Under the pieces are notes generated by a model. It saw nothing but the letters and a program-made list of their open reading frames with translations, searched no databases and was not told the origin of the DNA. A DNA stretch of 64,000 nucleotides from Cyanophora paradoxa CCMP329 (taxonomy: Eukaryota; Plantae; Glaucophyta). The translations under genes and the position numbers were made by a program. This document shows, piece after piece, positions 1 to 64,000 of this stretch (position 1 is its first letter; the number at the start of each line of letters is the position of its first letter). The stretch lies in assembly GCA_004431415.1 (NCBI GenBank), contig QPMI01000250.1, positions 1 to 64,000 on the forward strand. Reading direction: 5' to 3'.

Positions 1-13975: not shown

Positions 13976-14096
13976 ACAGACCTAAGGGCCTCTATGACCG
14001 GTCGGAAGGGCACGTCACGTAGAACATTGATACATGTGCCGTGGTGTATCAATGCGACGTCCACTTTTGCAAAAACAAACAGACCTAAGGGCCTCT
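13976..14096 (+). mobile_element. 85-bp A-tailed retroposed fragment with 18-bp TSD
   Basis: ACAGACCTAAGGGCCTCT at 13976-13993 and 14079-14096 flanks an insert containing the hairpin CATTGATACA..TGTATCAATG and ending gcaaaaacaa. Confidence 0.6.
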
Positions 14097-14118
14097 CCTT
14101 TCCCAAAGGCCGACCCTG

Positions 14119-14168
14119 GAGAGAGAGAGAGAGAATGCAGTAGACACAACCCCTAAACCCTAACCCTT
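14119..14168 (-). repeat. (TC)n-tailed repeat 3' end abutting an interstitial telomeric tract
   Basis: (GA)n-AATGCAGTAGACACA matches 51384-51409 and 58228-58256, and is followed by CCCCTAAACCCTAACCCT. Confidence 0.65.
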
Positions 14169-14292
14169 GTGTCCATATGCTGGTTTTTTTCACTCTGTGG
14201 TCGCATTGCTCCTTCCTAGGGCCTCGAGCTCGTGGTGGAACGGCCGACCCTTCAGCGGGAGAAGGAAAGAACCACACGCATTCTACGGCATA

Positions 14293-15637
14293 TCACGACC
14301 AATACTTACCCAGAAACAGCTGCAACGTCTTCTTTGTTTCGGGAGGGCAGTTCTCTGGGCTGGAGATGATGGCATCCTTCAAAGCGTTCCATGCTGGACT
14401 TGGCATCTCGTTGCCAGCCTCTAGTGCCGCGATTTTCTTCACTGCCTGAATAATGCTTTCTTGTGCAAGCTGCACATTGTTCGTGAGGACTTGAATGACC
14501 TGAGGAACGGCTCTCAGTGTACAGCCGAGGAAGTCCCAAGAGAATAGTACGTCTTGCGCGCCTTCTCAACGGTCACGGGCTCCTCTGAAACGTGCCAGCA
14601 GTCGTAATCGGTGACATGGTTCATCACAGCGTAGGCAATTTCGGCCTCCCGTGCGAGCTGAGACACACACGGTTACAGCAAAAACACCACACACATGAAA
14701 AGAAAATGCTTGTACGAAAGCCTCTGGGCATGTTGTCATGTTGATGAGGTCGAGACCCCACTGCCTGAAAATATGGCTCTCCGCCTTCGTGCTGCATGTG
14801 GCGCGCTTAAAACCTTCCAACCAACGAGGCACCTGGGTAAGGAATGTGCACCTGAAGCGCGGGCCGTTGATGCATATCAGCTTTCCACCAACGTGAAGCC
14901 TGTATTTCAATCAACTCGAGAACTTCGAGTCATAATAGTATTCACAGACTTGCTGCCAGGCATCCCCTTGGCGCCTTTCTCGTAAGCAGTGCGCGTGGCC
15001 TCCTCCAGCACCTTGGACAGCACGGGGCAGAACGGGTCCGCGAGGCTGACATGGGCAACGACCCCGCTGCCGAAGAAAGAGGACACGCGGCCCTTCGTGT
15101 GGTCGAAAAGCCTGCATACGCAGGCATCAGTCCTCGCTCCGCACGCGAAGCACCGCACCGCGCGCTAAGCACTCGCACCCGGAGGGAATAACAATGTCCC
15201 CGGGCCTGTAATCCTCACGGAGGCTTCCTGCTCCGCTCGTCGCACGGGCGGTGCGAGGGGCAGGGCGCATCCACGCGATCGTACCACAAGCGCTGACGGA
15301 GATGATCCAGCGCACACCGAGCGACTTGAGCGCCCATATGTTGGCGCGCATAGGCACCTCGTCCGCTGCAAGTATCCGATCAGCCCGGCGCTAGGCGGCT
15401 GGCCCCGCCGAGCTAGTGCTGGATATCGGCCGGTGCGGGCGCACGAGTGAGCTTGTGGCCACGCGCGTGGCGCGGAAGGAAGGCAACATTAGTGCCCTCG
15501 AGCTTCCCGATCGTTATCTCGTCGCTGGGCCGGCCCCACGGCGTGTCGACGCTGACCTGCCGGACCTCCTGGAGCTGCTGCATGTGGTAGAGCCCGCTCC
15601 CGCCGATCACGGCAATCGGCACGCTTGATCCTGTCAT
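14293..15637 (-). CDS. MTAP: S-methyl-5'-thioadenosine phosphorylase, multi-exon
   Basis: [78 protein letters not shown]. Confidence 0.93.
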
Positions 15638-15826
15638 GGCTCTGGACTGTGAGCGAGAGCCTGAGCTCGGGCAGCAGTGCTGCCTTGTGGGGTACACAGG
15701 TCTTTGGGTGTCGAGTCGGACAGAGCCGACAGGTTCCGGCGCGGTCACAGCTAAAAGGCTAGGCTCGTGAAGCGGCTGCTTTAAGCTAGGCTTGGCCGCA
15801 CCCGCACCGTTCCGGCATCGCTCAAC

Positions 15827-16275
15827 ATGAATCCGCGAGTCCTCTCTTCATTCGACACGATGATGTCGGTGCGGCAGCCGTGCATCCTGCTAAAGTGCGC
15901 TCGCTCCGCCGCTGAGCGCGGACGCAGTCCTCCCTCCTGGAGGCAAAGCACCGTGTGCGCGCCCTCTACCGGCAGGCCCTGAAGGCGACGCCGGAGATCT
16001 GCCAGATGTATACCCTGGAAGTGGAGCCCCAGGTGCTTCGGCAGAGGATCGCCCACGAGTTCCGCAAGCACCCCTACACCGAGGAGGTCCACATCATCGA
16101 CATCCTCGCGGCGAAGGGCCGCCAGGAGCTGCAGGAGACTCTCGCTTTCTATAAGACGAAGTCGCACGTCTTGAGATACGCGACCGGGGCGCCTGAAGCG
16201 TCCGTGAAGCGCCTGGAGGTCAAAGAGAAGGGAGACGGCATGTCGCCTCTCCTCCGCGAGGTTCTCGGCGTGTAG
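15827..16275 (+). CDS. NDUFA6: LYR-motif complex I subunit B14/NDUFA6-like
   Basis: EAKHRVRALYRQALKATPEI..IAHEFRKH..IIDILAAKGRQELQETLAFYKTKSHVLRY, with one short intron. Confidence 0.82.
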
Positions 16276-16738
16276 GCCGTTCTTGAAGCTCTTCTGTTTT
16301 GTAGGCCCCGGCTTGTATGTATTCTCAGTGTCGACATAAACCAGCGACAGCGTCAGTCTACATTTCCACACTTGTAATTCGGACTTGTATTTTCTACAAT
16401 GCGGTTTCAACACTGCATCATGCACGGGGTTGGACTTTGATTTTGATTTGGTTGGACTTCGATTTACGGGCCCCGAGGGGAATTCGAACGACCGGGCCGA
16501 ATGGCAAGCTTAAGGGCTGCACCTGCCGAATTTCGAAGTGCATGTATACGAACGTTAACATGCATATGTACATGTACATGTGCACGTGCATGTGGCCACT
16601 AGTATACGTACTACTTCGAGTTCACCCAACTTGGCAATATTTAAGCATATATCATGTGTCAAATATAGCTAGATTATACTACGGAAACCCCAGTTCGAGC
16701 TATCCTTCGCCGTTTCGTCTCGGTGTTTGCGAATTCAT

Positions 16739-18326
16739 TTACAGCCTGACAAGATTGTGGCGGTGAATAACCATCTCAGGCCCGTGATAACCGAGCACCT
16801 CGAACGTGTCTTTGCTGTGCACCCCTTTGATTTTCTTGAGCTCATCTGAGCTGTAGTTGACGAGCCCTCGCGCAATTTCCTGACTAGAAGAGGCAGCACA
16901 GATCCGGACCTGCCAGCGAAAAACAAATCACTTCACAGCACAGAAGAAGTAGACCTTTAAGAAAGCTCTCACAGCAGTATTCGAAGTGAAATCGCCCTCT
17001 ACAGCGGTGATACCAGCTGCAAACAGTGACTTGCGTTTGTCCCTGATAGCCTCCACGGCCCCAGCATCCACAAACAACGTGCCGGATGGAACAAGACCTA
17101 TTCAGACCAATTAGAGAACCAGGCACGATACGAAAATTGAATCGAGTGCAAACCATGCACGATCCATCGTTTTTTGCCCGGGATGGGGTGAGACTTCGGA
17201 AGAAACACGGACCCAAGCTCCTTCTCGCCAGCCAACATCTTTGAGATGTTCCCTGGATGCCTGGCCAGCGTGATCACTGTCCGAACGCCAGCAGCCGTTG
17301 CGAGTGTTGCAGCAACCAGTTTCGTGGACATCCCACCAGTCCCCCACTGCGAGCCGGTAGAACCTCTGTGAACCAAAGCATCAAATACAGCCTGGACCCT
17401 TGGGAGTCAATCAATTACATCAATCCACTCACAATGACACGCGAAGCTCGTTCAGATCCGGAACCTCGTAGATCGGCTTCGCTCCCGGGTTGGACCTCGG
17501 ATCCGAGTCGTACAAGAATTGCACATCTGTCATGAGGAAGAGCCAGTCTGCATCTACAAGGCTGGCCACTAGAGCAGAGAGCGTGTCGTTGTCTCCAAAT
17601 CGAAGTTCCTGACCACCGGCTCTCAGCCTCCGCAGGATCAGATTGCAGATGAAAGAACCTCGATAGCAACAGTGTCGTTCTCGTTGACAATGGGGATGAC
17701 TCCCATGTTGAGAAGCTCATCGAAAGTATTCTTCGCGTTCATATAGCCCGTCCGCTCTCCCAAATTTTCCCTTGTGAGCAGGATCTTCGAGTTTGTCAGC
17801 GCCAAGGCATGCAGGAGTCACTACGCGCCGACAAGCGGTTGACCTGTGCGATCGGTTGATCCCAGATGCTGAACAGGTCGTCGTACACCCTCATGAGCCG
17901 CGACTGGCCCACGGCCGCTGGGTGCCCGCAATAAGTTCGGCGAAGTGCGCAACGCTGGCTCGAGCCGCACCCACGGCCTGCTTGCCCGCGAGCGTCTTGG
18001 GGCGCTCGCCAATGCGCAATCGCTGGCAGCCAATCCCTACGGCGCCGGAGGTGACAAGCACGACCTGGTAGTTCTGCGAGCCGCGTCATGGCGCGCGAGC
18101 TTCGATCGAAAGCCCGCACCTTCTGCCGCAGCGAGCAGAGCGTCTCTACAAGGCTCGACAGGGTCGACAGGGACAGGAAGCGCTGGCTCTCCTCCATAAT
18201 CGAGCTCGTGCCGATCTTTACGACCACGCGCACCGGGCGCGACGGCGCGCCGTTTTTCAGGGCGGAAACCGATGCTTGATCATCGCTGCTCGCCACCGTG
18301 CTCGTCTCATCTGTCGTCGCCGCCAT
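16739..18326 (-). CDS. proB: Glutamate 5-kinase with C-terminal PUA domain, multi-exon
   Basis: [49 protein letters not shown]-terminus [27 protein letters not shown]. Confidence 0.92.
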
Positions 18327-18729
18327 CGCACGCGACTCGAACGGTAGCTAGCACGTAGCTGGCGTAAGCTAGCTGGCGCGCCTCCGCAGGATCAGATCTA
18401 GATTCGCGGTACCCATTCAAGTTGATCAATCCGTGCTCCCGGAGTCCTGCGACACGAAAAAGCGAAACTTCGCCGTACTTTGGTGTCGACACATGATGCA
18501 TATGAATGCGAGCGGTTAGCCAGCTGCATCCCCCGAGCGGTTAGCCAGCTGCATCCCCAGCTGCATTCCCCCGGGCCCGGCCTGCATCCCCTTGTCTTGC
18601 CTAAGGGCGAGGGCCACACCTACCCACGATTGAACTGCCCGCCGTTCAACCGTTCCCCCCGAGGCCCGAATGGCCCTTCGAATTTCGATTTCGATGAGGT
18701 ACATGCATATGGTCTAGCTAGGAGCATAG

Positions 18730-20484
18730 CTACTGGGGAACCATGTTGCCGAGGGCCAGGGCGGTCACCAGGATGCCTGCCACAAGGAAGGGCTGGGAGC
18801 TGGCCTGCAAGGGTGTTCGATTTAGACGATGCGGTTGGCTGGAGAGGGGGAAAACCAACCTGGTACTTCACGTCGAACTGGACGGGATCTTTGAGGAGGT
18901 ACTTCTGCTGGAAGTAGATCTGCAGGACTGTCATCAAGCCAGTCGGAGCCAACTGATGGCCAACACACTTGGGGTGCGATGAGGCCAAGGAGGATACCAC
19001 CAGGGAGGTACGCCTGCTGGTAGAAGAGGTAGGCAGCGACTCCAAGCTGGAAGAAATCAATCATGCCAGCGCAAATCTGGGCTGCCCGCTCGATGCCAAA
19101 GACCACAGGCAAGCTCTGCAAGCCTGAGACGCACTTAGGTAGATGTGGAAAGAAACACGCACAACAAAATTGCATACCAAGCTTCCGATCACCCTCAACA
19201 CTCTTGAAATCATTCACAATGGCGATGCCAAGACCAGCCAGCGAATAAAACAGAGTCAGGACCACGACTTCCGGAGTGACCTCGCCGAACAGGCACTGTC
19301 CTGCCCACCACGGGAGAGCAATGTAGCTAGCACCAAGGGAATAGTTGCCAAGCCACTACCAGGCACGTTAGGGTGGCTGACGTATATGCAGGGACTTCGC
19401 GTACCCCATTCTGCTTGAGCTTGAAAGGTGGGGCAGAGTAGATGTACGCCAAGAAGGCACCGAGGGCATTGGTATACGTGAGGGAGCCAGGAAAACCGTG
19501 GCCAGCCCACAAGTCCAGACCAGCGGCGATTCCCACGCCAGCAGCCAAAAGGCCGAAAATTTGAGCATAAACCTGATCATTGAAATCAGGCGAGCACTTC
19601 GTGCCGGACAGAAAGTCATCTGACTTTACAGAACCGAGCTCGAGCACTCACGAACCTCGGGCACTGAGATGGCACCAGAAGGAATGGGGCGATAAGGCTC
19701 GTTGATGGCATCAATTTCGGCATCAAGGAGGTCGTTCAGGGTCTGGGTGTAACCTGCCATGATGGGTCCAGCAAGCAGCATACATGCAGATGAGGCCTGC
19801 GTACGATTTAGATCGATGCTGATGTAACATCGATGCTGGTGTAATATGGGGTAAGGATCTCGCTTACAGCAACGTTCTCAAAGGTCCACGTGAAGTGCCC
19901 GGACGCCGCGGCACCGCAGATAACACCCCAGATAAGAGGGATCCAAGTGACCGGTTTCATGAGCTGGAGACGGATCTTCCACTTGCTGGTCTCACCTGCA
20001 CCGTCATGATTAACATGAAACAGTTTCTGTGCACGTAGATTGAGCAAGTAGGCACCGGTCTTCGCCCCCTTCATGCCCAGAAGCTGCCGGGTCGTCTCAT
20101 CCGAAACGCCCACGTTGTCCGCCTGCACTATGCGTGAGAAGAAGCGCTTTGAGCGCGCCGACCACTCCTTTTTGAAGTGCAGTGAGCACCTCCTCTTGCG
20201 AAGCGACGATCCGAAAAGCAGGCGGCGCGCCAGCTACGTGTGCGGCATTCAAAGGAGGCTCAGAACGGCCGACCGCCTCGAGCGCACGTACCGCTTGCGA
20301 ACCGCCGGAACTGCGGAGCTGACGCCTCGAACGAGTGACGAGCGGCGCCAGAGCCCCAGCGGTTCGCAGGCAGGGACTGCGGGCGCTGCGGCTGGGCAGC
20401 GCACGCCGCCGGACGCGAGGCGACCACGGCCGGCGCACGCAGCGCCGTCAGCGGCGTGGCGGACGAGAAGAAGCAGTGCTGCAT
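18730..20484 (-). CDS. chlG: Chlorophyll synthase with plastid transit-peptide-like leader
   Basis: KWKIRLQLMKPVTWIPLIWGVICGAAASG, DAINEPYRPIPSG, YIYSAPPFKLKQNG, IAIVNDFKSVEGDRKLG, DVKYQASSQPFLV; leader MQHCFFSSATPLTALRAP. Confidence 0.94.
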
Positions 20485-20659
20485 TGTGGAGCCGCGCCGC
20501 AGCACTATATCTCCTGAATCCACTACCCCCGCTGAAGCTGGCCAAGCCCAGCTGTGTGTCGCCGAGTTCAGCGCTGGCCTTGCCAGCTGGTGCAGATCGC
20601 CTGCTGTTCGATCGCATCTCGATCGCAAGCCGCAAGAACGCCAGCTACGCGGCTGCAGC

Positions 20660-22594
20660 ATGTCGTCCGCGGCCTACGTCGTCGGGCCGCCCCCCAAGGC
20701 CTCCGCGGTCCATGCGCACATCAATGCGCTCGCGATCTCCGCCCGCTCGGCGCCCCAGCGCCGGCTAGAGCAGCCGTCCAACAAGGTGACCCTGCCGCGA
20801 CCCGCCGCCGCATCGACTCACGCGCGCGCAGCGACGTGAAATTCCGACTGCAGCGCGTGTGTTCTTCGCCGGCGACGTCGCTCTTCGTCGCCCTGCACAG
20901 TCTCTGGAGGCGGGGGTGGCTTTGGCGCGCTGCCAGGCTGGTGCTTCGCGCGATGAGGCCGAGCACGGCGAGGCGGAGTCTGAGCGAACGCTCGTCATAT
21001 CCACTGGTCGCGACCCCACCTCCGTGAGGGCGGTCAACCCGCCTGTTTGGCACGCGTCTACGATCACGTTCCCGAGCGTCGCGGCACTTCGAGCTGGAGA
21101 TAAGAACCCGTTCGACGGCCCCTACTACGGTCGCTGGGGCACGCCGACGACTTTCGCGGTAGAGGAGGTGGTCGCGAAGCTGGAAGGAGGCTACCGGGCG
21201 ATAGCGACATCTTCAGGAAACGCGGCGATGAGCACGACCCTCCTCTCTCTTCTCTCCGCGGGGGACCACATCCTTGTTTGCGACACGGTGTACGAGCCAA
21301 CTCGCAAATTTTGTTCTGACATTTTGGCCCGTTACGGTGTAAAGGTCCTCAATCTCCCAAGCCATCCGCATCGAGAAGAATTAAATCACCACCCAGGTCA
21401 CGTTTTTTGCGCCGAGCATTGGTGCCGGAATCGAGGAGTTGTTCGAGAATGAGACGAAGGTCGTGTTTCTGGAGGCTCCTGGGTCGCTGACATTCGAGGT
21501 TTCTCCAGCAATAAATCTTTTCAGGCTCTATCTCTGAGTCAGCGTCGTCAGATTCCCGATGTACCTGCCATATCCACAGTCGCTAAGAAGCATGGGGCTA
21601 CTGTGATCATGGACAACACCTGGGCAACTCCGCTCTTCTTCAAGGCGTTCGACCACGGAGTGGACATTTCGCTTCATGCAGCCACGAAATACCTCTGTGG
21701 ACATTCCGACGCCATGTCTGGCTTCATAGTTCTCAAGGAAGAGAAGCTGTATCGCTCGATCAAGGTGCACACCCACCAATTAAACGACCCGCGCTTTTCT
21801 CTCTCTCTCCTGTGTATCCACTGCTGCCACCAGGGCCAGTCGAGCAGGCTTGGCTGCTGCCCTGGGCCGGATGATTGCTACCTTGTCCTGCGAGGCATCC
21901 GCACTTTGCCTTCGAGAATGAAGGTCAGGACACGCCGGTCAGTGCTGTTGATCCCTCTCAATGTCCAGCTAGGTGCACGAGGAGAATGCGCTCGCCCTTG
22001 CCCGTTGGCTTCAGGTGCACTCTATTGTTCGAGGCGACGCACCGTGAGCTTAGCATGGTACAGGGCAGAGAGGAAGTAGAGGAAGTCTTGCATCCGGCAT
22101 TGGAATCCTTTCCAGGGTTCCAGATTTGGAAGCGGGATTTCAAGGGTTCATCGGGCCTGTTCAGCGTCGTTTTGAAGGCGAATTCGTCCTGTCATCTGCG
22201 TTGCGGCACTGAGATCATGCGCAGGAGAAATATAGCGAACTTGATTTAGAGGATATGGTGGATGGATTTAAGCACTTCAAAATCGGTTTTTCTTGGGGTG
22301 GCTTTGTACGCAACCCCGTCAAATGCTGCACATTTCGGTCATCACTCACAACAACTGCAGGAAAGCCTTGCTCTTCCATTCGACCCACGCCCTGTGCGGA
22401 CTGCAAGCCAGTGGAACCACCCAGGACCATGCGTCAGGTTCCATGCCGGTCTTGAGGTGCAGTCCCATTGAACAGAGCATTGTTTTTCTGGAACCGCAGC
22501 TTATGCTGTCCGTTAGGATGTCAACGACCTGATTCAGGATCTCGAAGTTGGTCTCCAGCGTTTGAATGATTCTTACCGCACACGATCATCTTAG
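20660..22594 (+). CDS. metC: Cystathionine beta-lyase (MetC type, PLP enzyme) with N-terminal extension
   Basis: VNPPVWHASTI, YGRWGTPT, MDNTWATPLFF, HAATKYLCGHSD (PLP Lys), RGIRTL, FKIGFSWGGFESL, RFHAGLED. Confidence 0.9.
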
Positions 22595-22995
22595 CATCTG
22601 GACAAGAATTAAATCGCTAAGTCCGGACTACCAAGTGTGGAATGTACACTGCTGCACCGTTCCCGCGGGCCCAGCTCACCAGCAAGCTGGCTGACCGGGC
22701 CCTGCATTGCCCTCTGAGGGGAGTAACGCACCTCCCCGTGGACACTAGCTACAGTTGCCTGCACGGCGAGTGGATCTCGCAAGTAGCTCGCGGGAGAGAG
22801 GATCCCAGAAACTCACATGTACATTGCAGACGTCGACACAGTCAGGAAATATAAACGTTCTTGACTTTCCTCGGGCACGAGAGAGGGGTGGCGCCCGGCA
22901 TTTGGACACGAATCAAAACCGCTAAGTCCGGACTACTAGTGTGTGATGTACACTGCGGCAGCCGTGGCCGCGGGCCCAGCCCACCGAGCTCACGC
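22594..22995 (+). repeat. Two copies (22594, 22898) of a dispersed ~90-bp repeat; further copies at 39541 and 41682
   Basis: Shared GCATYTGGACA..AAYCGCWAAGTCCGGRCT core. Confidence 0.6.
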
Positions 22996-23137
22996 TCAGC
23001 CAGCCGAGTGCTTTGGGCCCAGCCAAGCGGCAAGATGTTGCCGTGGGCCCATCCCAGTGGAGAAGAGATTGAGTTCTTTTCTTAGATTCGAGATTTCAAG
23101 TATAGGTAAGCAATAGCTTATCGAAATCAAACTTGAT

Positions 23138-25809
<2,672 letters not shown>

Positions 25810-26162
25810 GGTCCGTTGTACGCGGCGATCCGTGCGACGCCAAGCCTGAGCAACTCCCCGCCGGCGGTTGTGCACGCGCGGCGCCCCTCTCTCTCCGATT
25901 GAATGCGCGCTTCGTTTCCGGCCCGATCGACCTGCGCGCTTCGCTTCCGGGCTCGCTCTGGCTTCAAGTTTGAAGTATCGTACCCCTCGGGCGGGACCGC
26001 GGCCACAGGCGCCACCGCGCTGGCGCTTTTCAAGCTGGCGTTAATCGTCGAATCGTGTTAGGTCTATAGCTAGGGTGCAGCCAGGAGCGGTGCTGGAGCA
26101 GTCTTGGCCAGCGGCAGCGGAGCAGAACGACAAGCATTCCGAAGCGACCCTTCGAGCCCGGG

Positions 26163-27196
26163 ATGCTGCCGACAACAAATGCGCCGCTGGCGCCGAAGCC
26201 GAGCAAGTTCTCGGACTACCTGCTGCGCGTCTGGAAGTACACGCACATGGACTTCGACTATTCGACGTGGCAGATGTTGTATCTTTGCGTCGGACCATAC
26301 AAAGTGTAAGCTTTGCAGTTCTCAGTGCGCGGCGCGCGTGTTCCGACGCGCTGTGCAGGTACCGGACGACGAAGTACCATAAGCGTGCGCAGCAGGGGCG
26401 GTACGCGCCACCGCCGCGGGCTCACGCTGAATGCAGAAACGAAGAATCAGTGGGCGCGCGACGACCCCGCATTCGTCGTCATCTTGGTGTACTTCCTCAT
26501 GGTCGCATCCGTCGCGTACGCTGTGCTTTTCAAGCTCTCTGGCCTCCTCTCCTTCCTCCGCCTCATCTCTTGGACGATCCTTGTCGAGTTCATTGGCTTC
26601 GGCTCGCTCGTCGCCACGCTGACATGGTGGCTGTCCAACTCGTACCTCCGATCGCCGGCCCCCCACTCAGTCGAGCAGCACGTCGAGTGGCTTTACGCGT
26701 TTGACGTCCATTGCAATGCGTTTTTCCCCCTCTTCGTGCTGCTCTATGTCGTGCAGTTCCTCTTCATACACATCCTCGTTAGGCCAGACAACTTTCTCTC
26801 TGCCCTCCTCTCCAATATCCTCTACGTTATTGCCTTCTCCTACTACCACTACATTACTTTCCTTGGATTCTCTAGTGCGTTCCCGGTCCCCCCGCTCGTA
26901 CCTGGCACACACAAATCTGACTGAATCATTCAGTACTTCCGTTTTTGCACAACACGGTGATCTTCCTCTACCCCATTGGTGGTATTGCTGTGGCATTCCT
27001 CTTATCCATGGTCTTCGGTTTTAATGCGTACGTCGCCCTGCCGTACCCTTGCACTGCTGCTTGGGATGTAGCTTCGTTCTCTGATGCCATGTTTTTTCGT
27101 ATCAGCTGCCAGTTTGTTATGAGCGTGCGCCTCATCCTCAATCTAGGCTTTGTCTCTCTACATTTCTAACCTCACTTTCAGGTCTATTTTTCATGA
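26163..27196 (+). CDS. UNC50: UNC-50/GMH1 family Golgi membrane protein
   Basis: HMDFDYSTWQMLYLC, YHKQTKNQWARDDPAF, VEWLYAFDVHCNAFFP, YYHYITFLGF. Confidence 0.92.
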
Positions 27197-27914
27197 ATTA
27201 GGTCACCCAGTTCCTTCCACTTCAACTCCCCCCCCCCCCCCCCCCCCCCCCCCCCTTCAAGCACTCCACATCTCACTTGACAATACATTTGAAGTCCGAT
27301 TGCGAAGTCCGCGCGCAACAGGGTGGGCGGGTGGGAGTGAGAGCATGTCATGAAGTGCACTTGCTGCGGCAACTTCCTGTGGCCCCAGCCCACCGGCAAG
27401 CTGGCCAGCCGGGCCCTGCGTGGCCCCCTTACTGCAGTTAGGAGAGTAATGCACCTCAGATCTGGATCCGGATCATTGGATCCCCGCAGACACTTCAGCT
27501 AGCTAGCTACAGCTGCAGGTGCCCGAACGGCAAGTGTGGCATCGGGTCACGGGCCGGGTCGACATCTTGTGGCGGCAGGGGTCGACGTCGTCTCCGGGCG
27601 GTGGCGGGAGCCGGGCCGGCCGGGCCCTTGTGGGCTCTCAGGCCTAGGCTCTGGCCTCGCCTGGGGCGCGCCGGCCTCGAGAGGCCTTGCAAACTTTGCA
27701 TCGCGATCGAAAGCAGACCGTACGTGTCTGGAGCCGTGGCTGCTGCCCGTGGTGGGCTGGGCCCGCGGCAAAGGCGGCAGCAGTGTACTAGCACATCCCA
27801 CCCTTGAAGGCCGCCTCCAAATGCTTGCCTCCCCCTAATTCAACAGTATCTCTGATTTGGCAATGCATGGACACAATCTAAAAAACTGTGCTACAGAACA
27901 CAATTTGTGTATCA

Positions 27915-29792
27915 CTACCTGCGAGAATTCTGGGATTCGTACTCGCCAGGTCGTGGGCTCCCCCGTGCTGATCCGAGAAGCCTCGGCGTGAATTCTGATA
28001 GCGCACTTGCAGCTGTACTCGGACCCCACGTCGAAACTTTGGCCGCTGCATCTGTTCGTGTTGAAGCTCGCCGGTACGCTTCAGCAAGACATTTGGCTCT
28101 TTCATCTTCAGCAAGAGCCCTATACTCGTTGCTCAGGTAGAAGATGTCTGACAACCGGGGCTTTCCATCCCTAGAAAAAGCGGTCAAGAGGGTCACGAAA
28201 CAAAAGAAACCCTCGCACCTCGTCAGAAGATCGCGCCATATGATCAAAAAGATCTTCCACTCATCACGCAACAAAGCCGCAAAGTTCTTGAGTGCGAAGG
28301 AGTTTAGTCCTTCGAGTTGTGTTCATGTTTCAAACAAAAAACTGACCGTTTCAGCCCAACCCAAACCTCCAAGTGACGAGGAGCCTGATTTAAGACCCGC
28401 AGCAGCGCCCCCTGCGGCTGCTCGGAATCGCTCCATCTCTCGGGCAGCAATGTCCTCCAAAAACCGAAGCAGCTGGTCATGGCTCTGACGCTCGCAGTAA
28501 GGAATACGAAATACAAGCAAACAAAAATCGCAGATGATATGCTTGCAGACCTTGAAGTTGTTCTGAATCCCACAGAAGTGGCAAGCCTCCAACTCCTCTG
28601 CACATTCTCTGCAGTACTTGCCAGAGGTTCCCAGAGGCTCCTGCGCACATATCAGGATAGACTGACAGAACAAATATCGTCTCAAAATCAAGAAATCACT
28701 CACTTTGCAGTACAGGCACTTCCCACGTGTCTTCTTGTTAACGTAATCTGCACCGCCGTTGGTACAATCTCGGTTCGAGGGTTGTGCGTCGGCAAAACGT
28801 ACAGGTCTCGAAGATGAGGCACGCCGGGCATGTCGGGGTTTCGTACTTTTTGGGGACCACCCGAGGTTGCTTGAGGCGCGTTCGGAATAAGAGAGAGCAA
28901 CAAAGGAAAAGAAGCGGCACGGCGCACCGTGGAGCCACGCAGCACACATGAGCATACAAATGAAGTCGATCGGAAGAGGCCGCCAAGCCATTCGCGCGGG
29001 CTCTCCAGCAATGAGGGCGGCGGTGGCCGGATCGGCCGTGTGTTGTGAGGGGCGGCGGAGTTCTGACGGAGGAACGCGGCGGAGCTGCCTGCTGATACGG
29101 TTGCAGCGTGGAACTGCGTGCCGAAAGCACCCCGTTCGCACAGAGGTCGAGGAGAGTGCGCGTAGCTAGAGAGAAAGAGAGCACCTGCGAGTTGCGAGCG
29201 CTGGAGGAGCCCGGCGCCGCATACTCGGAATCAGGGAAGAAGCGCGGCGTTGAATTCCCGGAATCGATTCCTGGTAGAATGGGAAACCGAGCGCCCCGTG
29301 CAGTCGAACCGCCCTGCGAGGCCGCAGCGGACGCCTCCGCCATGGGCCCAGAGGCAGCCGCTGAAGGTTCTGCCAACATTGCAGTCCCGATCTCGTGCTC
29401 GTCATGTTCATCCAACTGGTCGTCGCCGTAATCCTCCTCGCCCGGCTCACTGCTGCGCCCGTAGGAGCTGTGGTCGCCGTTCGACGAGCTAACGTTGTTC
29501 GCAGAAAACGACTGCATGTCTCCCGAAGCCGAGTCTACGCGCCGTCGCGGCGACTGCGGCGCGCTTCAGTGCAGCTTCGCTTCGGACCTGCGGCAGGCTT
29601 TCGTACCTTGCTCTTAGCTTGCCGGGGGCTCTTGCGCCTCTGCCGACTCTTGCTGCTATCTACATCCCCACGCGAGATCCTCTCCAGGGGCAGCTTGAAG
29701 GCCGGCCGGGTTCTGCGCAGGAGAGTGATTATTCGCCTAGCACCGCCACATCCAACGGAAACTGCAGCAGCGCACCCTGCCGGATGCTCCAT
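27915..29792 (-). CDS. Hypothetical multi-exon protein with Cys-rich (zinc-finger-like) region; ends approximate
   Basis: Chained minus-strand ORFs with splice-like junctions. CLYCK..YCRECAEELEACHFCG..CKHIICDFC; acidic, low-complexity N-terminal part. Confidence 0.45.
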
Positions 29793-30166
29793 CGGGCTGG
29801 GCCGGCGTTGCTGCGTGCGAGAGTACTATACCCCCATTGGTCTGAAGACGGCTACGCGCGGACGGCCGTCGCGGACGGCGCCGGCGGCACGGATGGCCTC
29901 TAGATCTAGATCTTCGAGAATTCAAGCGAATAAGGGCAGTGATGCGCTTGCGCTCGGTGGCTTGCATCGATTTCAATCTGACTCTTCACTCCCCATGTCA
30001 ACGTCCCCATAAGAGCTCCCACTACCGCGCTAAGGCGCGACCGCCGCCACGATCGCAATCCAGGCAATGGGGGTGCGTGCAGGAGAAAAAAAATGAAATT
30101 AAGCACATAGAATCCAACCTCCGATCGTAAGGCCGCCATACAAATTGGCGACAGCGAAAAACCGTC

Positions 30167-30282
30167 CAGAGTTGCGATTACGATCGGAATCAGAGTTGCG
30201 ATTACGATCGGAATCAGAGTTGCGATTACGATCGGAATCAGAGTTGCGATTACGATCGGAATCAGAGTTGCGATTACAATCG
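30167..30282. repeat. 24-bp minisatellite, ~4.8 copies
   Basis: CAGAGTTGCGATTACGATCGGAAT x4 perfect plus a partial copy. Confidence 0.95.
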
Positions 30283-30567
30283 CTGCTCCCCCCGCCTAGT
30301 CCCGACACGACCGGCTCGCCCTCCCAGCGCCGCCCGATCGCGATCGTAATCGTACTCTTGCAGGAGCATCTTCATCCGCTACGGCACCGGCGTGGACGCG
30401 AAGCGCCTGCTCGGCTCGTAGCCAGCTAGCGCTAGGCTCCGATCCCCTTTTTTCCATCAGGGCACCAGTCCCTTCGGGTTACGCTCTCACCCAAACAGCA
30501 CGGGTACAGTTAAAGCGCTGTAGGTAGGAGGTCCGGCGCGCCCGTAGCTTAGAAAGAGCACATAGAA

Positions 30568-33500
30568 TCAATCAAACGTGGCTGTCCACCCTGGGGAATC
30601 GTCCGGGATGGGGCTGGCAGGCTCGGAGGTTGATGTGGACGCTGAGTCCTTCTTCGTCGGGCTCTGAACTGATTCTGCAATCTCCTCCGGAATAGGCGAG
30701 CTGGAATCATCTGCATGTGTCTCACAGAGCCTGCGGCGAGGGAGGAAGTGAGGGATAGCGGAACCCAAAAAATTCAGACAGGCCGAACTTCCTCAAGCGC
30801 GTAGCAGCTTTTGACTCTGCCGGCTTTTCAGGCTGGAACTCATCGTCGTCGAGACACACGTCGTCCTGCAATGCAAGATGCGGTCAAGTGCTCACCATTA
30901 AGCTGTGTAAGGGATGTGAAGGGCACCTCTATCTCTGCTGCGTCATCAGCAGGTCTTGGAAGAGAGACTCGTGGGGGATCGCTCTTCAGCCCGGAAGGCC
31001 CTGCATGCCTCCCAGAGCTGCTCCTTGACACGTCTACAATTTCTCGTTCCTCCCAGCTGTCGAGCTGCCACAGAGGAAACATTGGCTGGGCTTGCAATCG
31101 ATTACAGAATGACAGAATGTGTACCGCTTCATCCGACTTCCCTGCACCATCATGCCCTCCATCCTTGTTGAAGGCGGACGAGGAGTCGAATGCATCAAAA
31201 TCGTCATCGTCAAGCCTGTTTGCTAGGCTTGAAACCAACGGACGATTCCTCTTGTTAAGGGTGTACACTTACCGCTCCCCCTCCAGTACTGAGTTCCCCA
31301 CATCGAAGTCATTGTTGTCACCCTCATCGAAGAAATAGCGCTGGAAACGCTGCACTCGACCCATTGAGTTATGTTTGAAAGCGACAATAGCAAAACAATT
31401 CTGGACCTGATCCGAGCCGTTCGGTTTAAAATCGGTTATGTTCTGCAGCACCTCCTGCAAGAAACAGTCAGCTCTGGCGCACGTTGACGAGATTCGTGCA
31501 TCACACCATGTCTAATCTGCAAAAAGAGTCAGCATGATGAAATCACAGGCGAGAAAAGTTCTCCCAACTCACTCCGCTCGACCAAACAGTTCATCGTCCT
31601 CACTCTCCTCCCTTGCGGGATTCGCTGGGACTGAACCGCCAAGCTGGCGCGTTTCTGCTTGGAGTGTGGGATTCAGGGTGTTCTCAACATAATCCTTCCA
31701 TTCAGGAGCTGACGGAGGGAATCAGCCTTGAAAGAAAGGGGTTTGCACGACTCGGGAGCGGACCATCAAGGATAACCTGTACCGCAGGGTCGCTCTGGCC
31801 AAGTTTAACCAGGGCCGAGGAAATCCGTGTTACAAAGCCCATGTAGCCCAAACGAGAACCCCGTGGCCGCTCGCTGCCAGGAATAAGAAGAAGAGCACAT
31901 GCTCACAAATGGCGGACCATGCATCTTCATTTTCTTTTGCGCCAGAGAGGATACGATCAACGAGCTTGGCGTCCGTAATAACCTACTTGCATTCAGCAGC
32001 GCAAAAAGAGCATGTGCACAAGACCCATACCGCCATTCGAAGGGCCACATCTTCACTCTCGAGTGCGGCAACGATCAGCCGCTCCACTTGAGCATGCAGG
32101 AAGTTGTTCCACTTGAACTCGAAGAAGAGATCCTGAGACTACTAAGCACACAGAAAGCGAAAGATTCAAGAAGATCAAAACTCACGAGAACGGCAGGAAA
32201 CACATGTGCAGACACCACAGATGTATAGACAGCAGGATACTTGGTCGCGAGCAGACTGACAATGAACTCCACTACTCGCAGCCGGGTGGATCCGAGAGGG
32301 GGCGTAAGGGTTCCGAAAGTCGTGAGCATGCTCTCCGTCGGCTGGACTTGTGATGAGCAATGTGAACCTCGAGAGAGCAGGATAATTCGTACCGGAGGTT
32401 TTCTCAGAATCTGAATAATATCGTCCACCCGTGCAAGCACAAAGGATACTGCAGGCGGTGGAGGATCTACCGCTGGCGGGGAATCCAGCTGCACGAGAAT
32501 ACGTGAGCCACCGACGTCAAAGGAGGAAAGAAACCGAGATTTCTGACTTTCTGGCCAAGCAGAGAGTGGCCCGCTTTGCTCCTGTCCAGCAGCTCACAAA
32601 GAACGGAAAGGCCCCCGAGGAGGGAAGAAGGGGACTGAAGAAAGCGTGATCAGATGAAAAAAGGAAACCATTCAGTCAACTTGCGTACGCCAGAAAAGAC
32701 GTTCGTCACGAGCTTCTCCACAACTTCCTCCGAGAGAAGCTGCTCGACCAGAGCAGTAGAGGATCCTGGTTGACACTGCCGCTGTATGATGCCGACGAGG
32801 GTTTCTGCGAACTTATTAGCATTTAACTGGACCCACACTTGCCGCATTGACGCACCTGCTGCATTCCCGTGCACCTGCAGAGGAGCAGCGTCAGCTTCGT
32901 TTGCACGCATGGCAGAACAAAAATTCTCACATCAGAATCATAGGTTGGCCCAAGCTTGTCAACCAGCATGGGAATGAGGCCAGACTCAAGAAACCACTGC
33001 TGCAAAATCAGCATGGTGCTCAGAGGGCAAGGTCAAATAACGAACCTGAACGCTGTCTTTTGCGGGTTGTTGAAGAGCACCCATACCATCATCGCCACCG
33101 ATCATCTTGAGCAGCAGCTGGGTCACTGAATAAGTGCCCGTGTGCTCAACCAAGCGAGCGATCATCCCCGGCTTGTTTTGAGCGCGATTCATGGTCTGCG
33201 CGAACTTTAACGGGCGCGAAGAGTCACAGACCACTCAGTGCACCTCTTGGCCCTTCCGCTGAAGTAGACAGGAGAGGACGCGGCAGAAGTAGCCCGCCAA
33301 AAGCGGATTGAGCGCCGGGGGTCGGTCAAGGAAAGAAAAGAGTTTCGAGATGAGCGCTTCTTGTTCGAAAATGACGTCGTACACCGGAGTGATCTCACAG
33401 CACAGGATCTCGCACGAGAGGAAGGGATACCTGTACCACACGTTCGTTCCCGTGCAGCAAAATAGGAGCAGCACTTACTTGAACTTTCTTTCTACACCCG

Positions 33501-34008
33501 CATCTTCCTCTGGCTCGTCTGTGATGAGGTCCAGAAGTTCCTGCACTACGTTGGCTTGCGCGAGGCTACGCCGCGGTCAAGGCAACGCGCGGGGGGGCTG
33601 AGGCGCGAAACAAAGTGCAGCCCAGAAGGATACAAGGCGACCAGCCTCTTGTTCATCGACTTGCACTCCTGGAGGCGGCAGCAAGGCAAGCTGTTGGGCT
33701 CTCGCGCCGTCGAGCGCAAGGCGCCTGACCAGGGATCGCACCTGAATGAGCTCGTCGTCTTCCATCAAGTCTTTGAGCGTAAATTCTTTGCGGTCGAGCA
33801 CCGCATCGATTGAGCTCTGGGATGCAAATCCTGATGCCGGACACCGAGCCCGGTGAGCTCGACTGCAGCTACATTGGAAGAACAAACACGCGCACCGATA
33901 CGCCTGCGATGCCGGGCAAGCAAACACCACGCCGGCGTTTGAACGGGCAGCCACGCATGAGCGGAACTGGCAAGCGGGTGGGCCGGGGACGGGCACTCAC
34001 CAGTACAT
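30568..34008 (-). CDS. SIT4/PP6 phosphatase-associated (SAPS domain) protein, multi-exon
   Basis: IDAVLDRKEFTLKDLMEDDELIQECK, KYPFLSCEILCCEI, LNPLLAGYFCRVL, PPLGSTRLRVVEFI, FEWNNFLH, GYMGFVTRIS. Confidence 0.88.
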
Positions 34009-34259
34009 GTTGAAGCCTAGCGAGCCCCTCCGTCGCGCCGACGCACGCCGCGGGTATCCGAGATGGCCAGTGGAACCAAGGCGGGCTCAGCTCCCGGAGT
34101 CCGCGGCTCAGCTGCAAGTCAGTGGAGAGGCCGCGATGCGCCCCCAGCTGCAATCGCCGCTGCCCGCGCGGGGTCCCCAGGTCCTTGGCACTCCTTGCGC
34201 GGGAGGGGTACTCGTTTTGAGTAGGGGAGAGCGTTTCTCCCCACCATCATCGCCGAACC

Positions 34260-35131
34260 ATGCTTCTGGATAAAGGCATTTTCCTCATCTTGTGCGCCGA
34301 ATGCCTAGCCATTCTGGTCGTAGTGCTGCCGATGCCACGTACGCGCACCTCCGTCCCACGTACTCGAATGCCTCCACTTCATATTCTCCTCTCACGGCTC
34401 TCTTGCGTTCGTAGACGTCGTGCGGCGCTGGGTCGCACGCAAGCTCTCCGCCGTTGCAGTGTACAAGACGCCTTTCATCGTGTCGTTCCTTTTGTTCGGG
34501 CTCCTCTTCGTGGACGCAATCAGGGAGATGGTGCACGTCTCTCAACGCAAGGAAGCGCACGTTGACAACGGCCACGGCCACGCGCACACTTCCGACCTCA
34601 ACGCGCGCCTCTTCCGCGCTCAGCGCAACGCGTATCTTCTCGGATTCACTCTCCTGGGTCAGCTATTGCTCCTCCGGCTTACACAGATCCTCCGGGAACT
34701 GTGCCTCGCCGAGGACAACAGCGCGGTGCTGGTACGACCTGCCGGCTTGTTCCGCCGGGCCGAGCGCGGTCTGAGCGTGTCGCGTCAAAATGCAGAAATC
34801 GCAAGCAGAAGGCACGCGCAAGGCCTACGAGAGCATCCTGGACGAGAAGAATGCCCTGTGCGTCAAGAACTTTCCCCAGCACCTCCACAACACTAACGTC
34901 CAGAGCAGGGAGCAGAAGTTCAAAACCCTATTCACCGAGGATGGGAGCGTGGATGACCAAAAACTCAACAAAATTCTTGCTGCCGAGGTGAAAAACACTG
35001 CGCTGGAGAAGAAACTGGAGGCAGCGGAGCAGCAGCTGGCGCAGACGAAGCAGGACAACGAACGCTTAAAGAACAAGCTAGACGATTTCGAAACGCTCAT
35101 GGGGACAGGGAAGTCAACCAAGGGTGAATGA
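34260..35131 (+). CDS. BCAP31: BAP29/BAP31 family ER membrane protein
   Basis: Three TM segments, LLFVDAIREM, ARLFRAQRNAYLLGFTL, KSQAEGTRKAYE, coiled-coil tail. Confidence 0.87.
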
Positions 35132-35548
35132 TCGCAGTTCGCACAGTGTAGATTGTCACAGCAAACGTAGCCACTCAGAGTGACTGTAAATTAAGTATAA
35201 CGCGTTAACGGCTATATCAGCGACATATTGAAAGGTGCAGCGGCAACCTAGCCAAAGGCCTTCTATAGCTAGATCTCCGGATCCCTTAAGCGCTGGCCAG
35301 TGCGCGGCAACAGCTGGCCAGCGCACCCCAATTGCAAGGCCCATAATCCCTAGCCTGCACGGTTAGTTTTGCACGGTTAGCTTACCCCGCTTGGCTGTTG
35401 CTGAAGTGCAGTCATCTAGAACACCTAAAACCAGGGCGACCTGCTCTGCCCCAGCCCAAAGACCCTGTCCCCTGCTTCGCCACCAACCCGCCCCAACAGA
35501 CTAAGAGGACCTCCTACTGCATCGATTCAGCATAAAGCAGGCCGACTA

Positions 35549-37876
35549 CTACTCGCATGCAATCTTGTTGTCAAAGCTGGAGAGCGCAATCTATACGCAA
35601 ACACAGTCAGCGGAAGAGGCACCCAATCCCGGCCGAACGCACCAAGAATGCCTGTATCGGGCTGAGAGGGTACTGATAGTCCATTGTAAACGTATCCTTC
35701 CCCGTCTTCCCGAACTGGAGGACAATGTAGTCCGCTGCCAATACATCAGTTACCAGATCAACCAGCGGGAATCTCGAGCGCACGGTTCTGTTCATCTATG
35801 AGCTGGAAGTTTTTCACACTTGGCTTCGTTACACGGCCACCAAAGTTCAGACAGTACGCGCCAATCTCTGCAAATCATAATCAGAAAAGTACAAGCAGAG
35901 CACAATGTGCAGTACGCACTTGGATTCCAGTTCGGAGACTTGTTTCGCATGACCAGGTACTCCCTGGTATCTCGCTGTTGCTTAAACTTCTCAATGAGGC
36001 TGTCCTCCGCTCGTGCAGGGCGCCTGGATACAGGTGAGCTCACCAGCACAACCGCGACAAGGGCTCTTCTCACATGATAATCCGGTTGCCGTCATCATCA
36101 ATCTCCGGGATAACGACAGTCATCTTGCGGGGTCCACGGGTTCCAAGTACATTGTAAGCCTGCAACTGATCAAATTGGAGTTTCCCTAAGAGTCAAAGGA
36201 TCGAACTCACGTAGAGAATGGTGACTAGCTCCTGCCGAATGTTTGGCAGGTTCTCTGGACTGCCAGGATTGCTGAGCTTGCTGGGGTTCACGCCCCTGTC
36301 ATAACCCACGAATTCGGTACCAATGAAGTTCGCCCTGCATACTGATAAGAAACGTGTTTGCAAGGACAATCAGAATGCAGTCCACCTCAGCTTCCCGAAG
36401 TAGTTCCCAGACTCCCTTTTCAGGTCTTCGCCATCGAGCGAGAGCAGGTAGTTCGAAGACCGCTTCTTTTTCCGTTTCCGGGCACTGAGCAGGAACTTCT
36501 CCCCCTGCTCGAGATACAAAGTGTACTTCGGGCTTCCTTTGTTGAGTCCCGAGGTGTGGCGCACGATCTGGCACTGCACAACTCCCGGGTAGCTAGAAGG
36601 CCTGCGCAAGAAATCAACGGCAGTTCACAGGCTTTTTTCAATGCTCCCCAGCGCACTGTGTCAGGAAGGCCCGGACATCCGAGACATCGATTGCTGGCAT
36701 TGGCGAGGGCAGAGCTGGTGCGGGCGCGGCAGCCGCCGTAGGTGCTGGCGCAGGAGCCGGCGCGGGTGCAGGAGCGGGCGCGGGGGCTCGAGGTGCAGGG
36801 GCCGCTGCTGGACTCGGTGCTGCAACAGCCATTTGCTGTGCTGGGACCTGTTGAGCTGCTGGTGCCGGGGGCAGCATCTGCGATGAAGCCCGCGGAGATG
36901 CGGGAGGTTGAGCCGTAGGCTCGGCTTCCTGCCTGACACGGGCGGGGGGTGGGGCAGATTCGGCTCCAGTCGGGTCGAACACGGACGTGAGACCTGGCAT
37001 GCCATCAGAAAGGAGGAACACAGGCTTCCCGAAGGCAGACCTTGATCCTGCAGAGCGCGCTCAAGGGCTGAAAGCTCTTTCCGGGGGGCTGGCCCAGGCT
37101 TGGCGCCAGCCTAGCGGGCATTAGATTGCTTGAGACAATCCCGCCGACTGGCGGCGCACTTTCGGCTCGCTTGAGAGCAACGATTTCGGAGCGCTGATGT
37201 CGTCGAGGTTGTACGAGGCTGTGCGCTTGTACGCCTCCGCAGGCTGGCCCGAGGACTCGGAGAGAGACGAGGACTGGTTCGCCAGCACATCTCCGCCAAG
37301 CACGTCGCCAGAACCTGCCGGACGTGGCCGGGCAGATGTGGGCCGGGCAGATGCGGTCATGGGCCTTTCTGTGGATGTGATCATGCCGACACCCGACGTG
37401 TTTCTACGCTGCATCATCCGCTTGCGGTCGAGCTCGCGTTGCCTGATCGCACAACCAAAGAGTTAGATTAGCGCGCAGCTGCAAACTTGAAGACTCTTCA
37501 CCTGTTGAGCCTGCAAGGGAGGAGCAGGGAGGGCAGCGGTTAGCATGCGGCGATGTTGAGTTTGCAAGGTACGGATAACCTTTGCTGCATGAGTGCGGGG
37601 TCTAGGTTCATACGGCTCCCTCCTACGTGGGCGGCGCTGTGAGCTTGCAGGCTTTGAGCGCTGCGGCGCAGGAGAAGCGCTCAGACCTGCAGTCTGGGGG
37701 CGCTCATCAATAGGCTCATCCGTGATGTTGACGCGGTCCACCAATCCCGCGCCCATCTCGCCCTCCGAGTCCGAATCCGCAAAGGACATCGCCCTGCGAT
37801 CCAGCCTCGCCCGCGAGCCAGACGCTGAGGGCGGCGGCTTCTGCTCGTCGGCAAAGGTGTCCGACGAGAGGAACAT
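35549..37876 (-). CDS. TUB: Tubby-like protein (no F-box seen), multi-exon; start approximate
   Basis: [80 protein letters not shown]. Confidence 0.9.
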
Positions 37877-38166
37877 CGTGAAGACAACGACGTGGTCTCC
37901 AACAGCAAGCAGGAGGGGGGGTGACTTTAGGGGTACCGTGTGGCCAAAGCTGAGGAACAGCAGGCGAGCTTCTCGCTAGCAACCGAACAACTCTCACAGA
38001 AGGATGCGTCCCCCGCGCGGTGAGTCCTATCTCGCTCCAGCCTCTCATCCCCGCTCTCGCCCGCTTTCTCTGACCGGCTAATCGCCACATCCCGCAGGCG
38101 GCGGATTCAGGGGTGGGCGAGGTGCAGCGTTTCATTTAGCTCCGTCATCGCGCGAAAAACCTTCTT

Positions 38167-39482
38167 ATGCGTCCCGATCACACAGGCGGGGGCGATCGCG
38201 GGGGTCGCGGTGGCGGCCGGGGCGGCGGTCGCGGCGGCGGCCGTGGCGGTGCGTCTAATCAAGGTTGCCTTCTTTCGCACGCTCGCTCAACTTCGGCTCG
38301 ACAGGTGGTCGCGGTGGTCCTGGTGGTCGCGGCGGCGGCCGTGGGGGTGGCCGTGGCGGGCGTGGTGGCAAGCCCGGGCTTGGCATGAAGGGGGGCGCGA
38401 AGGTGCGATTCTCGTGTTGCGCGTACGTTGGCTCGCCCCCCCTCCCCGTTCGAGCCGGCCGCCCAGGTTGTTGTCGAGCCCCATCGCCACGAGGGCGTGT
38501 TCATCGCTCGTGGGAAGGAGGACGCACTTGTTACGAAGAACATCACGACCGGCGAGTCTGTCTACGGCGAGAAGCGTGTCAGCGTCGATGTGCGCCCATC
38601 TGCGATGTCGTTTTTTCTCCATCTCACGGTTTCGGCAGCAAGAGGATGGCACCAAAGTCGAGTACCGTGTGTGGAATCCGTTCCGCTCGAAGATCGCTGC
38701 TGCGATCCTTGGCGGTGTTGACAACATCTGGATCAAGCCCGGCTCCAAGGTCCTGTACCTTGGCGCCGCCTCGGGCACAACCGTCTCCCATGTCGCCGAT
38801 ATCGTCGGGCCGGTTCGCGAGTCTCTCTCAGACAGAAATGCTCTCTAGCTAAGGCTCTAGCCTGTCTCTTACACAATGCTGCAGACCGGCATTGTCTACG
38901 CGGTCGAGTTCTCTCACCGCTCTGGCCGCGATCTCGTGAATATGGCCAAGAAGCGGACGAACGTGATCCCCATTATCGAGGACGCTCGCCGTCCCGAGAA
39001 GTACCGGTGCGCTCATCTTATTCAAGGCATTCTTTGCTGGATTCAACGTTCTGCAGGATGCTGGTTGGTATGGTCGACACGGTCTTCGCTGACGTTGCCC
39101 AGCCCGACCAAGCTCGCATCGTCGCACACAATGGCAAGTACTTCTTGAAGAACGGCGGGCATTTCGTTATCTCCATCAAGGTACGCTGTGCTATCCCCCT
39201 GTTCTTGGAGCCCCACTAAGCTGCCGCCTTTTGCCTCCTCTGCAGGCGAACTGCATTGACTCCACAGTCGAGGCCCCCGTCGTCTTCGCGCGCGAGGTCA
39301 AGAAACTGCAGCAGGAGGGCTTCAAGCCGGCAGAGCAGATCACACTAGAACCGTACGAGCGTGACCATGCCGTGGCAAGTCAAATCTATCTCCCATTGCA
39401 CCCCCTCAGCCCCTTGATTCCTTTTCCCTTCGTGCAGGTCGTTGGTGCATATCGTGCGGTGAAGGACAAGAAGGAAAAGTAG
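38167..39482 (+). CDS. FBL: Fibrillarin, rRNA 2'-O-methyltransferase
   Basis: RGG/GAR N-terminus, [52 protein letters not shown]. Confidence 0.96.
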
Positions 39483-39904
39483 TAGAGAGGCTTAGCTCTG
39501 TTAGTTTAGAGGCGTAGTTCTGTAAATAGCTTCATCTGCAGCATTTGGACACCAACTAAATCGCAAAGTCCGGGCTAAAAGTACTAGTGTACATGTGGCT
39601 GGCCTGCGCAGCTGAGGCCTGAGCTAAAAGGGGGGTGATCGTGATGCCGTGATGCGATCACGGCGAGCTAGTGCTCGTGACCAAGCTCGAGCTAGCTAGC
39701 GCTATAGTGCCAGAGTGTGCACGTACGCGCGCGTGCACCCGTGCGCGTGCACCCGTGCGCGTGCGCATGCACGGGCCTCAAGCTCCAGCTGTAGATCAGG
39801 CCCATCAGGCCCCGATGATCAGGGGCAGTCAGGGGTACAGCAGCACACTGTGACAGCAGTGGCCTCCCGTGCAGCTGCAGTCTGCCCCCAGTGCCTTTAT
39901 GGAC

Positions 39905-41392
39905 ATGGTTCGTCCGTCGCATGCGCTCCGCGCGCATGCGCTCGCTAACGCGGGGCGCCGCAGAACGCTGCAAAGCTAACAAAGCCGCAAAGGTGACAGC
40001 GCTGGTAGACCTGCGCGGCCGTTTCTGATGGGCGCGCAGGGACAAGATTCGCAGCTTCATCGACTTCGCGGCGGTGCGCGCGCCTCGGGCTCCCCCGCGG
40101 CAGAGCGCTCATTCCCGGCTCCTTCGCGGCTCATTCGCGGCCGCAGTGCAGCGAGAAAACAGCTATCGAAGCACTGAAGAGGCATGAATGGAGCCTGGAA
40201 GTAAGCTCTCTCTGCGCTTCTGGTCTGTGGCATCTACGCGTGAGCCAATGCGGCGTGCAGGGCGCGATCAACAGCTACTTCAACGAGGCGCCGGTGATGA
40301 GAGTCCAACCCGTAGACAAACGGAAATGCGCGCCGAACATGCCTTCGTCTCGTAGCGCGCATTCACACTCCTCGCAGTGGAGGACCTGTACGCGAGATAC
40401 AAAGGTGCACCGCGCCCTCGTCTGCGCGCTCGGTTCGGTGCATGACATAGCCCTGCAGACGCCGACGAGGATAAGATTGGTGTCGAGGTCGCCCCCCGTC
40501 TTCAACTTGGCTCTGCTACGGCCGATGCGCTGACAATGTGCAGGGGGTTGAGAAGCTTTGCACGGACCTCGGCGTTGATCCGACCGGTATGGGCCCTTAA
40601 GTACAGACTGCAGCAGTCTTGACGTGGACGCAGACATCATCATGCTCATTTTCGCGTACAAGGTCAAGGCTGCGACCATGTGCGAGTTCAGTAGGCAGGA
40701 ATTCATCAATGGTCTTGGCAGCCTCGGGTGCATGAAACTGGATGGCAGCCGTTGATTGGATGTCCGCGCTTGCTCACAAGAGCACACAGCTGTGACAGCA
40801 TCGACAAGATAAAGGAGAAGTTTTCGCGGTGGAAGGCAGAGCTCGATGACGAGACACGATTCGCGGACTTCTACAACTATGCCTTCAATTTCTCGAAAGA
40901 ACCAACCCAAAAAAGCCTTGGTTCGCCCCTAAAAGCCTGTTGAAGCCTCGTCTTGACCTGTCAGTCAGCACTCGACACTGCGATCGCTGTCTGGCAGCTT
41001 GTCCTAAAGGATCGGTTCAAGTTCCTTGATGATGTGCGTGCTGTGATGCCCTGCTAAATTTCACCTTGCTGATGATGGTTCCTTGGCGATCAGTGGGTCC
41101 AGTTTCTGCAGGTGTTTTCCTTTCATGTAGCTGCAATTAGGTTCTTTCTCATCACTCGCTGAACGCAGGAGAAGCACAGCAAGTCGATATCAAGGGATAG
41201 CTGGCAGCTTCTCCTCCAATTCGCTGTGCAGATGAATGCCGACCCAGACCTCTCGAACTTCGACTCTGATGGTGCGCGTGTTCCGCTAGTGACTTTTTCG
41301 ATCATTCGAACAAGAGATCAGGTGCATGGCCGGTTCTTATTGACGAATTCGCGAGCTGGTTCCGAGAGAAGAAAGGTTCGCGAGGCGGGTGA
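39905..41392 (+). CDS. DCN1: DCN1-like cullin neddylation protein (UBA-like + PONY); first coding exon is ATG only
   Basis: Spliced QRDKIRSFIDFAACSEKTAIEALKRHEWSLE, ATMCEFSRQEFING, FYNYAFNFSKEPTQKSL, ISRDSWQLLLQF, GAWPVLIDEF. Confidence 0.9.
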
Positions 41393-41942
41393 GGGAGTAC
41401 TAGCAGATTTCCCAGATGCCTTCGCTGTCTTTGAAAAGTGACCAGTAATTGCTTTTTCTACGCTACGGGCGCGCGGCCGGGGATCGCGCTTGAACGAAAC
41501 GACTTGGCCCATGCCTGTAAGGGGGAAAAGTGGGGTGGCGGCCTTCCTATAGACCCGCACGCCGTGTTGGTTCCTTCTTCGAGGTTCACCTTGCACTCGG
41601 GGGAGCGCCGTGCGCATGCGGGATGCTGTAGTAGCACTCCGGGCAGCGCTGTGCGCATGCGGCGTGCTTGTTGCAACTTCCGCATTTGGACACAAATTGA
41701 ATCGGAACGCTCGGGCTGCAAGTGCGCAAGTGCTCGGAGTGTCTTCGATTCGAGGTTGACCTTGCACTCTGCCGCGACAGCCGTCTGCACGCGGCAGCTC
41801 GGGTACCTGCTGGCAGCGCAAACAGCTCCGCTCGTCCGACGGTCGAACAGTGCCGCACGTCAGAGCGCGAGAGCTAGGCCAAAGCGACAAGGGCGACAGT
41901 GCTGCAAGCGCTCATCTACGGTACGCTGCAGTGTTGATCATG

Positions 41943-42064
41943 ATTGATGTGGTGTGGTGTGGTGTGGTGTGATGTGATGTTGGGGTTACTGTGCATGTGA
42001 TATGACGTGATGTGACGTGATGTGATGTGATGTGATAGGATGTGATGTGATGTGTTGTGTTGTG
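41943..42064. repeat. (GTGTG/GTGAT)n pentanucleotide microsatellite
   Basis: Degenerate tgtgg/tgtga units. Confidence 0.85.
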
Positions 42065-42446
42065 AAAATCCTTTTTCATACTTTTACATGCGAACAGTGT
42101 GTGCTAACACGCCCAGAGAGTGGTTCCAGGGGGCTGAGCCGGCCTATCCACAGTTCAGCAGCGCGGCACCACCTCCTTGGTTGGCGGAACAGGAACAGGC
42201 CTAGGGGACCAGCTGCCAGCCTTTCAACTTCGTGTTGAGGGCGCCGGCACGCAGGAAGGCTGCGTTCAGGCGCAGAGGTGCTCTGCCTCGACCTGCCTTC
42301 GATATCAGAGCCTCTTCTATTGCTGCAGGCGGGGCGAGTGGCGTGAATTTTGGTGCAAATGGCCCCAACTGCCTGGAAAAGGGCAAAAAGGTCGGGAAAA
42401 GGTGCCAAAAGGAAATGCTCAGTGGTTAGTGCCCAGAACATGAAAA

Positions 42447-42528
42447 TGAGCAGGACGGGATTTGAACCCGCGCCTCCGGGGAGATTGGTGCCTAAAACCA
42501 ACGCCTTAGACCACTCGGCCACCTGCTC
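42447..42528 (-). tRNA. trnL: tRNA-Leu(UAG)
   Basis: GAGCAGG/CCTGCTC-A acceptor stem, A box TGGCCGAGTGG, anticodon loop TTTAGGC, long variable arm, B box GGTTCAAATCC, TTTT terminator. Confidence 0.95.
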
Positions 42529-42620
42529 GAGGCAGGATGCCTTTGTGGGGCTTGTCACAGTACCACCCTCCTATAACTCCACTGCTCCTTACACATCTTC
42601 AGGCTTCCTTTCCGTCTCTT

Positions 42621-42667
42621 ATTGGTGCATTCTCTTCTAACTCCTTAGACCACTCGGCCATCTGCTC
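42621..42667 (-). pseudogene. Degenerate 5' half of tRNA-Leu
   Basis: GAGCAGATGGCCGAGTGGTCTAAGG..GCACCAAT with scrambled anticodon and no T arm. The copy in the right arm (~59240-59256) has an internal deletion. Confidence 0.7.
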
Positions 42668-42868
42668 AAGTGGGGCTGGACTGGGGGCACTACCCCACAC
42701 CACACCACACCACACCACACCACACCACACCACACCACACCACACAACATCAAGCACCTACCCTGCAGCTGGGTCCTCCTGGAAAATCTACGTTAGGCAA
42801 TTGCACTGTTCCCCACCGCCCCCGATCGCGAAGGGCCACCTCAAGCCCCCCTGCCTCCCCCTCCATCA

Positions 42869-42911
42869 CAACTGGCTTGGGCGTGTCTTATACATACTCT
42901 TCTTCTTCTTC
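42869..42911 (+). mobile_element. Family A LINE, ~40-bp 3' terminal fragment
   Basis: CAACTGGCTTGGGCGTGTCTTATACATACTC(TTC)n flanked by TCCATCA (42862-42868 / 42910-42916). Confidence 0.8.
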
Positions 42912-42985
42912 CATCAGTGCCGCAGTCCCTGCCCGCACCAAGGCCAACAATGGCCCCATGGCCAGCGGCCCTCCATGTCCATGCC

Positions 42986-43428
42986 TGGATCATGGTGATA
43001 ACATTCCTGGTGTCCCACCTCAGGTTTCTTTCAAACGCTTGCGGCCTTCACCTCCCCCAACTTTCCCATCCGCTGCCCCTATGGATCTCGCTGATGACCC
43101 AGGTTCCCCAATGGTGCTTATCTCTGACGAAGAGGCTGATGACATGACTGATGGCTGAAGGTTTCACACGTGAGGTCGTGACCAGGACTCCCCCAGGCCG
43201 GCATTAGGAAGAGGCCCGCATTGGGATGTCTGTGGTTGCTTTCCGTGTCTGCGTGTATGAGCGCCGGACCGCCGGGGCATACATGGCAGACCGTAAGGCG
43301 TTTGCGCCGCCACTACCCTTGTCTGGTTGGTTCACTGTCGATTGTGCTTCGGGCCTTCGGGTCCTTCGCCTCTTGTCAAAACCGCACAACCGGCTTGGGC
43401 GTGTCTTATACATACTCTTCTTCTTCTT
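42986..43428 (+). mobile_element. Family A LINE, 5'-truncated copy (~440 bp)
   Basis: Matches ORF2 C-terminus and 3' UTR of the long copies, ends in (TTC)n, TSD CCTCCATGTCCATGCC (42970-42985 / 43429-43444). Confidence 0.93.
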
Positions 43429-44276
43429 CCTCCATGTCCATGCCAAGGCCAGAAGGGGCGAATGCCCAGCCCGCCCCGAGGCACCTCCCTGCCCCACCCA
43501 AGCGTACCCCCCTGCCGCGGGCGCCCTTCTAGCGAGGATTCTCTGCCTTCGACGCACCTAAATGCACCTGGTTCGTGTTCTATGCATCATTCTCTACTAC
43601 TGCCCTGCTTTGCGGCCACCACATTCGAATCTCCACCACCTATCGGTTGTTCTCTGCCTGCGGGCGCTTCCTTGTTGTCAATCTGCCTTCGGGCACAATA
43701 CGCTTGTTGTCCATCTGCCTTCGGGCACAATCTCTGATAGCGGCGACCGTGCCCATTGGTTTCCCGCCACTTCCGTCGACCGTCCCTTAGCGTCTCGCCC
43801 ATGCCATGTTATTGCTTTTGTCCTTCAGCTGCTCTTGTAGCTCATCCATCTCCTGCGCAGTGCGTACAATCCTCATGCCTCCCAGGCGTGCTCCCGCGCC
43901 CCAGGCGTCTGATGGCGCACCTTCTGCGGACGTCGGCACACCTTTATGCACCTGCTTCGTGCCATATGCATCCGCCTGCTTCTTCGTTATGCCCGGCGGG
44001 CGCCTTGTCACTTTCCTTGTCGCCGTTTGGTTGTCGTCTGCCTTCGGACGCTTCTCTCTGACGAATCTGTCTTCGGGCACAAGACTCTTCACGCTTGCTG
44101 AATTTCCGATCCCGGCAGCCGCACCCGCTGGTCTCCCGCCACTGGCGTTGGCCGTATTCTGCTCCTGCCTCGTACACGCAGCGCCAGCTATGCTCCGTTC
44201 ATGTGCAGTGCTTATCATGACATGTGCAGGGCGTCCGCTTCTGCTTGGTCTGCTCTTGTGGCTTTCTCGCCTTTGC

Positions 44277-47200
44277 GAAGAAGAAGAGTATGTATAAGAC
44301 ACGCCCGAGCCGGTTGTGCGGTTTTGACGAAAGGCGAAGGACCCGAAGGCCCGAAGCACAATCGACAGTGAACCAACCAGACAAGGGTAGTGGCGGCGCA
44401 AACGCCTTACGGTCTACCATGTATGCCCCGGCGGTCCGGCGCTCATACACGCAGACACGGAAAGCAACCACAGACATCCCAATGCGGGCCTCTTCCTAAT
44501 GCCGGCCTGGGGGAGTCCTGGTCACGACCTCACGTGTGAAACCTTCAGCCATCAGTCATGTCATCAGCCTCTTCGTCAGAGATAAGCACCATTGGGGAAC
44601 CTGGGTCATCAGCGAGATCCATAGGGGCAGCGGATGGGAGAGTTGGAGGAGGTGAAGGCCGCAAGCGTTTGAAAGAAACCTGAGGTGGGACACCAGGAAT
44701 GTTATCACCATGATCCAGAGCACCAGGGTCTGGAGAAGACATTCGACGACGCTTAGGCGGGACAATAGAAGGAGAAAGAGGATCAGTATCCATGGGCGTC
44801 ATAGGCGCAGAAGAAGGCAGAGGGGCAGAAGAGGGAGGAGCTAGGGAAGCAATGACAGCATGACTCGCGAAGTCGGGCTCAACATCAACAGCGTCGATTC
44901 GGATAGGAGAGATCGGCAGCAGATCAGGGGCAAGCTCAGTGTCATCCACATAGATGATAACTTGAGGAGAGGGCGGAGGTGAACCTGTATCATCTATAGC
45001 AGCATCAAGACCAAACGCTGAAGCACCAACACGACGGCGTTGAAGAGGCGGCTCATCCTCCGAGTCAATATCGGGCGGCGGGTGAGGTGGCAGCGGGTGA
45101 GGGGGTGAGTGAACCACAGGACCAGGGTCAGGGGCAGGGTCGGGTCCACCAGGGGGGTCGTCATCATCTGATGAGGTACTACTGGAGGAATCATCAGGAT
45201 CATCAGGGCCAAGGTCGGAAAGGTCAGAGGAGTCTGAGCCGTTGTCAGGAGGGGACATATAGCCTTCAAGATCCTCCTTTTCAAGACGCTGCAGCAGGAC
45301 AGGCCGCACACTGGCATAAGGAAACTGAGCCACAAGGGGGCTAGGGGCTAGATCGGGGCTAGGGGCAGGCTGAGCAATATGTTCACAGTGCTCATAAGAG
45401 GCTAGGGAATGGTCATAAGCACGCGCAGCGTCTAAAAGATTAGCGTAGAATGAAGAATGAGAGGGGTCAGCAGTAGAGATGAAACGGAAATACCCACGGA
45501 CATAGGTGACTTTAAATCGAGGTAAACGACGAGGAAGCATGTCCATAAAATCGTCCAGTTCGCGGAACAAGGCAGCCATCAGAGTAGCGGCCTTCAAGCC
45601 CGTCTTGGAGGAAGGTGTAAGGGGCAGCTGTGTGTTAGGGTCCATTGCAAACGTAGCCGCAGCTTCAGTGCGACCTGCTCGATAGGCCAGACAATACGAG
45701 CGGAAAATGACGTGCAATCCAAGAATCCGAACAACCTGCCACTCCCAGTTCTGCAAGAACATCCAGCTGTCAGCAAAACGGACCGAGCCAGTAAGCAACC
45801 AGGCAACAAAGCGAGCGGAAGGAATGGGCATCGGCTGGAGCTGCAGGGCATGGAAGATGAGCGACCAGAACTGCTGCACAACAGGGCAGAGGACGAAAAC
45901 GTGCAGTGCATTGCAGCGCCGGTGGCAGACCGGGCATAGCGAGGAGAGGAGCTCACTGTCAAGCAAATTTGCCGAAGCAGGACGCTGAATATCAGAGCGC
46001 GCAGCCATATCAGCGATGCGGGACGATGTGCGAAGAGCGTTGTAGCGCAGTGCAAAGTAGCCGTCAAGGACGCGCTGCGTGAGAGCGTAGCGGAGGTCGG
46101 GAATCACTGTGTTGAACCAGGGAAAGCGATCAGTGCGCGCATCGTAGCCCGGCGGCCAGAGGAACTTTGGGGAGAGATCAGCACGCCACTTAGTCTCAGC
46201 GGTCGTCGGCGCCATGAAAGCGTGGGACGAGAGATACTTGTACACGTCGTGAACCGTGAAACGCGACGGGGCAGCAGGCAGCTTGTACGCAACCGACTTA
46301 GAGAGGCGCAGCTCTTCCTTTGAGCGATCATTGATGTTCTCGCGGTCAGAGTGGAACGCAAACGTACGGGAAGACGACGGTGGCAGCGGACGGAGTGCAA
46401 GGTCGGAAAGCTGTAACGAGTTCATGAGGAACCGGACGAGTGCAGGCATGGGGGACAACTTGCAAGCATTCTTAACAAGGCTAAGCGCATGTGCAGGCAC
46501 GGGAATGAAGTCGATCGCACGGGCCGCGGGCCGGATCGCAAGTACATCGGGGAGGGCAACGGGACTGTCAAGCGAAGCACTGCAAGGCACGTCAATCTCA
46601 TGGAAAGCGAGCTGTGTGTCAGGAAGAAGGCGAACGCGACAGAGAGCTACTCCCTGAAGTGAGACGCGTTCAGCAGCAAGTTTCGAGAAAGGGCCAATAG
46701 CGAGACCTCCAGGTTCGTGTTTCCAGTCTACAGTGCGACCACAGCGCCAAACCTCTTGCGCAAGTCGATTATTGAGCGCATGCAGCTGGTCGCGCAGTTG
46801 CTCGGGATAGGAGGGCTCAACATAGAGAGTATGTTCCCAGAGAAGTCCCAGATTTGATAGTTAAAACGGAAGCCGAGACGGAAGAGCAACGTGAAAGTGA
46901 AATCACGCTCATAGTACGTGTCTTTCTTATACCAGGGGTGCATGATCGGCATACGCAGGAAATCCCAGGCGCAGCGGGGCCTCCTGACATCGAAGATAGT
47001 CCGCCAGGCTTCGAAGATGGCAAAGAACGGGTCAGCAGGCGGAGGCCACAATGGCTTCACCAAGCGATCAGTTCTGTTGAGAAAAGGAAGCCAGAGCCCA
47101 AAGCCACCGTTTTCCGTGAACGCCTCAATAATTTCTCGACCAGGAAGAGATGCCGGGGAAGCAAGCCACGATTCCAAAGAGTTTGCGGCAAAGGCCAGCT

Positions 47201-50200
47201 GGAAGTGTTCGGGGGAGGGCGCTCCGAGACCGCCGAGAGATACAGGTCGACACGAAGCAGTGGTCATGCCCTGATGAGGTAAGATGAACGCATCGGAATT
47301 TGAAGAACGTTTCCAGACAAAGGTCTGTAAATTCTTTGAAATAGCCCGGAGGATCTTAGGAGGTGCTGGAACCGCACGGATATAAAAGCTTAAGACCCCC
47401 TGACAAAAAGCATAGGCGATGCGACCCCGTCCAAGAAGGGACGACTGGAAATCGACAGCTGTCTCCATAAAGAAGGTCGCTTTATGCTGAATCATGTTCC
47501 AAGACGGATGGTGCTCGCGATCAAGAAGGAGCTGATGAGGGAAACCGAGCTGCTTATGACAAGCAGGATCAAGCTCAGCGACGCGGAGAACAGGGAATGG
47601 CAAGGGATCGGACGGATCGAAATCCAATGGTGAGGCAGCCGGTTCCCTTAGAACAATAGCAAGAGATTTCTCGATAGAGAGATGTTGACCAGAGAGTGGT
47701 TTGAAAGAGGCAAAACGTGCGTGGATAGCTAAGAGAGAGTCACGTAGAGAGAGCCCCTGGGCGCGGAGCAGGAATAGCTGATAAATATCGTCAGCAAACT
47801 GGACAAGGGGGGTGCCAACAGGGCGGGGTATATCAGTGAGTGAGAGCAAGAGAGAACGTAGAGGGCTGATCGAGAGAATGAAGGAAACTGGGCTCCAGGG
47901 ACCACCTTGAATGGTGCCCACAAGACGTGAGAACACAGAAGAGAATAGCCCATTCGCAAATACACGTGCACGGAGGGGAGCTCGAGGGTTGTACAGACAG
48001 TGGTGCATTCTTCGGATAAGCCAGGGCCATTGTTGCACATGGAGAACGAGCGCCATAATAACCCAAAGCAACAGATCGTAGGCAGACTTAAGATCAGAGT
48101 CAAACCCGATAACACAGTCATAATTGGCGTAGCGGATGCGTGTATACGTTGCCAGCACTGCAAAGACATTTTTATGAACGTCCCGACCTTGTACGAAACC
48201 GAACTGATCTTCAGGAATGATGAGTTGTAAGATCGGATTGGCTACTGTGACCATAGTCCGTTCGAACAAGCGCAAGAGTGTGTTAGAAACTCCAATAGGT
48301 CGGTATTTCGAAGCATCAGTGGGCAAGCCTGACCGCTTCCAGATGAAAGTGTATGTCAAGTCGCGCATAAAGTCAGGGAGGAAGCCTTGAACAGTGATCT
48401 TTTGAAAGTAGGCAGCCAGGAAAAAAGACCAGGGCTTTGTGTGCATCTTAAAAATGCCAACGGGAATTCCATCAGGACCTGGTGCCCCATGGGCATACGC
48501 TTTACTGATAGAGAACGCTACGTCGTCAGGCGAGATATTAGTCTGAGTGCGCCAAACAGGCGGGACAATCCCCTGAACGTGGGGCAAGATATCGTCCACA
48601 AATTGTTGAATGAAAGCAGCAGCGGAGGGATTATCTGGAGACGCCGGAAGGGGGATATCAACAGTAGGGTCCTCGGGGGGTTCAGGAGGGGGGCAGAGAG
48701 CGTCAAGGATAGAGGTCTGAGTCAACAGGAAAGCAGGGGTAGGAGCGCCCAGTTCTACAAGCTTTCTAGCCAAATAGTTCGCAACCGCGCCAGGCTCAAC
48801 AGTGATAGCAGTGGGACCATCCGAGCTGAAGTGCAGCGGCGGGGGGACAATGGAGGAGGGCTTGGCGAGCCGCGCCCAGTCGCGCTTAGAGCCGCTTTCG
48901 AATGTAAGTCGGTGCTGAAGCCTGGCAAGCTGACGATTGCTGAGAGAGACCTTCTTCTGAAGTTCGCGCAGGGATTCAAGCCGCTGGGTGCGCTCGCGGT
49001 ACAGCGCGACAGCATCGGAGCCGGGCGGCAAGCGGTAGATCTTCATTTCAACGTCGCCCAGCGCTTTGTACGCCGCGCGCTCATGCGTGTAAAGCTTGCT
49101 AATCACGTGCGCTCTGTGCTTACGCGCCATCTTGCAGAGTCGCTTACAGAATGCGCGCCAAGTATCGTCGAAGACAGCAGCATCCGTAACTACCTCGCCT
49201 TCACCACGCGCTTGAATGATAGTGTCCAGGAATTGGGTCAAGTGCGTTTCCGTGCGCTTGCGCAGAGCAGGGTCGAGGCAGACTGGATCGCCGCGCTGAG
49301 AATACTGTCCGGGCAGGTTGCTGACGAAATCATACGGGAACGCTTGCACGCGGGACCGGGGCAAATGACGGTGCACACGAGGGCCTGAAAAGGAGAGAAC
49401 AAGAATGCGGTGGTCCAGCTGAAGATGGAGTGCATCGGATGGCGCTAGGAGCGAGTAAGTGGCAAGGCGACGCTGGAACCACTTGGTTGCAAGAGCAAAG
49501 TCGAGGCGCGAGTTTACAGCTTTAAGGCTAACAATTCGTGAATAAGTTGGGGCAAAAGCTGAAGCAGTTCCGCCGGCAGGAGGCGGTGGAGCATGGTTCG
49601 CAAGATCATCAAGCTGGTGGGAAGTCATCGTTGTGTGAAGGTACGAGCGCTGCAGGGAATTAGGCTTCGGGGTGCGGTGATTCCAGTCTCCGATCAGAAG
49701 CATAGGCACAGTAGCGGAGAGATACCCAGCCTGCACACAAGATTGCCACCATTCACGGCGGTCCCTGTTATCACTAGCAGGGGCATAGACGCAAGCCAAG
49801 AGTACGGTCGTAGCAGGGAAGGAACCCGACGCCTTGTACGCAACAGAGACCGAAATAAAACGTCCATCAGAGTCCTGACGAGCAAGTGTAACCTCGTGCT
49901 GTGCAGCAAAGAAGGGCGTGACCATTATGGCAACACCAGTGGAGCGGGATTGAGTAGGAGCAGAGTGGAAGAACGGGCCTCGCCAGGCAGCTGCAATCTT
50001 CTCAAGTTTTCCCAAAGGGTGACCAGCGTCATCAAATTCCCGTAACTTAGTTTCCTGTAAGCAGAGGATGTCTATCTTGTGAGCAACGGCAAACTTCCTG
50101 CAACGTTCCACAAAGTTCTGCAGCTTGCTGGGACTATTGAGCCCGCCCACATTTAATGATGCAATGTTAACCAAACTTAATCAGGCCATGGCGGTGCACG

Positions 50201-50252
50201 AAGGCGGTGAATGTGGGGCAGCGGGGCAATCCCAGCAATGAAGGGAAATGCA
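44277..50252 (-). mobile_element. Family A non-LTR retrotransposon copy 1 (L1/Tx1-like), 5'-truncated in the leader
   Basis: (TTC)n tail at 44277; near-identical to copy 2 until 50252; no exact TSD found. Confidence 0.95.
44545..50174 (-). CDS. ORF2: APE endonuclease - reverse transcriptase - CCHC finger - acidic Pro-rich tail (~1,870 codons if the 1-nt indel near 46837 is corrected)
   Basis: APE: SLNVGGLN, LCLQET, LIGDWN, SRLDF, LDHR. RT: APGPDGIP, YRPIGV, DLKSAYD, GTIQGGPWSP, QFADD. CPVCHRRCNALHVFVLCP. Copy 2 has the extra C that restores the frame. Confidence 0.92.
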
Positions 50253-50659
50253 CCCTGCCTTCGCATCTGCAGCTTTGCTACTCTTTGTCCGACCCATCCT
50301 CTCTTCCTCTTTGCTTCACTTGTCCGACCCATCCTCTCTTCCTATTTGCCTTTCTTTTTGGATCTTGATTCGTCTCTAAATCTCAATTCATTTTCGTGTG
50401 TGTTTCCTTTCGTGTCTGCTGCCATGCTTTTGTTTTAGCTTGCACTGAACACGCCCGTTCACCCCATTTCCTTCAATTGCCTGGCCCATCAGTCTGTTGC
50501 TGGTTCTTCCTCTCGTGGCCATCACTCTGCTTCTCCACTGTGTAAGCTAGGCCGTTTTCGATGAGAGCTATACCATGATTGCATGGATGATGATGGTGCT
50601 GTCTTGTGATTCAATTGCGCTTGAACCTGCCTCTGTTTCAATTTTGTGGGTAGCCATCC

Positions 50660-51007
50660 TCAATACCCCGGGCGGCTCGATAGGGAGCGGGTCGTTCCGG
50701 GATTCGGGGTTTTCCATGGCGGGGACCCTGTGGGTCTCTGCATGGTTGCTCTCCCTTTGCTCTTTTGGCGCAGGGGCTTCGGCCCCTGCCCCTAGCGGTG
50801 CGTACGCACAACACTACCTGTGCCAGGAAGGTCCCTGGCGTGCCTTGCACGTCCCTTTCGGGGCCTCTGCGGCGCTGCTATACCTTGTCACCCTGGTCCA
50901 CGGGCGTGTCTTTTGCTTCATCTCTCTCTCTTCCCTGCCCCACCCCCCTGCAATGCCTTATATTCACCCCAGTCCACGGGCGTGTCTTTTGCTTCATCTC
51001 TCTCTTT
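50660..51007 (+). mobile_element. Family B (TC)n-tailed retroelement 3' region plus a duplicated 3' tip
   Basis: Ends GGGCGTGTCTTTTGCTTCA(TC)n twice (~50902-50930 and ~50972-51007); patchy similarity to 58367-58620 and to the family A 3' UTR. Confidence 0.6.
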
Positions 51008-51230
51008 GTATTTAGACCATTCGGCCATGCATGTGCTCATCAAGCACTGCAGCTGTGAGCATGTCGCTCAACCTGCCCCTAGGCCTAGGCCTGGCCCTGA
51101 TCTAGCTCCTAGTCCCCTTGTTGCCCAGTTGCCCCCTCTCCCTTCCCCCACGCCCCCACCGCCCCAAGCCGCGGCATGCATATGGGCCCGCCTGCAGGTC
51201 TCTCCAACCCGGCTGCCGGGGCCGGGCCAG

Positions 51231-54200
51231 CTCAAACCAGCGCCGCCCCTGCCCCCGCTCCCGCCCCCGCCCGCGCTGCCAAGATCAAGAACCCCAACTG
51301 TGACTGTGGAATTCCAATGCGGGTGAAGCCTGTCAGGTTCGCCCCCCAGCCCCCCCCCCCCCCCCCCCCCCCCCCACCCCCACGAGAGAGAGAGAAATGC
51401 AGTAGACACATCCACGCCAGCCCCCACCCCCAGCCTTAGAAGAAGAAGAGTATGTATAAGACACGCCCAAGCCGGTTGTGCAGTTTTGACGAAAGGCGAA
51501 GGACCCGAAGGCCCGAAGCACAATCGACAGTGAACCAACCAGACAAGGGTAGTGGCGGCGCAAACGCCTTACGGTCTACCATGTATGCCCCGGCGGTCCG
51601 GCGCTCATACACGCAGACACGGAAAGCAACCACAGACATCCCAATGCGGGCCTCTTCCTAATGCCGGCCTGGGGGAGTCCTGGTCACGACCTCACGTGTG
51701 AAACCTTCAGCCATCAGTCATGTCATCAGCCTCTTCGTCAGAGATAAGCACCATTGGGGAACCTGGGTCATCAGCGAGATCCATAGGGGCAGCGGATGGG
51801 AGAGTTGGAGGAGGTGAAGGCCGCAAGCGTTTGAAAGAAACCTGAGGTGGGACACCAGGAATGTTATCACCATGATCCAGAGCACCAGGGTCTGGAGAAG
51901 ACATTCGACGACGCTTAGGCGGGACAATAGAAGGAGAAAGAGGATCAGTATCCATGGGCGTCATAGGCGCAGAAGAAGGCAGAGGGGCAGAAGAGGGAGG
52001 AGCTAGGGAAGCAATGACAGCATGACTCGCGAAGTCGGGCTCAACATCAACAGCGTCGATTCGGATAGGAGAGATCGGCAGCAGATCAGGGGCAAGCTCA
52101 GTGTCATCCACATAGATGATAACTTGAGGAGAGGGCGGAGGTGAACCTGTATCATCTATAGCAGCATCAAGACCAAACGCTGAAGCACCAACACGACGGC
52201 GTTGAAGAGGCGGCTCATCCTCCGAGTCAATATCGGGCGGCGGGTGAGGTGGCAGCGGGTGAGGGGGTGAGTGAACCACAGGACCAGGGTCAGGGGCAGG
52301 GTCGGGTCCACCAGGGGGTCGTCATCATCTGATGAGGTACTACTGGAGGAATCATCAGGATCACCAGGGCCAAGGTCGGAAAGGTCAGAGGAGTCTGAGC
52401 CGTTGTCAGGAGGGACATATAGCCTTCAAGATCCTCCTTTTCAAGACGCTGCAGCAGGACAGGCCGCACACTGGCATAAGGAAACTGAGCCACAAGGGGG
52501 CTAGGGGCTAGATCGGGGCTAGGGGCAGGCTGAGCAATATGTTCACAGTGCTCATAAGAGGCTAGGGAATGGTCATAAGCACGCGCAGCGTCTAAAAGAT
52601 TAGCGTAGAATGAAGAATGAGAGGGGTCAGCAGTAGAGATGAAACGGAAATACCCACGGACATAGGTGACTTTAAATCGAGGTAAACGACGAGGAAGCAT
52701 GTCCATAAAATCGTCCAGTTCGCGGAACAAGGCAGCCATCAGAGTAGCGGCCTTCAAGCCCGTCTTGGAGGAAGGTGTAAGGGGCAGCTGTGTGTTAGGG
52801 TCCATTGCAAACGTAGCCGCAGCTTCAGTGCGACCTGCTCGATAGGCCAGACAATACGAGCGGAAAATGACGTGCAATCCAAGAATCCGAACAACCTGCC
52901 ACTCCCAGTTCTGCAAGAACATCCAGCTGTCAGCAAAACGGACCGAGCCAGTAAGCAACCAGGCAACAAAGCGAGCGGAAGGAATGGGCATCGGCTGGAG
53001 CTGCAGGGCATGGAAGATGAGCGACCAGAACTGCTGCACAACAGGGCAGAGGACGAAAACGTGCAGTGCATTGCAGCGCCGGTGGCAGACCGGGCATAGC
53101 GAGGAGAGGAGCTCACTGTCAAGCAAATTTGCCGAAGCAGGACGCTGAATATCAGAGCGCGCAGCCATATCAGCGATGCGGGACGATGTGCGAAGAGCGT
53201 TGTAGCGCAGTGCAAAGTAGCCGTCAAGGACGCGCTGCGTGAGAGCGTAGCGGAGGTCGGGAATCACCGTGTTAAACCAGGGAAAGCGATCAGTGCGCGC
53301 ATCGTAGCCCGGCGGCCAGAGGAACTTTGGGGAGAGATCAGCACGCCACTTAGTCTCAGCGGTCGTCGGCGCCATGAAAGCGTGGGAGGAAAGGTACTTG
53401 TACACGTCGTGAACCGTGAAACGCGACGGGGCAGCAGGCAGCTTGTACGCAACCGACTTAGAGAGGCGCAGCTCTTCCTTTGAGCGATCATTGATGTTCT
53501 CGCGGTCAGAGTAGAACGCAAACGTACGGGAAGACGACGGTGGCAGCGGACGGAGTGCAAGGTCGGAAAGCTGTAACGAGTTCATGAGGAACCGGACGAG
53601 TGCAGGCATGGGGGACAACTTGCAAGCATTCTTAACAAGGCTAAGCGCATGTGCAGGCACGGGAATGAAGTCGATCGCACGGGCCGCGGGCCGGATCGCA
53701 AGTACATCGGGAGGGCAACGGGACTGTCAAGCGAAGCACTGCAAGGCACGTCAATCTCATGGAAAGCGAGCTGTGTGTCAGGAAGAAGGCGAACGCGACA
53801 GAGAGCTACTCCCTGAAGTGAGACGCGTTCAGCAGCAAGTTTCGAGAAAGGGCCAATAGCGAGACCTCCAGGTTCGTGTTTCCAGTCTGCAGTGCGACCA
53901 CAGCGCCAAACCTCTTGCGCAAGTCGATTATTGAGCGCATGCAGCTGGTCGCGCAGTTGCTCGGGATAGGAGGGCTCGACATAGAGAGTATGTTCCCCAG
54001 AGAAGTCCCAGATTTGGTAGTTAAAACGGAAGCCGAGACGGAAGAGCAACGTGAAAGTGAAATCACGCTCATAGTACGTGTCTTTCTTATACCAGGGGTG
54101 CATGATTGGCATACGCAGGAAATCCCAGGCGCAGCGGGGCCTCCTGACATCGAAGATAGTCCGCCAGGCTTCGAAGATGGCAAAGAACGGGTCAGCAGGC

Positions 54201-57200
54201 GGAGGCCACAATGGCTTCACCAAGCGATCAGTCCTGTTGAGAAAAGGAAGCCAGAGCCCAAAGCCACCGTTTTCCGTGAACGCCTCAATAATTTCTCGAC
54301 CAGGAAGAGATGCCGGGGAAGCAAGCCACGATTCCAAAGAGTTTGCGGCAAAGGCCAGCTGGAAGTGTTCGGGGGAGGGCGCTCCGAGACCGCCGAGAGA
54401 TACAGGTCGACACGAAGCAGTGGTCATGCCCTGATGAGGTAAGATGAACGCATCGGAATTTGAAGAACGTTTCCAGACAAAGGTCTGTAAATTCTTTGAA
54501 ATAGCCCGGAGGATCTTAGGAGGTGCTGGAACCGCACGGATATAAAAGCTTAAGACCCCTGACAAAAAGCATAGGCGATGCGACCCCGTCCAAGAAGGGA
54601 CGACTGGAAATCGACAGCTGTCTCCATAAAGAAGGTCGCTTTATGCTGAATCATGTTCCAAGACGGATGGTGCTCGCGATCAAGAAGGAGCTGATGAGGG
54701 AAACCGAGCTGCTTATGACAAGCAGGATCAAGCTCAGCGACGCGGAGAACAGGGAATGGCAAGGGATCGGACGGATCGAAATCCAATGGTGAGGCAGCCG
54801 GTTCCCTTAGAACAATAGCAAGAGATTTCTCGATAGAGAGATGTTGACCAGAGAGTGGTTTGAAAGAGGCAAAACGTGCGTGGATAGCTAAGAGAGAGTC
54901 ACGTAGAGAGAGCCCCTGGGCGCGGAGCAGGAATAGCTGATAAATATCGTCAGCAAACTGGACAAGGGGGTGCCAACAGGGCGGGGTATATCAGTGAGTG
55001 AGAGCAAGAGAGAACGTAGAGGGCTGATCGAGAGAATGAAGGAAACTGGGCTCCAGGGACCACCTTGAATGGTGCCCACAAGACGTGAGAACACAGAAGA
55101 GAATAGCCCATTCGCAAATACACGTGCACGGAGGGGAGCTCGAGGGTTGTACAGACAGTGGTGCATTCTTCGGATAAGCCAGGGCCATTGTTGCACATGG
55201 AGAACGAGCGCCATAATAACCCAAAGCAACAGATCGTAGGCAGACTTAAGATCAGAGTCAAACCCGATAACACAGTCATAATTGGCGTAGCGGATGCGTG
55301 TATACGTTGCCAGCACTGCAAAGACATTTTTATGAACGTCCCGACCTTGTACGAAACCGAACTGATCTTCAGGAATGATGAGTTGTAAGATCGGATTGGC
55401 TACTGTGACCATAGTCCGTTCGAACAAGCGCAAGAGTGTGTTAGAAACTCCAATAGGTCGGTATTTCGAAGCATCAGTGGGCAAGCCTGACCGCTTCCAG
55501 ATGAAAGTGTATGTCAAGTCGCGCATAAAGTCAGGGAGGAAGCCTTGAACAGCGATCTTTTGAAAGTAGGCAGCCAGGAAAACAGACCAGGGCTTTGTGT
55601 GCATCTTAAAAATGCCAACGGGAATTCCATCAGGACCTGGTGCCCCATGGGCATACGCTTTACTAATAGAGAACGCTACGTCGTCAGGAGAGATATTAGT
55701 CTGAGTGCGCCAAACAGGCCCTGAGGCGGGACAATCCCCTGAACATGGGGCAAGATATCGTCCACAAATTGTTGAATGAAAGCAGCAGCGGAGGGATTAT
55801 CCGGAGACGCCGGAAGGAGGATATCAACAGTAGGGTCCTCGGGGGGTTCAGGAGGGGGGCAGAGAGCGTCGAGGATAGAGGTCTGAGTCAACAGGAAAGC
55901 AGGGGTAGGAGCGCCCAGTTCTACAAGCTTTCTAGCCAAATAGTTCGCAACCGCGCCAGGCTCAACAGTGATAACAGTGGGACCATCCGAGGTGAAGTGC
56001 AGCGGCGGGGGGACAATGGAGGAGGGCTTGGCGAGCCGCGCCCAGTCACGCTTAGAGCCGCTTTCGAATGTAAGCCGGTGCTGAAGCCTGGCAAGCTGAC
56101 GATTGCTGAGAGAGACCTTCTTCTGAAGTTCGCGCAGGGATTCAAGCCGCTGGGTGCGCTCGCGGTACAGCGCGACAGCATCGGAGCCGGGCGGCAAGCG
56201 GTAGATCTTCATTTCAACGTCGCCCAGCGCTTTGTACGCCGCGCGCTCATGCGTATAGAGCTTGCTTATCACATGTGCTCTGTGCTTACGCGCCATCTTG
56301 CAGAGCCGCTTGGAGAACGAGCGCCATGTGTCATCGAAGACAGCAGCATCCGTAACTACCTCGCCTTCACCACGCGCTTGAATGATAGTGTCCAGAAATT
56401 GGGTCAAGTGCGTTTCCGTGCGCTTGCGCAGAGCAGGGTCGAGGCAGACTGGATCGCCGCGCTGAGAATACTGTCCGGGCAGGTTGCTGACGAAATCATA
56501 CGGGAACGCTTGCACGCGGGACCGGGGCAAATGACGGTGCACACGAGGGCCTGAAAAGGAGAGAACAAGAATGCGGTGGTCCAGCTGAAGATGGAGTGCA
56601 TCGGATGGCGCTAGGAGCGAGTAAGTGGCAAGGCGACGCTGGAACCACTTGGTTGCAAGAGCAAAGTCGAGGCGCGAGTTTACAGCTTTAAGGCTAACAA
56701 TTCGTGAATAAGTTGGGGCAAAAGCTGAGGCAGTTCCGCCGGCAGGAGGCGGTGGAGCATGGTTCGCAAGATCATCAAGCTGGTGGGAAGTCATCGTTGT
56801 GTGAAGGTACGAGCGCTGCAGGGAATTAGGCTTCGGGGTGCGGTGATTCCAGTCTCCGATCAGAAGCATAGGCACAGTAGCGGAGAGATACCCAGCCTGC
56901 ACACAAGATTGCCACCATTCACGGCGGTCCCTGTTATCACTAGCAGGGGCATAGACACAAGCCAAGAGTACGGTCGTAGCAGGGAAGGAACCCGACGCCT
57001 TGTACGCAACAGAGACCGAAATAAAACGTCCATCAGAGTCCTGACGAGCAAGTGTAACCTCGTGCTGTGCAGCAAAGAAGGGCGTGACCATTATGGCAAC
57101 ACCAGTGGAGCGGGATTGAGTAGGAGCAGAGTGGAAGAACGGGCCTCGCCAGGCAGCTGCAATCTTTTCAAGTTTTCCCAAAGGGTGACCAGCGTCATCA

Positions 57201-58048
57201 AATTCCCGTAACTTAGTTTCCTGTAAGCAGAGGATGTCTATCTTGTGAGCAACGGCAAACTTCCTGCAACGTTCCACAAAGTTCTGCAGCTTGCTGGGAC
57301 TATTGAGCCCGCCCACATTTAATGATGCAATGTTAACCAAACTTAATCAGGCCATGGCGGTGCACGAAGGCGGTGAATGTGGGGCAGCGGGGCAATCCCA
57401 GCAATGAAGGGAAATGCAATGCTCTCCAGATGAAAGCCGAGGACCCGAGAGCTTAGCCCGGCATCAGCTTCGAGAAGGACTGAGTGCGCAGCTAGCACGG
57501 CAGCAGCTCCGAGAAGTACGATCCGAGTAACGGTAACTGGCCGCGTCGACGTCTGCACATGGCGAGAGCTGAGCCGGGCGTACGCATGACATAGAATGTA
57601 CCGAGCTTGTGTGCGACAGGAGCTGGAGGCGGGAGCACAGCTGCCGGATGACGCCGCGCGGACGTCAAAGACGAAGAGCATGTTGGTGGACAGGAGTCTC
57701 GCGAATCCGGCTGCCGCAAGGAGTTCAAGGCAGCGCGCACGGGAATGCGCAGGCAAAGCGACAGGGATAGGTGCCCGAAGGACAGGAATAGGTGCCTCGC
57801 GGCAGATTGCAGGTGCCCAAGGGCAGGAGAGTCTCAGAACGACGCATAAGACAAGGATAAGTGCGCACCACGCTCCGCGCTGCTGCTGCTGTGCTGTTGC
57901 GTGCCTCGCCAGCAAGTTACCTAGACTCTCTCAGAGTCCGACGGTCTGAGAGCCCCACACTCAGTGACTGTTTCCCGGGTCCGACGGTCCTTCGAATTCG
58001 AAGGCTTCCAGCCTTACCTCTCGAGCTCAAATCAAGAAGGAGGGCCCA
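51231..58048 (+). pseudogene. GRF-type zinc-finger gene fragment split by LINE copy 2 in its poly-C intron
   Basis: 51231-51437 and 58008-58048 are the reverse complement of contiguous parts of 58840-59060. Confidence 0.75.
51439..58007 (-). mobile_element. Family A non-LTR retrotransposon copy 2, longest copy (~6.57 kb)
   Basis: TSD CCAGCCTTA (51430-51438 / 58008-58016) and (TTC)n tail. ORF2 at 51707-57340 is broken by an 8-bp insertion (~55720) and several homopolymer indels. Confidence 0.95.
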
Positions 58049-58127
58049 TGAACGAAGTAGGAAGCCCCCTGAAATACGTCGTTCATGAACACTAACTACA
58101 ATCCAGTCTCTTCTTGTAGGCAACCTA

Positions 58128-58176
58128 AAGAAGAGTATGTATAAGACAGCCTCCGGAGGAAGAAGAAGAAGAGTAT
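58128..58176 (-). mobile_element. Two tiny family A 3'-tip insertions
   Basis: AAAGAAGAGTATGTATAAGACA (58128-58148); (GAA)nGAGTAT (58161-58176) flanked by AGCCWCCGGAGGA. Confidence 0.6.
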
Positions 58177-58227
58177 AGCCACCGGAGGAGGCTACGTAAA
58201 AAAAAAGCTACCCCGTGCCCGAGGAGG

Positions 58228-58620
58228 GAGAGAGAGAGAGAAATGCAGTAGACACATCCACGCCAGCAAGACTGGGTATATAACTGCACTTTTTGACATT
58301 TGACCACTTCTGCCCAAAGTCCTACCCAAACTTTGGCCCCGAATGGGACGTGCAAGGCCCGTCAGGAGAGAGAGAGAGCAAGTAAAAGACACGCCCACGC
58401 CAGCAAGACTGGGTATGACAGAACCGCAGAGGCCCCTAAAGGAGCTTGCAAGGCCCGTCAGGGACCCACTAGCGTGGGGAGTGAGTGGAGCCATGTACAG
58501 GACCCTGGGCCACCACCCCCAGGGCGCCAGCAGAATGAAAAGGCAACCCATGTGGACACCCGACGGCGCCACATAGGAAGAGCCTGAATCCCCGTGACAG
58601 CCCGCTCCCTGTCGGGCATT
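58228..58620 (-). mobile_element. Two tandem family B (TC)n-tailed units
   Basis: (GA)n..GACACRYCCACGCCAGCAAGACTGGGTAT..TGCAAGGCCCGTCAGG at 58228-58366 and 58367-58462+. Confidence 0.65.
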
Positions 58621-58719
58621 CTCAAGCTCGTGGTATATGTCGGCCCTGAGGGGGGTGGTCAGCGCGCACGCTCGTGGCCTAGACTAGGACTAGGACTAGG
58701 ACTAGGGGACTAGGGTGGA

Positions 58720-58914
58720 CTAGGGGCTCGCGGGGGGAGCTCGAGGGTGGGGGGTGAACCAGCCTAAGCACCAGGTGCATGCCTCGCGATCGGGCTCGCT
58801 GCGCAGGCTGCACATGAAGAAGGGTCGGTTTTGGTTCTGGCCCTCCTTCCTGATTTGAGCTCGAGAGGTAAGGCGGGGGTGGGGGTGGGGGTGGGGGGGG
58901 GGGGCGGGTGGGGG

Positions 58915-58945
<31 letters not shown>

Positions 58946-59060
58946 TGGGGGGCGAACCTGACAGGCTTCACCCGCATTGGAATTCCACAGTCACAGTTGG
59001 GGTTCTTGATCTTGGCAGCGCGGGCGGGGGCGGGAGCGGGGGCAGGGGCGGCGCTGGTTT
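58720..59060 (-). pseudogene. GRF-type zinc-finger gene 3' part (5' end lost to a LINE fragment)
   Basis: Splicing out the poly-C intron (GTTCGC..AATCAG) gives NPNCDCGIPMRVKPVRKEGQNQNRPFFMCSLRSEPDREACTWCLGW, the zf-GRF pattern. Confidence 0.7.
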
Positions 59061-59160
59061 GAAGAAGAAGAAGAGTATGTATAAGACACGCGTACGCCCA
59101 AGCTGGTTGTGTGGTTTTGACGAAAGGCGAAGGACCCGAAGGCCCGAAGCACAATCAACA
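59061..59160 (-). mobile_element. Family A LINE, 100-bp 3' fragment
   Basis: (GAA)nGAGTATGTATAAGACAC..GAAGCACAATC; joined directly to the tRNA upstream flank. Confidence 0.85.
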
Positions 59161-59348
59161 GCTTGATGTTGTGTGGTGTGGTGTGGTGTGATGTGGTGTG
59201 GTGTGGGGTGGTGCCCCCAGTCGACGTCCAGCCCCACTTGAGCAGAATGCACCAATAAGAGACGGAAAGGAAGCCTGAAGATGTGTAAGGAGCAGTGGAG
59301 TTATAGGAGGGTGGTAGTGTGACAAGCCCCACAAAGGCATCCTGCCTC

Positions 59349-59430
59349 GAGCAGGTGGCCGAGTGGTCTAAGGCGTTGGTTTTAGGCACCAATCTCCCCG
59401 GAGGCGCGGGTTCAAATCCCGTCCTGCTCA
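59349..59430 (+). tRNA. trnL: tRNA-Leu(UAG)
   Basis: Same 82-nt cloverleaf as 42447-42528, followed by TTTT. Confidence 0.95.
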
Positions 59431-59595
59431 TTTTCATGTTCTGGGCACTAACCACTGAGCATTTCCTTTTGGCACCTTTTCCCGACCTTTTTGCCCTTTT
59501 CCAGGCAGTTGGGGCCATTTGCATATCAGGGACTAACGTGTGCAACCCCCCCCCCCGGTATACGTCAATTCAAACTCGGCGGCAAATTTTTGAAC

Positions 59596-62500
59596 ATGGC
59601 GGCACCGGCGGCACCCGCGGCGGGCTCCGTGCCCGCGGGAGAAATCGAACGTGTCGTGATCCACAGGAAGGGCAGCCCGGATGCGCCGCCTGTGCATTTC
59701 AAGCCGGACATGCTCAACGCCCGCCCCGTTGACGTTGTCCTGCGGCTGCTCAAGACGACTGTGTTTCAGAATCTGGACGCCGAGAACATGGAATTCGTGC
59801 TCGAGAAGCGCCACGACGGCACGTCGGAGGAGCTCGAAGACATCAGCCTCCTGTGCTCCACCTCGGGCTGGAAGACGGGCAAGCAGGGCGTCTACTACAC
59901 GGCAATGGGTGCGCGTGCTCACGCTAACCGCCGCCCGCGCTAACCGCTCGGCGCGCAGACGACCAGCCCGAGGTCGCCGCGCCGGCCGAGCCCGCCCAAC
60001 GGGCGGCCACCTTCGGGGTCCGGTTTAGCGGCCGCTCCAGTCAGGGCCTTGCGGACGCGGTCGCGAGCTCGGGGCGCGGTGCGCTCGCAATCGCCGCCAT
60101 GTCGATTCAAATTTTGGCGCCCAACTGACATTCAAATTTTGGCGCCACGCGCACAGGCTCGGGCGGGCCCACGATCGTGCGCCCGCATCCTCGCGTCGCC
60201 ATGCGATCCTCCTCACGCTATACGCGCAGCCGGAGGGGTTCGACCCCTCGGCAAGGTGGCCCCTCGCGCCCAGGTGACGACGAATGCGAAGGCCAAGGCC
60301 GCCGCGGCCGCGGTCACTCAGAAAGAGAAGGTCATGGCTGCGGCGGGTGCCGCGGTGAAGAGCGGAAAGGGAATCGAGGCAGTCAAGCCTACGCCCTTCT
60401 CATTCGCGACCTACGCCCCGGCCGCGGACGCGGCCTGGAAGCCTCTCCACGACATGCTCGCGATCCTCGGGAAGAGTTCCGCACCGAGTGCGTCGCGATC
60501 CTCGGCTCGTTGCTTCCGTGATTGCGCGGGTCTTCCTTTCGAACCTGATCGCGCGTCTTCGTCGCAGTACACATCCTGAGCGAGGAGATTTTCGTGAACT
60601 ACTTCGACCCGAAGGGCTTCGAGATGGCGCGGAACATCACGAACCGCAGCGCGAACCAGCCGGAGTGGGGAACACGCTGACTGTTGCCACGGCTGTCATC
60701 ACCGAGATCGTGGATCCGAGCAACCCCGCGAAGAAGATGCATGTCGTCCCCTGGACAACATCGAGAAGATGTGGGTCATGCAGGTTAGCCGCCTAGCAGC
60801 ATGCATTGCGTCCTCTTCTTCCCCATCCCACCTCTTCCTTTTTTCCTTCTTTCTCTGTGCTCACTGCATGCTTTTTGAACACCCGCAGGACCCTGTCAGC
60901 ATGCAGGACTGGAACCTCTTCGTGAACAAGCACTTGGCCAAACCGACTGGCCAGCACATCATCTTCATGGGCGAACCCACCGCCAAGATTGTCAGGGACG
61001 TGCGTGCATGCCCTTTGATTCCTCTTCTCTGGCCTCTAGAGCACACTGACCGCTTGCTTTCGAGCAGTTCGTAAACAAGAAGGCTGAATTGGCCGCCCGC
61101 CGGAGCCGTGGTGTGGCCGACTTCCAGGAGCCCCGGTACAACGTCGTCTTCAAGCTCGGGACGTCCGGGAAGGATCCAACGACCATCACAATCGAGATCG
61201 AAGGCATGCTTGATCCGCACCCCTACACGCAGCTCGCTGGTCTGTGCTCCTTTCTCCTTTCTTGGCTTGTGCTCCTTTCTGTAAAGGTCCCTCTTCAGTC
61301 TAACCTTAGCACCTGCTCTTCTATCTGCAGATGCATTCTCAGCGTTCATGACGAAGAAGCTGAACGCTGAGGAGCCCCTGGAAGTGTACAAGATGTTCGT
61401 CCCCAACAAGCCGCCGAAGGGCGCGGGCCGGCGGCCCAACAACTTCCAGGACGCCGTGAATGAAATCACCCCTGACAACTTCCCAGTGTCCAGTGCGTTG
61501 TGCTCTCCTGGCACCCGATGCACCGCGCCCTTCTCTGATGCATGTGCCCCGTGCAGAGCTCACCGAGGTGATGGCCTACGAGGCGAACTGCAACTACATC
61601 GGTGTGGTGCTCACATCGATGTACTTCGAGCGGGGGTCGCAGCATGCCATCCTGCGGACGATGACTACGCCCGAAAAGGTTCTCAGACTGCCCTTCCTGC
61701 TTAGTTCCCCTCTGTCCACCGAATCTCACTCTGGTGCTGAGCAGAAATACTCCCTCAACCGCAAGGACCCGGAGCGGCTGGTCAATCCCACGTCGGGCGG
61801 CGCCCTCCTGCAGTCGTATGTCAACGGCATTGCAATGTGCCACGCCGCCATGTTCCACAAGATGTGCCCCACCGACGTCCTCAAGCTGCGGGACGGCATG
61901 ACTCGCCCGCTCTCGGTCTGTGACAGCTCAGGCTCCAACCCAACCCTTGCAGGGACTGCCTGACTCTTGCAGCAGCTCCGCATCGAGGATGCCCATCGGG
62001 AGCTCGTGAACCTGGAGCTGCGGCCGTACGTCGTCCCGGAGGACAAGCTCGAGGACGCGATGAAGGATGCCCGCAACGGTACGCCCGTTTCTGCCCTCGC
62101 CGTCCCCTGTCTCATGCTTCTGGAGCAGGGAAGTCTGCTTTCCTCGTCCATCCTTGCAGTGTTTGCGGCTACAAGCGCATCGGCAACCCGGAGCACGACG
62201 AAATTGTGGAGAAGTTCAGCAGGACCAGCAAGCACGTCTTCGTCTGCGACTGGCTCGGCTACAAGTGCTACCAGGGGCCCTGCTTCGGCGTGTGCCGGCA
62301 GGGGTCCAAGGACTTCTGCCACTGCGAGGAGGAGGACGGGCCCGTGGAGGACGTGGAACACGTGGAGAAAACGCCGGCGCCTCCGAAGCGGGGCCGGCGG
62401 TCCAAGACGGAGAAGGAGGCAGCAGCCCAGGCCCTCCCTGCGGCCCCGCCCTCCCTGACCCAAGCTCGGCTCCTCCTCTTCCGATCCCCTCCCTCTCGAC

Positions 62501-62680
62501 ACCCCGGCCGCCTCGAGCTCCCGTCCGGCGGCGGAGGGTTCGCGCAAGCGTGCCCGCACGATGAACTACGCCGTCCTCGCCAGCGGCGGGCTCGACCTGG
62601 AGGCCGCAAAGGAGAAGGCGCAGCAGGAGAAGGGCAGCAGTAGTTGCTCTGAAGTAGCTGCTAGCTCTGCACAGCAGTAG
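59596..62680 (+). CDS. Uncharacterised multi-exon protein with C-terminal Cys cluster and basic tail; end 62643 or 62680
   Basis: GC3-rich exons separated by GT..CAG introns; CDWLGYKCYQGPCFGVCRQGSKDFCHC; PPKRGRRSK; apparent homopolymer frameshifts near 60670 and 60750. Confidence 0.6.
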
Positions 62681-62949
62681 CTGCAGATAGCCTGTGCTCT
62701 TGGTAGGATTTTATTTTCCTTCATGTCCATTCCGAGCTCTCCCGCTGGGCTCGCAACTCTATATATGTATCCATGTGTTTGCTATCTATAGTAATGTGCT
62801 GTCTATCGCTGTGTATGTATCTATGTCGGCTGTTTATCGCTGTGTATGTATTTGTGTGCAATCTGGATTGATTTCGTATGTGTGCCTGCGCTCTCCTCTC
62901 TGCGTGCCTGGCCATGCATGCATCCCTTCAAGGTTCCCTTCCCAAGTTG

Positions 62950-64000
62950 ACAACAACATCTCGTGTTCAGAGCACGACTCAGCGACACGTTCACAGAGCT
63001 TCACGCGGAACAGGAAGCGCCGCGGGAGGGGAGCGACCCCCGCACGGCTAGCGCCTAGCGCCAGCAGTTGCGGCAGCGAGCGCCCTCCTTGTTGTACTTG
63101 GGGTCCGAGGCCCGGAGCGCCTCCTCCGAGCTGAACTCGGGCCAGAGGATCTTCCCCTTCATCTGCGCGCACCGCCTTTAGCTACTGAGTGCCTCAAAGC
63201 CGGGCACGCGAGCTGTACGCACGCGGAGGGCCGGGCACGTCGGGTTCTGGCCCGAGACCTTGGAGACCTTGTGGATCTTGCCCGTCGACGGACTCCCGGT
63301 GTACTTCTCGTTCGGTGGAGGAGGAGATGCGTTGCGCCGAGCTTGCGCGCGGCGGGCTGCGGGGGCGCAGGGCGCTGACCTAGCTCGGCGCGGATGGCGG
63401 TTCAAAACGAGGACGCGCCACGGGCGACGGCGGCCGCGTACCTTCCTCGACTTCCGTCTTTATCGTGCGCACCTCCACCGTGAGCGCCTCCAGCTGCCGC
63501 TGGAGGTCGGCGATGAGCTCGCGTTCGGAGGGAGCGGCGCCCGCAGCGGACGCCGGCTCGGGGGCTGCTGCAGGCCGCCGGAAAGTGAACTCCTTGCCGC
63601 GAAGCGGCCCGGACTCAAAGACGCCGGCCGCGGCAGGTGCCGGGTTGCGCGAGTCCATGGGTTTGACGGCGTCGTCAAGCCAGGGGGTACGCGTCGTTAC
63701 CATGCTCCCGGCTGCGGCCGCCGGTGCTCCTGCGCCGCCCGTGGCGGCTGTCGCGGCCGCGCAGTTTGAGCAGCCGGGTGAGCAGCTCCCCGACCTCATC
63801 GTAACAGCCGTGAAGGATATATCGAAGCACGGCGAGAACACCGTGTCACTGGCACCGGCGAAACTAGATGCTTTCATCGCCGAAGTGGCGGCGATCTTCG
63901 ACGTTCCCGAATTCGCACGGCCCTTGCTCAAACTCTACGTGGTGCTCTGCGGCGCTGGCCACTGGGTGCCCAACCAGCAGGTCGGCAGTTCGCCGCCCGT
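62950..64000 (-). CDS. Hypothetical protein, partial (5' end outside the window)
   Basis: GC3-rich ORFs 63380-63931 and 63178-63405; coiled-coil ERELIADLQRQLEALTVEVRTIKTEVEE. Confidence 0.35.

What the first reader, a model, noticed from the sequence alone, without database searches (positions are those of the whole stretch)
42354..59523. Retrotransposon island confined between two inverted, divergent tRNA-Leu genes: candidate tRNA-targeted integration system
Seen: identical tRNA-Leu(UAG) genes sit in ~0.4-kb inverted arms pointing outward. The ~16.4 kb between their 5' ends holds at least seven family A insertions (42869, 42986, 44277, 51439, 58128, 58161, 59061) and about five family B tips. 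No family A end occurs in the preceding 42 kb. Different TSDs (TCCATCA, CCTCCATGTCCATGCC, CCAGCCTTA, AGCCWCCGGAGGA) show independent insertions with no shared target sequence. Copies nearest each tRNA have their 5' ends facing the tRNA 5' end. Known: Dictyostelium TRE5, yeast Ty1/Ty3 and the Tx1-clade Dewa elements use tRNA-gene neighbourhoods as safe havens in compact genomes. Inference: an independent Pol III-guided, position-specific rather than sequence-specific, targeting system in an alga.
Basis: partly seen in the sequence, partly recalled or inferred. Interest (0 to 1): 0.82.

Follow-up and report, generated by a model that had tools for sequence, protein, structure and literature searches.

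The report
LINE nest between two tRNA-Leu genes
About a dozen insertions from two related jumping-gene (LINE) families are packed between two back-to-back copies of a leucine tRNA gene near a chromosome end of an alga; the clustering is real, but one locus cannot show that the tRNA genes attract the elements.

Summary
Two identical tRNA-Leu(UAG) genes (42447-42528 minus, 59349-59430 plus) lie in about 0.4-kb inverted arms with their 5' ends facing inward. Between them are seven copies or tips of a (TTC)n-tailed non-LTR retrotransposon, family A. A has an APE endonuclease, a reverse transcriptase and an L1-type CCHC motif, is 6.57 kb full length, and has an ORF2 of about 1,878 aa. Five copies of a related (TC)n-tailed family B are also there. 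Four A insertions have different target-site duplications, so they are independent and not sequence-specific. Without family A, the tRNA 5' ends are only 3.6 kb apart, and every family A end in the 64-kb window falls there.

The A copies nearest the tRNAs have the orientation of Dictyostelium TRE5, but they sit 183-410 bp upstream, not at one fixed distance. The youngest long copies are furthest from the tRNAs. One B-type insertion lies 28 kb from any tRNA. The inner end of the right arm coincides with a LINE 5' end that has no duplication, which suggests a rearrangement.

No other copy of either family could be fetched, so the genome-wide test could not be run. I put Pol III-guided targeting at about 0.3. 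This is a new, orphan LINE family in a glaucophyte, probably Cyanophora paradoxa.

The parts
42447..42528 (-). tRNA-Leu(UAG), left copy, transcribed toward the telomere
   Evidence: ARAGORN; Rfam RF00005 61.6 bits
59349..59430 (+). tRNA-Leu(UAG), right copy, identical sequence, transcribed away from the island
42354..42759 (.). Left inverted arm: 93 bp downstream flank, the tRNA, about 230 bp upstream flank including (CCACA)11 and a 32-bp partial copy of the tRNA 5' part at 42639-42670
59161..59523 (.). Right inverted arm. Its inner end is the 5' end of family A copy A_R.
   Evidence: note s1-524997
42869..42909 (+). Family A, 41-bp 5'-truncated copy with (TTC)n tail; TSD TCCATCA at 42862-42868 and 42910-42916; 341 bp upstream of the left tRNA, in opposite orientation
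42986..43428 (+). Family A, 443-bp 5'-truncated copy; 16-bp TSD at 42970-42985 and 43429-43444; 98.4% identical to A1 and A2
44277..50252 (-). Family A copy A1, 5,976 bp, truncated 72 bp upstream of ORF2; no clear TSD
44548..50180 (-). ORF2 of A1, about 1,878 aa. It is read as two open frames, 50180-46731 and 46860-44548, joined by a 1-bp homopolymer difference at 46839. Content: APE endonuclease, RT with FADD, a CX2CX7HX4C motif, and an acidic, Pro-rich tail.
51439..58007 (-). Family A copy A2, full length at 6,569 bp; TSD CCAGCCTTA at 51430-51438 and 58008-58016; 99% identical to A1; several 1-bp homopolymer frameshifts; about 660-nt leader upstream of ORF2
58128..58148 (-). Family A tip 1, about 20 bp; no clear TSD
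58161..58176 (-). Family A tip 2, 16 bp, mostly tail; 13-bp TSD at 58148-58160 and 58177-58189 with 1 mismatch
59061..59165 (-). Family A copy A_R, 105 bp, about 90% identical to A1/A2 (CpG transitions plus a 6-bp insertion); no TSD; 5' end 183 bp upstream of the right tRNA; tail directly abuts the next element
58365..59060 (-). Family B copy B-b, about 0.7 kb, (TC)n tail, 3' motif GGGCGTGTCTT shared with family A. Its 5' 205 bp recur at 51232-51438 plus 58017-58056, which is the site where A2 inserted.
58227..58364 (-). Family B copy B-a, 138 bp, (TC)n tail; head-to-tail with B-b
51384..51420 (-). Family B-a tip, 37 bp; TSD CCCCCAC at 51377-51383 and 51421-51427
50675..50931 (+). Family B copy, 66% identical to the B-b 3' region, (TC)n tail
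50946..51005 (+). Family B tip. Its (TC)n tail ends 6 nt before the tRNA-derived fragment at 51012-51027.
51012..51027 (+). tRNA-derived fragment (D-arm region, antisense, 15 of 16 nt) in the middle of the island
   Evidence: 4 matches in the window against 0.03 expected
14118..14241 (-). B-type insertion outside the island: 124 bp, TSD GGCCGACCCT at 14108 and 14242. It contains a telomere-like stretch joined to a B-a tip with a (CT)8 tail. There is no tRNA within 28 kb.

Best explanation
The island is a genuine nest built by repeated target-primed reverse transcription of a previously undescribed L1-like LINE, family A (APE endonuclease, RT, CCHC motif, (TTC)n tail), and of related (TC)n-tailed elements, family B. 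The two families share the 3' motif GGGCGTGTCTT, so the same enzyme probably moves both.

Shown:
- The elements landed in what was a spacer of at most 3.6 kb upstream of a tRNA-Leu locus.
- The insertions are independent and are not aimed at one sequence.
- They are far more clustered than chance allows.

Inferred: the clustering most likely reflects a regional preference, combined with tolerance of insertions there. The spacer and the growing nest would be a permissive chromatin or neutral patch that feeds on itself. The element would not be reading the Pol III machinery directly.

On this reading the tRNA pair marks the edges because one tRNA-bearing 0.4-kb unit was duplicated in inverted orientation. 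This possibly happened during the LINE insertion whose 5' end now forms the inner boundary of the right arm.
For: LINE identity:
- Pfam finds Exo_endo_phos (1e-11) and RVT_1 (2e-11).
- The best solved relative is human L1 ORF2p, at 1e-14 against 5e-6 for R2.
- A CX2CX7HX4C motif is present, and the Atlas features point to zf-RVT.
- Copies show variable 5' truncation, microsatellite tails and four different TSDs.

Clustering: all 6 matches to the 17-mer and all 7 exact GGGCGTGTCTT motifs lie in the island. P is 2e-4 or lower.

Evidence against a strict tRNA cue:
- Insertion distances are 183, 341 and about 410 bp and then further in.
- The youngest copies, A1 and A2 (99% identical), are the furthest from the tRNAs.
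- A B-type insert with a TSD lies 28 kb from any tRNA.
- Another note reports (TTC)n-tailed mini-insertions on a different piece of this genome (s1-570252; context unknown).

Evidence for a rearrangement:
- Arm homology stops exactly at the 5' end of A_R, which has no TSD, and does not resume beyond it.
- The arms differ by about 0.4% in substitutions. That is no older than the A1/A2 pair.
Against: - tRNA genes are rare in this genome. I infer about 60 from the statement that 3 genes are about 5% (PMC13578239). A chance meeting of a nest with a tRNA locus is therefore unlikely for any one nest.
- The window holds four tRNA-Leu-derived sequences, two of them the flanking genes themselves. One fragment abuts a B tail.
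- The tRNA-proximal A copies have the TRE5 orientation, and nothing lies downstream of either tRNA.
- Selection alone does not easily explain why even 16-450-bp tips are absent from the 36 kb of intron-rich DNA to the left.
- No marker of a chromatin cue was tested.
Confidence: 0.42

Rival explanations
1. Pol III-guided, position-specific targeting. Family A, and family B riding on it, is tethered to the tRNA transcription complex or its upstream chromatin. It integrates in a broad upstream window with its 5' end toward the gene. The window would be like that of yeast Ty1 and the orientation like that of Dictyostelium TRE5.
For: - All 7 A events and 5 of the 6 B events in the window lie upstream of the two divergent tRNA-Leu genes, and none lies downstream.
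- The non-A spacer is only 3.6 kb, so every A event was at most about 1.8 kb from a tRNA 5' end when it happened.
- The three copies nearest the tRNAs are in the opposite transcriptional orientation, as TRE5 is (PMC5911963).
- The TSDs differ, so no sequence-specific site is involved.
- There are extra tRNA-derived fragments at 42645-42660 (left arm) and 51012-51027 (island). The second lies 6 nt after a B tail.
- The domain order APE-RT-ZF in an L1-like element is the same as in TRE5-A.
Against: - There is one locus only, and the two tRNAs are one duplicated unit.
- There is no common insertion distance, which is the published criterion.
- Known tRNA-targeting LINEs use windows of tens of bp.
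- The young full-length copy is over 1 kb from either tRNA even after other insertions are removed.
- A1 points its 3' end at the nearer tRNA.
- A B-type insert lies 28 kb from any tRNA.
- No candidate tethering domain was identified. The C-terminal 764 aa has no relative among 1.84 billion proteins.
Confidence: 0.32
2. A single tRNA locus plus a LINE-mediated inverted duplication. Originally there was one tRNA-Leu gene with a nest on its upstream side. The second arm was created when the cDNA of copy A_R was joined to a copy of the arm, or by a later fold-back rearrangement. On this reading 'confined between two tRNAs' is a by-product. This can be combined with either reading above.
For: - The inner end of the right arm is exactly the 5' end of A_R. 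There is no TSD, and homology does not resume beyond A_R or the stacked B copies.
- The arms are as similar as the youngest LINE copies.
- An unverified note says the outer end of the right arm touches another transposon's end.
Against: - Gene conversion between tRNA copies could equally keep old arms identical.
- A deletion accompanying the insertion could erase the TSD.
- No mechanism for copying 0.4 kb in inverted orientation was demonstrated here.
Confidence: 0.3
3. Sequence-directed or microsatellite-directed insertion, as in the Tx1-clade elements Dewa (a site in the tRNA-Leu spacer), Koshi ((TTC)n) and Kibi ((TC)n), or self-nesting as in Zepp.
For: - The tails are (TTC)n and (TC)n, the same repeats that Koshi and Kibi target (PMC4494074).
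- Three of four TSDs begin with TCC or CCTCC, which gives 2-3 nt of pairing with the tail.
- The locus is a tRNA-Leu spacer, as for Dewa (PMC3706591).
Against: - The 5' junctions carry no microsatellite. Runs of (TTC)3 or more, or (GAA)3 or more, occur in the window only as element tails.
- The four TSDs share no site.
- No A copy interrupts another A copy.
Confidence: 0.04
4. Assembly artefact: the inverted arms or the tandem A1/A2 pair come from misassembly of long reads.
For: - Repeats that are 99% identical next to a telomere are hard to assemble.
- A2 carries six 1-bp homopolymer differences, typical of long-read error.
Against: - The arms differ by 30-bp and 6-bp indels, a substitution and the microsatellite length.
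- A1 and A2 have different 5' ends and flanks, 43 substitutions between them, and a perfect TSD around A2.
- The centre is 16 kb of non-palindromic sequence, unlike a missed-adapter palindrome.
Confidence: 0.03

Closest known systems
Dictyostelium TRE5-A (tRNA gene-targeted L1-clade LINE)
   Same: It is an APE-RT-zinc-finger LINE found upstream of tRNA genes in the opposite transcriptional orientation, with repeated hits at one tRNA locus (PMC5911963).
   Different: TRE5 inserts 44-54 bp upstream of many different tRNA genes and has an oligo(A) tail and an ORF1 that binds TFIIIB. Here the distances are 183 bp to kilobases, only one locus is known, the tail is (TTC)n, there is no convincing ORF1, and no sequence relationship closer than the general L1-like fold was found.
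Yeast Ty1 (broad window upstream of Pol III genes)
   Same: It uses a broad upstream window of up to about 1 kb, with no target sequence.
   Different: Ty1 is an LTR element that integrates with an integrase bound to Pol III subunit AC40. Family A is a target-primed LINE.
Tx1-clade site-specific LINEs: Dewa (tRNA-Leu spacer, zebrafish), Koshi ((TTC)n), Kibi ((TC)n)
   Same: These belong to the L1/Tx1 kind of LINE (from memory). Dewa sits in a tRNA-Leu spacer, and the Koshi and Kibi repeats match the tails of families A and B.
   Different: Those elements cut one defined sequence or microsatellite and are flanked by it on both sides. Family A has four unrelated TSDs and no microsatellite at its 5' junctions. 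Tx1 membership was not tested by phylogeny.
Zepp / ZeppL L1-like LINE clusters of green algae
   Same: L1-like LINEs of algae that pile up in one place on a chromosome, including near telomeres.
   Different: As I recall, Zepp copies nest inside one another and carry poly(A). Family A copies here are not inserted into family A sequence and carry (TTC)n.

Membership tests
Non-LTR (LINE) retrotransposon inserted by target-primed reverse transcription | Encodes APE-type endonuclease and reverse transcriptase | tested here: met
   Pfam PF03372 at 1e-11 and PF00078 at 2e-11. FADD and the APE catalytic motifs are visible in the translation.
Non-LTR (LINE) retrotransposon inserted by target-primed reverse transcription | Common 3' end with a simple-repeat tail, variable 5' truncation, variable TSDs | tested here: met
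   Copy lengths are 16, 20, 41, 105, 443, 5,976 and 6,569 bp, all sharing one 3' end. Four copies have TSDs of 7-16 bp.
L1 superfamily (L1/Tx1-like) | ORF2 with APE, RT and a C-terminal CCHC motif; RT closest to L1 | tested here: inconclusive
   The best PDB match is human L1 ORF2p. A CX2CX7HX4C motif is present. The Atlas features point to zf-RVT at a score of 0.90, which is weak. No phylogeny with named clade references was possible. The nearest database proteins are only 25-29% identical and unnamed.
tRNA-gene-targeted retroelements (TRE5-like) | Several copies at a similar distance from different tRNA genes (criterion of PMC5006619) | tested here: not met
   At this single locus the distances are 183, 341 and about 410 bp and then over 1 kb. 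Other tRNA genes could not be examined.
tRNA-gene-targeted retroelements (TRE5-like) | Fixed orientation relative to the tRNA gene (TRE5: opposite) | tested here: inconclusive
   The three tRNA-proximal A copies fit. Across all seven the pattern is ++-----, which has a chance of 0.06 for any single-switch pattern. A1 points its 3' end at the nearer tRNA.
tRNA-gene-targeted retroelements (TRE5-like) | Genome-wide enrichment next to Pol III genes | not testable with these tools
Collection scans gave 0. There are no protein relatives.
Tx1-type sequence-specific or microsatellite-specific LINEs (Dewa, Koshi, Kibi) | The same target sequence or microsatellite on both sides of every copy | tested here: not met
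   The four TSDs are unrelated, and the 5' junctions lack (TTC)n or (TC)n.
Zepp-like self-nesting clusters | Copies inserted into other copies of the same family | tested here: not met
   No A copy is interrupted by another A copy. A2 sits in a B-related sequence, and the others sit in spacer.

The most novel reading that the evidence does not exclude
Family A, with family B as its passenger, is a LINE of a glaucophyte alga that recognises the upstream neighbourhood of Pol III-transcribed tRNA genes. It would do so in a broad, orientation-specific window. That would be an independent origin of tRNA-gene targeting outside Amoebozoa and fungi, and as far as I could find the first such case in Archaeplastida. 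It would combine the geometry of TRE5 with the wide window of Ty1, and it would be carried by an ORF2 whose C-terminal 764 residues have no detectable relative.
Probability: 0.3. Interest if true: 0.7.

Novelty: new member of a known kind. Interest (0 to 1): 0.45.

Why it matters
Targeting of tRNA genes is the standard example of how retrotransposons survive in gene-dense genomes. For LINEs it is established only in social amoebae. A separate origin in a glaucophyte would show that the solution evolves repeatedly. It would also offer a new protein-to-Pol III tether to study.

Even without targeting, the locus is useful in three ways:
- It documents a young, nearly intact orphan LINE family. 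One full-length copy and one copy with a single frameshift differ by under 1%.
- It points to a probable LINE and passenger pair that share a 3' recognition motif.
- It holds a possible LINE-associated inverted duplication of a tRNA gene.

The decisive test is a simple genome-wide count on the existing assembly.

Tried and rejected
Searches for more copies, all empty:
- The family A 3' end found nothing in metagenome contigs or viral contigs.
- ORF2 as a protein probe found nothing in metagenome contigs.
- The tRNA sequence found nothing in prokaryote genome contigs.

Protein searches:
- The word search with ORF2 APE-RT gave 2 weak hits. Repeated on the RT region it gave 4 hits at 25-29% identity.
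- The C-terminal 681 aa gave none.
- The exhaustive HMMER search of the C-terminal 764 aa against 1.84 billion representatives gave none.
- The family is therefore absent from the protein collections, and flanks of other copies could not be fetched.

Earlier notes of this scan (8 look-ups) named the organism, a neighbouring DNA transposon and (TTC)n mini-insertions elsewhere. None reported tRNA context for this family.

Other negative results:
- Pfam on 10 ORFs at 59.5-64 kb gave nothing, so the neighbouring transposon is unconfirmed.
- Pfam on the 195-codon frame upstream of ORF2 in A2 gave nothing, and its translation does not look like a protein. I do not call it ORF1.
- Rfam at a permissive threshold found no further tRNA-like genes in the island.
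- RNA folds of the A and B 3' ends showed a stem before an unpaired GUGUCUU tail, but the z-score for A is only -1.4, so I make no claim.

Rejected readings: microsatellite targeting, a single sequence-specific site, self-nesting, and a missed-adapter palindrome artefact. Reasons are under Rival explanations.

I made no structure or complex prediction. There is no alignment for the orphan region, and no host TFIIIB or Pol III sequences were available.


Full report
**Setting.** The window begins with about 6.7 kb of (CCCTAA)n, so it is a chromosome end. Earlier notes of this scan take the genome to be the glaucophyte alga Cyanophora paradoxa; I did not test that. The contig is not human. The flagged island starts about 36 kb inside the telomere repeats.

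**The tRNA genes and arms.** ARAGORN and Rfam each find two tRNA genes in the 64 kb. They are tRNA-Leu(UAG) at 42447-42528 (-) and 59349-59430 (+), at 61.6 bits each. A permissive Rfam search of the island adds no others.
- The two genes are identical and transcribed outward, with their 5' ends facing each other 16.8 kb apart. Each is followed by a TTTT run.
- They lie in inverted arms. Segments 42354-42633 and 59244-59523 are 99.6-100% complementary over 280 nt. Homology continues through a (CCACA)n repeat to about 42759 and 59161.
- The arms differ by one substitution, a 30-bp indel, a 6-bp indel and the repeat number. That argues against one sequence having been assembled twice.
- The 30-bp difference is part of a 32-bp partial copy of the tRNA 5' part with its flank, at 42639-42670. 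Part of its flank is present in both arms, so I read the right arm as having lost 30 bp.

**Family A.** Self-comparison and junction reading give seven copies that share one 3' end and a (TTC)3-4 tail.

| Copy | Coordinates | Strand | Length | TSD |
|---|---|---|---|---|
| A-s1 | 42869-42909 | + | 41 bp | TCCATCA |
| A-s2 | 42986-43428 | + | 443 bp | 16 bp |
| A1 | 44277-50252 | - | 5,976 bp | none |
| A2 | 51439-58007 | - | 6,569 bp | CCAGCCTTA |
| tip 1 | 58128-58148 | - | about 20 bp | none clear |
| tip 2 | 58161-58176 | - | 16 bp | 13 bp, one mismatch |
| A_R | 59061-59165 | - | 105 bp | none |

- A1 and A2 are 99% identical: 43 substitutions, one 8-bp indel and six 1-bp homopolymer indels. 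They have different 5' ends and different flanks, so they are separate insertions and not a tandem duplication.
- A1 carries two overlapping open frames, 50180-46731 and 46860-44548. A single G in a homopolymer at 46839, present in A2, would join them into an ORF2 of about 1,878 aa. I searched the two pieces separately and did not join them.
- The first piece has an APE endonuclease and a reverse transcriptase. FADD and the nuclease motifs are intact. Its best solved relative is human L1 ORF2p.
- The second piece holds a CX2CX7HX4C motif and then about 300 acidic, proline-rich residues. Atlas features point weakly to zf-RVT.
- The second piece has no relative by word search and none in an exhaustive search of 1.84 billion representatives. 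The RT region finds only unnamed proteins at 25-29% identity.
- The 195-codon frame upstream of ORF2 in A2 has no family match and does not look like a protein.
- Family A is therefore a new, isolated, L1-like LINE lineage that was active very recently.

**Family B.** A second set of ends carries a (TC)n tail. They lie at 50675-50931 (+), about 50946-51005 (+), 51384-51420 (-, TSD CCCCCAC), 58227-58364 (-) and 58365-59060 (-).
- A and part of B share GGGCGTGTCTT just before the tail. All seven exact occurrences in the window are in the island, against 1.35 expected when one mismatch is allowed.
- The same reverse transcriptase probably recognises both families. B events are therefore not independent evidence about target choice.
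- One B-type tip lies outside the island. It is a 124-bp insert at 14118-14241 with a 10-bp TSD and no tRNA within 28 kb.

**Is the clustering more than chance?** Yes. Family A accounts for 13.2 of the 16.8 kb between the tRNA 5' ends, so the non-A spacer is 3.6 kb.
- The chance that 7 of 7 A events fall inside is 2e-4 if the whole present island is the target, and 2e-8 if the spacer is the target.
- With only the four events that have a TSD, the chances are still about 7e-3 and 5e-5 (my own arithmetic from the proportions).
- The rest of the window has no long transposon ORFs between 6.5 and 42.4 kb and almost no internal repeats.
- Purifying selection does not easily explain why even 16-450-bp tips are missing from the intron-rich DNA to the left. 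I therefore conclude that integration itself is regionally biased.

**Is the cue the tRNA gene?**

For:
- The nest is bounded by tRNA genes with their upstream sides facing inward.
- Nothing lies downstream of either tRNA.
- The three copies nearest the tRNAs, at 183, 341 and about 410 bp, are in the opposite transcriptional orientation. TRE5 has the same orientation, and it is also an L1-clade APE-RT-ZF element.
- The TSDs share no site.
- The window holds two further tRNA-derived fragments. One lies in the left arm. The other lies in the middle of the island, 6 nt after a B tail.
- tRNA genes seem rare in this genome. I infer about 60.

Against:
- This is one locus, and its two tRNAs are one duplicated unit.
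- The published criterion for active targeting is several copies at a similar distance from tRNA genes. Known tRNA-targeting LINEs use windows of tens of bp. Here there is no common distance.
- The youngest long copies are the furthest from the tRNAs, and A1 points its 3' end at the nearer tRNA.
- The orientation pattern ++----- has a chance of 0.06.
- A B-type insert sits far from any tRNA.
- Another note records (TTC)n-tailed mini-insertions elsewhere in the genome, context unknown.
- An unverified note says a giant DNA transposon also abuts the right arm. That would fit a general haven for transposons better than a family-specific tether. My Pfam scan of ORFs there found nothing.

**A complication: the right arm looks like a rearrangement product.**
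- Its homology with the left arm ends exactly at the 5' end of A_R. A_R has no TSD, and the left arm's continuation is found nowhere on the right.
- A_R, B-b and B-a are stacked head to tail, each tail touching the next element's 5' end with no TSD between them. This looks like template jumping or repeated hits at a junction.
- The arms are no more diverged than A1 and A2.
- The second tRNA copy may therefore have arisen with, or after, a LINE event. In that case 'confined between two tRNAs' is partly a by-product.

**Other readings.**
- Microsatellite or site-specific targeting, as in Koshi, Kibi and Dewa, is rejected. The 5' junctions lack the repeat and the TSDs differ. Only a weak TCC start is shared, which gives 2-3 nt of pairing with the tail.
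- Self-nesting is not seen.
- A palindrome artefact does not fit a 16-kb asymmetric centre.

**What could not be done.** The decisive test is the distance and orientation of all A and B ends relative to all Pol III genes, and it needs the rest of the genome. Four collection scans and five protein searches returned no other copy. The notes index gave no tRNA context for this family.

**Verdict.**
- The island is a real, non-random nest of a new L1-like LINE and its (TC)n-tailed relatives, upstream of a duplicated tRNA-Leu gene.
- A regional preference without direct reading of Pol III is my best explanation, at 0.42.
- Pol III-guided, broad-window targeting remains a serious rival, at about 0.3.
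- A LINE-associated inverted duplication of the tRNA arm, at about 0.3, is compatible with either.

Noticed in passing
window 14108-14251: A 124-bp retro-insert with a perfect 10-bp TSD (GGCCGACCCT). Read on the minus strand, it joins about 75 bp of unknown sequence, a telomere-like stretch (AGGGTTAGGGTTTAGGGG) and a family B-a tip with a (CT)8 tail. It may be a template-switch chimera that involved telomeric repeat RNA or DNA.
   Followed up: partly
window 58227-59165: Three elements (A_R, B-b, B-a) are stacked head to tail on the minus strand. Each tail directly touches the next element's 5' end, with no TSD between them. This suggests RT template jumping between LINE RNAs, or repeated insertion at a junction.
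   Followed up: partly
window 42639-42670 and 51012-51027: Two extra tRNA-Leu-derived fragments (D-arm region). The first includes 9 nt of the gene's own 5' flank, so it is a DNA-level partial duplication. The second lies 6 nt after a (TC)n tail. In both, a pyrimidine-rich tail-like stretch precedes the fragment. These may be old insertions into tRNA gene bodies.
   Followed up: partly
window 44548-45450 (ORF2 C-terminus): The last approximately 300 residues of ORF2 are acidic, Ser-rich and Pro-rich, with a KRRR motif. The whole C-terminal 764 aa has no relative among 1.84 billion representative proteins.
   Followed up: yes
window 49089-49167 vs 56255-56333: Twelve of the 43 substitutions between A1 and A2 fall within 80 bp. 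This suggests a mosaic or gene-conversion patch between subfamilies.
   Followed up: no
window 51342-51381 and 58875-58952: Long C and G homopolymer-rich tracts of 40 and 78 nt lie inside the 205-bp segment shared by two B-related copies. Similar G-rich runs occur at 12692-12724 and 27206-27255.
   Followed up: no
Ten ORFs there gave no Pfam match, and the far end lies outside the window.
   Followed up: partly
window 1-6689: A telomere array of (CCCTAA)n, about 6.7 kb, with occasional variant units. The island lies about 36 kb inside it.
   Followed up: yes
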